This document shows, one piece after another, positions 1 through 64,000 of a DNA stretch of 64,000 nucleotides. Under the pieces are notes generated by a model, which ran no database searches, was not told the DNA's origin, and saw only the letters and a list, made by a program, of their open reading frames with translations. Made by a program: the position numbers and the translations under genes. The stretch is from Chloroflexota bacterium (lineage in GTDB: Bacteria; Chloroflexota; Limnocylindria; Limnocylindrales; CSP1-4), in NCBI GenBank assembly GCA_021787395.1, contig JAJYLZ010000008.1, positions 11,290 through 75,289 of the forward strand, read 5' to 3'. Each line of letters begins with the position of its first letter. The first letter of the stretch is position 1.

Positions 1-44
1 CTGCAGGGCACGCGCGTCGGCCGCCTGCCCCGCCAGCGTGGGGG

Positions 45-74
45 TTGACTCGGCCGGGACCCGCCGAGTAGACT
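45..74 (+). promoter_or_regulatory. sigma70-type promoter TTGACT-N18-TAGACT
   Basis: TTGACT at 45-50 and TAGACT at 69-74; predicted transcription start near 80, at the 5' end of the structured RNA. Confidence 0.65.
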
Positions 75-79
75 CCCGG

Positions 80-250
80 TCGGTCGAGCAGGTCGCTCGG
101 CACGTCCTACTACCGGAGGCGAACGCCAGATGGTGCAGAACGCATTCCTCTGCCCGAGCACGTCGGCGCCCATCGGCGCTGCCGTTGACGGGAGGAGTGT
201 GCCCACCGCAGGGTAGGACGCGGGGCGAGAGCCCCAGGAGCGACCACCGA
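80..250 (+). ncRNA. candidate structured ncRNA or cis-regulatory leader (unassigned; partial resemblance to raiA-motif core)
   Basis: Nested helices read directly: 80-84/246-250, 91-98/238-245, 103-110/213-220, 141-150/192-201; hairpins 118-127, 166-179 and GGGGC-GAGA-GCCCC (222-235, GNRA loop); flanked by a promoter and a terminator-like hairpin. Confidence 0.6.
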
Positions 251-286
251 GCCGTGGGCCACCAAGCCCGCGGCTCAAGTGTTTTT
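249..286 (+). terminator. intrinsic terminator-like hairpin
   Basis: GAGCCGTGGGC (249-259) / GCCCGCGGCTC (266-276) followed by AAGTGTTTTT. Confidence 0.5.
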
Positions 287-417
287 CGGGGCTGATCACG
301 CCCCCGAGACGCGAGCCGCAGGCTCCCGGACTTCCGGGCCCGCGGCTCGTCCCATGTCTGGGACCCGTGGCCCGGCTCGCGAACTCACCGAGCCACTGCA
401 ACCGCAAGGAGGGTCCC

Positions 418-1308
418 GTGACCACCACCCTCGCGCCCGAACTGAACATCGCCCGCCCGGCGTTCGAGGACGCCGCCGCGTCCGCGAGCGCGACCGTGGC
501 CACGGCGCCGGCCCTGCTCGTCGAGCACGTCACCAAGCGCTTCCGGCCCGACCGCCGCAAGGCACCCGTCCTCGCGATCGCCGATGTCTCGCTCCGCCTG
601 GAGCGCGGCTCGATCCACGGGGTCCTGGGCGCCAACGGCTCCGGGAAGTCCACCCTGATCCGCCTGGTCTCCGGGCTGCTCACGCTGGACGAGGGCCGGG
701 TCGAGGTGTTCGGCCTCGACATCGAGCGTGACGAGCTCGCGGTCAAGCGGCTCATCAACCGGGTCAGCGTGGACGCGGCGTTCTTCAAGAAGCTGAGCCC
801 CATGGAGAACCTGCTGTTCGCCGCCCGCCTGTACGGCCTCGAGGCCGAGGCGTCACGGCGAGCGGCGACGAGGATTCTCGGCCGGCTCGGCATCGCGCAG
901 AGCCGCCTCGGCCGCCCGATCGAGCAGATGAGCCGGGGCATGCAGCAGAAGGTCGCCATCGCGCGGGCGCTGCTGACGAGCCCGACCCTGCTGCTGCTCG
1001 ACGAGCCGACCACCGGCCTCGACCCGCGCAGCAAGCTCGAGGTCCAGGCGTTCATCGAGGAGGTGAATGCGATGCACGACGCGACGATCGTCCTGACCAC
1101 GCACGACCTGGCCGAGGCTGAGCGCCTGTGCGACCGCATCACGCTCCTGCGCGGGGGCCGCGTGGTCGCCGAGGGCACCACGCCCGAGCTCAAGCGCCTG
1201 GTCGCCGAGCGGTACGGGCAGCCCGAGACGCTCGAGGCCGTGTTCATGACGTTCACCGGCCGCTCCCTCGACGACGACGTCGAGGAGGACGGCGAGACCG
1301 ACGACTGA
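418..1308 (+). CDS. ABC exporter ATP-binding protein (DrrA/NodI-like)
   Basis: Walker A GANGSGKST, signature MSRGMQQ, Walker B LLLLDEPT; GTG at 418 behind an AAGGAGG RBS. Confidence 0.92.
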   Translation: MTTTLAPELNIARPAFEDAAASASATVATAPALLVEHVTKRFRPDRRKAPVLAIADVSLRLERGSIHGVLGANGSGKSTLIRLVSGLLTLDEGRVEVFGLDIERDELAVKRLINRVSVDAAFFKKLSPMENLLFAARLYGLEAEASRRAATRILGRLGIAQSRLGRPIEQMSRGMQQKVAIARALLTSPTLLLLDEPTTGLDPRSKLEVQAFIEEVNAMHDATIVLTTHDLAEAERLCDRITLLRGGRVVAEGTTPELKRLVAERYGQPETLEAVFMTFTGRSLDDDVEEDGETDD

Positions 1309-1328
1309 AGGGCGAAAGGAGGTCCGCG

Positions 1329-1400
1329 ATGACGACGCACCGAGACCCGCAGCCCCGCCGGCATCAGGCCACCCCCTTCCGAGAGGACAACCCGACATGA
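1329..1400 (+). CDS. micro-ORF, 23 aa (MTTHRDPQPRRHQATPFREDNPT)
   Basis: Strong RBS AAAGGAGG at 1315-1322; stop overlaps the next ATG (ATGA). Confidence 0.4.
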   Translation: MTTHRDPQPRRHQATPFREDNPT

Positions 1401-1597
1401 CCACCATCGACTTCCGATACGCCGTGATGAAGGAGCGCCAACCCCGCTACCGACCCGAGGCCGAGCACGAGCGCGAGGCCCGGGCCGCGCAGCGGCCCAT
1501 CCGCCGCCGGGTGGGCGCCTCGATCATCCGGTTCGGCCAGAGAGTGGCTGGAGAAGCCGTGCGCGATGCGCTCCTCGACTCCTCCGCCCCCGCCTGA
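1397..1597 (+). CDS. small hypothetical protein, 66 aa
   Basis: GAGGA RBS; basic/helical sequence; translationally coupled to the upstream micro-ORF. Confidence 0.65.
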   Translation: MTTIDFRYAVMKERQPRYRPEAEHEREARAAQRPIRRRVGASIIRFGQRVAGEAVRDALLDSSAPA

Positions 1598-1678
1598 CGA
1601 GATGACCCTCCCGTCGGGCCCGCGTGCCGCGCCGGGCCGATCCGGCCCGGCGCGCCCCCTCCTGAAAGGAACCCTCCG

Positions 1679-2482
1679 TTGGCCCTCATCACGTCCGAGC
1701 TGAAGGCGTCGTACGCCTTCGTCGAACGCAACTTCTTCCTCACCCGGCGCTACTGGGGGTGGGAGCTGGCGTTCCTCGTCTACTCCGTCGCGGGCGCGCT
1801 GTCGATCAGCCTGATCGGCGCCGCGGCCGGCGACGACCGCCTGCTGCTCACGCTCATCATCGGCGCGGTGTTCTGGAACTACCTGTCGGTGGTGTTCAGC
1901 TGGATCGCCGACACGATCTCGGTGGAGCGCTGGGAGGGGACGCTCGAGTACACCTTCATGGCCCCGGTCCGCCGCTGGACCCAGCTGCTGGGCTCGTGCC
2001 TGTACGCGATGGCGTACGGCCTGGTCCACACCGCGGCCATGCTGCTCGTGCTCCTGGTGTTCTTCCCGCAGCTCCGGCCCGAGTCGATGAACCTGCTCAC
2101 CGCGGCCGGCTTCGTCCTGCTGGGCTCGTTCAGCTTCGTGGGCATCGGCATGATGGCCGCCATCCTGCCGCTGCTGTACGTCGAGCGCGGCGCGCAGATG
2201 ACGTTCGTGATCCAGTCCTGCCTGCTGCTGGTCTCCGGGGTCTACTACCCGGTCAGCGTCCTGCCGGGCTGGATGCAGGTGCTCTCGCACCTCTCGCCGG
2301 CGACGTACGTCCTGGCGGGGGTGCGGGCCGGCCTGCTCGACGGGACGCCGGTCACCGGGCTGTGGGGCGACGTCCTGCCGCTGATCGCGATGGGCATCGT
2401 CCTGATCCCGGCCGGCCTCTGGGCGTTCGGCCGGGCCGAGCGCTACGCCAAGCGCACCGGCAAGCTCAAGCGGGTGGGCTGA
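1679..2482 (+). CDS. ABC-2 type exporter permease
   Basis: About 6 TM helices; ERWEGTLE and SGVYYPVSVLP motifs; TTG start behind AAAGGA. Confidence 0.9.
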   Translation: MALITSELKASYAFVERNFFLTRRYWGWELAFLVYSVAGALSISLIGAAAGDDRLLLTLIIGAVFWNYLSVVFSWIADTISVERWEGTLEYTFMAPVRRWTQLLGSCLYAMAYGLVHTAAMLLVLLVFFPQLRPESMNLLTAAGFVLLGSFSFVGIGMMAAILPLLYVERGAQMTFVIQSCLLLVSGVYYPVSVLPGWMQVLSHLSPATYVLAGVRAGLLDGTPVTGLWGDVLPLIAMGIVLIPAGLWAFGRAERYAKRTGKLKRVG

Positions 2483-2484
2483 CG

Positions 2485-3621
2485 ATGGACGGACCCGAGC
2501 CCGGCCTCGCCGGCGCCTGCCCCGCTCCCCTGCCCGTCCCGGTCGGCCTCGGCTGGGACGAGGCCTGGGCCGCCGGCTTCGTCCCGTTCGCGGACGGACG
2601 CCGTCGGCCTGGCCGGGTGGTCGCCGCCCACCGCGGCGCCTGGATCCTCGCCCTCGAGGACGGCGACCGCGACGCGGTCCTGGCCGGCCGGCTCCGGCAC
2701 GAGGCCGTCCGGCCGGGCGACCTGCCTGCCGTGGGCGACTGGGTGGCCGCCGAGGCCGAGCCCGCCGCACACGGCCCGGCGGTCATCTCGGCGATCCTCC
2801 CCCGCCGCACCGTGTTCCGGCGCGCCTCCGACGACGGCACCGCCAGCTCCGAGCAGGTCCTCGCCGCGAACGTGGACGTCACCCTCGTCGTCACCGGCCT
2901 CGACGGCGACTTCAACCCGCGCCGCCTCGAGCGCTACCTCGCCGTCGCCTGGAGCGGCGGCACGACGCCGGTGATCCTGCTCAACAAGTCGGACGCGGCG
3001 GTGGACCCGGAGGCGGCGCGGACCGCGACCCTGGGCGTCGCGCCCGGCGTGGACGTGCGGCTGATCTCCGCGCTTGCCGGGACGGGCCTGGACGACCTCG
3101 CCCGCGACCACCTGAGCCCCGGGCGCACGGCGGTGGTCCTGGGCTCGTCGGGCGCCGGCAAGTCCACGCTGCTCAACGCCCTGCTGGGCGAGGAGCGTGC
3201 GCGGACGGGCGCCGTCCGCGCCGACGACGGCCGCGGGCGCCACACGACCACCCATCGCGAGCTCCACCGCCTGCCGGGCGGCGGTCTGCTCATCGACACG
3301 CCCGGGATCCGGTCGATCGGCGTCGCCGGCGCCGACGCTGGCCTGACGGCCGCCTTCGCGGACGTGGCCGAGCTCGCCGCCAGCTGCCGGTTCGCCGACT
3401 GCCGGCACCAGGGGGAGCCGGGCTGCGCGGTGCAGGCCGCGCTGGGCGAGGGACGGCTGTCGCCGGCGAGGCTCGCGGCCCACCGCAAGCTCGAGCGCGA
3501 GGCGGCCCATGCGGCGCGCCAGGCGGACCGCCTCCTGCGCGAGGCGGACCGCCGCAAGTGGAAGGCGATCAGCACCGCGGCACGGGAGCACGTGGCGCGC
3601 AAGTACGGGAGGGAATCCTGA
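2485..3621 (+). CDS. rsgA: ribosome small subunit-dependent GTPase A
   Basis: Circularly permuted GTPase: NKSD, GSSGAGKST, GRHTTT, DTPG, Zn-finger CRFADCRH..EPGC; start placed at ATG 2485. Confidence 0.95.
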   Translation: MDGPEPGLAGACPAPLPVPVGLGWDEAWAAGFVPFADGRRRPGRVVAAHRGAWILALEDGDRDAVLAGRLRHEAVRPGDLPAVGDWVAAEAEPAAHGPAVISAILPRRTVFRRASDDGTASSEQVLAANVDVTLVVTGLDGDFNPRRLERYLAVAWSGGTTPVILLNKSDAAVDPEAARTATLGVAPGVDVRLISALAGTGLDDLARDHLSPGRTAVVLGSSGAGKSTLLNALLGEERARTGAVRADDGRGRHTTTHRELHRLPGGGLLIDTPGIRSIGVAGADAGLTAAFADVAELAASCRFADCRHQGEPGCAVQAALGEGRLSPARLAAHRKLEREAAHAARQADRLLREADRRKWKAISTAAREHVARKYGRES

Positions 3622-4655
3622 TGGAACTTGAAGCCGCCCTGCCCGACGGCGTTGCCTTCCGCTCGGGAACGGCCGCCGACTGGCCGCTGCTGGCCCAGCT
3701 CTTCAACGAGGACCATCGGGGCAACGGCATCGACGAGCGGGAGTCGGCCGACAACCTGGCTGGCATGTTCGAGGCCGATCCCAGGTTCGCCATGGACCGC
3801 GACGTGCGCATCGCCGAGGCGCACGGGGAGGCCGTCGGCTTCTCGCTGGGCCGCGTGCGCGAGCGCGACCAGACCCTGGTCGGCGAGACGTGGGGCGCGG
3901 TGGTGCCCGCATGGCGGCGCCGCGGCATCGGGTCCGCGCTCCTGTGGCGGGCGATTGCGGCACTCGAGCCCCTCATGGAGGACGACCCGCGGCCCTGGCC
4001 GCGGGAGCTGCGCAACTGGGCCGACGACGTCGAGACCGGGACCATCGCGCTCTACCGCTCAGCGGGCTACCTCCCGATCAGGTACGGGTTCGCGATGCGC
4101 CGGCCCTTGTCCGGCCAGCTGCCGGAGCACCCGCTGCCGGCGGGCCTCGAGCTCAGGCCCGCGACGGAGCGCCAATCCCGGGCGATCTTCGAGGCCGAGG
4201 CCGAGGCCTTCCGCGACCACTGGGGCCACGAGGAGCCCACCGACGCCCTGTTCGCCTCGTGGTACAGCGATCCCGAGCTCGACCCGAGCCTCTGGGAGGT
4301 GGCCTGGGACGGCGACGAGATCGCGGGTGTCGTGCTCGGGATGATCCGGACTCGCGAGAACGAGGAGCTGGGCGTCCGCCGCGGCTGGCTGGACCGCGTG
4401 TCGGTCCGCCGGCCCTGGCGCGGCCGGGGCCTCGCCAAGGCGCTGTGCGCCGCGTCGTTCCGGGCCCTGCGCGAGCGGGGCATGGACGAGGCGTGGCTGG
4501 GCGTGGACGGCGCGAACCCCACCGGGGCGCTCCAGCTCTACGAGGGGCTCGGCTTCCACGTGGCGCGCCGCTGGACGGTCTACGGCCGGCCGCTCGACCG
4601 ACCTGCCCCGCAGGGCTGGCGGAGCGCCGGCGATCGCGGGACCATGGGGCCATGA
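3621..4655 (+). CDS. tandem-domain GNAT N-acetyltransferase
   Basis: Two acetyl-CoA-binding motifs (WRRRGIG, WRGRGLA) and NPTGALQLYEGLGF; ATGA overlap with rsgA. Confidence 0.85.
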   Translation: MELEAALPDGVAFRSGTAADWPLLAQLFNEDHRGNGIDERESADNLAGMFEADPRFAMDRDVRIAEAHGEAVGFSLGRVRERDQTLVGETWGAVVPAWRRRGIGSALLWRAIAALEPLMEDDPRPWPRELRNWADDVETGTIALYRSAGYLPIRYGFAMRRPLSGQLPEHPLPAGLELRPATERQSRAIFEAEAEAFRDHWGHEEPTDALFASWYSDPELDPSLWEVAWDGDEIAGVVLGMIRTRENEELGVRRGWLDRVSVRRPWRGRGLAKALCAASFRALRERGMDEAWLGVDGANPTGALQLYEGLGFHVARRWTVYGRPLDRPAPQGWRSAGDRGTMGP

Positions 4656-5341
4656 CGCGCCACCCAGTCCTCGCCGCCGTGCTCGCAGCGCTGCTCGCCG
4701 CCGGCTGCGGGGCGAGCAGCGGGCCGGGCCAGACGGCCGGCGCCGCCACGGCCGCTGCGTCCGCGACCGCCGCTGCATCCGCGACGGCCGGGCCCGCTTC
4801 CACGCCGCCGGCGACCCCGGGCGGCACCATCGAGCCACCGACGGAGGCGCCCACGATGACACCCGACAGCGCGACCGCGAGCCCGAGCCCGACGCCGCGG
4901 TTCACCCTGACGTCCACGGCCTTCCGCGAGGGCGGCGGGATCCCGGCCCAGTTCACCTGCGACGGCCGGGACGTCTCCCCCGCCCTGGCCTGGATCGGCG
5001 CGCCGGCCGGCACCGGGTCGCTGGTCCTCGTGGTCGACGATCCGGACGCCCGCGACTTCGCGCACTGGACCGCATACGCGATCGACCCGGCCACGACCGG
5101 CCTCGCCGAGGGTGCCGGCGCGGCCTCGTCCCGCCTCGCACAGGGCACCAACGACTTCGGCCGCGTCGGGTACGGCGGGCCCTGCCCGCCGTCGGGCACC
5201 CACCACTACGTGTTCACGCTGTACGCCCTCGCCGCGCCGCTGGGCCTGTCCGGGTCGCCGCGCGCATCGGCGGTCCGGGCCGCGCTCGCCAAGGCGCGAA
5301 CCCTGGGCAGGGCGACCATCACGGCCACGTACCGGCGCTGA
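4652..5341 (+). CDS. YbhB/YbcL family (PEBP/Raf kinase inhibitor-like) lipoprotein
   Basis: Lipobox LAAGC, Ala/Thr/Pro linker, DPDA, HW, GYGGPCPP and HHYVFTLYAL motifs. Confidence 0.9.
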   Translation: MTRHPVLAAVLAALLAAGCGASSGPGQTAGAATAAASATAAASATAGPASTPPATPGGTIEPPTEAPTMTPDSATASPSPTPRFTLTSTAFREGGGIPAQFTCDGRDVSPALAWIGAPAGTGSLVLVVDDPDARDFAHWTAYAIDPATTGLAEGAGAASSRLAQGTNDFGRVGYGGPCPPSGTHHYVFTLYALAAPLGLSGSPRASAVRAALAKARTLGRATITATYRR

Positions 5342-5405
5342 GCTCGAGGCTCGAGCCCAGCGCGGGAGGGTCTCCCTCGCCGGCCTCCCGACCAGCAGAC
5401 GGCGG

Positions 5406-6044
5406 TCAGAAGGGCAGGCGCCCGTCCCGCCTGACGACCTCCATCCACGGCCGCTCCCTGCCGATCGTGGTGGCGGCCCCGTGACCGGGCAGCACGCGGA
5501 GCGCGTCGTCGAGCCCGGCCAGCCGCGCGATCGACTCGGCCATCTGCTCGGGGGATCCGTTCGGCAGGTCGACCCGGCCCCAGCCGCCCGGGAACAGCGT
5601 GTCGCCCGAGAACAGGAGGCCCTCGTCCCGGTGGAGCAGGCACACGGACCCCGATGTGTGGCCGGGCGTGTGGAGGACCTGGAGCCGGATGCCGCCGAAG
5701 CGGACCTCGCCGCCCTCGGCCAGCTCCACGGCCGGCACCGACGGGATGATCTCGAACGGCGCGAACAGCGGGTGCGGGTCGAGCAGGTAGTGGTTGTCCG
5801 CGGGGTGGATCGCGATCTGCGCCCCGGTGTGCTCGGCGACGGCCTTGTTCTCGCCCACGTGGTCCCAGTGGCCGTGCGTGCTGACGATGAGTCGGAGGGC
5901 CCAGCCGCGGGCGTCGAGGACCTCCGAGATCCACGGCAGGCAGGGCGTGGCCGTGTCGATGGCGATGGCCTCGCGACTGCGCTCGTCGGCGAGCACGTAC
6001 ACGTTGGTGTTGAGGGGGCCGATGACGGCGTGGAGGCGCTCCAT
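5406..6044 (-). CDS. MBL-fold metallo-hydrolase (glyoxalase II/YcbL-like)
   Basis: THGHWDH, TPGHT, SGDTLF, PGHG. Confidence 0.9.
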   Translation of the reverse strand: MERLHAVIGPLNTNVYVLADERSREAIAIDTATPCLPWISEVLDARGWALRLIVSTHGHWDHVGENKAVAEHTGAQIAIHPADNHYLLDPHPLFAPFEIIPSVPAVELAEGGEVRFGGIRLQVLHTPGHTSGSVCLLHRDEGLLFSGDTLFPGGWGRVDLPNGSPEQMAESIARLAGLDDALRVLPGHGAATTIGRERPWMEVVRRDGRLPF

Positions 6045-6168
6045 GGACCCCAGTCTCGCAGGTGCGGCCGAAGGGCGCGCAGGCGCAACGGCTTCGTGAC
6101 GATCCGGGGGCTTCCGGCCCTCGCCCGTGCCAGGCCGCACGAGCACACTGCAGCTGGAGGTGGTCGAG

Positions 6169-6414
6169 ATGACGGCCATGACGCACATCAGGGCGAAGAT
6201 CACCCCCTGGGACGACTCGGCGTTCGTCCGTGCCTTCGAGATCGCGCGCGGAGCCACCGAGCACGAGGGCTTCGACGACGGCCCCAAGGCGGGGGCGCAC
6301 GTGCAGCAGCTGCTGCGCGAGGCGGGCTACCCGAGGGCCACCGTCGAGGTGATCCGGACCGCCCGGGAGGCCCTGGAGCAGACCTCGCACTGGATCGTCT
6401 CGCGCGACGGGTAG
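6169..6414 (+). CDS. small hypothetical protein, 81 aa
   Basis: GGAGG RBS before ATG 6169; globular-looking sequence; no family recognised. Confidence 0.65.
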   Translation: MTAMTHIRAKITPWDDSAFVRAFEIARGATEHEGFDDGPKAGAHVQQLLREAGYPRATVEVIRTAREALEQTSHWIVSRDG

Positions 6415-6445
6415 CCGCCTGCGGGCGAGAGCGTCTCGTCGGCGG

Positions 6446-6889
6446 TCAGCCGGCCTCGAGCTTCGCGCGGATGCAGTCGAAGGTCTGGCCGATCATCTTG
6501 TTGGCCGTTCCCTCGATCATCCGCCCCCCCACCGACGCGAGCCTGCCCGCGATCGCCACGTCCGCGGACCAGTCCATCGTGGTGGGCCCGTCGGGCGGCC
6601 CCGACAGCGCCATCACCGCCGAGGCGTCCACCGCCGACCCCGGCGCCTGGCCGTGCGCCTTGATCTGCGCGCGGTCAGGCTCCGCTCGCTCCGCGATCGA
6701 CATGTCCACCGCGAACCGGGACGAGATGAACCCGACGCCCACCTTCGCCCTGGCCCTGAAGTGGTCGGCGTCCACGACCTCGATCGACTCCACGCCCGGG
6801 CCGCAGGAGCCGACCCGTTCCGGATCCATCAGGAAGGCCCACACTCGCTCGCGGGGCGCGGCGATCACGACGGTGCCCTTGAACTGCAT
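6446..6889 (-). CDS. coxG: CoxG/SRPBCC family protein
   Basis: APRERVWAFLMDP..CGPG and GRLASVGGRMI pattern; downstream of the cox cluster. Confidence 0.85.
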   Translation of the reverse strand: MQFKGTVVIAAPRERVWAFLMDPERVGSCGPGVESIEVVDADHFRARAKVGVGFISSRFAVDMSIAERAEPDRAQIKAHGQAPGSAVDASAVMALSGPPDGPTTMDWSADVAIAGRLASVGGRMIEGTANKMIGQTFDCIRAKLEAG

Positions 6890-7026
6890 CTTCCCCTCCG
6901 GGACGGCTGCGGCATGTTGACGGCGGGGATCTCGACGCCTGGCCGGCGCCCGATCCCGGGTCATCGTGCAGACGGGGTGGACCCGCACGATACCATCGGG
7001 CGCGGCGCGGCCCCGACCGCGCGGCG

Positions 7027-7884
7027 TCAGCGCCGTGGAACCGCCCAGGTCACGACGCCGACCGATCCGACCGGCCCCGCGGCGAGGGTCCAGGCGCCGT
7101 CGCGGAAGGCGATCATGCCGGGCATCGCCGCCCGGAAGCGCAGGTCCTTCTCGCCGCCCTCCGCGATGAACAGCTGGCGGCGCAGGAATGCGGCCAGGGC
7201 GTCCACCGAGTCGAACGAGCGCGTCGAGCGCTCCACGCGGACCACCTCCGCGCGCCGTCCCCGGGCGTCGAGCAGGGCCAGCAGGTCCGGCAGCGCGGGC
7301 AGCGGGGAGCGCTCCTCGCCGTGGACGATCGGCCAGAACGGGTCGGCAACGGCCCCCGGGCTGTGGTCGGTCATGACGGCCACGCACCGCTCGCGCGCGG
7401 CGGCCTCCATCGCGTCGAGGAAGGGGCCGATCCGCTCGATGTCGTAGCCCACGTGCGCGATCAGCGCCACGTCCGCGGCGGGCAGCTGCCCGAGGTCCTC
7501 GAGGGCCTCCGGCCAGCTGCCGGGCACCACCCGAACGTTCGTGAGGCCGTGCTCCTCGGTGCCCGTCCGGAGGGCCCGGCGCATGCCAGCCGAGGGCTCG
7601 ACGGCGATCACCTCGCGCACCCGGAGCGCCAGCGGCAGCGCGTACCGGCCGGCGCCCGCGCCGATGTCCAGCCAGGCGGCGTCGGGACGCGCGATCGACT
7701 GCAGCACGTCGAGCACCGGCTCGTCCGTGCGGCGGGGGTCGGCCACGAAGAGCGAGCTCACCGGGGCGTAGAAGTCCGAGCTCTGCGACTCCCGGAGGCG
7801 CTCGGCCTGCTCGCGGTTGGCGCGCACGTGCTCGGACCAGGCGGCCTCGAGGTCGGCTGAGAGGGCGGGGGCGTCGGAGTTCAT
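7027..7884 (-). CDS. class I SAM-dependent methyltransferase
   Basis: Motif I LDIGAGAG and VEPS; ATGA overlap with mocA. Confidence 0.85.
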   Translation of the reverse strand: MNSDAPALSADLEAAWSEHVRANREQAERLRESQSSDFYAPVSSLFVADPRRTDEPVLDVLQSIARPDAAWLDIGAGAGRYALPLALRVREVIAVEPSAGMRRALRTGTEEHGLTNVRVVPGSWPEALEDLGQLPAADVALIAHVGYDIERIGPFLDAMEAAARERCVAVMTDHSPGAVADPFWPIVHGEERSPLPALPDLLALLDARGRRAEVVRVERSTRSFDSVDALAAFLRRQLFIAEGGEKDLRFRAAMPGMIAFRDGAWTLAAGPVGSVGVVTWAVPRR

Positions 7885-8495
7885 CGCGAATCCTCGGCGG
7901 GGTCGGCTGCGGCGGCGGCCAGATCAGCGGGAGTGTCCACATCGGGGTTGGCGCCCTCGACCGAGACCTCGAGGACGAGCTCGGGGCGGCTGGCGAGCAG
8001 CGGGCCGAGCCCGCGGTCACCGTCGAGGCCGGCCGCCAGCGCCCACGCGGAGCGCCGGACGAGCACCGGGTTCGGCGCGGGGTCCACCGGATAGCGGGCG
8101 CGGATGAAGGACGCCCCGGCGGCCCCGGGCGAGCCCGCCGCGGCCACGATCCGGCGGACCGCCTCGGGCCGGAGCGCCGGCTGGTCGCCCAGCACGACGA
8201 GCACGGCATCGGCGCCCGGGACCTCCACCGCGGCGTCCAGGCCCACGCGCAGCGAGCTCGACAGGCCGTCGGCCGGCCGCGGGTTGACCACGCGGCGCTC
8301 GCCGCGCCACGCGACGCTCCGCTCGATCGCCGCGGCGTCGGCTCCCAGCACCACGACCACGTCGCGCAGCGAGGCGCCGGCCAGCGCGTCGAGCACGTGC
8401 TGGAGGACCGGCCGGCCGTGGAGCGGTGCGAGCAGCTTGGGCGAGCCGAACCGCGTGGACGCGCCGGCGGCGAGGACCACCGCGACGAGCGTCAT
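7881..8495 (-). CDS. mocA: molybdenum cofactor cytidylyltransferase (MocA-like)
   Basis: LAAGASTRFGSPK, LGDQP, GDRG and DVDTP. Confidence 0.85.
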   Translation of the reverse strand: MTLVAVVLAAGASTRFGSPKLLAPLHGRPVLQHVLDALAGASLRDVVVVLGADAAAIERSVAWRGERRVVNPRPADGLSSSLRVGLDAAVEVPGADAVLVVLGDQPALRPEAVRRIVAAAGSPGAAGASFIRARYPVDPAPNPVLVRRSAWALAAGLDGDRGLGPLLASRPELVLEVSVEGANPDVDTPADLAAAAADPAEDSR

Positions 8496-9610
8496 CCGCC
8501 AGCCTCGCGCTCGCGGGCGAGGTCGCGCATCGGCCGGCCGGAACCGGACCGACGCTCGGCGACCACCTCGGCCATGATCGAGAGGGCCGTCTCGGGCGGC
8601 AGCCGGCCGCCCAGGTCGAGCCCGATGGGGCCGCGCAGCCGGTCGAGCTGCTGCGCCTGCACGCCAGCCGAGAGCAGGCGCGACCGCCGCTCCGCCTGTG
8701 TCTTGCGCGAGCCCACCGCGCCGACGTACCGGCAGCCGCGGCGCAGCGCCTCGACGATGGCCGGTTCGTCGAACTTGACGTCGTGCGTGAGCACGGCCAC
8801 CGCGTCGGCCGGCCCGAGGCCGATCTCGTCGGCCGCCTCGTCCGGCCAGCCCACGACCAGGCGGTCCACGTCGGGGAACCGCGCCTCGGTGGCGAAGGCA
8901 GCCCGGCCGTCGACCACGACGGTCTCGTAGCCGAGCTCCCGGGCCAGGCGGACCAGCGTCCGGGCGACCTCGACCGCGCCCACGACCACCAGCCGGGGCC
9001 GGACCGGGTACGCCTCGATGAACGCCTGGCGCCCGGCGACCTCGACGGTCCGGCTCACGCCGTGGGCCAGCAGGTCCAGGGCCGCCTTGACGAGCGCCCC
9101 GTCCGCGGCCGCATCGCCCAGGGTCCCCTCCAGCGTGCCGTCGTCGCGGACGACCAGGGGCGCGGCCGGGGTCTCGCCCTGGCCCGGCTGGTGCGCACCG
9201 AACGTCGGCGGCGGGGCGTCGCCGGGGAGCAGGGTCACGACCGCGCGGCCGCCCGACCGGCCCGCGGCCGTCTCGCGGGCGGCGTCGGCCGCCTCGACGG
9301 GCACCGCGGGCTGGACCAGGACGTCGATCGTGCCGCCGCACGCGAGGCCCACGTCCCACGCCTGCTCGTCACTGATGCCGTAGCGGAGCACGCGCTGGCG
9401 GCCGTCGCGCAGCGCGCGCGCGATCTCCTCGGCGGCAGCCCCCTCGACGCAGCCGCCGGACACGGAGCCCGCAAGCCGGCCGTCGCTGGTGACCAGCAGC
9501 ACGCCGCCCTCGGGCCGGGGCGCGCTGCCGAACGTCCGCACGACCACCGCGCGGCCCACCCCGACGCCTTCGGCGGTCCAGGCGTCCAGCTGGTCGAGCA
9601 GCTCGCGCAC
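8492..9610 (-). CDS. xdhC: XdhC/CoxF family Moco-insertion chaperone
   Basis: GSAPRPEG, GSVSGGCVE, VGLACGG, THDVKFD and GPIGLDLG. Confidence 0.9.
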   Translation of the reverse strand: MRELLDQLDAWTAEGVGVGRAVVVRTFGSAPRPEGGVLLVTSDGRLAGSVSGGCVEGAAAEEIARALRDGRQRVLRYGISDEQAWDVGLACGGTIDVLVQPAVPVEAADAARETAAGRSGGRAVVTLLPGDAPPPTFGAHQPGQGETPAAPLVVRDDGTLEGTLGDAAADGALVKAALDLLAHGVSRTVEVAGRQAFIEAYPVRPRLVVVGAVEVARTLVRLARELGYETVVVDGRAAFATEARFPDVDRLVVGWPDEAADEIGLGPADAVAVLTHDVKFDEPAIVEALRRGCRYVGAVGSRKTQAERRSRLLSAGVQAQQLDRLRGPIGLDLGGRLPPETALSIMAEVVAERRSGSGRPMRDLAREREAGG

Positions 9611-9615
9611 GGGGC

Positions 9616-11004
9616 CTACCTCCCCTTGCCCAGCGGTCGCGCCTGGTCGCGCGAGACCGTCGTGCCGCCCACGACCGACGGCCTCGAGGCGATGGGCGCC
9701 TCGAGGCCCATCGACGGCGCCACCGTGGTGGCGTGCGTCACGGCGGCGCCCCGGCGCGCGGTCCCGAGCGACGTCCCCGCGAGGATCACGCCCAGCCGCT
9801 CCAGCGAGGCGAGCGTGCCGGCGGGCAGGAAGTCGTCGATGTACGGGAAGGCGGCCTTCATGCCCGCCGCCAGCGGCTGGTAGCCGGGGGCCGACGCGAG
9901 CGGGTTGAGCCAGACCAGGCGGTGGCAGTTGCGCCGCAGGCGCGCGGTCTCCGCGGCCACCAGCGAGGGGTCGCCGCGGTCCCAGCCGTCCGACACCACG
10001 ATCACCACGCCGCTCGTCCGCAGCGTCCGGCGCGCCCAGTTGTGGTTGAACTGCCGGAAGCTCTCCCCGATCCGCGTGCCGCCCGCCCAGTCGGTCACCG
10101 TGTCGGCCACCCGGGCGAGGGCGCGGTCGCGGTCGCGGTCCTTCATCAGCCGCGTGACCCGGGTGAGCCTCGTGCCGAACACGAACGACTCGGTGCGGAC
10201 GTCGTTCTCGCGCGCCAGCGCCTGGACGAAGCGCAGCAGCAGCCTCGAGTGGCGCTCCATCGAGCCCGAGATGTCGCACAGGACCACGAGCTGCCGGGGC
10301 TCCTTGACCGGTCGGCTCCACACCCAGTCGGTCAGCTCGCCCGTGGCGAGGTTGCGCCGGTACATGGCCCGCGGGGCGAGCCGCCGCCCGTGCGGGTGGA
10401 GCTCGTGGCGGCGCGTCCGCCGCCGCTCCAGCCGCGGCTTGAGCAGGTCCACGAAGCGCTCGGCGTCACGGAGCTCGGCGCCCGTCATGCGGTCGAAGTC
10501 GCGGTGGCGGAGGGCCTCGCCGCGGGACCAGGCGTCGGGCGAGATCGTCTCGCCGTCCACCTGCGCCCCGTCCTCCACATCGACCGTCTCCTGCACGCCC
10601 ATCCGCGCGACGTCGGCCAGCGTGGCCTCGCGACCCTCCGCCGCCTCGTCGGACTCGCCGGGCTCGCCGTCGAGCTCGCGGTCCGCGTCCGGGTTCGGGG
10701 GCATCTCCGGACGGCCCGGCATCAGCTTGCGGCCGCGGCGCCGCCAGAACTGGGCGAACACGCGGTCGTACACCTCGCGGTCGTCCCGACGGCGCACGAA
10801 CAGGGCCTCGCCCGCGTCGTGGACCTGGTCGCGCCGGCCGAGGTCGACCAGGCTCAGCGCCCGGGCGAAGTCCATCGCCGCGCCCAGGTCCGCCGCGAGG
10901 CCGGCCGAGCGCAGCGCACGGCCGAACCCGACCGCCTCGGCGAGCAGGCGGCGCCCGTCCACGATCTCGCCCGTGGGCGCCTGGAGCAGCGGCGACTCGG
11001 TCAC
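9616..11004 (-). CDS. coxE: CoxE family VWA-domain protein
   Basis: MIDAS CDISGSM, FGTRLT, WAGGTRIG, SDGWDRG and WLNPL. Confidence 0.9.
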   Translation of the reverse strand: MTESPLLQAPTGEIVDGRRLLAEAVGFGRALRSAGLAADLGAAMDFARALSLVDLGRRDQVHDAGEALFVRRRDDREVYDRVFAQFWRRRGRKLMPGRPEMPPNPDADRELDGEPGESDEAAEGREATLADVARMGVQETVDVEDGAQVDGETISPDAWSRGEALRHRDFDRMTGAELRDAERFVDLLKPRLERRRTRRHELHPHGRRLAPRAMYRRNLATGELTDWVWSRPVKEPRQLVVLCDISGSMERHSRLLLRFVQALARENDVRTESFVFGTRLTRVTRLMKDRDRDRALARVADTVTDWAGGTRIGESFRQFNHNWARRTLRTSGVVIVVSDGWDRGDPSLVAAETARLRRNCHRLVWLNPLASAPGYQPLAAGMKAAFPYIDDFLPAGTLASLERLGVILAGTSLGTARRGAAVTHATTVAPSMGLEAPIASRPSVVGGTTVSRDQARPLGKGR

Positions 11005-11091
11005 GCCTACAGACTAGCCGACCGCCGGATTCGCGCTCGCGGGGCGGCGCGCGCCCGCGGGCGCGCGGTGCGGGACGCGCCGAGGGCCGGC

Positions 11092-12051
11092 TCAGGCCTG
11101 GGCGGCGGTCGCCTCGGCCAGGTACCGGCGCGCGTTGGCGCCCTTGACCGCGCGGATGTCCTCCTCGTACTTGAGGACCACGCCCAGCGTCTCGTCCACG
11201 GTGTCGCCGTCGAGCCCGGTGGCGCCGAGCGACAGCAGCGCGGCGGCCCAGTCGAGCGTCTCGGCGACGCCGGGCACCTTCGTCAGGTCGGCGGTGCGCA
11301 GCCGGTGGACGAAGGCGACGAGGTCGCGGGCGAGCGCGGCCGGCGCGTCCGGCACGCGGGTCGAGACGATCTCGAACTCCTTCTGGGCGGTGGGGTAGTC
11401 GATCCAGTGGTACAGGCAGCGGCGCTTGAGCGCGTCGTGGACCTCGCGCGTGCGGTTCGAGGTGAGGACCACTCGCGGCGCCTGCTCGGCCCGGATGGTG
11501 CCGATCTCGGGGACCGTGACCTGGAAGTCCGAGAGGATCTCGAGCAGGTACGCCTCGAACTCCTCGTCGGCGCGGTCGATCTCGTCGATGAGCAGCACCG
11601 GGGGCACGCCGTCGTGCGCCTCGAGCGCCTGGAGCAGCGGGCGCTTGAGCAGGAACTCGGGCCCGAAGATGTCGCGGGCGCTGGCCTTGGCGATCTCGCC
11701 GCGCGCCTCGAGCAGCCGGATCTCGAGCATCTGGCGCGGGTAGTTCCACTCGTAGACCGCGGTGTTGACGTCGAGGCCCTCGTAGCACTGGAGCCGGATC
11801 AGCCGGGCGCCGAGGCTGGCCGCGAGCACCTTGGCCAGCTCCGTCTTGCCCACGCCCGCCTCGCCCTCCAGCAGCAGCGGCCGCCCGAGTTCGAGCGCGA
11901 GGAAGACCGTGGTCGCCAGCGACCGCTCCGCGATGTAGCCCTGCTCCCGGAAGGCGCCCATCAGGCCATCGATCGACTGCATCGGGAGGGGCCGCGCGGC
12001 GCGGGCGGCGGTTCGGGAGGCGGCCGCTTGGGCGGCGGGCTGATCGGTCAT
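11092..12051 (-). CDS. coxD: CoxD/MoxR family AAA+ ATPase
   Basis: GEAGVGKT, LLIDEIDR, TSNRTREVHDALKRRC and PGVAETLDW. Confidence 0.92.
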   Translation of the reverse strand: MTDQPAAQAAASRTAARAARPLPMQSIDGLMGAFREQGYIAERSLATTVFLALELGRPLLLEGEAGVGKTELAKVLAASLGARLIRLQCYEGLDVNTAVYEWNYPRQMLEIRLLEARGEIAKASARDIFGPEFLLKRPLLQALEAHDGVPPVLLIDEIDRADEEFEAYLLEILSDFQVTVPEIGTIRAEQAPRVVLTSNRTREVHDALKRRCLYHWIDYPTAQKEFEIVSTRVPDAPAALARDLVAFVHRLRTADLTKVPGVAETLDWAAALLSLGATGLDGDTVDETLGVVLKYEEDIRAVKGANARRYLAEATAAQA

Positions 12052-12109
12052 GACGGCGATGCTACACCGGGCGGCGCTCCGGGTCGGCCGGGCGGCTGTC
12101 CCCCGCCGG

Positions 12110-13165
12110 CTACCCCCCGGGCGCGCCGAGGTCCCGCGCGTAGGCCGGGAAGCGGAACCGCTGCGAGCCGTCGAGGATCCCGCCGTGGGCCAGCCGTGCG
12201 ACGGTCGCGGCCGTCGCCGGATAGCCGGCCGCGAGCAGCGGCAGGAGCAGGTCCGCGGCGGTCGCGCGCGAGTAGGCGCCGCACGACGGCAGCCCCACCA
12301 CGGCGACCGGGCCGAGACGGGCGAGCCAGAGCATGGAGCCCGGGTGGGCTGGCACGCCGCGGCGGACGACGCGGCCGCCGAGCCGGTCGAGGGCGACGAA
12401 GAACGCGTCGCCGGGGTCGGTGCTGGCGCCGCCTGCGGTGAGCACGATCCGGGCCGCTCCCCTGCCCCGGGTGGCGGCCGCGAGCGCCGCCGCCACGGCA
12501 TCCGGGTCGTCGGGGACGTGGGCGATGCCGGCCAGCGTTCCGCCCAGGCCGGCCACGCGCGAGCAGATGGACGCCTCGAACCGGATGCGGTCCGCGTCCG
12601 AGAGTCGCTGCTTGACGACCACGGCGACCCGCGTCGGCCGGAATGGGCGCACGCGCACGACCGGCCCGCCCCGGCCCGCCGCGGCCTCCGCTCGGCGCAG
12701 GACGCCGTCGGGGACCAGGTGCGGCGCGACCTTCGCCGACGCCACGAGGTCGCCCGGCGCAACGATCCGGCCGGAGGCGACCGTGAACAGCTCGACCGGG
12801 TCGATCCGGTTGAGTCGGTCGAGCGCGGCCAGGCGGACCTCCACCACGCCGGCAGCAGCGGCCAGCAGGTCCACCCGCGACTGCACCGGCCCCTGCAGGG
12901 TGACGCCCGCCGCCGTCGGGTCGCCGGCCACGGCGGTGCTCGCAAGGCGAAGTGCCGCGTCGTCCTCGTGGACGTCGTCGGGCGCGGGGACGAGCACGGT
13001 GAAGGCCCGCCCCGGGGCTGCGCCCGCCAGCGCGTCGAGGTCCGCGGCCGTCAGCCGGCGGCCCTTGGCCCATCGCCGGCCCGCCACCACGAGGTCCCGG
13101 GCCAGCACGGCGCCGACGAGCCCGGCCGGCGACGGCCGGCCGGGCTCCAGGTGCTCGACGCGCAC
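12110..13165 (-). CDS. molybdopterin-binding (MoeA/CinA-like) protein
   Basis: AGGASTDPGD and GVPAHPGSMLWL; located inside the cox cluster; start uncertain. Confidence 0.75.
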   Translation of the reverse strand: MRVEHLEPGRPSPAGLVGAVLARDLVVAGRRWAKGRRLTAADLDALAGAAPGRAFTVLVPAPDDVHEDDAALRLASTAVAGDPTAAGVTLQGPVQSRVDLLAAAAGVVEVRLAALDRLNRIDPVELFTVASGRIVAPGDLVASAKVAPHLVPDGVLRRAEAAAGRGGPVVRVRPFRPTRVAVVVKQRLSDADRIRFEASICSRVAGLGGTLAGIAHVPDDPDAVAAALAAATRGRGAARIVLTAGGASTDPGDAFFVALDRLGGRVVRRGVPAHPGSMLWLARLGPVAVVGLPSCGAYSRATAADLLLPLLAAGYPATAATVARLAHGGILDGSQRFRFPAYARDLGAPGG

Positions 13166-13194
13166 GCCCGTCTGGATGCTGCCGGGTGGCGCGG

Positions 13195-14055
13195 TCAGCG
13201 GACTCGCGCCAGCGCCGCCCCGATCGCCCGCCTCGCGTGCACGACGGCCATCGCCGCACGGTACTCCCGCCCGGCGTGGATGTCCGCGTTGACCTCGCGG
13301 TCGCCGACGACCAGGGCCGCGGCGGCGGCCACCGCCTCGGGGGAGCCGGTGGTCCCGACCAGCGCGGCCTCGACCTCGCGGGCGCGGTACGGGTGGTCCG
13401 ACACGCCGGTCACCCCCACGCCCGCCCACTCGATCAGGCCCCCCGCGCCCAGGACCACCACGGCGGCGACCCCGGCGATCGGGTAGCCCGACGCCCGCTG
13501 CTCGAGCGACGCGTACGCCGACCCGGCGTCCGCGCGCGGGGCTGGCAGGATCACCGCGGCCAGGATCTCGTCGCGGGCGAGCGCCGTCGTGAACGCGCCC
13601 TGGAAGAAGCCGTCCACCGGGACGGTCCGCGACCCGGCGGCCGACTGCACCACGACCTCGGCGTCGAGCGCCAGCAGCGCCGCCGGGAGGTCGGACGCGG
13701 GGTCTGCGTGGGCCACGGCGCCGCCCACGGTGCCGCGGTTGCGGACCTGGACGTCGCCGATGCCCGGCAGCGCGTCGGCGACCACGCCGTAGCGCACGGC
13801 CGGCGAGTCCGCGAGCTCCGCGTACGTGGTGAGCGCGCCGACGGACAGCCGCCCGTCGTCGAGCCGGCGCACGCCCCGGAGCTCCGCGAGGCGCCCGATG
13901 TCCACCAGGCGGGCGGGCTGGGCCAGCCGCAGCTTCATCAGCGGCAGCAGGCTCTGGCCGCCGGCGATCACCTTGGCGCCCTCGTCGGAGGCGAGGATGC
14001 CGAGCGCGTCCTGCAGCGAGGAGGCCCTGGTGTACTCGAAGGCTGCCGGGATCAT
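13195..14055 (-). CDS. coxM: FAD-binding medium subunit, xanthine dehydrogenase/CODH family
   Basis: [13 protein letters not shown] and [16 protein letters not shown]. Confidence 0.93.
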
Positions 14056-16454
14056 GCCTGGCCTCCCTTGGCGCTCTGGATGGCGCTCCAGACCTTCTGC
14101 GCGGTGAACGGCATGTCGAGGTGGCGGATGCCTAGCGGGCTCAGCGCGTCGTTGACCGCGTTGGCCACGGCGGCCGTGGACGCGATGCAGCCGGCCTCGC
14201 CGACACCCTTGACCCCCAGCGGGTTGACCGGTGACGGCGTGACCGTCTCGTCGAGCTCGAAGCTGGGCAGCCACTCGGCGCGCGGCAGCGCGTAGTCGAG
14301 CAGCGAGCCGGAGAGCAGCTGCCCGTCGTCGTCGTAGACGGCCTCCTCCCACAGCGCCTGGCCGACGCCCTGGGCGATGCCCCCGTGCAGCTGGCCGTCC
14401 ACGATCATCGGGTTGATCTTCTTGCCCACGTCGTCCACCGCCACGTAGCGGACCAGTTCGGTGTTGCCCGTCTCCTCGTCCACCTCGACGACCGCGATGT
14501 GGGTGCCGAACGGGAACGTGCAGTTGTCGGTGTCGTGGTAGGCGGTCTCGTCGAGGTACGGCTCCATGCCCGGCGGCGTGTCGAACGCGAGGTCGAGCGC
14601 GAACGCGATCTCCTGGAGCGTCTTCTTCTTGTCGGGCGAGCCCTTCACGCGGTACTCGGCGCCCTCGACCTCGATGTCGTCCACGTTGGCCTCGAGCATG
14701 TGGGCCGCGTACCGGCGGGCCTTGTCGCGGATCTTGGCGGCCGCCTTGACGGCGGCGCCGGTGCCCACGTTGGACGTGCGCGACCCGTAGGAGCCGTAGC
14801 CGAACGGCGTGCCCTGGGTGTCCGAGTGCTGGACGACGATGTCCTCCATCGGGACGCCCAGCTCGTGGCTGACGATCTGCGCGAAGGTGGTCTCGTGGCC
14901 CTGCCCCTGGGGCTGGGTGCCCATCGTGACCACGACCTTGCCGGTCAGGTGGACCTTGATGTTGGACGACTCCCACATCGCGGCGCCCCAGCCCTCGCCC
15001 ACGGCGCCGATCCACTTGGACGGCGCGACGCCGCAGACCTCGATGTAGGTGGACAGGCCGACCCCCAGCAGCTTGCCGCGCGCCCTCGCCTCGGCCTTCC
15101 TGGCCGCCATGTCGGCGTAGCCGGCCATCGCGAGCGCCTTGTCCATCGCGGGCTCGTAGTTGCCCGAGTCGATGTACAGCTTGCTGCCGTTGACCGCGGT
15201 CAGGAGGCCGGACGGGTTGTCGTAGGGGAAGGCGTCGGGCGGCAGGAAGTTGCGCCGCCTGACCTCGGCGGGGTCGATGCCCAGCTCGTCGGCGACGAGG
15301 TCCATCGCCCGCTCGACCACGTAGGTCGCCTCCGGGCGGCCCGCGCCGCGGTAGGCGTCCACGAACGTCGTGTTGGTGTAGACGCCGGTCACCTCGCAGT
15401 GGACCGCGGGGATCTTGTACGGGCCTGACAGGATGCGCCCGTAGAGCGTGGTGGGGATGCCGGGGCCGATCGTGGACAGGCGCCCGCCGAGGTTGGCGAG
15501 CGTGCGGACCCGCAGGCCCTTGACCTCGCCCTGCCTGGTGGCCGCCACGTCGACGTAGGTGATGTGGTCCCGGCCGTGGATGGTGGAGCCGAAGCTCTCG
15601 CGCCTGGTCTCGACCCACTTCACCGGGCGGCCGCCGACGAGCCTGCTCGCGAACAGCGACAGCGCCATGTCGGCGTAGCAGTAGATCTTGGAGCCGAAGG
15701 CGCCGCCCACGTCAGGGCTGATGCACCGGATCTTCTGCTCGGGCACGCCCATCACGAAGGCGGCCAGCAGCAGGCGCTGGATGTGCGGCGTCTGGCTGGA
15801 CATCCAGATCGTGTACTCGTCGGTGCCCGGGTTGTACCAGCCGATGTCACCCCGGACCTCCATCGGGTTGGGGATCAGCCGGTGGTTCACGAGGCGCTGG
15901 CTGACCACCACCTCCGCGCCGGCGAACGCCGCGTCGGTGGCGGCCCTGTCGCCCACCTGCCAGTCGAACACGCGGTTGTTGGGGGCGTTCTCGTGGAGCT
16001 GCGGGGCGCCGTCGGCCAGCGCCTTCTCGGCGTCGGTGACGGCCGGCAGCGGCTCCCACTCGACCTGGATCAGCTCCAGCGCGTCCACCGCCTGGGCGGC
16101 CGTCTCGGCGACCACGGCGGCCACGCCCTCGCCGGTCCACTTGACCGAGTCGGTGGCGAGCGCGCGGGGCGTGTTGACGTTGTTCTGGATGCCCGACGCG
16201 CCGCCGGCGGGCCAGGCCATGGGCAGCGGGTTGTACGGGATGTCGGCGCCGGTGATCACCGCCACCACGCCGGGCGCCGCCTTGGCGGCCGAGGTGTCGA
16301 TGGACCGGATGTTGGCGTGCGCGTAGGGGCTGCGCAGGATGGCGAGGTGGGCCATGCCGGGCAGCTTGATGTCGTCGAGGTAGCGGCCCTTGCCGCTGAT
16401 GAAGCGCGGGTCCTCCACCCGCTTGACCGGGGCGCCGAGGACGTCGGTGGCCAT
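14052..16454 (-). CDS. coxL: molybdopterin-binding large subunit, form II CoxL-like
   Basis: [15 protein letters not shown], active-site loop [16 protein letters not shown] and KGVGE. Confidence 0.93.
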
Positions 16455-16465
16455 CTCCCGCCCTC

Positions 16466-16954
16466 CTACGCCGACGCGGCGGCGCCGCGCATCACGGCGG
16501 CGGCCTCGCGGACGGCGGCCACGATGTTGTGGTAGCCGGTGCAGCGGCAGATGTTGCCGGCGATCGCGTGCCGGATCTCCGCCTCGCTCGGGTCGGGGTT
16601 GCGGGCCACCAGGTCGGCGGCCGCCATGATCATGCCCGGCGTGCAGAACCCGCACTGCAGGCCGTGCTTGTCCCAGAACGCCTGCTGGATCGGGTGGAGG
16701 GAGCCCACCTGGCCGAGGCCCTCGATCGTGGTCACCGACGTCCCGTCGGCCTGCGCCGCGAGCACCGTGCAGCTCTTCACGGCCCGACCGTCCACGTGGA
16801 CGGTGCAGGCGCCGCACTGGCTGGTGTCGCACCCGACGTGGGTGCCGGTGAGCTCCAGGTCCTCCCGCAGCATCGTGACCAGGAGGGTGCGGGGTTCGAC
16901 GTCCACCTCCCGGTGTTCGCCGTTCACTTCGAGCGCGACGTGCAGCTCGGCCAC
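16466..16954 (-). CDS. coxS: 2x[2Fe-2S] small subunit
   Basis: [11 protein letters not shown] and QCGFC..CRC; GAAGGAGG RBS before GTG 16954. Confidence 0.93.
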
Positions 16955-17647
16955 CAGGACGACCTCCTTCTGCCGTGTCCGGCATGGCCGCGGGTCCCGC
17001 CGCGGCCGACAGGGGTGACGCTGATCGTCCGCCGGGAAGCCGCGGGCGGGGCCCGGGCGTCGACGGGTGGTGCATGGGTCCGACGCGGCCAGGAGGCAGT
17101 GGCCCCCGGATGGTGGGGGAACACCGGGCGCAGGCGCGGCACCCCGGATGGTGGCAGGGTGGCGGGAATGCTGCAAGCGGGGGTGTCAGCGGGTGGCTGG
17201 ACCCGGGGAGAGGTCCCGGAGGGGTGGCTGGACCGGCGGTCCAGACGCGAGGCACGAGGGCGCCCGGGGCTGGACTCCCGCTCCAGCCCAGCGCGTGCGC
17301 GGGCCGTCCGGCATGTCCGCCGCTGGACCCCCGCGCCAGCCGGCGGCCGACGACGGACAGATGTTGGGACTGGCAGTCCAGCGCCCTCCCAGGCGGCGAC
17401 GCCGCAGCGCCGCTCCCCGGCGGCGGGGACGAGCGCGCTCCCCGGCGTCGCCCGGCGTCGCCACGGACCGCCTGCCCCGGGCAGGGGCTGGTGCGGGTTC
17501 TGCGGAGGCGTTCGGGCGGGTCGGCTCTTCATCTGCGCCGGAGCGGGGGTCATGCTGCCCCCGGCGCCGGGGGATTGGGCCGCGGGGCCCCGCGCCCGGG
17601 CGACCGGAAGAGGGGCCGGCGCCGAGGCGTCCCGGAGGGAGAGGGAG

Positions 17648-18970
17648 ATGGGCGTGCTGCCCAGTCCGGCGCGTCGGCGGGCGCTCCGGATGCTCTTCGC
17701 CGCCGCGACTGTCCTGGCCCTGGCGGCCACGGCTGCCGGGCCCGCTGCGGCCAGCCCGGGCAGGCTGATGCCGCAGGTGGTCTCGGTGGGCTCGCACTAC
17801 GACAGCGACCCAGACTTCACGGGGTTCGCCGCGGAGATGGCCTACTGCGCCGGGGCCAAGAGCACGACGCCGGACATCCACACCTACGAGTGGACCCCGT
17901 TCCAGGACAACTTCCAGGCGTACCTGGAGGGCACGTGGCCCGAGGGCTCGGAGGGCACGCCGGAGACCGTCGCGACGTGGTTCGGCGGCCACCGGATGCA
18001 GTACTTCGCCGGCCACGGCCTGCTGACCCCCATCCCGACCGTCTGGAGGCAGATCGAGCACAACTACTCGCCCGCGATGCAGGAGCTGTCAACCGGGCCC
18101 GACGGGCAGCTCTACTTCGTGCCCCAGTTCACCTACCCCTGGGTGGTCCTGTACAACACGAGCGTGTTCGCCGCACACGGCTACACCGTGCCGACGACGT
18201 TCGACGAGTTCCTCGCGCTGGCCGGCCGGATGCAGTCCGACGGGCTGGTGCCGCTCGCCTTCGGCGACGCCGACGGCTGGGAGGCCATGGGCCTGTTCGA
18301 CATCCTGGACATGCGCCTCAACGGCTTCGACTTCCACATGGGCCTGATGAACGGCGCGCAGTCCTGGACCGACGCCCGCGTCAAGGCCGTGTTCGAGCAG
18401 CTGCGCGACCTGCTGCCGCTCGCCTCGCCCGACCCCCTGTCCCGCTCCTGGCGGGACGGCGCTGCCGAGCTCGCCGACGGCACCGCGGGCATGTACTTCC
18501 TGGGCACCTTCGCCAGCTGGGCGATCGACCCCTCGGTCATGCCCGACATCGACATGTTCGCGTTCCCGGTGTTCGGCAACGCGTACGACGCCGAGGCGGC
18601 CATCGACGCCCCGGTTGACGGCCTGGCCATGACCACGAACACGACCAACCTCTCGGCGGCCCAGCGCCTGCTCGCCTGCGCCGGCAGCCCCGCCGCGCAG
18701 CTCCAGTTCCTGGCCTACGACAGCGGCTACATCGCCGCCGCCAAGACCGCGGACACCAGCTCCTACACGCCGTTCCAGCAGCGCATGGCGTCGGTCATCG
18801 CGTCGGCCGGCCACATCGCCCAGTTCATGGACCGCGACATGCGGCCCGACTTCGCGGGGCCGGGCGGGATGCAGACGTTCCTCACCGACTTCCTCGCCAA
18901 CCCGGACCAGGACCTCGACGCGTTCCTGGCGGGCATCCAAACCGCCTGGGACGCGCTGCCGCCGGAGTGA
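17648..18970 (+). CDS. extracellular solute-binding protein (carbohydrate ABC family)
   Basis: N-terminal RRR plus hydrophobic signal; YFVPQ..YN, GMYFLG and APVDG motifs. Confidence 0.8.
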   Translation: MGVLPSPARRRALRMLFAAATVLALAATAAGPAAASPGRLMPQVVSVGSHYDSDPDFTGFAAEMAYCAGAKSTTPDIHTYEWTPFQDNFQAYLEGTWPEGSEGTPETVATWFGGHRMQYFAGHGLLTPIPTVWRQIEHNYSPAMQELSTGPDGQLYFVPQFTYPWVVLYNTSVFAAHGYTVPTTFDEFLALAGRMQSDGLVPLAFGDADGWEAMGLFDILDMRLNGFDFHMGLMNGAQSWTDARVKAVFEQLRDLLPLASPDPLSRSWRDGAAELADGTAGMYFLGTFASWAIDPSVMPDIDMFAFPVFGNAYDAEAAIDAPVDGLAMTTNTTNLSAAQRLLACAGSPAAQLQFLAYDSGYIAAAKTADTSSYTPFQQRMASVIASAGHIAQFMDRDMRPDFAGPGGMQTFLTDFLANPDQDLDAFLAGIQTAWDALPPE

Positions 18971-19069
18971 TCCCGCGGCCAGCTTGCGCCCAACGGGGCA
19001 ACAGGGGCCCGGCCGGCCGTCCGGCGGGCCCCTGCCTCGTGTCTGGGGTCACGGCGAGCCGCCGGGCCG

Positions 19070-20329
19070 TCAGCCCGCCGCGGCCACGTCCCGCAGCGCC
19101 GCGTCGAAGCCCTCGGCGATCCGCGCGATGTCCTGCTCGCTGATCACGAACGCGGGCGAGAACTGGATGCCCACGCTCCGGATGTTCCGGGTGAGCACGC
19201 CGTGCCGCCTGGCCGCCGCCGCCACCGCGTCCACGGCGCCCGGGTTGGCCGCCCGGGCCTCGGCCGACAGCTCCACGGCGGCGGTCAGGCCGACGGTCCG
19301 CACCTCGCCCACCAGCGGCGACGAGGCCAGCCGGCCGATCTCGCGCTCCACCACGGGCTCGAGCGCCCGCACCCGACCCACCAGGTCCTCGCGCTCCATG
19401 ATGTCGAGGTTCGCCATGGCGGCGGCGCAGGCGGTCGCGTGGCCGGAGTAGGTGTAGCCGTGGCGGAACACCGCGCCCGGGATCGGCTCGTCCCAGAACG
19501 GCGCCCGGACCCGGCGGCCCACGACCACGCCGCCCAGCGGCACGTAGCCCGAGGTGACCGCCTTGGCGAACGTGATCATGTCGGGCTCGATCCCGTAGCG
19601 CTGGCTCCCCCACCACCAGCCGGTGCGGCCGAACCCCGTGATGACCTCGTCGGCGATCAGCAGCACGTCGAACTGGCGGCACAGCTGCTGCAGCCCGGCG
19701 AGGTACTCGGGCTGGGGCGGGATCACGCCGCCGGCGCCCACCACCGGCTCCGCGATGAACGCCGCGATCTCCGCCGACCGCGCGGCGAACAGCGACTCCA
19801 CCGCGTCGAGGTCGTGGACGCCGACCTGGATGGTGTCCGCCACCAGGGTCCCGTAGCCCGCCTTGTTGAGCGGGATGCCGGCCAGCGACGTGCCCAGCGC
19901 CGCCATGCCGTGGTAGCCGTGCTCGCGGTGGACGATGATCCGCTTCTCGGGCCGGCCCACGACGTCCCAGTAGCGGCGCGCCAGCTTGCCCGCCGTCTCG
20001 ACCGACTCCGACCCGCCGCTGGTGAGGAACACCGCCGCGTCGGGCATCGGCGCCATCGCCGCGATCCGCGCCGCCAGCTGCACCGTGGGCTCGGTGGTGT
20101 AGGCGCCGAACGACGAGTAGGCCGAGATCCGCCGCATCTGGGCCGCGGCCGCGTCGGCGATCTCGGCCCGGCCGTAGCCGGCGACCGTGTACCAGAGCGC
20201 GGCGGTGGCGTCGAGGTACTGGTTGCCGTTGACGTCGGTGACCCAGGCGCCGTCGCCCTCGCGGATCACCAGCTCGGCGTCCTTGACCACGTGCATGTCG
20301 GCGAAGCCGTGCCAGAAGCTGGTGCTCAT
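19070..20329 (-). CDS. class III PLP aminotransferase
   Basis: SGGSES, YHG, EPVVGAGG, DEVITGFGRTG, FAKAVTSG and GYTYSGH. Confidence 0.93.
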   Translation of the reverse strand: MSTSFWHGFADMHVVKDAELVIREGDGAWVTDVNGNQYLDATAALWYTVAGYGRAEIADAAAAQMRRISAYSSFGAYTTEPTVQLAARIAAMAPMPDAAVFLTSGGSESVETAGKLARRYWDVVGRPEKRIIVHREHGYHGMAALGTSLAGIPLNKAGYGTLVADTIQVGVHDLDAVESLFAARSAEIAAFIAEPVVGAGGVIPPQPEYLAGLQQLCRQFDVLLIADEVITGFGRTGWWWGSQRYGIEPDMITFAKAVTSGYVPLGGVVVGRRVRAPFWDEPIPGAVFRHGYTYSGHATACAAAMANLDIMEREDLVGRVRALEPVVEREIGRLASSPLVGEVRTVGLTAAVELSAEARAANPGAVDAVAAAARRHGVLTRNIRSVGIQFSPAFVISEQDIARIAEGFDAALRDVAAAG

Positions 20330-20426
20330 CGGGTCTCCTTGCGCGCGGGACGGGCCGGGGAGGCTGGGGCCCCGGGCCCGGGGGTCGGGCTCTCGGCGGG
20401 GGCGCGGCCAGACTACCCCAGACCGG

Positions 20427-21524
20427 TCACCGGTCTCGCTGCTGGGCCTCGCGGGCCTGGCGCCGCCGGGCGGCCCGGTTGTCCGCCGGCAGCGGGCGGG
20501 CGTCCCGCACCGTCCGAGGGTCGAGGCCCGCCTCGACGGCGTCGTCGAGGTTCATGGCGGCGTACGACGCGCCCTTCGCCAGGCGGCGGACGGCCGCCTG
20601 CGCGGCCTCCGGGGTCCGGTCGGCGAGGCGGGTGGCGTTGGCGAGGCCCACGCGGGCCAGCCCGCGGTCGTTCGAGGAGGCGGCGTACTGCGCGGCCCAC
20701 ACCAGTTCGGGCGCCTGGTCCACCTCGACGCCGTCCTCGCGGGCGGTCAGGACCGCGCACACGATCCCGCGGTCGCCCGGCGCCTGGCGGACGAGGTACC
20801 AGTTGTCGGGGCCGGCGATCAGGTCCACCAGCAGCGACTGCCAGGGTGCGTCGAAGAAGGTGGCGCCGCCGGCGGCGTGGGCGGACCCGCCGGTGATGGC
20901 GAGCATCGCGTGCATGTCGCCGACGCGGGCGAGCAGTCGCCGGCTCGCGTTCGTGAACAGCGCCCGCTCCGAGGCGTTGTCGCCGATCGCCACCGCATCG
21001 GGCTCCTCGACCACGATCATCGGGCAGTCCGCCTCGGCCAGCGCGGCGACCTCGCGGCCAAGCGCCTCGGCGATGCTCAGCGTCACGTCGAAGCGGGCGG
21101 CGGTCAGGCCGACCGGGGGCGGCGGCTCCTCGTCCGCCTCCCGAGCCCGGCGCACGGCGTCGTCGATCGCCAGGCGGCCCAGGGTGTACGGCCCGGGCAC
21201 GGCCTGCGCGACGGCGGCCGCCCCGGGCGCCGCGGCCGATGCGGCGGTCCAGGCCGCGACCAGCGGCCGCTCGGCGTCGAGGCGGCCCTCGAAGATGGCC
21301 AGCCGGACCGCCTCGGTCATGTCAGGCCAGCGCACCTGGCCGTCGGTGAGCAGCCCGAAGCCGGCCTCGGCCTGGGCGGCCAGGACCTCGGCCACGAGCC
21401 GGCTGGTGGCGGCCTCGAGCGCCGCGGCGTCGGCACGCCCGGCGGCCACGTCGGCCTCGAGCGCGGCCAGGTCGATCCCGTCGGAGGTCACGCGGGGCCA
21501 GGGCCCCTGCAGCATGGCGAACAT
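20427..21524 (-). CDS. MetE C-terminal-like (methionine synthase II/UROD-like barrel) protein lacking Zn ligands
   Basis: AQAEAGFGLLTDGQ, VPGPYTL and IVVEEP; no HxC or PxCG motif. Confidence 0.6.
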   Translation of the reverse strand: MFAMLQGPWPRVTSDGIDLAALEADVAAGRADAAALEAATSRLVAEVLAAQAEAGFGLLTDGQVRWPDMTEAVRLAIFEGRLDAERPLVAAWTAASAAAPGAAAVAQAVPGPYTLGRLAIDDAVRRAREADEEPPPPVGLTAARFDVTLSIAEALGREVAALAEADCPMIVVEEPDAVAIGDNASERALFTNASRRLLARVGDMHAMLAITGGSAHAAGGATFFDAPWQSLLVDLIAGPDNWYLVRQAPGDRGIVCAVLTAREDGVEVDQAPELVWAAQYAASSNDRGLARVGLANATRLADRTPEAAQAAVRRLAKGASYAAMNLDDAVEAGLDPRTVRDARPLPADNRAARRRQAREAQQRDR

Positions 21525-21630
21525 GCGGGAGATCGTATCGTCCCGACGGGCTTGGGTATGATCGGAACGACGGGCGGGCCCCGCGCGAGAGGGTGCGCCG
21601 GGCCACGCGAGCTGCCCGCACGGAGGACAG

Positions 21631-22251
21631 GTGCCGGGAAACGACGACGCGCAAGCGCAGCGCCGTGCCGAGGACGCCGCCCTGCTGACGCGGATCGTCG
21701 CCCGCGACGAGGCCGCGGTCGAGGAGCTGTACGCCCGCTACGCCGGGCCCCTCTACTCGCTCGCGTACCAGGTCACCGGCGCCGAGAGGTTCGCGCAGGA
21801 CGTGGTCCAGGAGACGTTCGTCGCCGTGTGGCGCGACGCCGTGCGCTTCGACCCCGAGCGGGGCGCGGTGGGGCCGTGGCTGTTCTCCCTGGCGCGCCAC
21901 AAGGCGATCGACCTGGTCAGGCGCGAGCAGAACGTCCGCAAGCGGACGGCCGACGTCGACCTCGAGTTCGAGCAGGCCGACGACGACGTCGACCAGGAGG
22001 CCTGGCTGCGAATCCGGCGCGAGCGCGTCCGGGCGGCGATCGAGGAGCTCACGCCCCTCCAGCGCGAGGCGCTCGAGCTGGCGTTCTTCGGGGGCCTCAC
22101 GCACGTCGAGGTGGCGGAGCGCCTCGGCATCCCGCTGGGCACGGCCAAGACGCGCATCCGCAGCGCGCTCCTGCGACTCCGGGACGTCCTGGGCGATTCC
22201 CTGTCCGACGCTCCGGGCGGCGCGGTCCTCGAGCCGGGGGCGAGCGCATGA
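21631..22251 (+). CDS. ECF RNA polymerase sigma factor (SigK-like)
   Basis: DVVQETF..W region 2, ARHKAID, and region 4 with GIPLGTAKTRIR. Confidence 0.9.
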   Translation: MPGNDDAQAQRRAEDAALLTRIVARDEAAVEELYARYAGPLYSLAYQVTGAERFAQDVVQETFVAVWRDAVRFDPERGAVGPWLFSLARHKAIDLVRREQNVRKRTADVDLEFEQADDDVDQEAWLRIRRERVRAAIEELTPLQREALELAFFGGLTHVEVAERLGIPLGTAKTRIRSALLRLRDVLGDSLSDAPGGAVLEPGASA

Positions 22252-22496
22252 CCCGCGGCCACCGGCACGGCGGAGACCTGGCTGCCGGCGCGGCGCTGGC
22301 TGACCTGACCCCGCGGGAGCTGACCCGCTGGGCCCGACGGCGCGCTGCGTGCCCCGCCTGCCGTGCGCTCGAGGCCGAGCTCGACGGGGTGCTGGCCGAG
22401 CTGGCGCTGGCCGCGTCGCCGCGCCTGCCGCCGCCGTCGGTCCTGGACGGGATCCGCGCCGAGATCCGGGCGCAGGCCGAGCCGTCGCGGTCCTGA
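22248..22496 (+). CDS. short cytoplasmic zf-HC2-like anti-sigma protein, 82 aa
   Basis: ATGA overlap with the sigma gene; H..CPAC and PPPSVLDGIRAEI. Confidence 0.7.
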   Translation: MTRGHRHGGDLAAGAALADLTPRELTRWARRRAACPACRALEAELDGVLAELALAASPRLPPPSVLDGIRAEIRAQAEPSRS

Positions 22497-22504
22497 GGCC
22501 GGGT

Positions 22505-23761
22505 TCAGCCGAGTCCGGCCAGCGGGCTCCAGTGCTGGTACCCGAGCGCCCACAGCGCCCCGAAGGCCACCGCGAGCCCGAGAAGGCCGATCGCCTGGAC
22601 GGCGAGCATGCCGCCGCGCCCGAGCAGCGGCACCGCCGTGCCGGGCTCCGGCCCCGGCCTGAGCCACAGCGAGTTCCGCACCGGCACGCCGGTCGGCATG
22701 AACAACAGGCCGAACCAGAGCCCCGTGAGCAGGCCGCCGACGTGGGCGAGGTTGTCGATGTCGGGGGAGGTGGCGCCCAGGTACAGGTTGAGCGCGATCA
22801 GGCCCACCAGGTTGACGAACAGGCCGCGCGTGTTCGGGCCGAGGTTCGGCCGCTGCACCGCGAGGGCGCCGACCAGCAGCCCGAACAGCCCGAAGATCGC
22901 GCCCGAGGCGCCGACCGCGAGCTGGTTGACGACGACGTTCTGCACGATCTGGGGCCCGGGGGCGAACGAGAGGAGCGAGCCGCCGAGCGCGCACACGACG
23001 TAGACCGCGAGCATGCGCCAGCGCCCGTACAGCCGCTCCACGAGCGGCCCGAAGATCCAGATCGCGTACATGTTGAACGCGAGGTGCAGCGGGTTCACGT
23101 CGAGCGGCAGGTGGACGAGCGCCACGGTCAGGAGCCGGTACAGCTGGCCGGCCGCGACTGCCGCCTTGTCCAGCTCCAGGGCCGCCAGCAGCTTGCCGCC
23201 GTCGGCGCCGCCGATGTCCGCGACCAGCGAGACGATCGTGGTCACCCCGATGATCGCGAGCGTCATGACGGCCGCCGAGCCGCCCCGCGCCCGGGAGAAG
23301 TACCGGCCCGCCGCCTTCGAGTCGCCCAGCTCCCGGCTCAGCCAGCCGAGGCGGGACGCGATCTCGGCCTTGTCCTGCGGCGGCGCGAGCCGGTCGGCCT
23401 GCCGGTAGGCGTCGAGCGCGCCGGCCAGGTCCGCCCGCCGCACCCGGGCGCCCGCCAGCTCGCGCCAGGCGGGGTAGCTCGCCGGCGTCAGCGGCAGCTG
23501 CGTGACCTCCTGCCAGGCTCCCACGGCCTGGTCCTCCTGCCCCAGCCGGTGCATCGCCTGGCCGAAGCCGAGCAGGGCTGCCGACGTCACGGCCGGGTCG
23601 TCGAAGCCGATGACCCGCTGGTAGAGCCGCGCCGCGTCCAGGAACTGGGACGCGCCCATCAGCTCGGCGGCGTGGTCCAGCGCGCCGAGCGCCTGTTCGC
23701 GGCCCAGCGGCCCGCTGCTGGCGAGCGTGCCGTGGAAGTCGAAGGAGGGCTGACCTGTCAC
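22505..23761 (-). CDS. TPR-fused rhomboid intramembrane serine protease
   Basis: N-terminal TPR-like helices; HLAFNM, GASGAIFG (catalytic Ser) and AHVGG (catalytic His); GTG 23761 sits 6 nt after a TACCCT -10. Confidence 0.85.
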   Translation of the reverse strand: MTGQPSFDFHGTLASSGPLGREQALGALDHAAELMGASQFLDAARLYQRVIGFDDPAVTSAALLGFGQAMHRLGQEDQAVGAWQEVTQLPLTPASYPAWRELAGARVRRADLAGALDAYRQADRLAPPQDKAEIASRLGWLSRELGDSKAAGRYFSRARGGSAAVMTLAIIGVTTIVSLVADIGGADGGKLLAALELDKAAVAAGQLYRLLTVALVHLPLDVNPLHLAFNMYAIWIFGPLVERLYGRWRMLAVYVVCALGGSLLSFAPGPQIVQNVVVNQLAVGASGAIFGLFGLLVGALAVQRPNLGPNTRGLFVNLVGLIALNLYLGATSPDIDNLAHVGGLLTGLWFGLLFMPTGVPVRNSLWLRPGPEPGTAVPLLGRGGMLAVQAIGLLGLAVAFGALWALGYQHWSPLAGLG

Positions 23762-23901
23762 GAGGCGAGGGTACACGGGCCGGCCGCCCGCGGCGCCATC
23801 GGCCGGAGGTACCACCGCAGCTCGCCAGCCCTCCTGCCGGCGTCCCGCGAGCGGGGCGAGGGCAGGAGTCGCGGGCCCTGGGCCGACTAGACTGGTGGCC
23901 A

Positions 23902-24597
23902 ATGTGCGGACGGTTCCAGCAGCAGCGGCCGACCTCGGAGCTCGCGGCGATCTTCGAGGCCGAGGACCTGACCGACGGCCCGGGGCCGCGGTTCAACATC
24001 GCGCCCACCAACGAGGCGTCCGTCGTCGTGCAGCGCGAGGACCGCCGCGCGATCGTGCGCTACCGCTGGGGCCTGGTCCCGGCCTGGAGCGACGACCCGA
24101 GGATCGCGTCGCGCACGTTCAACGCCCGCGCCGAGTCCGTGGCCACGAGCCCGATGTTCCGCGACGCGTTCAAGCGGCGCCGGTGCCTCGTGCCCGTGGA
24201 CGGCTTCTACGAGTGGCACCGGGCCGGTGCGGAGCGTACCCCGCTCACCATCTTCGACCCCGACGGCCGCCCGCTCGCGCTGGCGGGCCTGTGGACTGGC
24301 CGCCAGGACCCCGAGACCGGCGAGTGGCAGCGCACGTTCACGGTCATCACCAGCCGCCCCAACGCGTTCATGGCCCGCATCCACGATCGGATGCCCGTCG
24401 TGATCGAGCCGGGCGACTGGGGGCTCTGGCTGGACCCGGCGCCGCGAGATGCGGGCGAGCTGCTGGCGCTCCTCGAGCCGCGCGAGGACCTGGCCCTCGA
24501 CGGGTACGCGGTGCGACCGCTGGTGAACAGCGTCCGCAACGACGGCCCGGAGCTGCTGGTGCCGGCTGCGGGCGCAAGCGGACTGCTCCTCCCCTGA
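23902..24597 (+). CDS. SOS response-associated peptidase (SRAP/YedK)
   Basis: MCGRF N-terminus (catalytic Cys2), FNARAE, GFYEW and IHDRMP. Confidence 0.93.
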   Translation: MCGRFQQQRPTSELAAIFEAEDLTDGPGPRFNIAPTNEASVVVQREDRRAIVRYRWGLVPAWSDDPRIASRTFNARAESVATSPMFRDAFKRRRCLVPVDGFYEWHRAGAERTPLTIFDPDGRPLALAGLWTGRQDPETGEWQRTFTVITSRPNAFMARIHDRMPVVIEPGDWGLWLDPAPRDAGELLALLEPREDLALDGYAVRPLVNSVRNDGPELLVPAAGASGLLLP

Positions 24598-24622
24598 GGT
24601 CAGCCCGCCGGACTGCGCCGGG

Positions 24623-25312
24623 TCAGTCGGCCGGGGAGGTCTCCCAGCCGGTGGCGCCCTGCGCGGCCGCGAACGCCTCGGCGGGCGGGGCCCCGGCGTC
24701 CAGCGTCGCCGCGTACGCCGCGACGATCGCCTCGAAGGCGCCCGCGTCGCCCTCGTCGGGGCTCGGCACGGAGAGCACCGTGGCGTCCTCGGGCAGGCCG
24801 GCGGGCACCGCGCCCGGCGCCTCACGCACCGGCGGGAGCAGCACCACCAGCTGCATCTGGGCGTAGCCGGCCGCCGACACCGCGGCGGCGAGCGCCTCAG
24901 CGGGGGCGTCCTCGGTGACCACCAGGACGCCGCTGGGCTCGAGGTACCGGACGGCGAGGTCCACATCCGCGCCCTCGAGGCGGGCGCCGGCCGAAGAGGC
25001 GGTCCTGGCAGCCGCCCGGCGGGAGGGCACAGGCTCGCCGACGGGAGACGAGCCGTCATCGTCGGGCGCCGCGGGAGGCGGGTCCACGACCAGGGTCGGC
25101 CGCGTGGGGTCGCGCAGGACGGTCGCGTGCCCGACGCCCGCCCGCGCGAGGGCGATGAGGAGCGCCTCGCCGGCGGCGTCCTCGCCGACGCGGCCGACCA
25201 GCTCCACGCGCGCGCCCCGAGCGGCGGCGGCGAGGGCGATCCCGCAGGCGCGGCCCGCGGGTCCGGGCGGGACGGCCGAGCGCCAGGCCGGACTGCCGAC
25301 GATCACGATCAC
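24623..25312 (-). CDS. truncated PfkB/ribokinase-like protein
   Basis: N-terminal ARGARVELVGRVGEDAAG matches PfkB; no C-terminal DTxGAGD. Confidence 0.6.
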   Translation of the reverse strand: MIVIVGSPAWRSAVPPGPAGRACGIALAAAARGARVELVGRVGEDAAGEALLIALARAGVGHATVLRDPTRPTLVVDPPPAAPDDDGSSPVGEPVPSRRAAARTASSAGARLEGADVDLAVRYLEPSGVLVVTEDAPAEALAAAVSAAGYAQMQLVVLLPPVREAPGAVPAGLPEDATVLSVPSPDEGDAGAFEAIVAAYAATLDAGAPPAEAFAAAQGATGWETSPAD

Positions 25313-25358
25313 GCGGCCAGCCTACACCGGTGCGAGCCGGTCTCGGGCGGCTGGCGCG

Positions 25359-26153
25359 TCAGTGGTCGGGCGAATGCGACGGCCAGGGCGACCAGCTGGG
25401 CCAGGGCGACCAGCTGGGCCAGGGCGACCAGCTGGGCGAGGGCGACGGGGAGCCCTCGCCCTCGCCGCTGCCCTCGGGGGTCGGCGACGGGCTGGCGGTG
25501 GGCCGCGGCGTGCCGGTCGGGCGCGGCGTGGCCTTCGAGCCGCCCGATCCGTCCTGCGCCCTCGGCGTGCCGGTCGGCTCACCGGAGTCGCTCGGCTCGG
25601 GGCTCTCCGAGACGCCGGGCGCCTCGCTGCCCTGCGGCGCCGAGCTCTCGGCCGGCTCCGGGGAGGCCGACAGCCCGGGAGGCTCCGAGGCGGTCGCGGG
25701 CGCGGCCGGGGACGCGGTGACCCCCGGCACGGGACCGGGCGCTCGATTGCCGAACAGGCCGAGCGCCCCGGCGGCGCCCGCGGCCGCGGCGCCCGTGACC
25801 AGCGTCGCGGTCAGCACCAGGGCGAGCGCCTGGGCGCGCGCGGCGGCCGGGAACCCGTGGCCGAACGCGACCCGCACGGCGTCCCGCAGCGAGGCTGCCA
25901 ACGCCACCGGCGCCAGGCGCCGAACGGCGGATCCGGCGGCGGCCACGGGCGCGGGCGCGGGCTCGGACGCGACGGCCGCCATGACCCGGTCGGCGAAGCC
26001 GGCACTCGGCCGGACCGTTCCGCGGTCCGCCACGCCCTCGAGGTCGCGGGCGAGCCGACCGTCTGCCGCCACGTCGTCGGGCGGCAGCTCCAGCCCGCCC
26101 AGCTCGGACGCGGAGAAGGGGTTCGGGTTGTGGCCCGGATAGCGCGCGCTCAT
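25359..26153 (-). CDS. putative membrane anti-sigma factor with Pro/Ser-rich tail
   Basis: ATGA overlap with the ECF gene; GFADRVMAAV cytoplasmic motif, one TM helix, low-complexity C-terminus. Confidence 0.75.
   Translation of the reverse strand: MSARYPGHNPNPFSASELGGLELPPDDVAADGRLARDLEGVADRGTVRPSAGFADRVMAAVASEPAPAPVAAAGSAVRRLAPVALAASLRDAVRVAFGHGFPAAARAQALALVLTATLVTGAAAAGAAGALGLFGNRAPGPVPGVTASPAAPATASEPPGLSASPEPAESSAPQGSEAPGVSESPEPSDSGEPTGTPRAQDGSGGSKATPRPTGTPRPTASPSPTPEGSGEGEGSPSPSPSWSPWPSWSPWPSWSPWPSHSPDH
25380..25433 (-). repeat. 3x 18-bp in-frame tandem repeat encoding (SWSPWP)3
   Basis: GGCCAGGGCGACCAGCTG repeated on the + strand at 25381-25434. Confidence 0.95.
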
Positions 26154-26839
26154 CGGTCCTGCTCCTCGAGGGCCTTGCGCAGGCGGGCCAGGCCCCGGTG
26201 CAGGTGCGTCTTCACCGTGCCCAGCGGGCGGTCGGTCGCGGCCGCGATCTCGAGCAGCGACCGCTCCGCGAAGAACCGCAGCGCGACGACCTCGCGGTAC
26301 GGCTCCTCGAGGGCGGCCACGGCGGCCCGGATGCGGGCGTCCTGCTCGGCCCGCAGCACGCTGTGCGCGGGATCGACCGCGTCGGCGCCGCCAGCCGTCC
26401 GGAAGCGGTCCCGGCCGGGCTCGTCCGCCTCCGCCGCGATCGGGTCGAGCCAGGTCACCTGCTTCCGCCGGCCGGCGTTGCGGATCGCGAGGCGGACCGC
26501 GATGCGCGCCAGCCAGGCGCCGAACGGGCCGTCGGCGCGCCACGAGCCGAGCGACCGGTAGGCGATCACGAACGCCTCCTGGGCGACGTCCTCGGCCTCG
26601 GAGCGGTCGCCGAGGATGCGCGCGCAGGCCGCGACCACCCAGGCGCTCTCACGCTCGACCAGTTGGCGGTAGGCGTCCCGGTCACCAGCCAGCACGGCTG
26701 CGACGATCGTGCGGTCATCATTCGCGGCTTCGGGTTCGAGGGCGACGTCCGGGCGTCCGTCCGTGGGCGTGTCCTCCGTGCTGCGCGATGCGCCGGCCCG
26801 GGCGGGGCCGGCGTGGGCTCGTGCCCCGTCCGCCGCCAT
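26150..26839 (-). CDS. ECF RNA polymerase sigma factor (SigW/SigE-like)
   Basis: AEDVAQEAF, FGAWLARIA, LEEPYREVVALR and PLGTVKTHLHR; start uncertain (26839 or 26881). Confidence 0.9.
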   Translation of the reverse strand: MAADGARAHAGPARAGASRSTEDTPTDGRPDVALEPEAANDDRTIVAAVLAGDRDAYRQLVERESAWVVAACARILGDRSEAEDVAQEAFVIAYRSLGSWRADGPFGAWLARIAVRLAIRNAGRRKQVTWLDPIAAEADEPGRDRFRTAGGADAVDPAHSVLRAEQDARIRAAVAALEEPYREVVALRFFAERSLLEIAAATDRPLGTVKTHLHRGLARLRKALEEQDR

Positions 26840-27160
26840 TGTCGCGGACGAGGGGGATACCCATCGCAGAACGGAAGTCATCGGCTCCGGGTCAGGAGGG
26901 CCTACCGGTCGCCACCTCCATGATCGCCCCGGTCGCCGGGCGCGCCGCCACGGCGGCGGCCGTCCCCGGACAGCTCGGGGGTTGAGCCGACGGGGCGCTC
27001 CGATGCGGGCTGCGTCGCGGCCGCTCGGGCGGGCTGGCGGCGGGTCGGGCGGTCTCGCATGGGCTGGGCGCTCCCGGGGTGGATGCAGCCTCCATGGCGG
27101 GGCCGCTTCACCCTGTGTGAGCCGCCGCCCCGCGGAAAGGTTTCAGCGGCGCCGCCGGCG

Positions 27161-28393
27161 TCAGCGCGCGCCGAGGACCGCCGCCCCGCCGCCCGTCCCG
27201 AGGCGCCGGAGCTCGGGGACCAGGGCGGCCACGGCCAGCGCGCCCAGCGTCGTCAGCACCGCGCCGCCGCCCACCGCGAGCGCGGGCGACGTACGCTCCG
27301 CGACGGCGCCCGCCGCGAGGTTGCCCAGGGGGATCAGCCCGGTGGACGTCAGGATGTAGAGGCTCATCACGCGGCCCCGGAGGCGCGGCGGCACCAGCAC
27401 CTGGACCAGCGTGTTGGTGGTGGCGTAGTAGCCCACCTGGCACGCCCCGAGGACCGCCAGGGCGGCCATCGAGAGCGGCACCACGCGCGACCAGCCGAAG
27501 ACCGCCTCGGCGACGCCCGCGATCGCGAGCGAGCCGAGCAGGGCGCGCCCGCTGCCGCCCGACGGGCGGAGCACCGCCATCGCGAGCGCGCCGGCCAGCG
27601 CGCCGACGCCGATCGACGCGCTGAGCAGGCCGAGCCCGGCTGCGCCGATGCCCAGGACGTCTCGGGCGAAGACGGGCAGCAGCATGAGGTAGTTGAGCAG
27701 CAGCAGCGCCGGCAGGCCGGCCAGCAGCACCAGCGCGGCGACCACCCGGCTCCCCCGGACGTACCGCACGCCGTCGAGGAGGTTGGACCACATCGAGGCC
27801 TGCGCCCGCGCCATGGCGGACGGCGAGCCCTTGGGCAGCGAGAGGAACACGACCGCGACCGCCACCAGCGCGAGCCCGTTGCCCCAGAACGCGAGGTAGA
27901 GCCCGCCCGCGGCGATCACGGCGCCAGCCGCCGCGGGGCCGATGATCCGGGACAGGTTGAACTGGGCGGAGTTGAGCGCCACGGCCGAGCCGACCGTCCC
28001 CCCGTCCACGAGGGTGGACACGATCGCCTGGTAGGCCGGCGTCTGGACCGCGACGGCCACCCCGGCGAGCGCGGCCAGCAAGGCGACGTGCCAGAACGCG
28101 ACCGCCCCCGTCGTGGTCAGGAGCGCCAGCACCAGGGCCACGATCGCGGCGAAGCCCTGCGTCGCCACCAGCACCAGCCGGCGGTCCACCTGGTCGGCGA
28201 TCACGCCGGCCGGGACCGACAGCAGCAGGATCGGCAGCTGGCCGATGGCCGACACGACGCCCAGCGCCTCGGGCGAGTTGGTGAGCTGGAGGACGAGCCA
28301 GCCCTGGGCGGTCGACTGCATCCAGGAGCCGATCGAGCCGATGAACGCTCCCGCCAGGTACAGCCGGAAGGCGGTGGACGCCAGCGCGGGCAA
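27161..28393 (-). CDS. MFS transporter
   Basis: FRLYLAG..IGSWMQ, GVIADQVDRR and LRGRVMS, about 12 TM; first usable start is TTG 28393. Confidence 0.88.
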   Translation of the reverse strand: MPALASTAFRLYLAGAFIGSIGSWMQSTAQGWLVLQLTNSPEALGVVSAIGQLPILLLSVPAGVIADQVDRRLVLVATQGFAAIVALVLALLTTTGAVAFWHVALLAALAGVAVAVQTPAYQAIVSTLVDGGTVGSAVALNSAQFNLSRIIGPAAAGAVIAAGGLYLAFWGNGLALVAVAVVFLSLPKGSPSAMARAQASMWSNLLDGVRYVRGSRVVAALVLLAGLPALLLLNYLMLLPVFARDVLGIGAAGLGLLSASIGVGALAGALAMAVLRPSGGSGRALLGSLAIAGVAEAVFGWSRVVPLSMAALAVLGACQVGYYATTNTLVQVLVPPRLRGRVMSLYILTSTGLIPLGNLAAGAVAERTSPALAVGGGAVLTTLGALAVAALVPELRRLGTGGGAAVLGAR

Positions 28394-28481
28394 CCTCGCC
28401 GCGAGGCCGCTCTGCGCGCCTCGCGCCGCGACGGGCTCGGCGGCAGGACCCGCCGGACCCGCGGTGGTGGCCGTCTCGCCG

Positions 28482-29873
28482 TCAGCGGTCGTGGCCTGAC
28501 GCCTCCGGCTCGTCCACGACGACCTCCACCGGGGCGATGCCCGCCGACTCCAGCTCGCCGGCGATCCTGTCGTGGTCGCCCACCAGCACGATCGCGCACC
28601 GCTCCGGGTGGATGTGCTCGCGGGCGACCCGCAGGACATCGTCGGCCCGGACCGCCTCGATGGCGGCGCGGTAGCGGACGAGCTCGTCGTCGGGGAGGTC
28701 GTGGACGAACAGCCCGGCCAGCGACCCGGCCACCGGCCCCGGCGTCTCGAACCGCAGCGGGAACACGCCCACCAGGTAGTTCTGCGCCGCGGCCAGCTCG
28801 GCGGCAGAGACCGGCGCCTCGCGGATCCGCTCCAGCTCGCCGAGGAACTCGCGGATCGAGGGCACGGTGACCTCGGTGTTGACCGCGGCCCGGGCCGAGA
28901 ACGGTCCGGCGCCGCGCCGCAGGTCGAAGCCCGCGTACGCGCCGTAGGTGTAGCCCTTGTCCTCTCGCAGGTTGGTCATGAGCCGGGAGTTGAACAGCCC
29001 GCCCAGGATCATGCTCATGACCGAGACCGCGTGGTAGTCCGGGTGGCGGCGCGGGATGCCCGGGTGCCCGATCCGGATCTCGGACTGGACCGAGCCCGGC
29101 CGGTGGACCACCCGGATGAACCGCTCCTCGACCGCGCTGGCGGCGTCGGGCACCGGGGCGTCGGGCCGGCCGCCGGCCCAGTCCCCGAACAGCCGGCCGG
29201 CCATCGCCGTCACGGCCTCCGGGTCCACGTCGCCCACGACCACCAGGGCGGCGCCCTCCGGTCCGTACACGCTCTGGTGGACCGCCCGGAGCTCTGCCGA
29301 CGTCAGCCCGGCCACCGTCTCGGCGGTGCCCCCCGCCGGGCGGCGGTAGGGCGAGGACTCGGCGTAGACCGAGGACACGAACGCCTCGTCGGCGCGCCGG
29401 CGGGGGTCGGCCTTGGCCTGGATCAGGTCGTTCAGGCGCTCATCGCGCAGCCGGTCCACCTCGGAGGCGGGGAACGACGGCCGGCGCACCACCTCCGCCA
29501 GCAGCTCCAGCGCGGGCTCGAGGCGCGACGCCGGCACGTCCAGCCCGGCCGAGATCGCGTCCCAGCCAGCCTCGGCGTGCATCGAGGCGCCCAGGCGCTC
29601 GAAGGCCTCGGTCAGCGCGATCGCGTCGCGGAGCTCGGTGCCCTCGGTGAGGCCGCGGGCCCCGAGCACGGTCGCGCCTGCGACGGCCCCGGGCTCGTCC
29701 GCGGCGCCGGTCCGGATCGCCAGCGAGGCGGCCACGAGCTCGCGGCCGGGCATCGGGGTCACGACCACGCGCAGGCCGTTGGCCAGCACCGCGCGGTGCG
29801 TGTCGGGGAACTCGTAGCGGCGGGGCCGGCCCGGGACCGGCCGCTCCGCGATGATGCCCTCGGTCGCGCTCAT
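28482..29873 (-). CDS. M16 peptidase, non-catalytic partner subunit
   Basis: LANGL and FNSRLMTNLREDKGYTYG; no HxxEH. Confidence 0.88.
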   Translation of the reverse strand: MSATEGIIAERPVPGRPRRYEFPDTHRAVLANGLRVVVTPMPGRELVAASLAIRTGAADEPGAVAGATVLGARGLTEGTELRDAIALTEAFERLGASMHAEAGWDAISAGLDVPASRLEPALELLAEVVRRPSFPASEVDRLRDERLNDLIQAKADPRRRADEAFVSSVYAESSPYRRPAGGTAETVAGLTSAELRAVHQSVYGPEGAALVVVGDVDPEAVTAMAGRLFGDWAGGRPDAPVPDAASAVEERFIRVVHRPGSVQSEIRIGHPGIPRRHPDYHAVSVMSMILGGLFNSRLMTNLREDKGYTYGAYAGFDLRRGAGPFSARAAVNTEVTVPSIREFLGELERIREAPVSAAELAAAQNYLVGVFPLRFETPGPVAGSLAGLFVHDLPDDELVRYRAAIEAVRADDVLRVAREHIHPERCAIVLVGDHDRIAGELESAGIAPVEVVVDEPEASGHDR

Positions 29874-31240
29874 GCCTCGCCCTCCCGCTCGTCATCGGCT
29901 GCCCCCTCGCCGCCGGCGCCCTCGGGGCCCACCTCCTCGGCGGGCGCCTCGAGGGCCTCGGTCGCGCCGCCGGCCGGCAGGTAGGTGAGGACGACCCGGT
30001 TGTCCTCGCGGAACACCTGGGCGGCCACGTCGCGGATCTGCTCGGCGGTGACCGAGAGGTAGCGGGCGAGGACCGTGTTGACCAGGTCCGGGTCGTCGAA
30101 CAGCGTGGCGTACATCGAGAGGCGGTCGGCGCGCTCCTCGACGCGCGCGAGCGCGCCCAGCTCGTCGGCCTCGATGAGCGCCCGGGCGCGCTCCATCTCG
30201 TCGTCGCTCGGCGGCTCCGCGGCCAGCTTGGCCAGCTCGTCGAGGAAGGCGGCCTCGACCACCGCGGGGTCGACGCGCGGCCGGACGGTCGCGTAGCCCA
30301 GCACCGCCGACGCGCCGCCGACCGCCGGCAGGGTGGCGATCATGAGGTCCTGCGCGATCCGCTCCTCGCGCACGAGGCGCCGGGTGAGGCGGCTGCTCTT
30401 GCCGCCCGAGAGCAGCTGGGTGGCGACGTCGAGGGCGTCCAGGCGCGGGTCGCCGAACGCCGGGCCGCGGAACGCGAAGCAGATCCGAGGCAGCGGCACC
30501 TTCTCGACCACCACCTCCCGCTTCTCCTCGCCGATGACCGGCGGCAGCGACAGGTCGGGCAGCGCCGGGATGGCGGGGTTGCCCGGGATGGCCCCGAAGT
30601 AGCGGTCCACCCAGCCGCGCACCTGGGCGCGGTCACAGTCCCCGACCACGGAGATCACGGCGTTGTTGGGCACGTAGTAGGTCTGGAAGAAGTGGCGCAC
30701 GTCCTCGAGCGACGCGGCGTCGAGGTCCTCCATGGACCCGATCGTCGGGTGGTGGTAGGGATGCCACTCCGGGAACAGGTGCCCGAGCAGCTTGTGGACC
30801 CAGGTGCCGTACGGGCGGTTGTCGTAGCTCCAGCGCTTCTCGTTCTTGACCACGTCGCGCTGGTTGTCGAGGTTCTCCTGCGACAGCGCCTCGAGCAGGG
30901 TGCCCATCCGGTCCGCCTCCAGCCACAGCGCGAGCTCGAGCTGGTGCGAGGGCATCGTCTCGAAGTAGTTGGTCCGGTCCAGCCACGTGGTCCCGTTGAG
31001 CGTCCCGCCGGCCGCCTGGACGAGCGCCATGTGCTCCGACTTCCCGACGTGCGCGCTGCCCTGGAACATCACGTGCTCGAACAGGTGCGCGAAGCCGGTC
31101 TTGCCCGGGACCTCGTGCTTGGAGCCGACGTTGTACCAGACGTTGACGGCGACGACGGGCGCGAGGTGGTCCTCGGCGACGATCAGGCGCAGGCCGTTGG
31201 GCAGCCGCTCATCGCTGAACGAGACGACGGGTACGGGCAT
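29870..31240 (-). CDS. M16 zinc peptidase, catalytic subunit
   Basis: GFAHLFEHVMF (HxxEH), NGTT..DRTNY and VVKNEKR. Confidence 0.92.
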   Translation of the reverse strand: MPVPVVSFSDERLPNGLRLIVAEDHLAPVVAVNVWYNVGSKHEVPGKTGFAHLFEHVMFQGSAHVGKSEHMALVQAAGGTLNGTTWLDRTNYFETMPSHQLELALWLEADRMGTLLEALSQENLDNQRDVVKNEKRWSYDNRPYGTWVHKLLGHLFPEWHPYHHPTIGSMEDLDAASLEDVRHFFQTYYVPNNAVISVVGDCDRAQVRGWVDRYFGAIPGNPAIPALPDLSLPPVIGEEKREVVVEKVPLPRICFAFRGPAFGDPRLDALDVATQLLSGGKSSRLTRRLVREERIAQDLMIATLPAVGGASAVLGYATVRPRVDPAVVEAAFLDELAKLAAEPPSDDEMERARALIEADELGALARVEERADRLSMYATLFDDPDLVNTVLARYLSVTAEQIRDVAAQVFREDNRVVLTYLPAGGATEALEAPAEEVGPEGAGGEGAADDEREGEA

Positions 31241-31324
31241 CCGGAATGGACCCTCGGGTGACGGGGTGGGTCCGGCGATTGTAGGGCGCGCGGGCCGATG
31301 CGGGGAGCGCGGCCCGGGCCGGCG

Positions 31325-31786
31325 TCACAGGGGCACGGCTGCCGCGAGGACCGTCAGCGCCAGGGCGACCACGAACGAGTCGCGGAGCATCCTCCTCAGG
31401 GCCGCCATGTCCACCGCGTGGGCGGCCTCGTCCTCGACCCGCCGGACGGTCCCGTACGTGCTGCCGAAGTTGGACCGCCGGCCGATCGCGTAGGCGCCGC
31501 AGAACCGGCGCCGCGCCTGCAGCACCGAGAACGCGCCGCCCCACGCCGGCAGCAGGACGAGCGCGCGCGCCGCCACCGGCGCGTGGAGCGCGATCAGCGC
31601 CAGGGCCAGCAGCGCGGCCGCGGCGAGGCCGAGGATGCCGAAGGCCCAGCGGCGCCGGACCTCCCAGGGGCCGATGTTGCAGACGCCGGGGACGTAGCCG
31701 TCGCCGACGGGCTCGATGGACAGTTGGCTGGGTCCGGGTCGGGTGGTGGTCATCGGTTCCTGCTGGGCTCGTTCGGTCGCGGTCAC
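31325..31786 (-). CDS. small membrane protein of unknown function
   Basis: YVPGVCNIGP..RRR followed by 3 hydrophobic segments; QARRRFC; start may be 31753. Confidence 0.75.
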   Translation of the reverse strand: MTATERAQQEPMTTTRPGPSQLSIEPVGDGYVPGVCNIGPWEVRRRWAFGILGLAAAALLALALIALHAPVAARALVLLPAWGGAFSVLQARRRFCGAYAIGRRSNFGSTYGTVRRVEDEAAHAVDMAALRRMLRDSFVVALALTVLAAAVPL

Positions 31787-31832
31787 CCCCCTGTTCGCCC
31801 GTCGGTCGGCCGCGGATGCCCCGGGCGCGCCC

Positions 31833-34800
31833 TCAGGCGCCGGCCGGCGCGCCTCCCCGAACCGGATCGGGCCGTCTGGACGCGGGGACCCAGTCGGTCA
31901 GCGGGCGCACCTCGGCGATCGAGTCCACGAGCGACGGGTCCAGGGCCTCGGCGGCCGCCGCGCCCGTCTCGATCGAGGTGAAGCACAGGATGCCCTCGGC
32001 GATCGTGGCGTGGCGGATGTCCGCGGCGTCCCGCACCGGCCCCGAGCGCGGCGTGGGCGTGTTGACCACGAGGCGCACCCGGCCCGACGCGATCAGCTCC
32101 AGGATGCCCGCCTCGTCGCCGGCGGGCTCGGCGCCGAGCTTGGCGACCGGCAGGATCCCGGTGATCCCGACGCGCTCGAGCAGCGCCCGGGTGCCGGCGG
32201 TCGCGGCCAGGCGGTAGCCGGCCCGGACCAGCGCGCGGCCGAGGACCTTGAGCCCCCACTTGTCGCGGTCGGCGATGGACAGCAGCGCGAGCGGCGGCTC
32301 GCCCTCGCCCGCGCGGGGCGGGATGAGCGCGGCGCCGGTGAGCGCCTTCGCCATCGCGACCGGCGCCCGGTCCGAGATCCCGATGACCTCGCCGGTCGAC
32401 TGCATGAACGGCCCCACCGAGGGGTCCACGCCCCTGAGCTTGGCCGTCGAGAACGCGGGCGCCTTGACGGCGACGAAGTCGGGCGGGGACATCAGGCCGC
32501 CGCCGCGGCCCATGGAGCGGAGCGTCTCGCCCAGCGAGATCCGCACGGCGAGCTCCACCATCGGTACGCCGGTGACCTTGGACAGGAACGGGACGGTGCG
32601 CGAGGCGCGCGGGTTGACCTCGATCAGGTAGACGCCGTCGTCGCGGACGATGAACTGCGCGTTGACGAGGCCGCGGGCGCCCAGCGCGAGGCAGACGCGC
32701 TCCATCGTCGCCACGATCAGGTCGCAGTCGGCCGCGCCCACGCTCTGGGGCGGGAACCAGGCGATCGAGTCGCCGGAGTGGATGCCCGCCCGCTCGACGT
32801 GCTCGAGCAGTCCGGGGATGAGGACGTCGGTCCCGTCGCACACCGCGTCCACGTCCACCTCGATGCCCTCGAGGAAGCGGTCGATGCGCACGGGCCGGTC
32901 GGGGTCCACCACCGCCGCGGCGGCGAGGTGGCGGACGAGGTCCTCGGGCGAGTACGCGAAGTCGATGGCGAGGCCGCCGATGACGAACGACGGGCGGACG
33001 ATGACCGGGTAGCCGATGCGGTCGGCCAGCGTCAGCGCCTCCTCCACGCTCTCGGCCATGCCGCCCTCGGGCTGCGGGATGCCGAGGCGGTCGAGCAGCG
33101 CGGAGAAGCGGGTCCGCTCCTCGGCCTGGTCGATGGCCTCGAGGTCCGAGCCGAGCAGCGGCACGCCCGAGCGGACCAGCGGGGCCGCGAGGTTGAGCGG
33201 CGTCTGGCCGCCGAAGGCCACCACCGCGGGCAGCGCCCGGCCCGCCGAGAGCCCCTCGGGCCCGCCGCTCTCGAACTCGACGATGCTGCGCACGCTCTCC
33301 GGGTCGAGCGGCTCGAAGTACAGGCGGGTGGACGCGTCGAAGTCCGTGGACACCGTCTCGGGGTTGGAGTTGACCATCACCGCGCTCCACCCGTGGCGGC
33401 GCAGCACGTCCGCGGCCTGGACGGCGCAGTAGTCGAACTCGATCCCCTGCCCGATCCGCACCGGGCCGCTGCCGATGACGAGCGCGCCGGGCCGGTCCAC
33501 GGCCGGCGCCTCGGGCGCCGAGCCGGCGGCGGCGTAGGTGGAGTAGAAGTACGGCGTCTCGGCCGCGAACTCGGCGGCGCAGGTGTCCACCATGGCGTAG
33601 CCCGGCGACAGGCCGAGCCTCGCCCGGGCGGCGCGGACGGCGGGCTCCCCCACCCCGGCCAGGGCGCCGAGGTCGCGGTCCGAGAACGCGAACCGCTTGG
33701 CGGTGGCCAGCAGGGCCGCGCCGTCGGCGTCGTCCGGGTCGGCGAGCCGCGCGCCCATCGCCCGCACGTCCGCCTCGAGCTCGATGCTCCGCCCCATCTC
33801 CGCGAGGAACCAGGCGTTGATGCCGGTGACCCGCCGGACGACCTCCTGCGGCACGCCCCGGCGCAGCAGGCCCAGCACCCGCCACAGCCGCGAGTCCGAC
33901 GGGACCAGGAACTGGCGCAGCACGATCGGGGCGGCCGAGCGCTGGGCGAGCCGCGTGCTCTCGCAGGCCTGGCCGCGCTCGTCCAGCCAGCGGATCGGCG
34001 CGTCGCGGATGGTGAGGCTGTCGAGTCCGCCCACGCCCCAGCGGACGCCGTCGCCCGCGTCGTCGTGGTCCACCCCGCCGTAGACCGCGGCGAGGTAGTC
34101 GAGCGTGGGCCGCCACGAGGGGTCCTCGCCGAGCGGGCCGGCGCCCGCCTGCTCCAGGCCCCGGAGCGCCTTGTTCAGCGCCGCGCCGAACGTGCGGTCG
34201 ATCGCCATGACCTCGCCGGTCGCCTTCATCTGGCTGCCCAGGCGGCGGTCGGCGGTCGGGAACTTGTCGAACGGGAAGCGCGGCAGCTTGACCACGACGT
34301 AGTCCAGCGCCGGCTCGAACGCGGCCACGGTGGTGCCGGTGACCACGTTGGGGATCTCGGCCAGGGTCCGGCCCGCGGCGATCTGCGCGGCCACCCGGGC
34401 GATCGGGTAGCCGGTGGCCTTCGAGGCCAGCGCCGAGCTCCGGCTGACCCTGGGGTTGACCTCGATCACCGCGTAGTCGGCCGAGTCCGGCGACAGCGCG
34501 AACTGCACGTTGCAGCCGCCCTCCACGCCCAGCGCCCGGATGATCGCGAGGGCCGCGCTCCGGAGCCGCTGGTGGACCGAGTCGGTGAGCGTCTGGACGG
34601 GGGCCACCACGATCGAGTCCCCGGTGTGGACGCCCAGCGGGTCCACGTTCTCCATGGAGCACACGGCGATGCACGTGTCCTCGGCGTCGCGCATCACCTC
34701 GTACTCGATCTCCTGCCAGCCCGACAGGTAGCGCTCCACCATCACCTGGTGGATCGGACTGGCGCGGAGGCCCGACCGGACGCGCTCCCAGAACCCGTCC

Positions 34801-35402
34801 ACGCTCTCGACGATGCCGCCCCCGGTTCCGCCGAGGGTGAACGCCGGGCGCACGATGGCCGGCAGGCCGATGACGCGGAGCGCCTCCTCGGCCGAGGCTC
34901 GGCGGGCCGCCTCGTCCGGCCCCTCCACGATCGCGGACGGCGCGTACGGCTGGCCCAGGCGGTCGAGCAGGTCGCGGAACGCCTCCCGGTCCTCCGCCAT
35001 GCGGATGGCGTCGAGCGGGGTGCCCAGCAGCCGGACGCCGTGGCGCTCCAGCACCCCCGCCTCGGACAGGGCCATCGCCAGGTTGAGCGCGGTCTGGCCG
35101 CCCAGCCCGGCGAGCAGGCCCTCCGGCCGCTCGCGCGCGATGACCGACTCGATGGCCGGCACGGTGAGCGGCTCCAGGTACACGGCGTCGGCGACCGCGG
35201 GGTCGGTCATGATCGTGGCCGGGTTGGAGTTGACGAGGATCGTCCGGACCCCCTCCGCGCGCAGGGCGCGGCAGGCCTGGGTGCCCGCGTAGTCGAACTC
35301 GGCCGCCTGGCCGATGACCACCGGGCCGGACCCCAGGATCAGCACCGACGAGGGCCTGGGCCGGTGCGCGCGGACGGGCGGGCTGGGCGGCGCTGCGGCC
35401 AT
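31833..35402 (-). CDS. carB: carbamoyl-phosphate synthase large subunit
   Basis: GSGPVVIGQAAEFDY, duplicated ATP-grasp halves, EVNPRVSRSS, GSGPVRIGQGIEFDY, MGS domain. Confidence 0.97.
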   Translation of the reverse strand: MAAAPPSPPVRAHRPRPSSVLILGSGPVVIGQAAEFDYAGTQACRALRAEGVRTILVNSNPATIMTDPAVADAVYLEPLTVPAIESVIARERPEGLLAGLGGQTALNLAMALSEAGVLERHGVRLLGTPLDAIRMAEDREAFRDLLDRLGQPYAPSAIVEGPDEAARRASAEEALRVIGLPAIVRPAFTLGGTGGGIVESVDGFWERVRSGLRASPIHQVMVERYLSGWQEIEYEVMRDAEDTCIAVCSMENVDPLGVHTGDSIVVAPVQTLTDSVHQRLRSAALAIIRALGVEGGCNVQFALSPDSADYAVIEVNPRVSRSSALASKATGYPIARVAAQIAAGRTLAEIPNVVTGTTVAAFEPALDYVVVKLPRFPFDKFPTADRRLGSQMKATGEVMAIDRTFGAALNKALRGLEQAGAGPLGEDPSWRPTLDYLAAVYGGVDHDDAGDGVRWGVGGLDSLTIRDAPIRWLDERGQACESTRLAQRSAAPIVLRQFLVPSDSRLWRVLGLLRRGVPQEVVRRVTGINAWFLAEMGRSIELEADVRAMGARLADPDDADGAALLATAKRFAFSDRDLGALAGVGEPAVRAARARLGLSPGYAMVDTCAAEFAAETPYFYSTYAAAGSAPEAPAVDRPGALVIGSGPVRIGQGIEFDYCAVQAADVLRRHGWSAVMVNSNPETVSTDFDASTRLYFEPLDPESVRSIVEFESGGPEGLSAGRALPAVVAFGGQTPLNLAAPLVRSGVPLLGSDLEAIDQAEERTRFSALLDRLGIPQPEGGMAESVEEALTLADRIGYPVIVRPSFVIGGLAIDFAYSPEDLVRHLAAAAVVDPDRPVRIDRFLEGIEVDVDAVCDGTDVLIPGLLEHVERAGIHSGDSIAWFPPQSVGAADCDLIVATMERVCLALGARGLVNAQFIVRDDGVYLIEVNPRASRTVPFLSKVTGVPMVELAVRISLGETLRSMGRGGGLMSPPDFVAVKAPAFSTAKLRGVDPSVGPFMQSTGEVIGISDRAPVAMAKALTGAALIPPRAGEGEPPLALLSIADRDKWGLKVLGRALVRAGYRLAATAGTRALLERVGITGILPVAKLGAEPAGDEAGILELIASGRVRLVVNTPTPRSGPVRDAADIRHATIAEGILCFTSIETGAAAAEALDPSLVDSIAEVRPLTDWVPASRRPDPVRGGAPAGA

Positions 35403-35406
35403 CGCG

Positions 35407-36570
35407 TCAGCCGCCCCGCCGCGCCGCGTCCACGAACCGGTCGAACACGGCCAGCGCGTCGAGCGGCCCCGGGGCGCCCTCGGGGTGGTACTGGACGGTC
35501 TCGATCGGCTTCTCCGCGTGGCGGAGGCCCTCGACGGACCGGTCGTTGAGGTTGAGCTGGCTCACGCGGAACCCCGACCCGTCGGGCAGCGTCCCCCCGA
35601 GCACGTGCACCTCGTGGTTCTGCGCGGTCACCTGGACGTAGCCGGTGTCGAGGTCCTGCACCGGGTGGTTCGCCCCGTGGTGGCCGAAGCGGAGGCGGCC
35701 CGTCTCGGCGCCGGCCGCCCGGGCGACGATCTGGTGGCCCAGGCAGATGCCCAGCAGCGGCCGGCCGTCCTCGATGATCCGCTGCGCCAGCGCCACCGGA
35801 CCGGCGAGGCGCGCCGGGTCGCCCGGGCCGGGCGAGAGGACGACGCCGTCCACGTCGTCGGCGAGGACATCGTCCGCGGTCGCCGTGTGGGGGAGGATCC
35901 GGACGCGGGCCCCGCGGCGGCGGAGCGACCGGACGATGTTGGCCTTGAGGCCGAAGTCCACGATGGCGATCAGCGGCGCGTCCGGGTCGTCGCCGAGCTC
36001 GGCCACCTCGGCCGGCGAGACCTGGGCGACGAAGTCCTGGTCCTCCCAGCGCGGCACGGCCCGGGCCATGGCGATCGCCGTGTCGCGGTCGGTGACGCCG
36101 GGCGCGGTGATGACGCCCCGGAGGCAGCCGTTCGCGCGCAGGTGCCGGGCGAGGGCGCGCGTGTCCACGCCCGCGATGGCCGGGATGCCGTAGCCGCGCA
36201 GGAGCGTCGCGAGCTGGCGGGCGTCCTCCAGCACGGCGGCCGTGGCGTGGGCCACCACCAGGCCGCGGAGCCAGGGCCGGGACGACTGGTCGTCGTCCTC
36301 CAGGCGCCCGTAGTTGCCGATCAGCGGATACGTCATCACCACCACCTGCCCCGCGTAGGACGGGTCGGTGGCGATCTCCTGGTAGCCGGTCTGGCTGGTG
36401 TTGACCACCAGGTCGCCGCCCGAGGCCACGGGCGCCCCGAACGCGATGCCGGGGAACACGGTGCCGTCCTCGAGGGCGAGCAGCGCCGGTCCCGCGTCGC
36501 CGACACGCGGATCGACGATCGCGTCGGCGCGCGGCAACGGCGGTCGGTGGGATGACGGTGGGGCGATCAC
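35407..36570 (-). CDS. carA: carbamoyl-phosphate synthase small subunit
   Basis: LEDGT, TGYQE..TDPSY, SPGPGDP, GICLGHQ and QYHPE. Confidence 0.97.
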   Translation of the reverse strand: MIAPPSSHRPPLPRADAIVDPRVGDAGPALLALEDGTVFPGIAFGAPVASGGDLVVNTSQTGYQEIATDPSYAGQVVVMTYPLIGNYGRLEDDDQSSRPWLRGLVVAHATAAVLEDARQLATLLRGYGIPAIAGVDTRALARHLRANGCLRGVITAPGVTDRDTAIAMARAVPRWEDQDFVAQVSPAEVAELGDDPDAPLIAIVDFGLKANIVRSLRRRGARVRILPHTATADDVLADDVDGVVLSPGPGDPARLAGPVALAQRIIEDGRPLLGICLGHQIVARAAGAETGRLRFGHHGANHPVQDLDTGYVQVTAQNHEVHVLGGTLPDGSGFRVSQLNLNDRSVEGLRHAEKPIETVQYHPEGAPGPLDALAVFDRFVDAARRGG

Positions 36571-36627
36571 TCAGATCCCGGCGGTGCGCGGCGCGCGGGC
36601 GCCGGCGGCGGGCAAGCGAAGGTGCAT
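36571..36627 (-). CDS. putative 18-aa leader peptide (MHLRLPAAGARAPRTAGI) abutting carA
   Basis: GGAGG at 36632-36636, ATG at 36627; its TGA directly precedes the carA GTG. Confidence 0.55.
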   Translation of the reverse strand: MHLRLPAAGARAPRTAGI

Positions 36628-36638
36628 GCGGCCTCCTA

Positions 36639-36688
36639 CCCGGCCTCTCCGGACCGGTACGCCGGCCTCACGGGACCGGCTCTCAGGA
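36639..36688 (-). promoter_or_regulatory. two tandem PyrR-binding-type RNA hairpins
   Basis: GCCGGTCCCGTGAGGCCGGC (36680-36661) and CCGGTCCGGAGAGGCCGG (36657-36640) both fit the RGUCCNGNGAGGY loop motif; upstream of carAB. Confidence 0.78.
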
Positions 36689-36695
36689 CGCCCGA

Positions 36696-36704
36696 ACTGT
36701 ACCA
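36696..36704 (-). promoter_or_regulatory. extended -10 promoter TGnTACAGT for carAB
   Basis: Minus-strand TGGTACAGT just upstream of the PyrR hairpins. Confidence 0.6.
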
Positions 36705-36755
36705 CGCGGCAGGGCGGCAGGCCCGGGGGCGGGGCGCTCGCCCGCCCGACGAGGG

Positions 36756-38216
36756 CTACCCCAGCAGGGCCGATGATGCGGGCGGCGCCTCGCCGCCGGC
36801 GCGACCGCGGTCGGGGGGCGAGGGGGGCTCCGGAGCCGGCACCGGCAGCTCGACGCGGAACGCCGCGCCGCCGCCCGGCCGGTTGGCGACGCCGATGCGC
36901 CCGCCGTGGCGGTCCACGATCCACTTGGCGATGGCCAGGCCGAGGCCCGTCCCGCCCGACGGCGCGCCCGGCGCCCGCCAGAACCGGTCGAACACGTGCG
37001 GCATGTCCTGCTCGCGGAGGCCGGGCCCCTGGTCGTCCACCTCCACCGAGGCCACCCCGTTCCCGGAGCGCACGATCACGCTGACCTGGCCGTTCCGGGG
37101 CGAGTGGCGGATCGCGTTGTCCACGAGGATCGTCACCAGCTGGCGCAGCCGCCCGGGGTCGCCGTCGAGCATCGTGGGCTCCGGGTCGACCTCGACGTGC
37201 ACGCCCCGGTCTGCGGCCATCCGCCCGAGCGCACCGGCTGCCTCGAACGCGATGTCGCCGAGGTCCAGCGGCATCCGGTCGAGCGCCACGGCGCCGGAGT
37301 CGGAGCGGGCCAGCAGCAGGAGGTCGTCGACCAGGGCCGTCAGGTGGGCCACCTCGGCGTCGATGTCGTCGAGCGCCTCGCGCTGCTGCCCCACGGCCGC
37401 GTCCGGGTGGCGGGCGAGGTGCTCCAGCGAGGAGCGGATCACCGTGAGCGGCGTGCGCAGCTCGTGGCTGGCGTCGGCGGCGAACTCGCGCTGGCGACGA
37501 AGGGCTCCGCGCTGGGCTTCGAACGACTGCCGGATGGGCACCAGCGCGCGCCGGGCGTAGACGTAGCCGAACAGCACCGAGACCACGACCACCAGCCCGC
37601 CGCCCACCAGCAGCACGGTGACCAGCGACTGCAGCGTCTCGACCTCGACGGACCGGTCCTGGAGGGCCTGCAGGAAGTAGGTCTGGCCGTCCACGCGGTA
37701 CACGAACCGCTGGGTCATCAGGCGGGCCGGGAAGACCGACGTGCCGACGGTGATGTTGACCTCCCGGATGTCGCGCCCGTCGGCCGCCGCGCTCGCTGCG
37801 GCCAGGCTGCCGTCCACGGGCATCCCGGCCAGCGCAGGCGCGGGCTGGCGGTTGAGCTGGACCTGGTTGCCGCTGGCGTCGAAGGCGTAGAGCCAGACGC
37901 TGCCGCGTCCCGTCTGCAGGCCGAACTGCGAGTCCGGCGCGTCCGTGCCGGCACTGCCGTCGGGGCTCGGCTGGCCGGTCAGCGAGGCGACGACCGGGTT
38001 GACCACCGAGTCCAGCTTCGTGACCGAGGCGTTGTACAGGGTGTTGGCGACCACCGCGTACAGCGCGCCGCCGAGCACCAGGAGCACCACCAGCGTGGAG
38101 ACGCCGCTCCACAGGACCAGGCGGCGGCGGGTGTGCGCGATCAGCCGATGCTCGTCGGCCAGCGACTCCTGCTCGGCGCCGTCGTCGCGCGGGTCGACCG
38201 CGATGCCGTCAGCCAT
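36756..38216 (-). CDS. membrane sensor histidine kinase (MprB-like)
   Basis: Two TM helices; ADASHELRTP, N-box DNAIRH, DDQGPG, FDRFWR and GTGLGLAI. Confidence 0.93.
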   Translation of the reverse strand: MADGIAVDPRDDGAEQESLADEHRLIAHTRRRLVLWSGVSTLVVLLVLGGALYAVVANTLYNASVTKLDSVVNPVVASLTGQPSPDGSAGTDAPDSQFGLQTGRGSVWLYAFDASGNQVQLNRQPAPALAGMPVDGSLAAASAAADGRDIREVNITVGTSVFPARLMTQRFVYRVDGQTYFLQALQDRSVEVETLQSLVTVLLVGGGLVVVVSVLFGYVYARRALVPIRQSFEAQRGALRRQREFAADASHELRTPLTVIRSSLEHLARHPDAAVGQQREALDDIDAEVAHLTALVDDLLLLARSDSGAVALDRMPLDLGDIAFEAAGALGRMAADRGVHVEVDPEPTMLDGDPGRLRQLVTILVDNAIRHSPRNGQVSVIVRSGNGVASVEVDDQGPGLREQDMPHVFDRFWRAPGAPSGGTGLGLAIAKWIVDRHGGRIGVANRPGGGAAFRVELPVPAPEPPSPPDRGRAGGEAPPASSALLG

Positions 38217-38895
38217 CGCTCCGGTCGCCCATGCGGTAGCCGACACCGCGGACCGTCTCGATCTGGGAGCCTGCCTCCGCCAGCTTCGTGCGCAGGTAGT
38301 GGACGTAGGCGTCCACGGCATTGGGCGTCACGGCCACGCTGAACGGCCAGGCGTGGTCGAGCAGCTGGTCACGGGTGAGCACCTGGCCCGGATGGCGCAG
38401 GAGCGCCTCGAGGAGCGAGAACTCGCGCGGCGAGAGGTCCACGCTGCGCCCGTTCACGGTGACGCGCCGGGCGGCCTCGTCGAGCGCGATCGCGCCGCAC
38501 TCGAGCCGCGGCTCGGCCCGCCGGGGCCCGGGCTCGGCCCGCCGGGCGAGGGCACGCAGCCGCGCCGCCACCTCCTGGTAGGCGAACGGCTTGACGACGT
38601 AGTCGTCGGCCCCCGCGTCGAGGCCCACCACGCGGTCGTTGATGGTGTCGCGCGCGGTGAGCATCAGGATGGACACGTCCGTGCCCGCCGCGCGGATCCG
38701 CCGCGCGACGTCCAGGCCCGAGATGTCGGGCAGGCCGATGTCGAGGATGACGCAGTCGAGCCCGCCCACGCCGGTGGCGAGCTCGAGGCCGGTGCGGCCG
38801 TCGGGCGCGTGCTCCACGACGTGGCGGTCCTCCTCGAGCAGGCGGGTGAGCGCCCGCGCGAGCCGTTCGTCGTCCTCGACCAGAAGCAGGTGCAT
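38209..38895 (-). CDS. OmpR/PhoB-family response regulator (MprA-like)
   Basis: LLVEDD, LDIGLP, LTAR, GADDYVVKPF, winged helix VRGVGY. Confidence 0.95.
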   Translation of the reverse strand: MHLLLVEDDERLARALTRLLEEDRHVVEHAPDGRTGLELATGVGGLDCVILDIGLPDISGLDVARRIRAAGTDVSILMLTARDTINDRVVGLDAGADDYVVKPFAYQEVAARLRALARRAEPGPRRAEPRLECGAIALDEAARRVTVNGRSVDLSPREFSLLEALLRHPGQVLTRDQLLDHAWPFSVAVTPNAVDAYVHYLRTKLAEAGSQIETVRGVGYRMGDRSDG

Positions 38896-38912
38896 GCGGT
38901 CCCGTACCCTCG

Positions 38913-39200
38913 TCAGGGCAGGACGGCCACGTGGGTGGCCGCGCCCAGCGTTCCGCCGCCCTGGGGCTCGTCGGGCCGGAAGCGTCCGTAGGCCTGCAGG
39001 ACGACGGTCTTGCCGGCAGCCACGTCGGACCGGCTGCCGCTCGTCTGCTGATGGTAGGCGGTGGACGGGCGGGCGCCTACCGTCACGGCGGCACCGTGCA
39101 CCAGCTGGACGGCGAACGAGCCGCCGGTCACGGCGCGCAGCCCCGCCGGACCCGAGCCCCTGGACGGGGCCGGGACCGGCGGGATGGGCGGCTGGGTCAT
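38913..39200 (-). CDS. small paralog of the upstream DUF5666-like domain, without TM helix
   Basis: AGGAG RBS; aligns by eye to the C-terminal domain of 39248-39892. Confidence 0.6.
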   Translation of the reverse strand: MTQPPIPPVPAPSRGSGPAGLRAVTGGSFAVQLVHGAAVTVGARPSTAYHQQTSGSRSDVAAGKTVVLQAYGRFRPDEPQGGGTLGAATHVAVLP

Positions 39201-39247
39201 GGCTGCAATCGCTCCTGCCCGGCGCCGGGGCGCCGGGCGCGGATCCC

Positions 39248-39892
39248 CTACTGGCCCAGGACGGTGATGTCCGTCACGTCCAGCTGCAGGCCGCCGTCGC
39301 CGGGCTGGCCGCTGGGCGCCGGGCCGCCGGACGCCGCCGCGGCGGCGCCGCGGGTGGCGCTGAGCTGGACGTGCGCGCCGACCGTGACGTCCGAGGACGA
39401 CCCCGCCGCCTGGGTGTGGTAGGTCACGGTGCTCGGGACCTGGAGCGTGACGCTCTGGCCGCTGGCGGTCTGGATCGTGATGGAGCCGTTGGACACGGCC
39501 GTCACCTGCCCGTCGATCGAGAGGCCGCCGGCGCCGAACACACCCCCGAAGCCGCGGCCCGCTCCGCCGGCCTCCGGGTTGAAGCTGCCCCGGGCGAAGC
39601 CCGCGAAGCCGCCGTTGGCGAAGTTGCCGCGCGCATTCGTGCTGGCCGGGGCGGTCAGTCGGCCGCCTGCGAAGCCGAGGCCCGCGGCCGCGATCACGAT
39701 CGCGGCGACGAACGCGATGGTCCCGCCCGACGCGCCCTGGCGGGGCCTGGGGCTGGCCGAGGCGGCGATCACCGACGGCGGGATGAACGAGGGGACCGCA
39801 GGCTGCGGCGCGGGGGGCGTCGGCTGGCCCGGCACGGGCCCGGGCTCCGGGTGCGCGAATGGGTTCTGCTGGGGGGCGGGGGGCTGGGTCAC
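39248..39892 (-). CDS. membrane-anchored Gly-rich protein with DUF5666-like OB-type domain
   Basis: Pro-rich N-terminus, one TM helix, GQVTAVSNGSITIQTASG. Confidence 0.7.
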   Translation of the reverse strand: MTQPPAPQQNPFAHPEPGPVPGQPTPPAPQPAVPSFIPPSVIAASASPRPRQGASGGTIAFVAAIVIAAAGLGFAGGRLTAPASTNARGNFANGGFAGFARGSFNPEAGGAGRGFGGVFGAGGLSIDGQVTAVSNGSITIQTASGQSVTLQVPSTVTYHTQAAGSSSDVTVGAHVQLSATRGAAAAASGGPAPSGQPGDGGLQLDVTDITVLGQ

Positions 39893-39983
39893 GGGGTGGG
39901 TCTCCTCTAGAGACGGCAGGGGCGCGACGCGGCGCGCGGCGGGGCGATTCGGACGGGGGCCGGCCGGACGGGGTCGAGAGCGG

Positions 39984-40724
<741 letters not shown>

Positions 40725-40947
40725 GGTCAGCTGCGCGCTCCCGGCGCCCCGCGCCGGGGGCCGGCGCCGGGTCGGCCGACCCGACGGCCGCCGGTGCTGC
40801 CGGTCCCGGTCCGCGCGCGCGACGGGACCCCGACGATGATGGTGTTGGGGCCGTTCAGGCGAGGCCGCATGCGAGTCCTTTCCGGGCGGAGCCGATGGTT
40901 GCAGGATGAGGGCGGATGGCGCTTGCCCAGCATGGTGCCGGGCGCGC

Positions 40948-40964
40948 CTGAAAGCCGTCTGAGA
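40948..40964 (-). promoter_or_regulatory. MprA-type direct-repeat operator TCTCAG-N5-TTTCAG
   Basis: Minus strand; CATGCT -10 lies 13 nt downstream. Confidence 0.7.
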
Positions 40965-41002
40965 GGCGACCCGGGTCGCTCGGCTGTCGAGCCCGCGCGC
41001 CG

Positions 41003-42223
41003 CTAGGCGCCCTGGCCCGCCTGCGCCTTGTCGATCAGCGCCTTGGCGTCGTTGATCGGGATGGCGAAGCCCAGGCCCTGGGCGTTCGTGGACACCGCGG
41101 TGTTGAGCCCGATCACGGCGCCGGTCCCGTCGAGGAGCGGCCCGCCGCTGTTGCCGGGGTTGATCGCCGCGTCCGTCTGGATCAGGTTCTTGAGCGTCGA
41201 GGGGCGCCCGGTGACCTCGTCCCGGACGGTCACGGTCCGGCCCAGGCCCGACACGATCCCGCGGGTCACGGTCTCGGTGTAGGTGCCGAGGGGGCTGCCG
41301 ATCGCGAGCGCGGTCTCGCCCACCTGGATCTTCGAGGAGTCGGCGATCCGCGCCGGGGTGAGCCCCTTGGCGTCGATCTTGATCAGGGCCAGGTCGTTGT
41401 CGTTGGCGATCTGGATCACCGTGGCCGGGTACTGCGTGCCGTCCTCGAGGGCCACCGTCAGCGTCTGGCTGCCCTCGACCACGTGGCGGTTGGTCAGGAT
41501 GTAGCCGTTGGCGGTCAGGATCAGGCCGGAGCCGATCCCCTGCGTCGTGCCGAAGTCGAAGCCGTTGGCGCTGACGCCGTCCGCCGTGATCGTGACGACC
41601 GACTTCTGGGCATCGGCCACGATCGCGGTGATGTCGGTGCTCTGGATCGTCGTGGTGGTCGTGGCCGCGGTCTGGATGGGAGCGGACGACGCCGGCGCGA
41701 GCGTGGCGACGGCGGCCTCCTCGGGGACCAGCTCGTGCACGAGCAGCGCGGTGCCGCCCGAGGCGAGCACCGCCGCCAGGACGCCCACCGAGAGCAGCGT
41801 CCCGATGCCGATGCCGCGCGGACGGCGCTGGGCGGGCAGCGGCGCGCGCTCCGGCGTCGGCGGGAACGGCGCGGCCCAGGGGGCCGGCTCCACGGGCGTG
41901 CTCGGGGTCTCTTCCGGCCGGGCCCAGGCGGGCGCCGGGGGCGTCGGCGGGACGCCGGCGGCCGCCCAGGGGGAGGGTCCGCCCGCCCCGGGCCAGCCCG
42001 GGGGCTGCGAGGGAACGGGGGGCGTGGCGGGTGGCGGCGAGTACGACCACGAGCGGTCGGCGGCCGTCGGCTCGGAGGGGTGCGCCGCCCAGCCGGGCGA
42101 CGGCGCCGCTGCCTGGGGTGCAGACCCTGGCTGGGGGGGAACCGGGGCCTGCGCCTCAGGCAGCGGCGCGGTGTCATCCTGCCCGGAGGGTTCCGGGCTG
42201 GCTGGCGGGAAGGGCAGGGTCAT
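41003..42223 (-). CDS. HtrA/DegP-like trypsin serine protease without PDZ domain
   Basis: Pro-rich N-terminus, TM helix, TNRHVV, DLALIKI and TDAAINPGNSGGPL; ends right after the protease domain. Confidence 0.92.
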   Translation of the reverse strand: MTLPFPPASPEPSGQDDTAPLPEAQAPVPPQPGSAPQAAAPSPGWAAHPSEPTAADRSWSYSPPPATPPVPSQPPGWPGAGGPSPWAAAGVPPTPPAPAWARPEETPSTPVEPAPWAAPFPPTPERAPLPAQRRPRGIGIGTLLSVGVLAAVLASGGTALLVHELVPEEAAVATLAPASSAPIQTAATTTTTIQSTDITAIVADAQKSVVTITADGVSANGFDFGTTQGIGSGLILTANGYILTNRHVVEGSQTLTVALEDGTQYPATVIQIANDNDLALIKIDAKGLTPARIADSSKIQVGETALAIGSPLGTYTETVTRGIVSGLGRTVTVRDEVTGRPSTLKNLIQTDAAINPGNSGGPLLDGTGAVIGLNTAVSTNAQGLGFAIPINDAKALIDKAQAGQGA

Positions 42224-42286
42224 GTGGTCGGGGGCACTCCATGCGGGGACGCGCGGGAGGATTGTGACGCAGTCAACCGCACGCCG

Positions 42287-42303
42287 CTGAGATTGCCCTG
42301 AGA
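42287..42303 (-). promoter_or_regulatory. MprA-type operator TCTCAG-N5-TCTCAG (perfect)
   Basis: Minus strand, upstream of the htrA-like gene. Confidence 0.75.
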
Positions 42304-42340
42304 GAGGCGCCCGCCCGGAGCGGGGTTGAGCCCGCCCGGT

Positions 42341-43129
42341 TCACGCCTCGCGGGGCGCGAGCAGGACCCGGTCCACCAGCTCGGTCCACACCATCCGGTC
42401 GGCCGCCGTGATCGCGAGGGCGCCGAAGCCCGGCTCCGCGGCGACCCAGGCCAGCCCCGCCTCGCCCATGACGAAGCCCGCGGTCGCGTAGGCGTCGGCG
42501 AACGCGAGCGTGGGCCCGATCACGGTCAGGCTGCGCAGGCCGGCCGGCGCAGCCCCGGTCCGCGGATCGACGACATGCGCCCCGCGCTCGTACAGCCCGG
42601 ACGTCGCGACGGCCAGGTCGCGGACCCCCAGCACCGCGGCGGTCGCGTCCGCGCGGCCCGGATGGCGGATGCCGATCCGCCACGGCTCGCCGGGCTCGGG
42701 CTCGCCCGCCGCCACCAGGTCGCCGCCGGCCACGACCTGGAAGTTACGCGCGCCGGCCAGGCGCAGCCTCGCCGCCGCCTCGTCCACCGCCCAGCCCTTG
42801 ACGATGCCGGTCGGGTCGGGCCGGCCGTCCGGGCGGTGGCCCCGCGGGTCGAACGCGCCGCCGGACCGGTCGCGGACCAGGTCGGCGAGGGTGAACATCG
42901 CCTGGACGTCCGAGCTGGCGTCCTGGAACGCGAGCTCGCCCGTGCCCACGCGCGTGACCTCGCTTTCGGGCCGGAACGGGCTGAACCGGCGGTCCACGTC
43001 GTGGAGCCACTCGACGACCGCCTCGATGACGGCGTCCTCGACGAACGGGGCGCGGATGTCGACGGTCACGACCGTGCCCATGACGGGCTCAGTTCGCAGC
43101 TGGCGCGCCGCATGCGCCGGTGAGCTCAC
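42341..43129 (-). CDS. apbE: FAD:protein FMN transferase
   Basis: MGT, DPTGIVKGWAVD, AGGD, ATSGLYERG and ADAYATA; start may be 43081. Confidence 0.9.
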   Translation of the reverse strand: MSSPAHAARQLRTEPVMGTVVTVDIRAPFVEDAVIEAVVEWLHDVDRRFSPFRPESEVTRVGTGELAFQDASSDVQAMFTLADLVRDRSGGAFDPRGHRPDGRPDPTGIVKGWAVDEAAARLRLAGARNFQVVAGGDLVAAGEPEPGEPWRIGIRHPGRADATAAVLGVRDLAVATSGLYERGAHVVDPRTGAAPAGLRSLTVIGPTLAFADAYATAGFVMGEAGLAWVAAEPGFGALAITAADRMVWTELVDRVLLAPREA

Positions 43130-43130
43130 G

Positions 43131-43202
43131 TCACGGCTCCAGGCTGTCGAGCGCCGCCTGCAGCGACGGCGCGCAGGCGCCGCTCGTGTGCGTGGCGCGG
43201 CC
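43131..43202 (-). pseudogene. C-terminal remnant of an FMN-binding (flavinylated) protein gene
   Basis: Startless frame reads GRATHTSGACAPSLQAALD*, similar to the FMN_bind C-terminus SGATxTSxGYxxSLQxALD; directly upstream of apbE. Confidence 0.5.
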
Positions 43203-43264
43203 GCGGCACGGAGCGGGCTCGGGGCGCGGGTGCGGCGGTCACCCCCGGATCGTCCGGCGGGCGG

Positions 43265-43281
43265 ATGAGGCCCCGCTGAGA
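43265..43281 (-). promoter_or_regulatory. MprA-type operator TCTCAG-N5-CCTCAT
   Basis: Minus strand, upstream of the remnant and apbE. Confidence 0.55.
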
Positions 43282-43288
43282 GCCGACC

Positions 43289-45310
43289 TCAGGCGGCCCC
43301 CGAGCAGTCGTACAGGCTGCCGCCGCCCGCCCCGGCGACCTGGCGGCAGTGGCCCTGGACCCAAGCGTTGCGCTCGCCGGCCACGCTCCCCTGCCCGTCC
43401 CCGCCGAAGAACCCGCCGGGTCCCGCTCCCCGCCCGCCGAGCAGGACGTACCGCAGCTGCCCGTCGTGCACGTACTGCTGGAGCTGCTCCAGGGTCGGGA
43501 CCGGGTCGCTGCCCATGAAGCCGCCCATCGCCATGACCGGGACGCCGGACGCGAGCTGGAGCGGTCCGGCCGCGCTGGCCGACGAGACCGCCACCAGCCA
43601 GGTGGCCGAGCCCCGGTTGGCGACGAGGTAGTCAACCAGGGCGCGGTCGGTGCCGCCGGGATCGCCGCGGAAGCCGGCGAAGCCACCTGGCCCAGGCAAG
43701 CCACTCGGCCCGCCGCCGACGGGCCCGGCCGCCGGGTCGCCGCCCGTGATCGCCCGGCCGACCGTCGCCGCCGTCCAGACGGACGGCCCGACCAGGATCG
43801 CCGCCAGGCCCGCCGCCGCCGCACCCTGCGCGATCCGCCGCGCGCCCCGGTCGCCCGGGACCGCCGGCATCACCAGGATGATCGACGCGGCCAGCGCCAC
43901 GCCCAGGGCCCCGATGCCGAGCCCGGGCAGGAACGCGGGCGCGCGCCCCAGCAGCTGGAGCTGCCACCAGGCGGTGGCGAGCAGGATCAGCGCGAGCAGC
44001 GCCCCGGCCCACGCCACTCGGTCGCGGAGGCGCCACGCCTCGACCAGGCCGGCGCCGGTGAGCGCGGCTGCGGCCGGCGCGATGGCCGCCGAGTAGTACG
44101 GGTGCGCGATCCCGCCCATGAGGCTGAACACCAGGATGTGGACCACGGCCCAGCTGCCCCACAGCAGGAGGCCGGCCCGGCGCCCGTCCCGGCGCGGGGC
44201 CCGCCAGCGGGCAGCCAGACCCACCGCGAGGCCGATCCCGGCCGACGGCAGCAGCCAGCTGATCTCCGTCCCCCACTCCGCGTTGAACATGCGGAGCAGA
44301 CCCGGCGCGCCGCCGAAGCTCCCGCCGGGGCCGCCGAAGCCGCGGGCCGCGAACCCGCCCGGTCCGCCGGGCAGTCCGCCGGGGCCGCTGGGGGCACCGC
44401 CGGTCCGGCCGAAGATGCGGCCGAGCCCGTCGTAGCCGAACACCAGGTCGAGGACGGAGTTGTCGGTGCTGCCGCCGATGTACGGGCGCGAGCTCGCGGG
44501 GATCAGCTGCACGATCGCCACCCACCAGCCCGAGGCGGCCAGCGTGGCCGCGGCGGCGAGGGTCAGCCCGGCCAGCCGCCGCCGCAGGCTGCCGCGACCC
44601 GCCGCCAGGTAGGTCAGCGCGAACCCCGGCAGCACCAGGTACGCCTGGAGGTACTTGGTCAGGAAGCCCAGACCCACGAGGGCGCCGGCCAGGGCGAGCC
44701 AGGCGCGGCGGTCCGACTCGAGCGCCCGGACGAGCGCCCAGGCGGCCGCCACCAGCAGCAGGACCAGCAGGGCGTCCGGGTTGTTGTAGCGGAACATGAG
44801 CGCGGCGACCGGGGTCAGGGCCAGCGCCAGGCCGGCGATCACGGCCGCCGGGAGGCCGAACTGCCGCCGGACTGCGTCGTACAGGAGGACGGCTGCGGCC
44901 ACCCCGCACAGGGCCTCCGGGAGCAGGACCGCGAACGGGCTCAGCCCGAGCGCCCGCACCGAGAGGCCCATCAGCCACAGGGCGGCCGGCGGCTTGTCCA
45001 CCGTGATGAACCCGGCCGGGTCGAGGGACCCGAAGAACATCGCCGACCAGCTCTGGCCGGCAGCCTGCGCGGCGGCCGAGTAGTAGGTGTTCGCGTAGCC
45101 GCTGACGTCCAGCGCCCACAGGCAGACCGCAGCCGCCAGCAGGGCCACGAGGACGGCGCCCGCCCAGGCGGACGGCTCCAGCGCGCCGCGGGCCGCCAGC
45201 GCGATCCTGGGCGCCGAGCCGGCACGCCCCGGCTCGCGAACCGGCGATGGAGACATGGGAGCAGAGAGGCTCAAGGGCGGAGACCGGTGCCGGACAGACG
45301 TTCGCGGCAC
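43289..45310 (-). CDS. ArnT/PMT-like GT-C glycosyltransferase (family 39)
   Basis: YANTYY, VDKPP, RYNNPD, GFLTKYLQA and many TM helices; start may be 45256. Confidence 0.9.
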   Translation of the reverse strand: MPRTSVRHRSPPLSLSAPMSPSPVREPGRAGSAPRIALAARGALEPSAWAGAVLVALLAAAVCLWALDVSGYANTYYSAAAQAAGQSWSAMFFGSLDPAGFITVDKPPAALWLMGLSVRALGLSPFAVLLPEALCGVAAAVLLYDAVRRQFGLPAAVIAGLALALTPVAALMFRYNNPDALLVLLLVAAAWALVRALESDRRAWLALAGALVGLGFLTKYLQAYLVLPGFALTYLAAGRGSLRRRLAGLTLAAAATLAASGWWVAIVQLIPASSRPYIGGSTDNSVLDLVFGYDGLGRIFGRTGGAPSGPGGLPGGPGGFAARGFGGPGGSFGGAPGLLRMFNAEWGTEISWLLPSAGIGLAVGLAARWRAPRRDGRRAGLLLWGSWAVVHILVFSLMGGIAHPYYSAAIAPAAAALTGAGLVEAWRLRDRVAWAGALLALILLATAWWQLQLLGRAPAFLPGLGIGALGVALAASIILVMPAVPGDRGARRIAQGAAAAGLAAILVGPSVWTAATVGRAITGGDPAAGPVGGGPSGLPGPGGFAGFRGDPGGTDRALVDYLVANRGSATWLVAVSSASAAGPLQLASGVPVMAMGGFMGSDPVPTLEQLQQYVHDGQLRYVLLGGRGAGPGGFFGGDGQGSVAGERNAWVQGHCRQVAGAGGGSLYDCSGAA

Positions 45311-45383
45311 TCTCGGTGGGGAGGAGAGGAGGGTTGCGGAGCCACCGGGAGTGCCGCGTTGGTGCCCAGTACAGCGCCAGCCC

Positions 45384-45400
45384 CTGAGAAGGCCATGAGA
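45384..45400 (-). promoter_or_regulatory. MprA-type operator TCTCAT-N5-TCTCAG
   Basis: Minus strand, upstream of the GT39 gene. Confidence 0.65.
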
Positions 45401-45410
45401 GCCGGCGGCG

Positions 45411-45866
45411 TCAGGCGCCAGCCTTGTACGGATACGTCACCCAGCCGTCCACGGTGGCGGCATAGTGGTCAGGGCGGCCCGGGACCCGCGACCGTCCTGG
45501 CTTGTAGTGCAGCACCGCCGAGACGGGCTCCGCGCCCGCCATGCGGACCCGGCCAAGGACCTCGGTCATCGTCTCGCCGGTCTCCCAGACCTCGTCCACC
45601 ACGAGCACGCGCTTGCCGCTGAGCAGCGCCGCGTCGGCGAAGTGGAGCACGAGGGGTTCGGGGTGGGTGCCGCCCTCGGAGCGGTAGAACTCCACCCCCG
45701 CCACCAGGATCTCGCGCAGGTCGAGGCGATAGGCGAGCATCCCGGCCGGCACCAGGCCGCCGCGCGTGATCGCGAGCACGAGGTCGTGCTCGCGCCCCAC
45801 CTCCGCCGCCAGGGTGGCGACGAGCTGGTCGAGATCGTCCCAGGTCAGGAGCAGCGAATCCGGCAC
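45411..45866 (-). CDS. purine phosphoribosyltransferase (Gpt-like)
   Basis: AITRGGLVP and PRPP motif VVDEVWETGET; GTG 6 nt after a CATGAT -10. Confidence 0.85.
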   Translation of the reverse strand: MPDSLLLTWDDLDQLVATLAAEVGREHDLVLAITRGGLVPAGMLAYRLDLREILVAGVEFYRSEGGTHPEPLVLHFADAALLSGKRVLVVDEVWETGETMTEVLGRVRMAGAEPVSAVLHYKPGRSRVPGRPDHYAATVDGWVTYPYKAGA

Positions 45867-45911
45867 GCCCCCATCATGCGGCACGGGCCGGGCACGGTGC
45901 GACGCCCAGCG

Positions 45912-46688
45912 TCAGCCGGCGGGACCCGGAACCTCCGCGGCCGGCGGCGAGAGGAGCGGCGAGGCGGGCGCGCTCGGCGAGGGCGTCGCGCTGGGCGCGG
46001 GCGACACCATCGACGCCCCGCCGATGTCGTGGCACAGGACGCAGGTGTCGTCACCGCGCAGCGCATGGTCGATCGGCAGCGCCCCCACGCTCGACGACTG
46101 GTGGCAGTCGCGGCACTTGAGGTTCTGGGGGTCCGGGTGCGGCTTGATCGGCGGCGGGGACGGGTTGGGCTTGTGGCACAGCTCGCAGTCGTTCTGGTTC
46201 CGCCCGACCATCGAGGTCGGCAGGTGGGCGACGGAGCCGTGGCAGTCGAGGCAGGGCTTGTTGAGCGCGGCGTGCGCCTGGGTGATCGCCGGTCCCTGCA
46301 CGGGCTCCTTGTGGCAGTTGGTGCACTCGCTCTCCGGGATGCCGTCGTGGCCCGGCGCCGTCCTGCCCAGCTCCTCGTTGGTGTGGCAGGTCAGGCAGGC
46401 CGTGAAGCCGGCCAGCGGGTGGCCCATGGCGGGGATCGTCTTGACGGCCGCTGAGCCGCCGCCCTCGTGGCACAGCACGCACTGCGCCGAGGTGGGGATG
46501 TGCGCGATGCCCATCTGGAACAGGCCCCCCGACGGCGAGGCCGCGGCGGCGCCCGTGTCGGCCGGGACCGAGGATCGGGTCGGGATCAGCTGGAGCCAGT
46601 TGGCGACCATCAGCGCGGCCAGCATGGCCACCATCGTGAGGTTCAGCAGGATCAGGACGCGGAGCGTCCGGTCCAGTCGCCGTCTCAT
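45912..46688 (-). CDS. membrane-anchored multiheme cytochrome c (7 CxxCH)
   Basis: CVLCH, CLTCH, CTNCH, CLDCH, CELCH, CRDCH, CVLCH; N-terminal hydrophobic helix; ATGA overlap with the protease gene. Confidence 0.9.
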   Translation of the reverse strand: MRRRLDRTLRVLILLNLTMVAMLAALMVANWLQLIPTRSSVPADTGAAAASPSGGLFQMGIAHIPTSAQCVLCHEGGGSAAVKTIPAMGHPLAGFTACLTCHTNEELGRTAPGHDGIPESECTNCHKEPVQGPAITQAHAALNKPCLDCHGSVAHLPTSMVGRNQNDCELCHKPNPSPPPIKPHPDPQNLKCRDCHQSSSVGALPIDHALRGDDTCVLCHDIGGASMVSPAPSATPSPSAPASPLLSPPAAEVPGPAG

Positions 46689-47233
46689 GCCGTCGCCCCC
46701 TTGGGGCTGCCGCCACCCGGCCCACCGGCAGTCGCCACGAGTCCGCCCAGCTGGCTCAGGTGGTCCAGCACCGCCGCGACCGCCCGGGGGAGCGCGGCCG
46801 CCACCGGCTCGGAGAGGCCGGCGCCCAGCTCCGTCTTGCCGACTTGGACGCCCACCAACGCCACCGACTGCGGCAGCCAGCCCATGAGCCGGGCCACGGC
46901 CAGCAGCTCCCCCACGCCGCCGGGGATGCAGCGGCCCCATGCGGCGCCGGCGGCCTGGATCTCGGCGCCGCGGAGCACGGTCACGGTGCCGGCCGGCTGG
47001 TCGAGGTCCACCGCGTCGATCAGCAGCAGACTCCGCGCGCCCTCCACGTCGGCCAGCAGGTCCACGCCCAGCGTTCCGCCGTCCACGAGCCGCGTGGCCT
47101 CCGGCAGGGCGCCCGGGTCGCGCTCCGCGATGGCGCGCAGCGCCTCCACGGCCCGCACGCCGACGCCGTCGTCCCCGAGCAGGACGTTGCCCACCCCGAT
47201 CACGACAGCCGGGCCCTCGGCGTCAGGGATCAT
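46685..47233 (-). CDS. hyaD: hydrogenase maturation endopeptidase
   Basis: GVGNVLLGDDGVG, DGGT and IDA. Confidence 0.9.
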   Translation of the reverse strand: MIPDAEGPAVVIGVGNVLLGDDGVGVRAVEALRAIAERDPGALPEATRLVDGGTLGVDLLADVEGARSLLLIDAVDLDQPAGTVTVLRGAEIQAAGAAWGRCIPGGVGELLAVARLMGWLPQSVALVGVQVGKTELGAGLSEPVAAALPRAVAAVLDHLSQLGGLVATAGGPGGGSPKGATA

Positions 47234-48030
47234 GCGTCGGCCCTCTTGGCTGCCTGCTCGAGCACCTCGGGGCCGCCGTCCCGGGACTCCACGACCTCCT
47301 CCCGGGTCGGGAACTTGTAGCCGGTGAACATGCTCGTGACCACGCCCACGTTCTCGATGTGGTCGACGAGGACGCAGCTGTACACGTGGAACAGCGCGAT
47401 GGCCAGGATCAGCCACATCGTCAGGTGGTGGACCAACCGCAGCATCTGCGGGCCGAGCAGCTCGCGCAGCCAGGCGAAGGCCGTGGCGCCCGGCTCGGCG
47501 CCCATCAGCCCGTCGAGCGCGAAGCCCGTGACGGTCTCCACCAGCAGCAGCGCGAACAGGGCGAGGTATGCCGCCGCCGCCAGCTGGTTGTGGCCGAGGA
47601 CCTTGGGGATCTCGCTGCGGACGAAGCCGTAGAACCCGGCCTGGCGGAAGAGCTCGGTGAACTGCGTGCGGTTGGTCGGGATGAACGCAGTCCAGCGGAC
47701 GAAGCGGTTGCCCGCCAGCAGGTAGACCGTGCGCACGACGCCCGAGACCAGGAACGTCAGGGCGGTGATGATGTGGACCAGCCGGATGGTCGTCATGACG
47801 TTGCCGCCCGGCGGGATGAGGAACGGATCCGCGATGTAGCCCCCGGTGAGGCTCAGGGTCACGATGCAGATCGCCGTGACCCAGTGCGTGATGCGGACCG
47901 GCGCCTGCCAGATGTAGACGGCCACCCGGTCGTTGGGCCGCTGCACCGCGTGATGGGCGGCACCGGCACCGTGGGCGGACGCGCCGGTCGGGGCCGCCGG
48001 AGCGGCCAGGGGCTCGTCGAGCGCGGTCAT
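47230..48030 (-). CDS. hyaC: Ni/Fe-hydrogenase cytochrome b subunit
   Basis: VRITHW, RLVH, GHN, RLVHH and FHVY; 4 TM helices. Confidence 0.92.
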   Translation of the reverse strand: MTALDEPLAAPAAPTGASAHGAGAAHHAVQRPNDRVAVYIWQAPVRITHWVTAICIVTLSLTGGYIADPFLIPPGGNVMTTIRLVHIITALTFLVSGVVRTVYLLAGNRFVRWTAFIPTNRTQFTELFRQAGFYGFVRSEIPKVLGHNQLAAAAYLALFALLLVETVTGFALDGLMGAEPGATAFAWLRELLGPQMLRLVHHLTMWLILAIALFHVYSCVLVDHIENVGVVTSMFTGYKFPTREEVVESRDGGPEVLEQAAKRADA

Positions 48031-49802
48031 CGGATGTCCTCCCCGACTCGGGCCACCACCTCGGCGGGCGTGTCCCGACGGGGGCTGAACACGTGCGCGG
48101 CGCAGGCGGCGCAGGGCGCGAACGAGTGGACGACGCGGAGCGCCTCGAGCGGGCGCTGGGCGTCTGCGATCGGCGTGCCGACGAGCGCGGTCTCGATGGG
48201 GCCCCGGAGGTTCGACCCGTCGCGCGGCGAGAGGTTCCAGGTCGAGGCGTCGATCACCTGGTAGTCAGCGACGACCGCGTCGCGGATCGTGACCCAGTGG
48301 GCGACCGTGCCCCGCGGCCCCTCGCCCAGCGAGAACCCCTTGGCCTCCGACGGCCAGGAGCCGGGGTCCCAGTAGGTGACGTCGGCGACGGCGACGTCAC
48401 CGGCGCCCAGGTTGGCGCGCAGGTCCCCGAGCCAGAGCGGCAGCTGCTGCACGACCACCTCGGCCTCTGCGGACCGGGCCAGCAGCCGGCCCACGACGCC
48501 GCCCAGCTTGTCAACGGTCAGGTTCAGGGAGTTCACCCGCTGGGCGATCGCGGCCGTCAGGTCGGCCTGCCCGTTGGCCAGGCCGACGAGGACCCGCGCC
48601 AAGGGGCCAACCTCCATGGGCACGCCCCGGTAGCGCGGCGCCTTGACCCACGAATACGCCGTGGCACCCTCGAGGCTCTGGATCGGCAGGGCCAGGCCCG
48701 GCCAGGCTGGCGTGGTCTGCCCGGCGCTACCGCTGAGCAGGGTGTCGTTGCCGCCCGAGTGGAGGTACCAGGAGCTGGTCACGGTCTCGGTGAACTCGGC
48801 GTTCTCCACGCGCTGGGACGCCTCGAGGTTGCCCTGGTCGAGGCGACCCGTCGGGAACAACGGCTCCGGCGTGTCCTTGGCCCCCTGGGGGAACTCCCCG
48901 GCCGACAGGCACCCGCCGGGACCCGCCCCGAGTCCCACATACTCCGGGTAGGCGGCGGCCAGCAGGGCGACGTCGGGCACGAAGGCCCCCAGCACGAAGT
49001 CGCGGGCGCTGACCATCTGGCCGCTCATGAAACCGTAACCGTCGGGGCTCAACGCCTCCGGGGAGTTGGCGTCCGGGACCTGCGGGTGGTCCCGCCCGGA
49101 CGCCCCCGACGGGCCTCCCCACGGTGGCGCCACCGCCATGCCGCCCACGAGGTAGGTCTGCGGATGCGGGTCCTTGCCGCCGAGCAGCGTCTGGATGCGC
49201 ATGAACTCCCGCTGCCAGCCGATCGCCTCGAGCATGTGGGCGACCAGCAGGAGGTCCTGCTCGGGCGACAGGCGGTAGGCCGGGTGCCCCCACCAGCCGT
49301 TGCCCAGGACACCCGGGTGGCCGTCCGCCAGCTCGGCCCTCAGCCGGTCCTGGACCTTGGCGAAGTCGCTGGCCGCCTGTCCCTGGCGCTGCGCCTGTGA
49401 CGCCGCCAGCTTCGCGGTCGCGGCGGGGTCCGCGGTCGTGGCGGCCTGGACGTCCACCCAGTCCTGCAGCTGCGACAGGTAGAAGTCCATGACGTGGTCG
49501 CGGACGAGCATGGTCCCGGCGAGCAGGTTGCGGATGTGCCGGGCGTTGGTCGGGATGGTGATCGCGAGCGCGTTCTCGACGGCCCGGACCGACGCCAGGG
49601 CATGGACGCCCGTGCAGGTGCCGCAGATGCGCTGCGCCAGGAGCCAGGCGTCCCGCGGGTCCCGGCCCCGCAGGCTGAGCTCCAGCCCTCGGAACGTCAT
49701 CCCCGAGGCCCAGGCGTCCGAGACGACGCCGCCGTCCACGGCGAGCTCGACGCGGGCGCTCCCGCCGGCGCGGGTCAACGGGTCAATCGCAAGCCTCGGC
49801 AC
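48027..49802 (-). CDS. hyaB: group 1 [NiFe]-hydrogenase-like large subunit, divergent active-site shell
   Basis: L1 RICGTCTGVH, FRGLE, GKDPH, YSWVKAPR, EGPRG, L2 SFAPCAACAAH plus a 21-aa cleavable tail. Confidence 0.9.
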   Translation of the reverse strand: MPRLAIDPLTRAGGSARVELAVDGGVVSDAWASGMTFRGLELSLRGRDPRDAWLLAQRICGTCTGVHALASVRAVENALAITIPTNARHIRNLLAGTMLVRDHVMDFYLSQLQDWVDVQAATTADPAATAKLAASQAQRQGQAASDFAKVQDRLRAELADGHPGVLGNGWWGHPAYRLSPEQDLLLVAHMLEAIGWQREFMRIQTLLGGKDPHPQTYLVGGMAVAPPWGGPSGASGRDHPQVPDANSPEALSPDGYGFMSGQMVSARDFVLGAFVPDVALLAAAYPEYVGLGAGPGGCLSAGEFPQGAKDTPEPLFPTGRLDQGNLEASQRVENAEFTETVTSSWYLHSGGNDTLLSGSAGQTTPAWPGLALPIQSLEGATAYSWVKAPRYRGVPMEVGPLARVLVGLANGQADLTAAIAQRVNSLNLTVDKLGGVVGRLLARSAEAEVVVQQLPLWLGDLRANLGAGDVAVADVTYWDPGSWPSEAKGFSLGEGPRGTVAHWVTIRDAVVADYQVIDASTWNLSPRDGSNLRGPIETALVGTPIADAQRPLEALRVVHSFAPCAACAAHVFSPRRDTPAEVVARVGEDIR

Positions 49803-49803
49803 G

Positions 49804-51042
49804 TCAGCGCCCCTCCCGCCCGACGGGGGCGTCAGGGCGACCGTCAGCCTCGTCGGCGGCCCCGTGCTCGGCCGGCGCGAGGCCGACTGTCGCAGCGGGC
49901 TCGGACCGCCTCCCCGCATCGCCGACCGCCGGCGGGAGCGGGCCCAGCGGGACGGCGGCGGCTCGCTCGTGGGCAGCGATCATGCGCCGGCGCTTGAACC
50001 GCACCCCCATGCCCACCGCGTGGACGCCCATCACGCCCGCCACCCCGCCCAGGAGCGCGCCGCCGACCATGTCCACGGTCACGTTGGGGAGGAACGGGAC
50101 GGGCGAGGGCAGGCGCTTGTAGGCCGGGCCCATCGCGTTCCAGAAGCTCGGCGTCATGCAGCCCACGCAGCCGTGCCCGGCGCGGACGTTCCAGCTGGTC
50201 TTCTCGCCGTACCTGACGGTCGGGCAGTTGCCCATCGTCTCGGGGCCCTTGCAGCCCAGCTTGTACAGGCACCAGCCCCTCTGGGCGCCCTCATCGCCCC
50301 ACTCGGTGGCGAACTCCCCGAACTCGAAGTGCGGCCGCCGCTCGCACTGGTTGTGGATGAGGTCGCCGTAGGCGGCCAGGGGCCGGCTCGCGAGGTCGGC
50401 TGGGGGCAGCTCGTTGAAGGTGAGGTAGTGGACGATGACCGCCGCCAGGTTCACCGGGTTCACCGGGCAGCCGGGCAGGGCCATGTACCGGGCGCCCGCC
50501 AGGGCCCGCACGCCGCCCGCGCCCGTGGGGTTGGAGCCCGCGGCCGGGGCGCCGCCGTCGCAGGCGCAGGAGCCGACCGCGATGGTGGCCAGCGCCCCGG
50601 CGCACACCTCCCGCACGACATCGGCGGCCGGGCGACCGCCGATCAGGCAGTAGGCGCCCGAGGCGCCGCTCGGGATCGAGCCCTCGACGACCGCGAAGTA
50701 GCCGTTCCGGTAGCGGTCCATGGCGCTCGTGCGCGCCAGCTCGGCGTCACCGCCCGCCACCCCGAGGAACGCGTCGTGGTACTGGATGTCCAGGACGTCG
50801 AGGAACAGCGCGACGGTGTCAGGGTCCGACGACCGCAGGAACGCCTCGGTGTCGCCGCCGCAGGCCTGGCCGCGGATCCAGATGACCGGAAGGCGCTTGC
50901 TGCCCTCGACGGCGGCGGCGATCCGCGGAGCGTAGGACAGGGGCAGGGCGAGGGCCGCCGCCATGGCGGCCGAGAACTGGAGGAAGGATCGCCGGGTCAT
51001 CCCCCGCCGCACCAGCGCGGCGTACAGCCCGTCGTCCTGCAT
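49804..51042 (-). CDS. hyaA: group 1 [NiFe]-hydrogenase-like small subunit (Tat signal, C-terminal TM anchor)
   Basis: TRRSFLQ, ACGGD, GSCAC, PGCP, HNQCERR, CLYKLGCKGP, NC and GHGCVGC. Confidence 0.92.
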   Translation of the reverse strand: MQDDGLYAALVRRGMTRRSFLQFSAAMAAALALPLSYAPRIAAAVEGSKRLPVIWIRGQACGGDTEAFLRSSDPDTVALFLDVLDIQYHDAFLGVAGGDAELARTSAMDRYRNGYFAVVEGSIPSGASGAYCLIGGRPAADVVREVCAGALATIAVGSCACDGGAPAAGSNPTGAGGVRALAGARYMALPGCPVNPVNLAAVIVHYLTFNELPPADLASRPLAAYGDLIHNQCERRPHFEFGEFATEWGDEGAQRGWCLYKLGCKGPETMGNCPTVRYGEKTSWNVRAGHGCVGCMTPSFWNAMGPAYKRLPSPVPFLPNVTVDMVGGALLGGVAGVMGVHAVGMGVRFKRRRMIAAHERAAAVPLGPLPPAVGDAGRRSEPAATVGLAPAEHGAADEADGRPDAPVGREGR

Positions 51043-51301
51043 CTCGGACCCCGCGTACCGTGCGCCAGTGGCCTCGGATGGGACCCGGAGCGGCAGAGGC
51101 GCAAACCATCGGGACGCCGGTGTCCATGGTCGCCCACGGGGAGCCGTCGGCAGAGGCCCGATGGTCGCCGTGCCGCGGTGCCAAGGACACCGGCGGGGCG
51201 GGCCATGGGCACCCCGCCGCGGGCCGGATGGGCCCGGGCGCCCTGCCGTCGGGTACAGGCGGCCGCCGCGAACCGCCGCCGAGAGCCGTGCGGCGCATGA
51301 G

Positions 51302-51330
51302 AAAGGCCCCCCGGATCGCCCGGAGGGCCT
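51302..51330 (-). terminator. intrinsic terminator after tRNA-Lys
   Basis: Minus-strand AGGCCCTCCGG-loop-CCGGGGGGCCTTTC. Confidence 0.7.
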
Positions 51331-51348
51331 CGTTCGTGCGTGGGAGGT

Positions 51349-51423
51349 TGGTGAGCCCGCAGGGATTCGAACCCTGAACCTAGGGATTAAGAGTCCCCCG
51401 CTCTACCGTTGAGCTACGGGCCC
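51349..51423 (-). tRNA. tRNA-Lys (anticodon CTT)
   Basis: Full cloverleaf GGGCCCG/CGGGCTC, D arm GCTC/GAGC, anticodon loop CTCTTAA, GGTTCGAATCC T arm, encoded CCA; 75 nt. Confidence 0.97.
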
Positions 51424-51475
51424 GGACCGGCCGAGAGGATACCGCATGTGGGCGGCCCCGCGCGAAGTACGGCCC

Positions 51476-52972
51476 TCAGCCGGGCTGGTTGTCGATCTGG
51501 GCGCGCTGGAGGCGGCCGCTGAAGTCCACGTAGACGGCTTTCCACTCGGTGAACGTGTCCAGCGCCACGTGGCCCGCCTCGCGGTGGCCGTTGCCGGTGT
51601 CCTTCCAGCCGCCGAACGGGAGGTGCGTCTCCGCGCCCGTGGTGCCGGCGTTGACGTACACGATGCCGGCCTCGAAGTCGCGCATCGCGCGGAAGGCGGC
51701 GTTGACGTCCCGGGTGAACACCGACGCGGAGAGGCCGTAGTGGGTCCCGTTCGCCGCCGCGAGCGCCTCGGCGTAGCCGTCGACCGGGATCACCGACAGC
51801 ACCGGGCCGAAGATCTCCTCCTGGGCGATGCGGGCCATCGGGCCGACGCCGGTGAACACCGTGGGCTGGTAGAAGTGGCCGTGGGCGAGGTCACCGGCTG
51901 TCTCGCGCTCGCCGCCGCAGACGAGCTCGCCCTCGCCGCGGCCGATGGCGACGTAGGACGCCACCTTGGCAACGGCGGGGGCGTTGACGAGCGGCCCCAC
52001 CTCGACCGTCTCGTCGAGGCCGGATCCCAGCCGCAGGCGCTCGGCGCGCTCGGCGAGCCGGCGGACCAGCTCGTCCGCGATCGGCCGGTCGGCGATCACC
52101 CGCGAGCAGGCCGTGCAGCGCTGGCCCGTGGTGCCGAACGCGGACCACAGGATGCCGTCCACGGCGAGGTCGAGGTCGGCGTCGCGCAGCACCACCACCG
52201 CGTTCTTGCCGCCCAGCTCGAGCGACACCCGCTTGAGGCGGCGGCCCGCCCGCTCCGCGATGGCCCGGCCGGTGACGGACGAGCCGGTGAAGCTGATGAC
52301 CGGGACGTCGGGACTGTCCACGATCGCGTCGCCGACCTCGCCGCCCGCGCCGGTCACCAGGTTGACCGTGCCGGCCGGGAAGCCCGCCTCCGCCATCAGC
52401 TCCACGAGGAGCGTCGCGCAGTGGGGCGCGTCCGAGGCGGGCTTGAACACGACGGTGTTCCCGCTGACGAGCGCGGGCATCATCTTCCAGCACGGGATCG
52501 CGATCGGGAAGTTCCAGGGCGTGATGATCCCGGCGACCCCCAGCGGCTGGCGCACGCTCATCGCCCACTTGTCGGGCAGCTCCGACGGGACGGTGTCGCC
52601 GAACAGCCGCCGCCCCTCCCCCGCCATGAGGAACGCGATGTCGATCCCCTCCTGGACGTCGCCGCGGGCCTCCGCCAGCACCTTGCCCATCTCGCGGGTC
52701 ATCGCCCGGGCGAGGCGCTCCTTGTGCTCGGCCATCAGGGCGCCGAAGCGGTACAGGATCTCGCCGCGCTTCGGGGCCGGCGTGGCGCGCCAGGCCGGGA
52801 AGGCCTCGCCCGCGGCCCGCACGGCCATGGCCACGTCTGCGGCGGTGCCCGCCTGGAAGCGGCCAACCACGTCGCGGGTGTCGGCCGGGTTGACGCTTTC
52901 GAACGTCGCCCCCGAGACCGAGTCGACCCAGCGGCCGGCGATGAACAACTGGTGCGTGGCAGGCTCGGGCAT
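51476..52972 (-). CDS. NAD(P)-dependent aldehyde dehydrogenase
   Basis: ITPWNFP, FTGS, ELGGKN, GQRCTA, QEEIFGP and PFGG. Confidence 0.95.
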   Translation of the reverse strand: MPEPATHQLFIAGRWVDSVSGATFESVNPADTRDVVGRFQAGTAADVAMAVRAAGEAFPAWRATPAPKRGEILYRFGALMAEHKERLARAMTREMGKVLAEARGDVQEGIDIAFLMAGEGRRLFGDTVPSELPDKWAMSVRQPLGVAGIITPWNFPIAIPCWKMMPALVSGNTVVFKPASDAPHCATLLVELMAEAGFPAGTVNLVTGAGGEVGDAIVDSPDVPVISFTGSSVTGRAIAERAGRRLKRVSLELGGKNAVVVLRDADLDLAVDGILWSAFGTTGQRCTACSRVIADRPIADELVRRLAERAERLRLGSGLDETVEVGPLVNAPAVAKVASYVAIGRGEGELVCGGERETAGDLAHGHFYQPTVFTGVGPMARIAQEEIFGPVLSVIPVDGYAEALAAANGTHYGLSASVFTRDVNAAFRAMRDFEAGIVYVNAGTTGAETHLPFGGWKDTGNGHREAGHVALDTFTEWKAVYVDFSGRLQRAQIDNQPG

Positions 52973-53078
52973 GGCGGACCTCCGGGATGGCGACGGTGGC
53001 GCGATCGTCGAGTGCGGGGGGCGGCGGCGTCAAACGCAGTGCCTTGCGGGAACCTGCGAGACGCCGGAAGATCGCGTC

Positions 53079-53876
53079 GTGCCCAACCCCGACCGGGAGC
53101 CCGACTCTCCGCTGCTGGAGTTCGATCCCGCCCGCGGGGCGGTTATCGAGCCCAACGCGGCCGTCCGCGGCTTCGTCGTGCCGGAGACGCTGGTCATCTG
53201 CTTCTTCCGGGAGGCGATCGACCGGCTGTGCGAGGCGGAGGGCGCCCGCGAGGTCGGCCGCCTGGCATCGGAGATGGGCGAGGTGCCCGTCCGCGCCGTC
53301 GACTGGAAGGGGACCAGCGTCGGGATCGCGCAGGGCGGGGTCGGCGCGCCGCTGGCCGCCGGCTGGCTCGAGGAGCTCGTTGCGCTGGGCGCTCGGCGAG
53401 TGGTGGTCGCCGGCGGGGCGGGCGCGCTCGTGCCGGGCCTCACGCTGGGCCACGTGGTGGTGCCCACGGCGGCGGTCCGCGACGAGGGCACCAGCCACCA
53501 CTACCTGCCGGCGGCGCGGCTGGTCGAGCCCACGCCTGAGGCCGTGGCGGCCATCACCCGCGTCCTGGAGCGGGACGGCGTCCCATACCGTGCCGGCACG
53601 ACCTGGACGACAGACGCGCCCTATCGCGAGACCCGCGCCAGGGTCCGCCGGCGCGTGGCGGAAGGCTGCCTCACGGTGGAGATGGAGGCGGCCGCGCTGT
53701 TCGCGGTCGCCAAGTTCCGGGGCGTCTCCCTGGGCCAGATGCTGTACGCGGGGGACGACCTCTCCGGCGACGCGTGGGACCCGCGTGGCTGGATGCACCA
53801 CGCCAGCGGACGCGACCTGCTCTTGCGCCTGGCCTGCGAGGCGGCGGTCGCGATGGGCGCGACGGCCTCAGGCTGA
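53079..53876 (+). CDS. nucleoside phosphorylase (PNP/UDP family)
   Basis: GVGAP, RDEGTS, WTTDAPYRET and VEMEAA. Confidence 0.88.
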   Translation: MPNPDREPDSPLLEFDPARGAVIEPNAAVRGFVVPETLVICFFREAIDRLCEAEGAREVGRLASEMGEVPVRAVDWKGTSVGIAQGGVGAPLAAGWLEELVALGARRVVVAGGAGALVPGLTLGHVVVPTAAVRDEGTSHHYLPAARLVEPTPEAVAAITRVLERDGVPYRAGTTWTTDAPYRETRARVRRRVAEGCLTVEMEAAALFAVAKFRGVSLGQMLYAGDDLSGDAWDPRGWMHHASGRDLLLRLACEAAVAMGATASG

Positions 53877-54047
53877 CGGCTGTCCCTTCGTCTCGAGCCG
53901 CTCCAGCAGGGCGCGGACCTCGTGGAGCTCGTCCGCCTCCTGGCGGCCGAGCGTCGAGCGGAGCAGCTGGAGCGCCGTCCGGACCAGCTGGAGCTCCTCG
54001 TCAGTGAGCTCGAGCGTCACCTTGGTGGGAGCGAGGGTCTGGGGCAT
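53868..54047 (-). CDS. small helical hypothetical protein, 59 aa
   Basis: GGAGG RBS; VTLELTDEELQLV..LLERL amphipathic pattern. Confidence 0.65.
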   Translation of the reverse strand: MPQTLAPTKVTLELTDEELQLVRTALQLLRSTLGRQEADELHEVRALLERLETKGQPSA

Positions 54048-54379
54048 TGCGGGCACCTCCCGCGACGGCGGTCGGACCGGGACGGCCGGCGGCGTCCCTG
54101 CCGACGAGCCTGATCGTGATCACGGCCGACCGCCTCCGCAAGAGGCCGATGTCCCGGGCCATCGGCACCGGTTCCCCCTTCTCACCGCCCTCGGCGGTGC
54201 TGGGCACGTCCACTGCGGCCGCACACGCTCGGCGAGGGTGCCGGATACCGCCACCGGTGGTGGGCGGGTCCAATCCAGCGGGCTTGCACCGCCGGCGGCG
54301 GTGCCACCGATGCGGGGGCCGGGCGCGCGGGAGCAGGCGCGCTGCGAGGGGGCAGTCGCCGCTGACCGCCCGATCCGCC

Positions 54380-55615
54380 TCAGACCCGCTCGAAGGCCAT
54401 GGCGACTGACCCGCCGCCCCCCAGGCACAGCGTGGCCAGGCCGTACCGCCCGCCCCGGCGCCGCAGCTCGTGCAGCAGGGTGGCGACGATCCGGGCGCCG
54501 GACGCGCCGATCGGGTGGCCCAGCGCGATCGCGCCGCCGTTGACGTTGACCTTCGCCCAGTCGAATCCGAGCTCGCGGCCGTCGGCAAGGACCTGGGCGG
54601 CGAACGCCTCGTTCACCTCGACGAGGTCGTAGTCCGCGGGGGCCAGGCCGGTGCGCCGCTCCAGGGCCCGGACGCCCTCGATCGGCGCCAGAAACAACCA
54701 CTTCGGCGTGGTCTCGGCCTGCGCGTAGCCCACGATGCGGGCGAGCGGCTGGAGGCCGTACTGCTCCACGGCCCGCTCGGACGCCACGACCGTGGCCGCG
54801 GCCCCGTCGGTGATGCCCGGTGCGTTGCCCGCCGTCACCGTCCCCCTCGTCGCGTCGCCGCGGTCATCGCCCTCGGGCAGCGGGAACACCGCCGGCAGCC
54901 GTGCCAGCAGTTCGGCCGAGGTGTCGCGGCGCGGGCCCTCGTCCACCGTCACCACCGTCTCACGGCCCTTCGCGTCGCGGATCGTCACGGGGGCCATCTC
55001 GTCGTCGAAGCGCCCGGCGTCGATCGCCGCCACCGCCCGCCGGTGGCTCTCGAGCGCGAAGGCGTCCTGGTCCTCCCGCGACACGCCGGCGCGGATGGCC
55101 ACCCGCTCGGCGTGCGTGCCCATGTGGCAGTCGTCCACGGCACACCACAGGCCGTCGAGCACCGCGGCGTCGTCCAGCGCCCCCTGCCCCAGCCGGTAAC
55201 CGAAGCGCGCCTTCCGGAGCAGGAACGGGGCCTGGTTCATCGACTCCATGCCACCGGCGACGAACACCTCGCCGTCACCCGCCTTGACCCCGGCCGCCGC
55301 GTACATGATCGCCTTGAGCCCCGAGCCGCACACGCGGTTGACCGTGGTCGCGGGCACCGTCTCCGCGAGCCCGGCCCGGAGCAGCGCCTGTCGCGCGGGG
55401 GCCTGGCCGGCGCCCGCCTGGAGCACCTGGCCCATGATGACCTCGGCGATCGGGGCGGCCTCCGGGAGGCCGGACCGGTCCACGGCGGCGCGGATGGCGG
55501 TCGCGCCGATGTCCACCGCGGGCACCCCCGAGAGGGCTCCGCCGAACTTGCCGATCGGCGTCCGGGCGGCGGCGACCAGGTAGACCTTTCCGTCGGGTCC
55601 TGCGAGCTCATCCAT
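54380..55615 (-). CDS. acetyl-CoA C-acetyltransferase (thiolase)
   Basis: RTPIGKF, NRVCGSG, NEAFA, HPIGASG and CLGGG. Confidence 0.95.
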
Positions 55616-55678
55616 GGCCGGACTGTACACCCCGGCAGGGTGCGCGCCGGACACGCCCGGGCGCGCCGGGCGGGTGCC

Positions 55679-56539
55679 TCAGCGCGGGTAGCTGTGGAAC
55701 CCGCGCCCCGTCTTCTGGCCGAGGTGCCCGGCCGCCACCAGGTCCACCAGCACCGTCGGCGGCTCGAACTGCGGCCCCCCCAGCCCTTCGTGCAGGACCC
55801 GCATGACCCCGAGGCACACGTCGAGGCCGATGAAGTCGGCGAGCTCGAGCGGGCCCATCGGGTGGTTGAGCCCGACCCTCGCCCCGGTGTCGATGTCCTC
55901 GGCGGTGCCGGTCCCCTCCTCGTAGGCGTGCATCGCCTCGGCCAGGAACGGCATCAGGATGCGGTTGACGATGAACCCGGGCCGGTCGGCGCTTACGATG
56001 ACCTGCTTCCCCAGCTCGGCCGCCAGTTCGCGGACGGCGGCCTCGGTGGCGTCATCCGTGGCCGCGCCCCGGATCAGCTCGACCAGCGGCATGACCGGCA
56101 CGGGGCTGAAGAAGTGCATCCCCACGAACCGCGTGCGGCGCGCCTCGGACGTGGCCGCGGCGAGGCGGTCGATCGAGATGGACGAGGTGTTGGACGCGAA
56201 CACGGCGTGCGCGGGGGCCAGGGCGTCGAGCGCCGCCCAGAGCGCGGTCTTGACCGCCTCGTCCTCGAACACCGCCTCGACCACGAGGTCGGCGTCGGCC
56301 GCGGCGCCCGGGTCGTCGACCGGCGTCAGCCGGGCCAGGATGGCGTCGCGGTCGGACGGGCTCAGGCGGCCCTTCGAGACGGCCCGGTCGAGGTTGCCGG
56401 CGATGCGGTCCCGACCGGCCGTCGCACGGGCGAGGTCCGGCTCGTAGAGCGTCACGCGCTTGCCGATGGCCGCGTGCACCTGGGCGATGCCGTGGCCCAT
56501 CAGCCCGGCGCCGGCGACGAAGACGTGGTCGATGCTCAT
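55679..56539 (-). CDS. hbd: 3-hydroxybutyryl-CoA dehydrogenase
   Basis: GAGLMGHGIA, SNTSS, GMHFFSP, GFIVNR and HPMGP. Confidence 0.92.
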   Translation of the reverse strand: MSIDHVFVAGAGLMGHGIAQVHAAIGKRVTLYEPDLARATAGRDRIAGNLDRAVSKGRLSPSDRDAILARLTPVDDPGAAADADLVVEAVFEDEAVKTALWAALDALAPAHAVFASNTSSISIDRLAAATSEARRTRFVGMHFFSPVPVMPLVELIRGAATDDATEAAVRELAAELGKQVIVSADRPGFIVNRILMPFLAEAMHAYEEGTGTAEDIDTGARVGLNHPMGPLELADFIGLDVCLGVMRVLHEGLGGPQFEPPTVLVDLVAAGHLGQKTGRGFHSYPR

Positions 56540-57534
56540 GGGGCCTCCTCCCGGCCAAGCGCGGCCAGCAGCGCGTCGGCGGCCGCGTAGGGATCCGTCT
56601 CGTGGCGGGCGACGCGCTCGAGGGCGGCGTCGGTCGTGGGCGTCAGGGAGGGCGACGCGAGCCGCTCCCACAGGCGCTCGGCGAGCACCGCGCGAACCTG
56701 GGCCGCGGCCCGGGCGCGGCGGGCGGCCGGCGCCGCCTCGGCAGCTCCGTCGGCCCGGTGGCGGTCCAGGGCGGCCAGCAGCTCCGGCACGCCCTCCCCG
56801 GTCAGCGCCGTGACGACGAGCACGTCCGGGCGCCGAGCCGAGGGCCCGTCCGCCCGGCCCGACTCGCCCGGCGGGGTGAGCATCGCCCGCAGCTGTGCCG
56901 CGGTGCGCTGGGCGCCGGGCCGGTCGCCCTTGTTGACGACCACGATGTCGGCCACCTCGAGCAGGCCGGCCTTGATCGCCTGGACCTCGTCGCCCATCTC
57001 GGGCGCCTCGAGCACGACAGTCGTGTCCGCCGCCGCGGCCACCTCCACCTCGCTCTGGCCGGTGCCGACGGTCTCGAGGAGGACGACGTCGAACCCCGCG
57101 GCGTCGAACACCGCAGCTGCGGACGTGGACGTGGCGGCGAGCCCGCCGGCGTGCCCGCGCGAGGCCATCGAGCGGATGAACACGCCGTCGTCCGAGGCGT
57201 AGGACTGCATCCGCACACGGTCGCCGAGGAGGGCGCCGCCCGTGATCGGCGACGACGGGTCCACGGCCACCACGGCGACGGTCCGGCCGGAGGCGCGCAG
57301 CTGCGCGATCAGCGCGGCGACCAGGGTGGACTTGCCGGCGCCCGGCGGTCCGGTCACCCCGACCAGGTGGGCGCCGCCGGCGAGCGGGTACAGCAGCCGC
57401 AGCGCCTGCTCGGCGACCGCGGTGTGGTTCTCCACCGAGGTCAGCAGGCGGGCGAGGGCGCGGCGGTCCCCGGCGCGCGCGGCGTCGGCCAGGGCCGCGG
57501 CGCGTTCGGCGGGCGAGCCGCCCGGCTCGGTCAC
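56536..57534 (-). CDS. meaB: acyl-CoA mutase-associated GTPase
   Basis: [34 protein letters not shown] and NKGD. Confidence 0.93.
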
Positions 57535-57938
57535 GCCTCGCGCGGCGTGGCGTTGGCGCGGATGAAGTCGGCGACCTCGCGGATGGTCGTGCCCGGGCCG
57601 AACACACCCGAGACGCCGGCCGCCCGGAGCGGCTCGACGTCGTCGTCGGGGATGATCCCGCCAACGGCCACCAGCACGTCGCCCAGGCCCTTCGCGCGCA
57701 GCTGGTCGCAGACGCGCGGCACGAGCGTCATGTGGGCGCCCGAGAGGATGGACAGGCCCACCACGTCCACGTCCTCCTGGAGGGCGGCCGTGACGATCAT
57801 CTCGGGGGTCTGGCGGAGGCCCGTGTAGACGACCTCGAACCCCTCGTCGCGGAGACCGCGCGCCAGGACCTTGGCGCCCCGGTCGTGGCCGTCGAGCCCG
57901 GGCTTCGCGATCAGCACCTTGAGCGGTCGGTCGGTCAT
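57531..57938 (-). CDS. stand-alone cobalamin-binding subunit of an acyl-CoA mutase
   Basis: [10 protein letters not shown] (DxHxxG), SILSGAH and GGIIP. Confidence 0.93.
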
Positions 57939-58167
57939 GGCGGGATTGTAGGGCCACGGAGCGGTCCCGAGGCGCCGGCCCGGGCAGTTCCCGGGCGCTT
58001 GCCCGGCGGCGCGTCGAGGCGATGCCGGTGCCTCGCAACCTGGGCATTTCTAGGTAGCGGGGAGTCCGAGGCTCCGGCATACTCGCGCCTTCCCGGGGGC
58101 GGAGGCTCCGTCGGCGCTGCGCGCAGCCGCGGTGTCCTGTTCGGCGTCCCGAGCGCGAGGAGGAATC

Positions 58168-59277
58168 ATGAAGCGTCCCATCACCGCGGCGGTCGCGGCG
58201 GCCTGTCTGGTCGCCACGGTCGCGGCCTCGAGCGCCGTGGCGGACAGCCCGGCCTACACCGTCGTCGCGGGCGGCCTGCACAGCCCGCGCGGCCTCTCGT
58301 TCTCGCCCGACGGCACGCTCTACGTCGCCGAGGCCGGCCTCGGCAGCGGGACCACCACCACGCAGCCCGGCTTCGGCTTGACCGGCCGCGTGTCGGCGAT
58401 CGACGGCGCGACGGGCAGCGCGGCGTCGGTCCGCACCGTCCTCGACTCACTGCCCTCGGCCGCCGCCTCCGACGGCACCGTGGGGCCGGCCGGGATCTCT
58501 ACCCAGGGCAACGGCAACATCGACGTCATCATGTCCCTGTCGCAGCAGGAGACCGGTCTGCCGAGCCCGATCGGCCACCTGCTCAAGCTGACGCCCTCGG
58601 GCCAGTCCCGGTCGCTCGCTGACGTGGGGGACTTCGACTACGCGTGGTCGACCGACAACCAGTCGCTCGCCCCGCACGACTTCCCCGACAGCAACCCGTA
58701 CGGCGTGCTCGCCGTCCCGGGCGGCGAGTACGTCGCCGACGCGGGCACCAACACGCTCGACTGGGTGAGCGCGAGCGGCCGGATCTCGGTGCTCGCCTTC
58801 TTCCCCAACAACACGCTGGCCGACGCGACCCCCACCTGCATCGCGCAGGGTCCCGACGGCGCGCTCTACGTGGGCACGCTCGCGTTCGTGGACTCCCTGG
58901 GGTCCATCCTCAACCCGCACCTGCCGCCGCCGCATCCCGCGGCGATCGTCTACCGCGTCGACCCGGCGAACGCCGATCCGTCGAGCCTCACGTCCGTCCT
59001 GACCCTGGCCACCCCGTGGGCGACGTCGCTGTGGCCGATCACCGGCTGCGCGTCCGACGGCACCAACCTGTACGTCTCGGAGTTCATCTCCGGTGTCGGG
59101 CAGACCGGACCGTACGGTGACGTGGTCTCGATCCCGTTCTCGAACCCCTCGGCCCAGACCTCGCTGACCGGCGGCACGCTCGCCTTCCCGGGCGGCGTGG
59201 CGGTGGGGCCCGACGGCAAGGTCTACGTCTCGAACCAGAGCACGTCTAGCAACGGCCAGGTGGTCAGGATCAACTGA
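58168..59277 (+). CDS. secreted ScyD/ScyE-family beta-propeller protein
   Basis: Signal peptide; GLHSPRGL..LYVAEAG, DSNPYG, DAGTN and GPDGALYVG. Confidence 0.8.
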   Translation: MKRPITAAVAAACLVATVAASSAVADSPAYTVVAGGLHSPRGLSFSPDGTLYVAEAGLGSGTTTTQPGFGLTGRVSAIDGATGSAASVRTVLDSLPSAAASDGTVGPAGISTQGNGNIDVIMSLSQQETGLPSPIGHLLKLTPSGQSRSLADVGDFDYAWSTDNQSLAPHDFPDSNPYGVLAVPGGEYVADAGTNTLDWVSASGRISVLAFFPNNTLADATPTCIAQGPDGALYVGTLAFVDSLGSILNPHLPPPHPAAIVYRVDPANADPSSLTSVLTLATPWATSLWPITGCASDGTNLYVSEFISGVGQTGPYGDVVSIPFSNPSAQTSLTGGTLAFPGGVAVGPDGKVYVSNQSTSSNGQVVRIN

Positions 59278-59301
59278 GCCCGGCCGCACGAGCGCGTCCC
59301 C

Positions 59302-59332
59302 GAGGCCGTCCGCCGCACCGGCGGACGGCCTC
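59302..59332 (+). terminator. strong hairpin between convergent genes
   Basis: GAGGCCGTCCGCCG / CGGCGGACGGCCTC inverted repeat. Confidence 0.55.
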
Positions 59333-59406
59333 GCCGCGTCTCGCAGGGCGGACGCCGAGGGCCCCGGGGTCGGGCCGGGCTTCCTGCGGGCGACCCGCGA
59401 GCGGCC

Positions 59407-60081
59407 TCAGCCCTCGGGCGAGCGGCGGCCGATGTGGGCGAAGAACTCCGCCCGCGTCTTGTCGTTGCGGCGGAACAGGCCGAGGACCGCGGCGGTGGTC
59501 ATGACCGTGCCGGGCTTGCGGACGCCGCGCATGGCCGCGCACAGGTGCGTCGCCTCGAGCACGACCCCCACCCCGTCCGGCTGGAGGCGCTCCATGAGCA
59601 GCTCGGCGATCTGCTGGGTCATCCGCTCCTGGACCTGCAGGCGCCGGGCGTACATCTCGACGATCCGGGGGATCTTCGACAGTCCGATCACGCGCCCCTT
59701 CGGGATGTAGGCGACGTGGGCGCGCCCGAAGAAGGGCAGCAGGTGGTGCTCGCACAGCGAGTGGAACTCGATGTCCCTGACCACGACCATCTCGGAGTAC
59801 TCCACCTCGAAGATGGCCCGGTTGATCAGGCGGTCCACGTCCACGTGGTAGCCCGCGGTGAGCTCGCGGTACATGCGGTGCATGCGGGCGGGCGTGTCGA
59901 CGAGGCCCGCCCGGGCGGGGTCCTCGCCGATCTCGATGAGGATCTGGCGGACGGCCGACTCGATCCGGCCGTTCGAGCGGCCGGGCTCCGGCGGCGGCGC
60001 GTCGTCGCCGTCGTCCGTCTCGATCTCGTTGACGATCCGGCGGACGTGGTCGGGCAGGGCGGCGGGGTCGTTGCGCGGCAT
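59407..60081 (-). CDS. folE: GTP cyclohydrolase I
   Basis: [22 protein letters not shown] and HLCAAMRG. Confidence 0.96.
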
Positions 60082-60154
60082 CGCGCCGATGGTACCCCTC
60101 AGCGGACGGCGTCGGCCCCGACCGGCTCGGGGCGGCCCTCGGCGTCCTCGGGCT

Positions 60155-61261
60155 TCAGGCCTCCACCCCCGCGGCCGTGAAGCCCAGCGCCGGCCGCGGG
60201 TCGTACGGGCGGCCCTCGGCGCCGCGCAGCCAGGTGCGCGCGTTCTCGCCCAGGGCCGGCAGGTAGTAGCCGCCCTCGGCCAGGATCACCAGCCGCTTGC
60301 CCAGCCCGGCCGTCCGCCGGCCGACCTCGTGGTAGACGTCGGTGGTCAGGGCGAAGTCGCCGATCGGGTCCTGCCCGTAGGTGTCGAAGCCGAGCGAGAC
60401 CACCACCACCGAGCCCGGCTCCGACGCGATGCGGTCGAGGCCGCGGTCGAGCGCCGCGAGGTACTGCTCGTTGGTGCAGCCCGGCGGCTGGGGCAGGTTC
60501 AGGTTGGCGCCCGCCCCGTCGCCCTCGCCGGTCTCGTCCTCCCAGCCCAGCACGTACGGGTACTGCCGGTCCGGATGCGCGTGGATCGACACGTACAGCA
60601 CGTCGCCGCGCCGCCAGAAGATCTGCTCGGTGCCGTTGCCGTGGTGGTAGTCCACGTCGAGGATCGAGACGTGCTCGCCGGTCCGGCGGGCGATCTCCTG
60701 GGCCGCGATGGCGGCGTTGTTGAAGTAGCAGAAGCCCCCGTACATCGAGCGCGCCGCGTGGTGGCCGGGGGGCCGGCAGATGCCGTAGGCCGCGGTCTCG
60801 CCGCCGTCGAGGACGAGGTCGACCGTGGTCAGCGCCACGTCGACGGCGGCGCGGGCGGCGGCGTACGTCCCGGCCACGATGGGCGTCGAGGTGTCGAGCG
60901 CCCAGAAGCCGGGCCGGCCGTCCGCGCGCGGCGTCTCGTGGCGGAAGCGGTCCGACATGCCCTCGGTCAGGCCCGCGGCCATGATCGTCTCGGGGATCAG
61001 GTGGTCGTACGGGTGGCGGATCGCCCGCGCGCCCGCCCACGCCTGCTCGAGGAACCGCAGGAGCCCGGGGTCGTGGACCGCGGTGATCGGGCCCTCGCCG
61101 TGCTCGGCGGGCTCGCCGAACTCGAAGCCCCCGTCGGCAAGGAGCGAGGCCCGGATCCGCTCCGCGCGGGCGGCGACCTCGTTGGCCGGGACCTGGACCC
61201 CGAGCACGGTCTGCGTGGTGATGTCGTGGCCGAGGTGGAGCGGTGAGTACACGACGCGCAT
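60155..61261 (-). CDS. histone deacetylase-family amidohydrolase (acetylpolyamine amidohydrolase-like)
   Basis: [28 protein letters not shown] and EGGY. Confidence 0.9.
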
Positions 61262-61392
61262 CGGGGGCCTCTGGGGCGGGGGGCTGGACGTGGAGTGGAT
61301 CGTAGCGGGACGGCCGCGCCGCGGCCTCCCGGGCGCCCGTCGTGCGCGACCACGTCGGCGGGGCCCCGCATCGCGGCTAGGATACGGGCGCG

Positions 61393-61815
61393 ATGGTCAA
61401 GCAACGCCGAGGCTCCAAGGCTGCGCGCCGACGCCCGCGGCCGGCGTCGCACCACGTCGGATTCGACCGCCTCGTGGACCGCGCCATCGCGTCCATCCCG
61501 GCGCAGTTCCGCAGGGCCCTCGACGGCGTGGCGGTCGTGATCGCCGACGAGCCCAGCCGCGAGCAGCGCCGCGAGAACGGCCTCGGCCCCGACGAGACCC
61601 TCTACGGCCTGTACGAGGGCGTGCCCCTGGCCGAGTGGGGCGGCGATTGGGTCCCGGTCCCGACGCGGATCGTCCTGTTCCGCCTGCCGCTCGAGGAGGA
61701 CTTCCCCCACCCCGACGACCTCGCGGAGGAGGTCCGGATCACGCTGCTCCACGAGCTGGCCCACCACCTGGGCATCGAGGACGAGGACCGCCTCCGGGAG
61801 CTCGGGATCGACTAG
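61393..61815 (+). CDS. minimal zincin-like metallopeptidase (DUF1025-like)
   Basis: LYGLYEGVP, RIVLFR and LLHELAHHLG (HExxH). Confidence 0.85.
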   Translation: MVKQRRGSKAARRRPRPASHHVGFDRLVDRAIASIPAQFRRALDGVAVVIADEPSREQRRENGLGPDETLYGLYEGVPLAEWGGDWVPVPTRIVLFRLPLEEDFPHPDDLAEEVRITLLHELAHHLGIEDEDRLRELGID

Positions 61816-61854
61816 GCCGGGACCCGCGGCGGGCCGTCCGGCGCCCGGCCCACT

Positions 61855-63093
61855 CTACCCCAGGGGCATGGCCAGCACGCCGATCACGAGCGACGCGAGC
61901 GCGAGGGCGGCCACGGCCGCGAGGCCCGGCGTGAACCAGGGCTCCCAGGCGCGCCGCCCGCCCAGGGGCCGGCGCCGCCCCAGCTCCAGCCCGCCCGTGT
62001 AGTGCGTGAGCGCGACGAAGGCGTGGACCGCCGGCGCCGCCGCGATCGCCTCGGCGAGCAGGACCAGCGTGCCGTAGGCGAACACGAGGGCGGCGGCAAG
62101 GAGCACGGCGAGGGCCGGCGGGAAGTGGTCCGCCAGGCCCGCTCCCGACACGACCCGGGACACGGTGTCAACGGCGAGGCCAAGCCCGAACTGGACGACC
62201 AGGCCCGAGAGCACGGAGAACAGCGTCACCGCGAACGCCAGCCGCACGCGCGTGCGGGCGAGGCGGACGGACCGGCGCAGTGCCTCGACGGCGCCGGCCT
62301 CCCCCAGCACGATCCCCGGCGTGGCGTAGATGAACGGCATCCCCACCACGATGCCCACCAGCACCGAGACGCCGTAGCCGAGGACGTCCGTGCCGCCGAT
62401 GGCCGCACCGAGCAGGCCGTTGAGCACGAACTCGACGGCCAGCGACAGGGCGCCCACCAGGACCTCGGCGGCGAGGACGGGCCAGAACCGGGCTCGGCTC
62501 ACCGCGATCGACTCCCGGAGCCGGAGGGGCCGCCCCTCGGCCCGTCCGCCGATGATGGCCGTGGCGAGCGCCCTCGCCTCGACACCCCCCGCGATGAAGC
62601 CGAGGGACGCCGGGGCCAGGGCGAGCAGCAGCCACCACGCCCACGCCGGCAGCGGGGTCCCCGGGCCGGCGCCGGCGAGGGCGTCGGCGGCGCCCGACGC
62701 CACCGCGCTGCCGAACAGCGCCACGGCCGGCGCCACCGTCACCAGCAGGATGAGCCCGATGTAGAACGAGGCGCTGCGGAGGCCGGCGTCCGGCCGGGTC
62801 AGCAGGTCGAGCGACATGCCCACCAGCCTGCGGGGCCCGAGCGGGATCGCCAGCACCTCGGCGGTCGGGGGCGGCTGGGGCACGGGCGTGGCCGGCCCCT
62901 CCGGGCCTGACCCGCCGACCCGGAGGAATGCCGGCGGGGGCGGGGGGCCGAAGGCGGGCGGGGGCGGGGGGCGGAGCGGGGATGCGGCCCGGGGCGGTGG
63001 AGCCTCGGCGGAGGAAGGGGAGGTCGACTCGGCCGGGGCCGTCGGCTCGGGCGCCGGCGTCGGCCGTTCGGGCGGCCCCCCGGCGTCCGTCAC
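61855..63093 (-). CDS. polytopic membrane protein of unknown function with Pro-rich N-terminus
   Basis: Multiple TM helices; GTG overlaps the stop of the dehydratase gene. Confidence 0.7.
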   Translation of the reverse strand: MTDAGGPPERPTPAPEPTAPAESTSPSSAEAPPPRAASPLRPPPPPAFGPPPPPAFLRVGGSGPEGPATPVPQPPPTAEVLAIPLGPRRLVGMSLDLLTRPDAGLRSASFYIGLILLVTVAPAVALFGSAVASGAADALAGAGPGTPLPAWAWWLLLALAPASLGFIAGGVEARALATAIIGGRAEGRPLRLRESIAVSRARFWPVLAAEVLVGALSLAVEFVLNGLLGAAIGGTDVLGYGVSVLVGIVVGMPFIYATPGIVLGEAGAVEALRRSVRLARTRVRLAFAVTLFSVLSGLVVQFGLGLAVDTVSRVVSGAGLADHFPPALAVLLAAALVFAYGTLVLLAEAIAAAPAVHAFVALTHYTGGLELGRRRPLGGRRAWEPWFTPGLAAVAALALASLVIGVLAMPLG

Positions 63094-64000
63094 GCCGACG
63101 ATCCCAGGGGGGCGGCGGCGGCGAGCAGCTCGCCCAGGCGCTCCACGGCGACGTTGCCGCCGGACAGGATCACGCACACGCGGTCGCCCTCGCGGAGCGG
63201 CACCGCGCCGGTCAGCACGGCCGCCAGCGCCGCCGCGCCCGCCGGCTCGAGGACCTGCTTGAGCCGGTCCACCGCGAACCGCAGGCCGGCCAGGATGGCG
63301 GCGTCGGGGAGGACCACCACGTCCTCGAGGTAGTGCTTCGCGACCGCGGTCGCCAGGCGCCCGGCAGACGGCGCGTTGAGACCGTCGGCGACGCTGCGCG
63401 GCACCAGCGGCACCGGCGCCCCGGCGGCCAGCGCCCGGCGCAGCGCGTCGGAGCCCTCCGGCTCCACCCCGTAGACGCGGACCCGCGGCCGGCTCTCGCG
63501 GAGCGCGACGGTCACGCCGCCCAGCAGTCCGCCGCCGCCGACCCCGACCACGACGACGTCCACGTCGGGCAGGTCCTCGAGGATCTCCAGGCCGCAGGAC
63601 CCGTTGCCCAGCAGGACCTCCGGGTCGTCGTACGGGTGGACGAGCACGAGGCCGCGATCCTCGCGCAGGCGCTCCAGCCGCTCCAGCGACTCGCCCACGT
63701 GCCGGCCGTGGAGCACCACCTCCGCGCCGTAGCCCAGGCAGGCGGCAACCTTGGACGCGACGGCGTCCTCGGGCATGACCACGGTCATCGGCACCCCGGC
63801 CTCGCGCGCGGCCCACGCGTACGCCTGGCCGGCGTTGCCCGCGGAGATGGTGATCGCGCCGCGCCGCCGCTCGTCGTCGGTCAGCGACGAGATCCTGGCC
63901 AGCGCCGCCCGCGGCTTGAACGACCCCGTCTTCTGGAGGTGCTCGGCCTTGAGGTACAGCTGGCCGTCGGCGAGGCGGACGCCCCGGGCGGCGCCGGCGA
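63090..64000 (-). CDS. PLP-dependent threonine/serine dehydratase (5' end outside window)
   Basis: KAEHLQKTGSFK, SAGN, GVGGGGL, ADGL and EPAGAAA. Confidence 0.9.
   Translation of the reverse strand, partial: AGAARGVRLADGQLYLKAEHLQKTGSFKPRAALARISSLTDDERRRGAITISAGNAGQAYAWAAREAGVPMTVVMPEDAVASKVAACLGYGAEVVLHGRHVGESLERLERLREDRGLVLVHPYDDPEVLLGNGSCGLEILEDLPDVDVVVVGVGGGGLLGGVTVALRESRPRVRVYGVEPEGSDALRRALAAGAPVPLVPRSVADGLNAPSAGRLATAVAKHYLEDVVVLPDAAILAGLRFAVDRLKQVLEPAGAAALAAVLTGAVPLREGDRVCVILSGGNVAVERLGELLAAAAPLGSSA

Follow-up and report, generated by a model that had tools for sequence, protein, structure and literature searches.

A putative leader-peptide transcription attenuator ahead of an ABC-2 exporter operon in Limnocylindria

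The 64-kb stretch of Chloroflexota DNA analysed here, referred to as the window, carries an element that is most probably a ribosome-mediated (leader-peptide) transcription attenuator controlling an ABC-2 exporter operon. The mechanism is classical; the novelty is the leader family, of which no published description was found and which is absent from Rfam. Of 80 related genomes (Chloroflexota, Limnocylindria), 79 carry the element ahead of the orthologous ABC ATPase gene and the 80th is cut off at this locus; in 70 metagenome contigs, too, it precedes the ATPase gene. This shared position before one gene in 79 of the 80 genomes indicates a structured element beyond chance, which supports the initial annotation of this DNA as a conserved, promoter-driven structured RNA ending in a terminator before an ABC exporter. 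No leader of the family was found before other genes, so that the element is always in cis to one operon. A further 31 metagenome pattern matches without an ABC gene were off-profile and were set aside as chance. One locus, L111, holds a decayed copy of the leader element. When window positions 1-3000 were searched with cmscan against all 4227 families of Rfam 15, using permissive filters, there was no match at E≤1, in agreement with the earlier view that the RNA stands outside the common families. The features of the locus are as follows.

45-74, + strand: promoter-like site, with −35 TTGACT at 45-50, an 18-nt spacer and −10 TAGACT at 69-74
81-129, + strand: 5′ UTR, holding the 5′ strands of long-range helices (91-98 and 103-110) and a Shine-Dalgarno sequence, GGAGG, at 115-119
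130-216, + strand: leader ORF, 28 codons plus TAG (214-216), encoding MVQNAFLCPSTSAPIGAAVDGRSVPTAG and preceded by the Shine-Dalgarno sequence
160-185, + strand: mid-ORF hairpin, core CGGCGCC 164-170 with GGCGCTG 175-181, encoding the stretch A-P-x-G-A
190-207, + strand: predicted antiterminator 5′ strand (region 2), GGGAGGAGTGTGCCCACC, leader codons −8 to −3
213-220, + strand: stop-codon region, GTAGGACG, partner of 5′ UTR segment 103-110, CGTCCTAC
222-235, + strand: hairpin P4, GGGGC-GAGA-GCCCC with a GNRA loop, between stop codon and terminator
249-285, + strand: intrinsic terminator, stem 249-259/266-276 extended by flanking pairs, U-run at 281-285
312-366, + strand: second conserved hairpin, stem 312-349 followed by GTCCCATGTCTGGGAC(CC), with no U-run
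418-1308, + strand: DrrA-like ABC ATPase, the first gene of the putatively regulated operon
1397-1597, + strand: small basic protein, no match in Pfam or NCBIfam
1679-2482, + strand: ABC-2 permease of the DrrAB-like pump
2485-3621, + strand: RsgA GTPase, 144.5 bits against TIGR00157 (cut-off 100)
3621-4655, + strand: tandem-GNAT acetyltransferase, tightly packed after RsgA

The TTGACT-N18-TAGACT promoter of the initial annotation is present and, in a scan for the sigma-70 consensus only, is the sole promoter-like site in positions 1-600, where shuffled sequences give an expectation of 0.0. Its −10 element (TAGACT/TAGNAT) is nearly invariant in the relatives' alignment A1, and three relatives from other clades have the same promoter geometry as the window. 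From the position of this site, transcription is inferred to start near 81. The same type of scan detected no second promoter-like site between the terminator and the ABC gene, either in the window or in three relatives. A new free-standing class of non-coding RNA, as had been suggested, is therefore unlikely. The three small metatranscriptomes from the organism's own study were without coverage of the element. Contigs of relatives in soil metatranscriptomes cover positions equivalent to 95-285 and 123-276, and one spans 113-539 and so represents read-through, although these contigs are short and may include DNA. Downstream, within the 3-kb flanks, 58 of 80 loci have RsgA after the permease and 53 of 80 have the GNAT gene there, and these two genes are probably part of the same operon as the pump.

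The terminator-like hairpin proposed earlier was confirmed at 249-276, with its T-run. Folded alone, its stem extends to approximately 238-287 (−27.6 kcal/mol, z −3.8), and in the relatives 94% of stem cells are paired. Positions 254-269 serve twice, as the top of the terminator 5′ arm plus the loop, and as the 3′ strand of an antiterminator. Antiterminator and terminator are therefore mutually exclusive, because 190-207 pairs with exactly this part of the terminator. At every locus the duplex 190-207/254-269 is predicted at −20 to −27 kcal/mol. With a plain MAFFT alignment of the family, RNAalifold recovered only the terminator; as MAFFT gaps at loop and 5′ UTR positions hide the other helices, anchored ungapped segments were used instead. 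When 53 distinct sequences were spliced and aligned without gaps, 80.7% of antiterminator cells were paired, compared with 74.5±0.6% after shuffling, and 33 cells showed double changes, compared with 9.0±2.2; neither value was reached in any of 500 shuffles. The covariation score was 0.189, against 0.093 for shuffles and 0.024-0.067 when the partner was slid along the sequence. Compensatory sets include TCT/AGATC, TCC/GGATC, GGT/ACC and ACC/GGTC, and a change from GCCCA:UGGGC to GCCCU:AGGGC. U255, an invariant U in the terminator 5′ arm, faces a mismatch within the terminator stem of 26 out of 51 relatives, whereas in the antiterminator this position is Watson-Crick paired (A-U in 36 and U-A in 4 of 53 sequences). 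Codon −6, which specifies Ser, Gly, Phe, Thr or Ala, varies in step with the terminator loop and not with peptide chemistry.

An ORF of 25-34 codons, starting with ATG or GTG, preceded by a Shine-Dalgarno sequence and ending at the conserved block, is present in 151 of 161 elements, and is thus conserved as an ORF between the promoter and the structural genes. Among these 151 elements the stop codon is TAG in 118, TGA in 28 and TAA in 5. The ORFs differ in length by whole codons only, and the Shine-Dalgarno sequence is kept in the relatives as GGAGG, AGGAG or GAGG. The spacing of 10 nt between Shine-Dalgarno and ATG in the window is longish, and was counted against the attenuator reading. That the leader is translated at all is inferred from these sequence features. 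The Shine-Dalgarno-preceded ORF at 130-216 and the antiterminator pairing were both absent from the earlier account. The mid-ORF hairpin is found in the folds of every clade with differing sequences (GCGCC/GGCGC, GCACC/GGTGC, GCCGCCC/GGGGCTGGC); in the MAFFT alignment 8 of its 10 pairs show double changes and 66% of cells are paired. It may act as a pause or synchronising hairpin.

Predicted folds of the nascent RNA depend on the position of the ribosome. For the window RNA from 81 to 265, the nested long-range fold was retained without a ribosome; a ribosome at codon 8 gave the antiterminator, and one with the stop codon occupying its A site did not. In the family at large, the antiterminator was predicted whenever the ribosome was upstream of approximately codon L−10 (L being the ORF length in codons), and never with the ribosome on the last nine or so codons. 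In most clades it was predicted in nascent RNA even without a ribosome, so that the two- or three-state logic varies by clade. Equilibrium folding of the full-length leader gave the terminator whatever the position of the ribosome, in the window and in most relatives. Equilibrium folds with a ribosome mask placed at every codon revealed no thermodynamic switch, the terminator winning almost everywhere, and it was the nascent-transcript folds that proved informative. The minimum free energy of the full window leader, −109.8 kcal/mol, corresponds to the nested fold plus terminator, and the antiterminator state, at −96.5 kcal/mol, is 13 kcal/mol less stable. The attenuator model therefore depends on co-transcriptional kinetics, in which antiterminator and terminator would compete.

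In the proposed mechanism, transcription from the sole promoter-like site would begin near 81 and yield a leader carrying the 28-codon ORF. If the ribosome has come to the end of the ORF by the time the terminator is being transcribed, it would cover 190-207; the terminator would then form and transcription would halt after approximately 205 nt. A ribosome lagging or stalled in the first 17 or so codons would leave 190-207 free, and the antiterminator would form first, allowing polymerase to read through into the genes for the ATPase, small protein, permease, RsgA and GNAT protein. In the window's clade there would be a third state, in which no ribosome is present, the nested fold sequesters 190-207 and the terminator forms again. 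Three such states would constitute a trp-like design.

The nested fold itself was the centre of the initial annotation. Its complementary segments were all found, namely GGTCGCTC 91-98 with GAGCGACC 238-245, CGTCCTAC 103-110 with GTAGGACG 213-220, and CGCATTCCTC 141-150 with GAGGAGTGTG 192-201, although the start given earlier for the first of these helices was one base off. The GNRA-capped hairpin P4 also stands as described; a hairpin occurs at its position in all clades with another stem sequence (GGCGGC...GCCGCC). The minimum free energy fold of 70-295, which contains the nested helices, has an energy of −116.8 kcal/mol (z −3.65), and none of 200 shuffles was as stable. In the window, helix 141-150/192-201 together with the outer helices sequesters 190-207, and the nested fold is best read, on these models, as the terminator-permitting (anti-antiterminator) conformation. 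An anti-antiterminator conserved in all clades is unsupported: the best upstream partner for 190-207 across clades averaged no better than shuffles (−18.7 compared with −18.2 kcal/mol) and differs by clade. In the family as a whole, only 53-70% of cells in the three long-range helices are paired and their covariation is weak; they therefore appear to be largely specific to the window's clade. The 5′ UTR tracks the stop-codon region in most clades (CTAGCTC/GAGCTAG, CGTCAC/GTGACG, GAGTCAYC/GGTGACTC), and duplexes between the two averaged −17.0 kcal/mol for cognate and −15.2 kcal/mol for non-cognate pairs (permutation p<0.0002).

These structural features could also be those of a riboswitch, or of an RNA sensing a protein or tRNA, in which the 5′ multi-helix part selects between antiterminator and terminator and the ORF is incidental. 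The stable fold (z −3.65) is consistent with such an RNA, as are the helices kept with differing sequences (5′ UTR with stop region, mid-ORF hairpin, P4) and the conservation of the block at the RNA level, and an antiterminator/terminator platform is of the riboswitch type. We nevertheless consider it very unlikely. Shine-Dalgarno, start and in-frame stop are present in 151 of 161 elements with only whole-codon changes in length, and the end of the ORF falls in all cases at the antiterminator strand, whichever frame is used; because all these properties are kept, the ORF does not appear to be incidental. Moreover, no conserved unpaired block typical of an aptamer core was seen, the invariant positions of the 3′ half are antiterminator or terminator pairs, the 5′ UTR and first half of the ORF are highly variable in sequence among relatives, and there was no Rfam match. 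The suggestion of a new riboswitch fits poorly, as nothing pointed to a ligand-binding aptamer and the conserved nucleotides of the 3′ half are those of the antiterminator, the terminator and the ORF.

The ORF might instead be a gene for a small peptide (exported or signalling, a bacteriocin-like precursor, or a regulator of the pump) with its own promoter and a leaky terminator, the transporter exporting the peptide or protecting against it. A promoter, Shine-Dalgarno-led ORF, strong terminator and transporter are laid out as in peptide or bacteriocin-like loci, a C-terminal G-R-S-V/A-P-x-x-x-stop is apparently conserved in most loci, and two positions retain Ser although its codons there come from both the TCN and the AGY family. 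However, in about eight loci the reading frame through the conserved block is a different one and gives an unrelated C-terminus (...GDPCPS*), with the ORF still ending at the block. Since a different frame is used there, the constraint on the block is on RNA and not on peptide. Entropies at codon positions 1, 2 and 3 were 0.88, 0.95 and 0.83, so that variability is equal and the third-position wobble signature of a conserved peptide is absent, and the N-terminal half is poorly conserved. Within the block Arg is almost always encoded by AGA or AGG and Pro always by CCC, which therefore indicates constraint at the nucleotide level on 190-207. The joint variation of codon −6 and the terminator loop is likewise at odds with selection on peptide chemistry. 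The leader peptide had no Pfam-type or NCBIfam match, and the conserved neighbourhood is without a modification enzyme, a peptidase-domain transporter or a receptor gene. A peptide gene of this kind is thus very unlikely. A conserved arrest peptide, G-R-S-V-P-x-x-x-stop, was rejected as the main constraint because one clade is frame-shifted and codon −6 covaries with the loop. No shared regulatory codon run or arrest motif was found across the family leaders. The macrolide-type +x+ motif was also discarded as a stall site common to all leaders: [RK]x[RK] shows only slight enrichment, being present in 32 of 146 leaders compared with 22±3.8 in shuffles, and is missing from the window's leader.

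A raiA-motif variant, or another free-standing small RNA of approximately 205 nt acting in trans, would suit a discrete promoter-to-terminator unit whose 5′/3′ pairing in the terminated fold should stabilise it, but is highly improbable given the absence of any Rfam match at E≤1 (raiA included) and of a pseudoknot partner, the constant cis linkage to one operon and the single copy in the 64-kb window, and any role in trans would add to attenuation rather than replace it. The three raiA-like strings of the initial annotation are indeed present at their coordinates; they sit inside the leader ORF, where the ORF and antiterminator constraints account for them. Its proposal of a raiA-related variant failed the covariance-model test against Rfam 15, and the initial annotation itself had found no 5′ loop able to pair with the core in the characteristic pseudoknot. 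The element resembles raiA motif RNA in being structured, approximately 200 nt long and from high-GC bacteria, and in a few similar short strings. It differs in having no covariance-model match at E≤1, and in its conserved ORF and antiterminator/terminator switch tied to one ABC operon.

The attenuator reading can be compared with well-known systems. E. coli trpL, hisL, pheL and thrL are classical leader-peptide attenuators of amino-acid operons. The window has the four-segment layout of the trpL type, in which 1:2, 2:3 and 3:4 pairings alternate: 141-150/192-201 corresponds to 1:2, 190-207/254-269 to 2:3 and 249-259/266-276 to 3:4. As in trpL, an early ribosome favours 2:3 and a ribosome at the ORF end favours 3:4, according to the predicted folds. 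Unlike the trpL type, the leaders have no regulatory codon run, the downstream genes are not biosynthetic, the 1:2 partner differs among clades and the stop-codon region has a pairing partner in the 5′ UTR. A precedent is bmrB-bmrCD of Bacillus subtilis, where ribosome-mediated attenuation through a leader peptide governs a multidrug ABC transporter, bmrCD expression needs translation of the leader, and antibiotics against protein synthesis induce it (Reilman et al. 2014, PMC4191407). Both systems combine a short leader ORF, alternative stem-loops including an intrinsic terminator, and a downstream ABC exporter. There is no sequence relationship and the host phylum here is Chloroflexota; the pump here is of the ABC-2 (DrrAB-like) type with separate ATPase and permease, whereas bmrCD encodes a heterodimeric type-I exporter; the terminator lies approximately 33 nt past the ORF stop, whereas in bmrB it is inside the ORF; and the operon adds RsgA and a tandem-GNAT gene, its attenuation being predicted from sequence.

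The signal for the proposed attenuator is probably a slowing or block of translation, such as antibiotics acting on the ribosome would cause. A translation-stress signal would fit the presence of a drug-exporter-like pump, RsgA and an acetyltransferase in one operon. If slowed translation does induce the operon, which unites a DrrAB-like exporter, RsgA and an acetyltransferase, it would provide a self-contained response to antibiotics or translation stress in environmental bacteria. To our knowledge, almost nothing is known of gene control in Limnocylindria, and the model offers a testable regulatory mechanism for these abundant uncultured soil and freshwater Chloroflexota. Such a leader is easily mistaken for a riboswitch or small RNA, its ORF being below gene-caller length. 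Because Rfam lacks the element and the ORF is too short for callers, description of the family should improve the annotation of more than 100 loci. General significance is moderate, since the mechanism is classical.

It is conceivable, though doubtful, that the leader is the cis sensor of a Limnocylindria translation-stress regulon comprising the ABC-2 exporter, the 30S-biogenesis GTPase RsgA and the tandem-GNAT protein. In that speculative scheme the 5′ UTR helix over the stop codon may time ribosome release, a hairpin copying the terminator may relay read-through to translation of the pump gene, and the RNA of approximately 205 nt might act in trans like rnTrpL. In Sinorhizobium, rnTrpL is a terminated attenuator RNA that can act in trans. 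The terminator copy is the second conserved hairpin, the arms of which (312-349) have nearly the same sequence as the terminator arms. A strict pattern detected it at no fewer than 43 of 70 loci. The adjoining GGGACCC at 360-366 is complementary to GGGTCCC at 411-417, beside the start codon of the ABC gene, and pairing between the two is predicted.

Rfam 15 was searched with 1-3000 by permissive cmscan, and none of its 4227 families, raiA included, matched at E ≤ 1. Membership of raiA, which the initial annotation had suggested, or of any other curated family is therefore unsupported, and the leader family is not in Rfam. The promoter, terminator, complementary segments and GNRA hairpin described in that annotation were each located in the sequence. 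The sigma-70-like site (45-74, TTGACT-N18-TAGACT) is the sole one of its kind in 1-600 (0 in shuffles). A terminator-like hairpin at 249-276 is followed by a T-run; when it was folded alone, the stem grew outward until the U-run abutted it (-27.6 kcal/mol, z -3.8). The minimum free energy (MFE) fold of 70-295 contains this terminator together with the following elements:

91-98/238-245, complementary segments GGTCGCTC/GAGCGACC
103-110/213-220, complementary segments CGTCCTAC/GTAGGACG
141-150/192-201, complementary segments CGCATTCCTC/GAGGAGTGTG
222-235, GNRA-capped hairpin

The stability of this fold (-116.8 kcal/mol, z -3.65) was matched by 0 of 200 shuffles, and the opposite strand was less stable (z -2.36). 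The long-range helices occur in the window, but in the form drawn they are largely specific to its clade. In the family alignment, the share of cells that are paired is 70%, 59% and 53% for the three helices, and their covariation is weak (0.141, versus 0.116 shuffled and at most 0.107 when slid). The same alignment reveals a leader ORF that the earlier description omitted, with GGAGG, ATG and then TAG/TGA all conserved. In the window its parts are:

115-119 (+), Shine-Dalgarno (SD) sequence, the conserved GGAGG
130-216 (+), leader ORF of 28 codons, encoding MVQNAFLCPSTSAPIGAAVDGRSVPTAG

To collect relatives, the ATPase encoded behind the leader was used as a query against species-representative genomes, yielding 80 loci, nearly all in metagenome-assembled genomes whose labels are Chloroflexota, Chloroflexia or Candidatus Limnocylindria; on this evidence the source is not an actinobacterium. 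By profile nhmmer, 79 of these loci have the leader 5′ of the ATPase, the remaining one having just 28 nt of upstream sequence, and the 64-kb window has a single copy. The window sequence is present in mine-drainage metagenomes, and 1-535 is identical to a DNA contig from one such run. A pattern scan of metagenome contigs gave at least 120 matches; 85 of the 120 listed fit the leader profile. Among the 103 listed matches with enough downstream DNA, 70 directly precede the ATPase, 31 were rejected as chance matches that the profile did not fit, and two match the profile in its 3′ half alone. L111, one of the two, has at 9090-9520 a decayed copy with promoter, leader and terminator still recognisable; the leader stop is lost (CAG in place of TAG), and the ABC gene is reduced to its first ~30 codons, followed by opposite-strand genes. 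Three clade-1 relatives (loci L002, L006 and L008) have a divergently transcribed lipoprotein-like gene 5′ of the leader promoter, and the genes in this position differ in other clades; the window begins just 44 nt 5′ of the promoter. The one promoter-like site, in the window as in three relatives of three different clades, is that before the leader; expression of the operon should thus require read-through.

An SD-preceded ATG/GTG ORF of 25-34 codons, ending at the same conserved nucleotide block, was present in 151 of 161 elements. Its stop codon is TAG in 118, TGA in 28 and TAA in 5, and its length varies by whole codons only. The ORFs appear to share a peptide C-terminus, G-R-S-V/A-P-x-x-x-stop; this conservation is apparent only, being opposed by codon entropies, codon choice and codon -6. 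Entropies at codon positions 1, 2 and 3 are 0.88, 0.95 and 0.83, that is, equally variable. Arginine is encoded by AGA/AGG in 63 of 67 sequences and proline by CCC in all 67, unusual choices given a genome GC3 above 0.9. Codon -6 varies at its first two bases (TCT, GGT, AGT, TTT, GCT, ACT), its third staying T. A divergent clade, comprising genome loci L017, L037, L050, L053, L064, L074 and L078 and metagenome locus L182, reads the block GGGAGATC(C/T)GTGCCCTTCG in a different frame, giving ...AGDPCPS-stop. Its ORF nevertheless ends at the block, stopping 19 nt (16 nt in L182) past the first G versus 24 nt elsewhere. This clade is a natural experiment separating RNA from peptide constraint, and its sequences argue decisively that the block is constrained as RNA and not as peptide.

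The block (190-207, GGGAGGAGTGTGCCCACC) is complementary to 254-269, which comprises the top of the terminator 5′ arm, the loop and the first C residues of the 3′ arm. The antiterminator pairs are:

C206-G201 (leader ORF) with G254-C259 (terminator region)
G199-G197 (leader ORF) with C260-C262 (terminator region)
G192-G190 (leader ORF) with C267-C269 (terminator region)

This duplex has a calculated energy of -20 to -27 kcal/mol at every locus, and it and the terminator are mutually exclusive. The two strands covary as follows:

codon -6 TCT with loop AGATC
codon -6 TCC with loop GGATC
codon -6 GGT with loop ACC
codon -6 ACC with loop GGTC
codon -6 AGT with loop ACTGATC
leader GCCCA with terminator UGGGC
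leader GCCCU with terminator AGGGC

The change from GCCCA:UGGGC to GCCCU:AGGGC is found in the clade whose terminator arm is CCGGAGGGCC. Because MAFFT sets loop gaps arbitrarily, the strands of each locus were spliced ungapped, with GCCC and GGG as anchors and AAAAA as linker; the splicing is artificial, and all letters are genomic. The observed pairing (80.7% of cells, versus 74.5 ± 0.6% shuffled), double-change cells (33 versus 9.0 ± 2.2) and covariation score (0.189 versus 0.093 ± 0.008) were each reached in 0 of 500 shuffles, figures that are not probabilities because the sequences are related. Sliding the partner by 1-3 columns lowered the score to 0.024-0.067. In 26 of 51 relatives the terminator stem has a mismatch at the invariant U of its 5′ arm (U255); in the antiterminator this U forms a Watson-Crick pair (A-U in 36 of 53, U-A in 4 of 53). 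It is a pointer to the antiterminator independent of the strand covariation.

For the full leader (81-285) the predicted fold, at -109.8 kcal/mol, is the nested structure with the terminator; with the antiterminator forced, the energy is -96.5 kcal/mol. In nascent RNA (81-265, the terminator 3′ arm not yet made) without a ribosome, the nested fold persists and 141-150 sequesters 190-207. The antiterminator is predicted to form when a ribosomal P site is at codon 8, and to be unable to form when the stop codon occupies the A site. Across the family it is predicted with a ribosome anywhere upstream of about codon L-10, and is zero with a ribosome on the last ~9 codons by construction, as the mask covers the strand. 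In most clades besides that of the window it is predicted even without a ribosome, and no anti-antiterminator partner conserved across clades was found. At equilibrium, full-length RNA always favours the terminator, and we therefore infer that the decision between the two structures must be kinetic. A ribosome keeping pace with the polymerase and reaching the ORF end would lead to termination, and a late, early-stalled or missing ribosome would permit read-through. This logic would be common to the family, the clade of the window having an extra, trp-like default-off state. Among soil metatranscriptome contigs of relatives, coverage extends over 95-285 and 123-276, and one contig spans 113-539, crossing the terminator; they are weak evidence, being short and possibly derived from carried-over DNA. 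The leader was not seen in the organism's own small metatranscriptomes.

In most clades a 5′ UTR segment pairs with the leader stop-codon region, the two sequences tracking each other:

CGTCCTAC/GTAGGACG (window, 103-110/213-220)
CTAGCTC/GAGCTAG
CGTCAC/GTGACG
GAGTCAYC/GGTGACTC
CCGTTACC/GGTAGCGG

Cognate duplexes average -17.0 kcal/mol, versus -15.2 for non-cognate combinations (permutation test, p<0.0002) and -14.5 ± 0.4 for shuffled UTRs, and the pairing follows TAG versus TGA across clades. Unlike this leader family, the classical attenuator design lacks such pairing. Another conserved hairpin, at 312-349, was matched by a strict pattern in at least 43 of 70 loci; it has arms of nearly the same sequence as the terminator arms (GAGCCGC.../...GCGGCTC) and is followed by conserved GTCCCATGTCTGGGAC, with no U-run. 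In read-through RNA the terminator 3′ arm could pair with its 5′ arm. Further downstream, GGGACCC (360-366) is complementary to GGGTCCC (411-417), which adjoins the SD and GTG start of the ABC gene. The hairpin and this complementarity may constitute a second, translational layer of control.

The element probably functions as a leader-peptide attenuator. Its terminated RNA might possibly act in trans as well, on top of attenuation. A riboswitch-type sensor, also proposed initially, is disfavoured: the SD, start, frame-true length and end point of the ORF are conserved, and an aptamer-like core is not visible. The frame-shifted clade, and the way codon -6 covaries with the loop, count against a functional small peptide. 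For the leader-peptide attenuator the closest case is bmrB-bmrCD, where antibiotics that target protein synthesis are the reported inducers (PMC4191407). The geometry (1:2/2:3/3:4) is that of trpL. Both are unrelated in sequence, and the present leader differs from them in preceding an ABC-2 operon and in its phylum. Full-text literature searching, incomplete in coverage, found no description of the family.

The operon genes, in order, are:

418-1308 (+), ABC ATPase, GTG start; best NCBIfam match DrrA, under that model's cut-off
1397-1597 (+), small basic protein, between ATPase and permease
1679-2482 (+), ABC-2 permease
2485-3621 (+), RsgA GTPase (144.5 bits versus TIGR00157, cut-off 100)
3621-4655 (+), tandem-GNAT acetyltransferase

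Junctions into the RsgA and GNAT genes are 2-nt gaps or overlaps, and within 3-kb flanks RsgA lies 3′ of the permease in 58 and the GNAT gene in 53 of 80 loci, in either order. RsgA is a 30S-associated GTPase of 30S biogenesis. Among solved structures, the GNAT protein is closest to uncharacterised acetyltransferases (7q3a, 3tt2). No regulatory codons common to the leaders were found; [RK]x[RK] is mildly enriched (32 of 146 leaders versus 22 ± 3.8 shuffled) and is absent from the window's leader. Because a drug-exporter-like pump, a 30S-associated GTPase and an acetyltransferase lie behind a putative sensor of ribosome progress, we give roughly an even chance, by analogy with bmrB-bmrCD, that the signal is translation stress, for example from ribosome-targeting antibiotics. 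The small basic protein (1397-1597) had no match in Pfam or NCBIfam; at 66-100 aa it is retained across clades with an RSIRRRVGxSLVRxGxRVAGE-like stretch.

Follow-up and report, generated by a model that had tools for sequence, protein, structure and literature searches.

The analysed window, a 64-kb stretch of DNA from a Chloroflexota (Limnocylindria) genome, carries on its minus strand a gene cluster with four direct-repeat boxes (Table 1). Pfam searches upheld the gene calls of the first-pass annotation: glycosyltransferase, ApbE, HtrA-like protease, ABC ATPase, OmpR-family regulator and histidine kinase. The label 'DUF5666-like' given to two further genes was borne out only as a hint for DUFa (15.9 bits, E 0.017, versus a cut-off of 27 for PF18914), and DUFb had no match. 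A low-confidence structure model of DUFa was OB-like and gave no significant fold match. The glycosyltransferase gene possibly starts at a TTG at 45274 instead. No signal peptide was visible by eye in ApbE, and the HtrA-like protease has no PDZ domain. The sample came from mine drainage; the metatranscriptomes of the same study contained nothing from this locus.

Table 1. Genes, boxes and promoter elements of the cluster, in window coordinates
Feature	Position	Strand	Remarks
Box 4, TCTCATGGCCTTCTCAG	45384..45400	-	27.7 bits; heads GT39 unit
-10-like hexamer TGTACT	45368..45373	-	exactly 10 nt after box 4
Leader stem-loop	45303..45358	-	16-17 bp stem, CCUCC-rich loop; a few nt past the predicted transcript start
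GT39/PMT_2 + YkcB_C membrane glycosyltransferase	43289..45256	-	PF13231 7e-32, PF24878 4e-29
Box 3, TCTCAGCGGGGCCTCAT	43265..43281	-	18.6 bits
-10-like hexamer GACGAT	43249..43254	-	10 nt after box 3; GTG 6 nt further
Ferric-reductase-like remnant, 38 codons	43126..43242	-	in relatives Ferric_reduct + FAD_binding_8 + NAD_binding_1
ApbE flavin transferase	42341..43129	-	PF02424 2.7e-43; without neighbouring substrate gene
Box 2, TCTCAGGGCAATCTCAG	42287..42303	-	27.0 bits; heads HtrA gene
Hexamer TTGACT	42271..42276	-	10 nt after box 2; near-invariant in relatives' HtrA promoters
HtrA-like serine protease	41003..42223	-	Pro-rich N-terminal tail, one TM helix, trypsin domain
Box 1, TCTCAGACGGCTTTCAG	40948..40964	-	19.8 bits; heads operon ending in regulator and kinase
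-10-like hexamer CACCAT	40932..40937	-	10 nt after box 1
HlyD-family adaptor remnant, 47 codons	40727..40870	-	about 1.36 kb deleted relative to L001
MacB-type ABC ATPase	39984..40724	-	orphan; permease deleted
DUFa, small beta-barrel, membrane-anchored	39248..39892	-	Pro-rich tail, TM helix, Gly-rich linker, beta domain
DUFb, small protein, no family	38913..39200	-	no Pfam assignment
OmpR/PhoB-family response regulator	38209..38895	-	recognition helix TPNAVDAYVHYLRTKL
Sensor histidine kinase	36756..38216	-	TM, PAS/PDC-like periplasmic domain, TM, HisKA, HATPase

Compared with intact relatives, the cluster of the window has decayed: deletions have removed the genes for the HlyD adaptor, the MacB permease, the ferric reductase and the FMN-binding protein, so that the ABC ATPase and ApbE are now orphans. 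The related locus L001 has all three components of a MacAB-type tripartite exporter (ATPase, a MacB_PCD/FtsX permease of about 1.14 kb and HlyD-family adaptor), whereas in the window the ATPase alone is intact. Similarly, genes for a PF01794 reductase, an FMN-binding protein and ApbE occur together in L003-L006, L009, L014, L015, L018 and L019, whereas the window retains only ApbE and the 38-codon remnant of this MsrQ-like flavinylated system. The earlier proposal that the circuit drives extracytoplasmic flavinylation thus holds for relatives rather than for the window, where the ferric-reductase and FMN-binding genes are gone; with its partner genes lost and no visible signal peptide, the ApbE of the window does not fit it. 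Because of the partial decay, parts of the circuit may no longer be functional in the window genome.

Meheust et al. (2021, PMC8238504) describe MsrQ-like flavinylated clusters as widely conserved among Actinobacteria and uncommon in other groups. The relatives resemble them in holding PF01794 plus PF00175 ferric-reductase-like, FMN-binding and apbE genes together. They differ in that here the genes are found in Limnocylindria, under a dedicated two-component operator.

Direct-repeat boxes and promoter geometry

The observation of four MprA-type boxes was confirmed: all are present on the minus strand where the first-pass annotation had placed them, as 17-bp direct repeats with an 11-bp period and the consensus TCTCAK-N5-YYTCAK. 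The degenerate pattern used in that annotation matched four times in the window against 0.12 expected, a ratio to be read with the fact that the pattern was written after the sites had been seen. TCTCAG itself occurs seven times on the two strands of the window (about 13 expected by composition), and five of these copies lie inside boxes. A weight matrix was trained on 31 sites from relatives only, the window sites being left out. With this matrix the boxes scored 18.6-27.7 bits and were the only high scorers in the 64 kb, the next best site reaching 9.0 bits; simulations gave 0.33 expected matches at 14 bits or more.

About 20 related genomes, with kinase identities down to 46%, carry the boxes in a common orientation and in equivalent intergenic places, and the boxes are conserved although their flanks have diverged. 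In 20 related loci (376 kb) there were 54 matches of at least 14 bits, 52 of them on the gene strand, compared with 17 such matches, on both strands, in 57 unrelated loci (976 kb). Box 4 keeps its position after the PRTase stop in L001 and L002. The equivalent of box 3 heads the ferric-reductase gene in relatives, and the HtrA gene is preceded by a box in nearly all of them. The site identical to box 1 in L001 is followed there by an intact HlyD gene, and L008, L011, L015, L019 and L020 have a box immediately before the regulator gene. Boxes of relatives also head the intact, NAD(P)H-linked electron-transfer module of MsrQ-like, FMN-binding and ApbE proteins, the full HlyD-MacB exporter and a gene for a YceI protein. 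The view of the boxes as true cis-elements heading transcription units was borne out, and the description of the regulon as self-contained holds within the 64-kb window and the flanks of the relatives.

Exactly 10 nt separate every box from a -10-like hexamer downstream of it. The hexamer, T[A/T]NACT, was absent from the search pattern used; in relatives it occupies a conserved offset (27-32), with the last T present in 86% of the sites. No sigma-70 -35/-10 pair was matched in the region. A direct repeat about 10 bp before the -10 element and no -35 consensus is the arrangement of class II activator sites, and, as read from sequence, the geometry of the boxes is PhoB-type, with the putative activator site in place of the -35 element. 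E. coli PhoB performs class II activation at pho boxes, tandem repeats with a period of about 11 bp. It is likewise an OmpR/PhoB-family winged-helix regulator whose direct repeats lie 10 bp upstream of the -10 and replace the -35, but its half-site sequence and signal are different, and several targets described here are apparently leaderless. In the unit of box 3 the hexamer and the GTG are separated by 6 nt, a leaderless geometry. In the ferric-reductase and regulator genes of relatives the start codon follows the box by 22-26 nt, i.e. the hexamer by 6-7 nt, which suggests leaderless mRNAs. The exact layout at the HtrA promoters is uncertain, because the hexamer TTGACT does not have the usual A in position 2. 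The leader stem-loop of the glycosyltransferase unit (-45.9 kcal/mol, z -2.95) is conserved, with 16 pairs of which 2 are compensatory, and found no match in Rfam.

Comparison with mycobacterial MprAB-PepD

He and Zahrt are said to have found in 2005 that MprA binds TCTCAG-type direct repeats. When the Chloroflexota-trained matrix was applied to a 12.7-kb Mycolicibacterium mprA-mprB-pepD locus, it picked two sites only: TCTCAGGTCACTCTCAG immediately before mprA and TCTAAGTGGATTCTCAG upstream of pepD. In both cases a -10-like hexamer follows after the same 10 nt. This justifies the name 'MprA-type box'. The order box, 10 nt, hexamer, 6 nt, GTG is also seen at the MprA-like actinobacterial genes of L052 and L059. 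MprAB directly regulates pepD, which it up-regulates (PMC3062566).

The two systems share the operator TCTCAG-N5-TCTCAG with its 11-bp period, its orientation and the 10-nt distance to the -10-like hexamer, the leaderless geometry at the regulator, and boxes before the regulator's own operon and before the gene of an HtrA-family protease. As judged by site placement, box 1, heading an operon that ends in regulator and kinase, implies autoregulation, and box 2 implies control of HtrA. The proposal of an MprAB-like circuit therefore stood as regards the operator and the placement of boxes, and did not stand as regards regulator, kinase, gene order and PDZ domain. The order mprA-mprB-pepD (HtrA plus PDZ)-moaB2 is present in the genuine locus L081 and absent from the window, where the HtrA gene is upstream of the regulator operon and moaB2 is not next. 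The window belongs to a different phylum, Chloroflexota, and not to an actinobacterium. The predicted targets seen in it and in its relatives (GT39, ApbE/MsrQ-like, MacAB-like, YceI) are clustered locally. In mycobacteria, MprAB targets include sigma-factor genes.

The regulator consists of a receiver (PF00072, 3e-25) and a winged-helix Trans_reg_C domain (PF00486, 1e-25), is the only OmpR-family regulator in the window, and had PrrA, PhoP, RegX3 and MtrA as best PDB matches. It is 43% identical to MprA (168-180 bits). MprA itself scores 230 bits against PhoP, 219 against PrrA and 253 against the Chloroflexota regulator of L035, so the regulator of the window falls outside the MprA/PhoP/PrrA similarity range, and its identification as an MprA orthologue was rejected. 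JGI annotations call its close homologues 'OmpR family response regulator' and in no case MprA, a name given there to true MprA homologues. The kinase is 33% identical to MprB over the catalytic core only (residues 219-458). No HAMP domain was matched even at E up to 5, and its periplasmic, PAS/PDC-like sensor is unrelated to that of MprB; an MprB-like identity was rejected as well. With 43% identity, and with the L035 type closer to MprA, identity of the operator is no proof of the binder. The recognition helix is invariant wherever the boxes are TCTCA, and is altered in L020, where they are TTTCA.

Proposed circuit and alternatives

The reading that best explains these results, to which we give a probability of about 0.75, is that the adjacent regulator, when phosphorylated, binds the boxes as the activator of an envelope-stress or envelope-maintenance circuit. 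The sites, their specificity, conservation and spacing to the hexamers, their identity to those at real mprA and pepD loci and the gene content are observed; that this regulator binds them, that it activates and does not repress, and what kind of signal it answers are what we infer. The membrane kinase would phosphorylate the adjacent OmpR-family regulator, which would then most likely bind the 17-bp repeat TCTCA[G/T]-N5-TCTCA[G/T] as a head-to-tail dimer. Lying 10 nt before a weak -10 hexamer, the repeat would stand in for the -35 element, and the bound regulator would recruit RNA polymerase as in PhoB-type class II activation. Four units would be switched on in this way: the GT39 membrane glycosyltransferase, through its structured 5' leader; ApbE, which follows what is left of a leaderless ferric-reductase gene; the membrane-anchored, PDZ-less HtrA-like protease; and the operon for the ABC ATPase, two small proteins of the membrane or periplasm, the regulator and the kinase, which would give positive feedback. 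Since all the products have their place of action in the membrane or across it, and the sensor domain of the kinase is periplasmic, the response is predicted to be one of envelope stress or envelope maintenance. CpxAR-DegP and CssRS-HtrA/HtrB are envelope-stress two-component systems controlling HtrA proteases. Like the proposed circuit, they pair an OmpR-family regulator with a membrane kinase whose sensor is extracytoplasmic, have an HtrA target and are autoregulated. Their operators differ, and we know of no link of either to flavinylation or GT39 genes.

It is possible, though we lean against it, that the wiring is as described and the signal is redox, oxidant or metal damage of the envelope, so that its analogues in E. 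coli would be HprSR-MsrPQ or CusSR. E. coli HprSR controls msrPQ, and in relatives boxes head the module with MsrQ-like (PF01794 plus PF00175), FMN-binding and ApbE genes. The origin of the sample from mine drainage would also suit such a signal, as would the weak CusF-likeness of DUFa in L001 (E 0.021). The best curated match of the kinase is a heavy-metal sensor kinase subfamily, but it is below cut-off, as the kinase reaches the cut-off of no curated family. The CusR/HprR box is palindromic, unlike the operator found here, and the window has no redox module yet retains regulator, kinase, HtrA and all four boxes. Improbable, in our estimate, is binding of the boxes by a regulator encoded elsewhere, e.g. 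an L035-type paralogue, with the local two-component system merely a target. Operator identity with real MprA sites would suit a true MprA orthologue, and against MprA the L035 regulator scores 253 bits, that of the window about 171. However, the L035 regulator has TCTTAG-N5-TCTTAG as its own box and zero TCTCAG in its locus, whereas in all relatives the present boxes accompany the cluster regulator, frequently 22-26 nt ahead of the start codon of its gene. In L020 a changed helix goes with a changed box, and a second OmpR-family gene is absent from the 64 kb.

OmpR-family proteins can repress, and the sites are near the core promoter, so the regulator might act as a repressor, with the genes on when the kinase is inactive. 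This version has no direct support and we consider it unlikely: the sites lie upstream of the -10 hexamer and not over it, at the -35 place where no -35 consensus is found, and the layout equals that at mprA and pepD, which MprAB up-regulates. Hardly credible is that the repeats bind no protein and represent chance, remnants of repeat elements or part of a promoter for an alternative sigma factor. The after-the-fact choice of the search pattern and the unusual TTGACT hexamer at HtrA promoters would fit such an origin, but the gap in the relatives-only matrix (at least 18.6 bits versus 9.0), the conservation in about 20 genomes amid diverged flanks and the strand bias of 52:2 argue against it, and a hexamer repeated directly at 11 bp is what winged-helix proteins bound in tandem typically leave, and not a sigma factor.

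The circuit around the adjacent regulator would work like MprAB-PepD, with the same operator and promoter geometry, but belongs to a separate regulator lineage in Chloroflexota. It is a sound if rather unexceptional case of a stress regulon clustered at one locus, here in a lineage new for the type.

Four direct-repeat boxes and their conservation in relatives

The four direct repeats proposed in the first-pass annotation as putative operators were all present on the minus strand, and the gene calls of the cluster were backed by Pfam. Because the degenerate pattern of that annotation (4 matches against 0.12 expected) had been drawn up after the sites were seen, fairer tests were applied. TCTCAG is rare in the window, which has 75% G+C: the two strands together carry 7 copies where ~13 would be expected, and five of the seven fall in the boxes. 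A weight matrix trained on 31 sites from related genomes only gave the four boxes 18.6-27.7 bits, and the highest-ranking position outside the boxes in the 64 kb scored 9.0 bits. First-order Markov simulations yielded 0.33 matches of at least 14 bits by chance. Apart from the boxes, TCTCAG occurs near the cluster only at 36681-36686 (plus strand), outside the regulon. This copy was rejected as a fifth site, since it is a half-site without a partner, has the opposite orientation and is located past the kinase stop codon in the leader of another gene.

Features of the cluster in the order of transcription, with window positions
Feature	Position	Strand	Sequence or remark	Hexamer at +10
Phosphoribosyltransferase gene		minus	Pfam	
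Box 4	45400-45384	minus	TCTCATGGCCTTCTCAG	TGTACT
Leader stem-loop	45303-45358	minus		
PMT_2+YkcB_C (GT39-type) membrane glycosyltransferase		minus	Pfam	
Box 3	43281-43265	minus	TCTCAGCGGGGCCTCAT	GACGAT
Ferric-reductase remnant	43242-43126	minus	38 codons, leaderless geometry (vs L004, L009, L018)	
ApbE		minus	Pfam	
Box 2	42303-42287	minus	TCTCAGGGCAATCTCAG	TTGACT
HtrA-like trypsin-fold protease	41003-42223	minus	Pfam	
Box 1	40964-40948	minus	TCTCAGACGGCTTTCAG	CACCAT
HlyD remnant	40870-40727	minus	47-codon ORF; L001 4968-6328 (most of HlyD gene) missing	
MacB-type ABC ATPase		minus		
MacB_PCD/FtsX permease deletion	39893-39983		L001 7174-8312 missing	
DUFa, small protein	39248-39892	minus		
DUFb, small protein	38913-39200	minus		
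OmpR-family regulator	38209-38895	minus		
Histidine kinase	36756-38216	minus		

The box recurred on the gene strand and at the same intergenic positions in 20 related loci. There it precedes HtrA genes, a 457-aa Ferric_reduct+FAD_binding_8+NAD_binding_1 protein, an FMN-binding protein followed by ApbE, GT39 and a YceI protein (Pfam assignments). It also precedes the HlyD adaptor, which is the first gene of a HlyD-ABC-MacB permease-DUFa-DUFb-regulator-kinase operon, or alternatively lies directly before the regulator. The motif background was taken from the 64-kb window, from the related loci (376 kb) and from unrelated loci (976 kb). In the relatives 52 of the 54 matches of at least 14 bits were co-oriented with genes, whereas the unrelated loci contained 17 matches, on both strands. 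Since the half-sites were unchanged while the flanks of the boxes had diverged, phylogenetic footprinting identifies the boxes as a real cis-element. The regulon had been called self-contained; this was shown for the window and for the flanks in the relatives.

The closest relatives of the kinase (46-78% identity) were all Chloroflexota MAGs labelled Limnocylindria or Limnocylindrales, and beyond these the similarity was confined to the catalytic core. An actinobacterial origin, which the 75% G+C had suggested, was therefore rejected, and this bears on any 'MprA' reading. The DNA runs containing the window sequence belong to a mine-drainage metagenome; the metatranscriptomes of the mine-drainage study gave only ~40-nt matches, from other organisms.

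Promoter geometry and the leader of the GT39 unit

The alignment of the relatives' sites contained a second conserved element, the hexamer T[A/T]NACT, which lay outside the search pattern. It is located exactly 10 nt past the box and its last T was present in 86% of the sites. No sigma-70 -35/-10 pair was found anywhere in 36500-46000. In the ferric-reductase genes, and in regulator genes directly behind a box, the start codon follows 22-26 nt past the box, that is 6-7 nt past the hexamer, a spacing that would be required by a leaderless mRNA beginning at the start codon. Since the box is 10 nt from the putative -10 element, it would occupy the -35 region. PhoB at pho boxes has this layout in its textbook form, and the match argues for class II activation. 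HtrA promoters have a near-invariant TTGACT exactly 10 nt past the box (42271-42276 in the window); in the closest relatives CACAAT comes a further 4 nt on. The -10 element of these promoters may be TTGACT or CACAAT, or the promoter may be read by another sigma factor.

A conserved stem-loop (16-17 bp stem, CCUCC-rich loop of 8-22 nt) is located directly after box 4 and its hexamer, so that the predicted GT39 transcript would begin with it. The stem-loop and the box were kept together in four relatives (L001, L002, L007 and L008), even where GT39 was deleted, and compensatory changes were detected at two pairs. Rfam contained no family matching the hairpin or anything else in 36000-46500. The structure may stabilise the 5' end or act as a regulatory leader.

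Relation to MprA and the protein that binds

An MprA sequence served as bait only, and the database proteins retrieved with it were named 'response regulator MprA' by their sources. The locus of the environmental species Mycolicibacterium celeriflavum has the order rpmF-mprA-mprB-pepD(Trypsin+PDZ)-moaB2. In 12.7 kb of this locus the matrix trained on Chloroflexota sites produced just two matches of at least 6 bits: TCTCAGGTCACTCTCAG, directly upstream of mprA and followed after 10 nt by GACACT, and TCTAAGTGGATTCTCAG, upstream of pepD and followed after 10 nt by CACTGT. Direct regulation of pepD by MprAB has been reported (PMC3062566). Two further actinobacterial loci with MprA-like regulators (L052 and L059) contain the series box, 10 nt, hexamer, 6 nt and GTG. 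The actinobacterial sites and the Chloroflexota boxes share operator sequence, period, orientation and promoter geometry, and the designation 'MprA-type boxes' was justified. The predicted operator and promoter architecture is identical to that of actinobacterial mprA and pepD. The C. glutamicum MprA motif TKTTAAGAAM was tried as a match and rejected, being loose and fitting poorly. In the M. celeriflavum locus (L081:5968-6010), 6 nt past the GACACT that follows the mprA box at 10 nt, there is a GTG two codons downstream of the mprA start as annotated, suggesting that the mprA transcript may be leaderless and begin with the codon annotated as residue 3.

The proteins themselves are more distant. 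The regulator is 43% identical to MprA and scored 168-180 bits with it in phmmer searches; MprA scored 230 bits with M. tuberculosis PhoP, 219 bits with PrrA and 253 bits with a different Limnocylindria regulator (L035). JGI annotations give the name 'MprA' to true homologues and only 'OmpR family response regulator' to the close homologues of the window's protein. The kinase could be aligned with MprB over the catalytic core only (33% identity), and no HAMP domain match was found in it. Its periplasmic region between two TM helices was predicted as a PAS/PDC-like domain (mean pLDDT 79), the model being weakly similar to WalK. In the HtrA-like protease a Pro-rich cytoplasmic tail of ~135 aa precedes a single TM helix; unlike PepD, the protein lacks a PDZ domain, the chain stopping directly after the protease domain. 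Regulator, kinase, protease and ApbE did not reach NCBIfam equivalog cut-offs, and the mprAB-pepD-moaB2 gene order of MprAB loci is absent from the window. By these comparisons the system would work like MprAB, with a common operator, yet it is not a member of MprAB and belongs to a separate lineage. The L035 regulator has its own TCTTAG-N5-TCTTAG box with the same geometry (L035:4003-4070): CTAGAC follows after 10 nt, and the GTG start 7 nt later. A divergent box is present on the other strand. The operator type seems to be common to a wider regulator clade, via ancestry or convergence.

The boxes were assigned to the cluster's own regulator because the window contains no other OmpR-family gene, because several relatives have a box immediately before the regulator gene, because recognition helix and box co-vary, and because the repeats are direct with an 11-bp period. 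Tandem direct repeats of this period are recognised by head-to-tail winged-helix dimers. The recognition helix TPNAVDAYVHYLRTKL was invariant in all loci with TCTCA boxes, and in a relative with TTTCA boxes (L020) it reads TPNTVDAFVTFLRRKL. We consider binding of the boxes by this regulator probable, with good but not complete confidence.

Deletions in this genome and the predicted role of the regulon

Comparison with the closest relative (L001, collinear, ~80% DNA identity) revealed clean deletions in the window, and this copy of the regulon is partly decayed (see table). The ABC ATPase is intact but orphan inside the predicted autoregulated operon. DUFa had been described as DUF5666-like; it gave a sub-threshold hint only (15.9 bits, cut-off 27) and DUFb gave no match. 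The predicted structure of DUFa is OB-like at low confidence (pLDDT 55), with no significant fold match. By comparison with L004, L009 and L018, the ferric-reductase and FMN-binding genes are absent, and loss of the latter leaves ApbE without a local substrate. ApbE starts right at the conserved MGT core and no signal peptide was visible by eye. Losses have occurred elsewhere too: L001 lacks ApbE, and L002, L007 and L008 lack GT39. In the relatives, the ferric-reductase, FMN-binding and ApbE genes form a trio that corresponds to the 'MsrQ-like' flavinylated systems described by Meheust et al. (2021, PMC8238504), who report them as widely conserved among Actinobacteria and uncommon in other groups. 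The proposal that the circuit drives extracytoplasmic flavinylation is more apt for the ancestral cluster than for this genome.

Since all products headed by boxes are membrane or extracytoplasmic and the sensor is periplasmic, the best reading is an envelope-stress or envelope-maintenance circuit. A serious alternative is that the trigger would be redox, an oxidant or a metal, with HprSR-MsrPQ as the analogue; it is favoured by the MsrQ-like module, by weak heavy-metal-kinase and CusF-like hints and by the mine-drainage source. The envelope circuit is of an already known kind, that of autoregulated envelope-type two-component systems with HtrA as a target. The comparative evidence identifies a real and well-conserved regulon of Limnocylindria, its genes grouped locally around an OmpR-family two-component system. 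Interest in this particular genome is lower because half of the regulon is deleted; what adds interest is the cross-phylum identity of the operator and the link to MsrQ-like flavinylation. The boxes connect the MsrQ-like module to the regulon, suggesting that such uncharacterised electron-transfer systems form part of a response to envelope stress or of envelope repair.

A broader reading is tentative, with a probability of roughly 0.3. In it an ancient promoter code (a TCT[C/T]AG-N5 direct repeat, 10 nt and a -10 hexamer, often 6 nt from a leaderless start) would be common to paralogous OmpR-family regulators of Actinobacteria (MprA) and Chloroflexota (two lineages). In Limnocylindria it would unite HtrA proteolysis, GT39 glycosylation, MacAB-like export and NAD(P)H-driven MsrQ-like flavinylated electron transfer as one inducible envelope-repair regulon. 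If true, this would be the first hint from regulation as to what the uncharacterised MsrQ-like flavinylated systems do.

Limnocylindria are abundant uncultured Chloroflexota of soil and freshwater, and to our knowledge essentially nothing is known of their regulation from experiment. The cluster supplies a well-defined putative operator, a promoter geometry and a target set that can be tested with purified protein. The MprA operator and promoter layout is not limited to Actinobacteria or to MprA orthologues, and this spread matters for motif-based transfer of regulons between species.

Follow-up and report, generated by a model that had tools for sequence, protein, structure and literature searches.

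Why should the operon of a membrane-bound [NiFe] hydrogenase, whose own cytochrome b looks able to deliver electrons to quinone, end in a gene for a seven-haem cytochrome c? The question is raised by a 64-kb stretch of DNA (hereafter the window) from an uncultured Chloroflexota bacterium of the class Limnocylindria, recovered from mine-drainage metagenomes. Translation of the ORFs of the window places the cytochrome gene on the minus strand (46688..45912), where it forms a clean ORF of 258 aa (P0001); read on the plus strand, 45912-46688 gives a meaningless translation. It is the last gene of a hydrogenase operon of five genes, in the order TAT small subunit, large subunit, HyaC-type cytochrome b, HyaD/HybD protease and cytochrome c. 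The features of the operon are as follows.

49804..51042, minus strand: [NiFe] hydrogenase small subunit, 412 aa (Pfam, TIGR00391 and alignment to 1h2a_S)
48027..49802, minus strand: [NiFe] hydrogenase large subunit, 591 aa from a GTG start (Pfam NiFeSe_Hases)
47230..48030, minus strand: HyaC-type dihaem cytochrome b, 266 aa (TIGR02125, Pfam Ni_hydr_CYTB)
46685..47233, minus strand: HyaD/HybD-type hydrogenase maturation protease, 182 aa (Pfam HycI, TIGR00072)
46696..46702, minus strand: Shine-Dalgarno-like AAGGGGG, seven bases before the cytochrome ATG and within the protease gene (direct reading)
45912..46688, minus strand: heptahaem c-type cytochrome, 258 aa plus stop (translation, Pfam)

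The first-pass annotation had described an ATGA overlap between the protease and cytochrome genes, and direct reading bears this out: the ATG occupies 46688-46686 and the TGA 46687-46685. ORF coordinates put 4-base overlaps also at the junctions of the large subunit with cytochrome b (48030/48027) and of cytochrome b with the protease (47233/47230). The cytochrome c gene is translationally coupled to the hydrogenase operon. A scan for promoters and terminators found none, as expected at 75% G+C. A Pfam scan covering most of the other genes in the window showed none for cytochrome maturation, none of the hyp type and no oxidase; a regex for the tryptophan-rich motif of CcsA/CcmC/CcmF (WGxxWxWD) had no match in the window or the compared loci, a result that is uninformative. 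The window also carries aerobic-type CoxL/CoxE-like genes.

What kind of hydrogenase precedes the cytochrome? The small subunit carries a TAT signal, and its C-terminal membrane helix includes His; it matches Pfam TAT_signal, Oxidored_q6 and NiFe_hyd_SSU_C as well as TIGR00391 (361 bits). The large subunit (Pfam NiFeSe_Hases, 530 bits) carries the metal motifs RICGTC and PCAACAAH and a cleavable C-terminal tail. Its best solved relative is the group 1e enzyme of Allochromatium vinosum (3myr_B, 461 bits), followed by Hyd-5 and Hyd-1; by group the order is 1e, then 1d, 1c and 1b. Against the Hyd-1 and Hyd-2 equivalog models, the hydrogenase subunits score far under the cut-offs. The third gene product matches Pfam Ni_hydr_CYTB and exceeds the cut-off of TIGR02125 (126.9 versus 121.5 bits). 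Compared with E. coli HyaC (4gd3_A), it retains the conserved haem-ligand His positions, so the quinone route looks intact. The protease matches Pfam HycI and TIGR00072 (114.7 bits). Judged by these predicted products (TAT small subunit, four-Cys large subunit, HyaC-type b and protease), the operon belongs to the HyaABCD-type membrane-bound group 1. One feature departs from the canon. In the alignment to 1h2a_S, the proximal-cluster CxxC of the small subunit changes from CTGC to CGGD, and across the lineage the motif is CGG[N/E/D]. The second Cys is replaced throughout, and canonical four-Cys (or six-Cys) ligation of the proximal cluster is lacking.

We then divided the cytochrome itself into four regions.

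46581..46688, minus strand: Arg-rich N-terminus and signal-anchor helix, codons 1-36 (AlphaFold, conservation)
46515..46580, minus strand: linker, codons 37-58, rich in small residues and variable in sequence and length (alignment gaps, entropy)
46023..46514, minus strand: haem domain, codons 59-222, with seven CxxCH and seven further conserved His (alignment)
45915..46022, minus strand: Pro/Ser/Ala-rich tail, codons 223-258, conserved in neither sequence nor length (entropy, pLDDT)

Seven CxxCH motifs spaced ~22-27 residues apart had been claimed. The count holds (first Cys at residues 70, 98, 122, 146, 168, 192 and 216) and the range is essentially right, with spacings of 28, 24, 24, 22, 24 and 24. 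The further claim, that each motif is preceded 5-11 residues earlier by an extra His, stands for six of the seven and fails for one: H63, H90, H114, H139, H155, H184 and H208 lie 7, 8, 8, 7, 13, 8 and 8 residues before their motifs. We found 445 homologues of the protein and assessed conservation in 142 aligned sequences (141 orthologues and one paralogue). All CxxCH motifs but the first are invariant, and in that one the second Cys (C73) is conserved in at least 90%; among the extra histidines, five are invariant and H63 and H155 are at least 90% conserved. That motifs and extra His are invariant or so nearly conserved points to purifying selection on the cytochrome. Going by the alignment, the conserved histidines suffice for bis-His ligation of all seven haems.

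The haem domain is compact, with seven motifs in 164 residues (~23 residues per haem), and 85 of its 164 columns are at least 90% conserved. Its mean column entropy is 0.78 bits, versus 2.23 bits for the linker, no column of which reaches 90% conservation. The tail has an entropy of 2.37 bits, an occupancy of 0.64 and pLDDT <50. Among 223 six-frame ORFs of at least 150 aa in the window (84,031 residues), CxxCH occurs seven times in total, always in the cytochrome ORF. The protein scores above cut-off for Pfam Cytochrome_C7 (PF14522, 40.8 versus 24.8 bits), Cytochrom_c3_2 (PF14537, 29.0 versus 25 bits) and Paired_CXXCH_1 (PF09699, 24.4 versus 20.6 bits). Both these profile matches and the motif density would place it among the class III multihaem cytochromes c (c3/c7).

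The N-terminal membrane helix of the first-pass annotation is equally well founded: AlphaFold predicts a helix over residues 2-31 at pLDDT >90, and five Arg lie ahead of it. Topology is type II, with the N-terminus inside and the haems outside. The helix contains no His. Conserved residues fall on one face (L9, R10, L12, I13, N16, V19/V20, L23, A24, M27/V28 and W31), with Asn16, in mid-membrane, conserved at 98%, and conservation along the helix has its maximal moment at 100 degrees per residue (permutation p = 5e-5). Such one-sided conservation suggests specific packing within the membrane. Beyond the anchor, structure prediction was less informative. AlphaFold2 reached pLDDT 47 with 24 sequences and 61 with 142, with confidence confined to the anchor helix. 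Foldseek returned zero matches in the PDB for the predicted model, and a profile search against PDB sequences gave CxxCH-driven matches only, none significant (ActA chains at E = 0.13-0.33).

Does the cytochrome travel with the hydrogenase? We surveyed 79 genome loci, one of which has no upstream DNA, leaving 78 informative. Hydrogenase genes lie directly upstream of the cytochrome in 77 of the 78, and on contigs sampled from the large-subunit side the cytochrome lies downstream in 4/4; the co-occurrence that the first-pass annotation called for thus holds in both directions. Among the 79 loci, 60 have cytochrome b, protease and cytochrome c, three have cytochrome b with a weak protease match, and two have the protease and then the contig end. 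In 12 more, all deep-branching, cytochrome b directly precedes the cytochrome and the protease is absent. Only one locus (L066) has no hydrogenase beside the cytochrome. In another (L052), the whole operon, cytochrome included, appears duplicated in tandem. In several distant loci the gene that follows is convergent, which leaves the cytochrome as the last gene of the operon there. PRT and HtrA are also syntenic in closer relatives, so synteny is decisive only in the distant loci.

Joint inheritance of the cytochrome with the small subunit, the large subunit and cytochrome b extends to loci whose large subunits are <50% identical. Its pairwise distances correlate with theirs at r = 0.74-0.79, versus r = 0.56 with the neighbouring HtrA gene, and partial r with the hydrogenase genes is 0.58-0.69; the pairs are non-independent, and these mirror-tree correlations carry no p-value. 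RNA contigs crossing the protease/cytochrome junction were not found. Metatranscriptomes of the same mine-drainage study held essentially nothing of the window, and those from wetland and soil gave 150-250-nt fragments of relatives on the cytochrome and cytochrome b genes, none of which crosses any gene junction.

We also looked outside this lineage. The nearest out-group homologues are 35-40% identical, with the seven motifs collinear in P0250. They are encoded by the last gene of NrfD-type quinone-module operons (multihaem c, Fer4_11 FeS protein, NrfD, anchored 7/8-haem c) or are fused to NrfD, so the family habitually partners a quinone-interacting membrane module. Their anchor helices lack the conserved Asn-bearing face. 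Two apparent long fusions (P0243 and P0279) were rejected as mis-framed gene calls in high-G+C DNA, and giant multihaem proteins (P0244 and others), which hit the profile many times over and have the repeated H-x-CxxCH unit in common, were rejected as specific relatives. Membership of the NapC/NirT/NrfH quinol dehydrogenase family was also rejected, given the score for the NrfH model TIGR03153 (22.6 bits versus a cut-off of 134.2), the seven haems and the variable ~20-residue linker between helix and haems. The MtrA/DmsE decahaem family (TIGR03508) was set aside likewise, at 30.3 bits versus a cut-off of 192.2.

How does the operon compare with known systems? It had been taken as established that standard group 1 operons pass electrons to quinone through cytochrome b alone. 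This is too simple, as groups 1a/1b use cytochrome c3, 1c HybA/HybB and 1e Isp. In subunit set and gene order, the operon resembles E. coli Hyd-1 HyaABCD, Cupriavidus HoxKGZ and Wolinella HydABC, but those operons have no c-type cytochrome gene, and their proximal-cluster CxxC keeps the second Cys that is missing here. Desulfovibrio groups 1a/1b offer a different likeness. There, tetrahaem c3 accepts electrons from the periplasmic [NiFe] hydrogenase, and it is a class III bis-His multihaem cytochrome; the present protein matches the Pfam c3/c7 families. However, c3 is soluble, tetrahaem and usually encoded outside the operon, and the enzymes linked to it have neither a cytochrome b nor a small-subunit anchor.

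The b/c pair may find its functionally closest match, by analogy, in Geobacter CbcBA and CbcL. In CbcBA, a dihaem cytochrome b akin to that of hydrogenases is paired with a heptahaem c, CbcA, which is held in the membrane by a C-terminal helix; a His ligand of a b haem is proposed to lie in that helix (10.1101/2021.04.15.440034). In CbcL of Geobacter sulfurreducens, a hydrogenase-type cytochrome b is joined to nine c haems. Here too, a hydrogenase-type (HydC/FdnI-like) dihaem b is paired with an anchored periplasmic multihaem c, and the two genes are adjacent, directly so in 12 loci. In Geobacter, by contrast, no hydrogenase is attached, and the anchor of CbcA differs from ours, which is N-terminal and His-free, a comparison made by description rather than by sequence. 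The nearest relatives of our cytochrome sit in NrfD/FeS/multihaem modules like Geobacter Cbc4 (CbcSTU), alternative complex III and Desulfovibrio Qrc, and Cbc4 has matching kinds of parts to the out-group modules; those modules, unlike the present operon, include neither a hydrogenase nor a cytochrome b. Methanosarcina acetivorans MmcA, which is encoded with the Rnf complex, invites comparison by description alone. It is a heptahaem conduit in intracellular and extracellular electron transport, according to one account (PMC10153276), and it differs in being archaeal and associated with Rnf rather than with a hydrogenase. Our literature search found no description of this operon type.

On balance, we lean towards the view that the cytochrome is a dedicated, membrane-anchored heptahaem c, serving as an additional redox subunit in a membrane-bound [NiFe] uptake hydrogenase specific to Limnocylindria. 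Through it the enzyme probably has a haem route along the outer membrane face beside the quinone route. The anchor helix would pack through its conserved face onto the membrane module (cytochrome b and/or the small-subunit anchor), with the compact haem rod swinging on the ~20-residue linker. Electrons would enter the cytochrome where the hydrogenase chain ends at the outer face, from the distal FeS cluster or the outer haem b, and leave it for an extracytoplasmic acceptor, for instance a terminal oxidase, a further cytochrome, a mineral or humic matter. Electrons from H2 would thereby have a haem c exit besides menaquinone reduction by cytochrome b. This would agree with the second, outward haem path, parallel to cytochrome b, that the first-pass annotation inferred. 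The extracellular partner it had in mind is not specifically supported, as the protein is a tethered membrane cytochrome with 164 haem-domain residues. Cytochrome b looks fully canonical, so a second outlet is not obviously needed. In a more tentative form, which we regard as possible, the enzyme would be a hybrid with two exits at the surface of the membrane, one through cytochrome b to menaquinone and the other through a seven-haem wire taken from an NrfD-type module and bypassing the quinone pool; its FeS chain would have been rebuilt as well, with Asn, Asp or Glu in place of the proximal-cluster Cys. Candidate acceptors for such a hybrid are cytochrome c oxidase, other cytochromes, Fe/Mn oxides and humics.

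Other arrangements of the same parts were weighed. Cytochrome b and the heptahaem c might act in series with the hydrogenase, which would reduce menaquinone, leaving the pair to work as a CbcBA/CbcL-like or NapC-like menaquinol:acceptor oxidoreductase. Contact between the cytochrome and the hydrogenase proper would then be unnecessary. Several observations can be read this way: the relatives in NrfD/FeS quinone modules or fused to NrfD, the coupling of hydrogenase-type cytochrome b to 7 or 9 c haems in the menaquinol oxidases CbcBA and CbcL, the position directly after cytochrome b where the protease is absent, and the weak NrfH match, to which can be added one homologue labelled NapC-like by one source. 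But that NrfH score is far below its cut-off, the variable ~20-residue stretch from helix to first haem is a poor fit to a membrane-proximal quinol site in the haem domain, and a single cytochrome b both reducing and re-oxidising quinone would be futile unless regulated; we judge a series route unlikely. Inward flow is still harder to accept. Here an external donor or a periplasmic cytochrome would supply the electrons, and our cytochrome would feed them either to cytochrome b and quinone (MtoC-like) or to the hydrogenase, which would then produce H2. CbcL/MtoC-type b and c cytochromes do occur in metal oxidisers as well as metal reducers, and the sample is from mine drainage. TAT export, a HyaC-type cytochrome b and affinities with group 1 nonetheless all mark the enzyme as an uptake hydrogenase, and iron-oxidation genes were not seen in the Pfam scan of most window genes, so this seems very improbable.

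The cytochrome might instead serve as an electron buffer, its seven haems storing electrons whose back-flow through the FeS chain would reactivate the [NiFe] site or reduce O2. Such a device would offset the unusual proximal cluster in an aerobic or microaerobic lineage. It would suit the replacement of the second Cys of the proximal-cluster CxxC by Asn, Glu or Asp throughout the lineage, the CoxL/CoxE-like genes of the window and the literature, in which the lineage is at least facultatively aerobic. However, a c-type cytochrome is not known to play this role in any O2-tolerant hydrogenase, and the out-group relatives act in quinone modules and not in protection; we think a buffer improbable. 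Finally, an unrelated respiratory cytochrome could have come to lie at the operon end by chance. Consistent with a mere passenger are the flanking housekeeping genes, likewise syntenic in close relatives, and L066, which keeps the cytochrome without the hydrogenase. Against it stand the ATGA coupling, retention of the cytochrome in deep-branching loci with different flanks, even where the protease is lost, its apparent duplication with the operon in L052 and its presence on every sampled large-subunit contig (4/4). We give this explanation hardly any credence.

Limnocylindria (Ellin6529, CSP1-4) are reported to be abundant, though uncultured, in soils and fresh water, and published discussion of their hydrogen metabolism has been framed around high-affinity enzymes of groups 1h/1l. 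The cytochrome family offers structural work a compact seven-haem scaffold. In the operon, two modules that are each well studied can be seen as naturally fused, one an H2:quinone oxidoreductase and the other a CbcBA-like bc cytochrome, and this makes electron branching at the cytochrome b of the hydrogenase directly testable. If the enzyme is indeed the hybrid outlined above, it would represent a new subgroup of hydrogenases and, for monoderm bacteria, a new way of exporting electrons driven by H2. If the cytochrome is a subunit of the enzyme, as we favour, Limnocylindria would have a second lineage of hydrogenases, membrane-bound and equipped with a haem c subunit of its own; this would alter the way in which they connect H2 oxidation to respiration, and could tie H2 directly to cytochrome oxidases or to mineral or humic acceptors in a monoderm cell.

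The heptahaem cytochrome c gene reported in the first-pass annotation does lie at 45912–46688, but on the minus strand: plus-strand translation is meaningless, whereas the complement reads as a clean ORF of 258 residues (P0001). This gene ends the following operon.

51042..49804, minus strand, hydrogenase small subunit with TAT signal
49802..48027, minus strand, hydrogenase large subunit
48030..47230, minus strand, HyaC-type cytochrome b
47233..46685, minus strand, HyaD/HybD-type maturation protease
46688..45912, minus strand, cytochrome c (P0001)

In gene content the operon matches membrane-bound uptake hydrogenases of the HyaABCD/HoxKGZ type, with one gene added. Judged by coordinates, each of the last three genes overlaps its predecessor by 4 bases. 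The ATGA overlap claimed for the protease and cytochrome is real, with the cytochrome ATG at 46688 sharing bases with the protease TGA; AAGGGGG is found 7 bases 5' of this ATG. An aldehyde dehydrogenase gene lies upstream of the operon, across a 430-bp gap. Downstream, a phosphoribosyltransferase gene follows the cytochrome after 27 bases, and then come genes for a PMT-type glycosyltransferase, ApbE and HtrA. A scan found no terminator-like site, which says little at 75% G+C, and the scanned parts of the window held no hyp, cytochrome-maturation or oxidase genes.

P0001 has seven CxxCH motifs (first Cys at residues 70, 98, 122, 146, 168, 192 and 216), separated by 28, 24, 24, 22, 24 and 24 residues, and an extra His precedes them by 7, 8, 8, 7, 13, 8 and 8 residues, respectively. 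A chance origin of this cluster is excluded: translating the window in six frames gives 223 ORFs of ≥150 residues (84,031 residues together), which contain seven CxxCH between them, all in P0001. AlphaFold gives a single confident helix for residues 2–31. Since five Arg precede this anchor, the positive-inside rule places the haem domain on the outer side of the membrane. P0001 scores above the Pfam thresholds for c7, c3 and paired-CxxCH. It falls far short of the cut-offs of the NrfH and DmsE models, so the protein belongs to neither the NapC/NirT nor the MtrA family.

Homologues of P0001 numbered 445 at E ≤ 1e-3 among word-sharing candidates, those with names coming from Candidatus Limnocylindrales or Chloroflexota MAGs. 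We scanned one genome per species, which yielded 79 loci. Cytochrome b and protease genes stood upstream of the cytochrome in 60 of these, and cytochrome b with a weak protease match in another 3; in 2 the protease was followed by the contig end, and in 12 cytochrome b came immediately upstream, without a protease. One locus (L079) lacks upstream DNA. In the one remaining locus (L066, 7847–8762) the hydrogenase is absent upstream; all that directly precedes the cytochrome is 47 residues left over from the small-subunit signal peptide, 68% identical, and it looks as though the hydrogenase genes were deleted and the cytochrome spared. Conversely, the cytochrome was downstream in 4 of 4 long contigs picked by large-subunit homology. 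Thus, the suggested co-occurrence with the large subunit is seen from both sides.

Divergence is greatest in the 12 loci that lack the protease (large-subunit identity 47–52%), and in several of them the gene after the cytochrome is convergent. Because they still hold the other four genes, the conserved core is small subunit, large subunit, cytochrome b and cytochrome c. These loci matter, since the phosphoribosyltransferase and HtrA flanks are also syntenic among closer relatives. In some relatives (L090, 8959–11098; L091, 8956–11089), an insertion with a MerR/TOBE regulator gene and genes of a molybdate-type ABC transporter separates the cytochrome from the phosphoribosyltransferase, which places the downstream neighbour outside the conserved unit. 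One locus (L052, 287–8780) appears to have large subunit, cytochrome b, protease and cytochrome c in two tandem copies of near-equal identity to the query, reflecting either a recent whole-operon duplication or a long-read assembly artefact. In four deep-branching loci the small-subunit gene is itself preceded by another anchored cytochrome, a paralogue, so that these operons have cytochromes at both ends. These paralogues have 5–7 CxxCH and are 37–44% identical to P0001.

L068, 2938–3756, second cytochrome ~230 bases from the small-subunit gene
L070, 2652–3227, second cytochrome within ~20 bases of the small-subunit gene
L071, 3598–4119, second cytochrome within ~20 bases of the small-subunit gene
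L073, 3553–4050, second cytochrome within ~20 bases of the small-subunit gene

When 1.84 billion representatives were searched with a profile, 499 matched at E ≤ 1e-3, of which 29 reached E ≤ 1e-30. Outside the hydrogenase-linked orthologues, the nearest relatives include P0249, P0250 and P0255, which have the same N-terminal anchor and 7 or 8 CxxCH; P0250 is 35–38% identical to P0001, with all seven CxxCH collinear. Contigs for P0249 were too short for context. Around P0250 (L086–L088) and P0255 (L085), the gene order is a multihaem c of ~205–225 residues, a Fer4_11 iron-sulfur protein, NrfD and the anchored cytochrome, whose start codon either overlaps the NrfD stop or lies right next to it. 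Examples of this four-gene module, which often adjoins a GerE-type response regulator, are listed here.

L080, 6579–10040, module with anchored 7/8-haem c, NrfD and cytochrome fused
L085, 4767–8897, module with anchored 7/8-haem c, near hypA
L086, 5013–8813, module with anchored 7/8-haem c

NrfD and the cytochrome are fused in P0254, P0264 (40% identity over 167 residues) and P0331. No hydrogenase was found at module or fusion loci within the stretch examined for each. Judged by these contexts, the family habitually follows a quinone-interacting membrane subunit: NrfD in the relatives, cytochrome b here. The NrfD-module relatives resemble Cbc4 of Geobacter, and alternative complex III and Qrc as well.

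We aligned 142 cytochromes, comprising 141 orthologues and one paralogue. Only the first CxxCH varies, its second Cys being conserved in at least 90%, and the other six are invariant; of the extra His, five are invariant and the other two at least 90% conserved. This number of His would allow each of the seven haems bis-His ligation. Mean column entropy is 1.36 bits in the anchor (residues 1–36), 2.23 in the linker (37–58), 0.78 in the haem domain (59–222) and 2.37 in the tail (223–258). The variable linker suggests that the haem domain is tethered and mobile. Conserved anchor residues L9, R10, L12, I13, N16, V19/V20, L23, A24, M27/V28 and W31 share a single helix face, with a maximum of the conservation moment at 100 degrees per residue (permutation p = 5e-5). 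Asn16, mid-membrane, is 98% conserved. The anchor is therefore not a generic hydrophobic stretch, and we infer a specific helix–helix contact within the membrane, for which cytochrome b or the small-subunit anchor would be the most economical partner. Anchors of the NrfD-linked relatives lack this Asn-bearing face, which fits adaptation of the hydrogenase-lineage anchor to a different partner.

The hydrogenase lineage is itself unusual. In the small subunit (49804–51042, minus strand; residues 58–67) the proximal-cluster CxxC is CGGD, and its counterpart in the tallied relatives is CGG[N/E/D]; the residue before the medial-cluster GHxCxGC is neither Pro nor Cys. The FeS chain of this lineage seems to have been rebuilt. 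The large subunit (48027–49802, minus strand) reads HSFAPCAACAAH, the usual Asp of DPCxxCxxH being replaced by Ala; relatives have A, D, S, N or V there. It falls far under the Hyd-1 and Hyd-2 equivalog cut-offs, and among solved structures it matches the Allochromatium vinosum enzyme best. Across 52 loci, mean pairwise distance was 0.43 for the large subunit, 0.36 for the cytochrome, 0.33 for the small subunit and 0.24 for cytochrome b, making the large subunit the fastest-evolving operon protein, which is unusual for a catalytic subunit.

The window DNA is present in mine-drainage metagenomes. Wetland and soil metatranscriptome contigs (150–250 nt, 85–90% alike) match 46151–46400 and 47229–47807, in the cytochrome and cytochrome b genes; none spans the junction of protease and cytochrome. 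In natural settings, relatives of the two genes are likely to be transcribed, with DNA carry-over a possible alternative. Elsewhere, 9616–17528 (minus strand) encodes a CoxL-like molybdopterin dehydrogenase, whose 1158-aa ORF contains Ald_Xan_dh_C, MoCoBD_1 and MoCoBD_2, together with a VWA protein of the CoxE type; the two may represent an aerobic CO or related dehydrogenase cluster of the same organism.

How might the cytochrome serve this enzyme? Desulfovibrio hydrogenases use a soluble tetrahaem c3 and lack cytochrome b. Here, the operon cytochrome b retains the conserved His positions of E. coli HyaC (4gd3_A) in alignment, so the quinone route looks intact. The closest functional parallels of the b/c pair are in Geobacter sulfurreducens: CbcBA, which joins a hydrogenase-cytochrome-b-related dihaem b to a membrane-anchored heptahaem c (10.1101/2021.04.15.440034), and CbcL, a HydC/FdnI-like dihaem b fused to nine c haems. 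The main rival reading, which we hold to be unlikely, is a CbcBA-like route, in series via menaquinol. A full-text literature search found no description of a hydrogenase operon with such a cytochrome. A Chloroflexi-supergroup preprint treats the lineage's hydrogenases and multihaem cytochromes separately, its analysis counting as multihaem only proteins with >20 motifs.

The cytochrome and the three hydrogenase proteins have correlated pairwise distances (r = 0.74–0.79), at a level similar to that among the hydrogenase subunits themselves (0.76–0.88) and above that for cytochrome versus HtrA (0.56); the pairs are non-independent, and these values are supportive only, favouring co-inheritance. 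That the cytochrome is a passenger gene seems very improbable, as does inward electron flow. A buffering role, in which stored electrons would protect or reactivate the active site, is a little less improbable, but still doubtful. Our results show the linkage of the genes, their co-inheritance, the haem sites, the topology signals and a conserved face of the anchor helix; physical contact, the point of electron entry, outward flow and the acceptor belong to inference. On balance, we lean slightly towards a cytochrome that serves the hydrogenase as a dedicated additional redox subunit. It would be anchored adjacent to the enzyme's membrane module and move electrons between the end of the hydrogenase chain at the outer face and an extracytoplasmic partner, presumably from the former to the latter.
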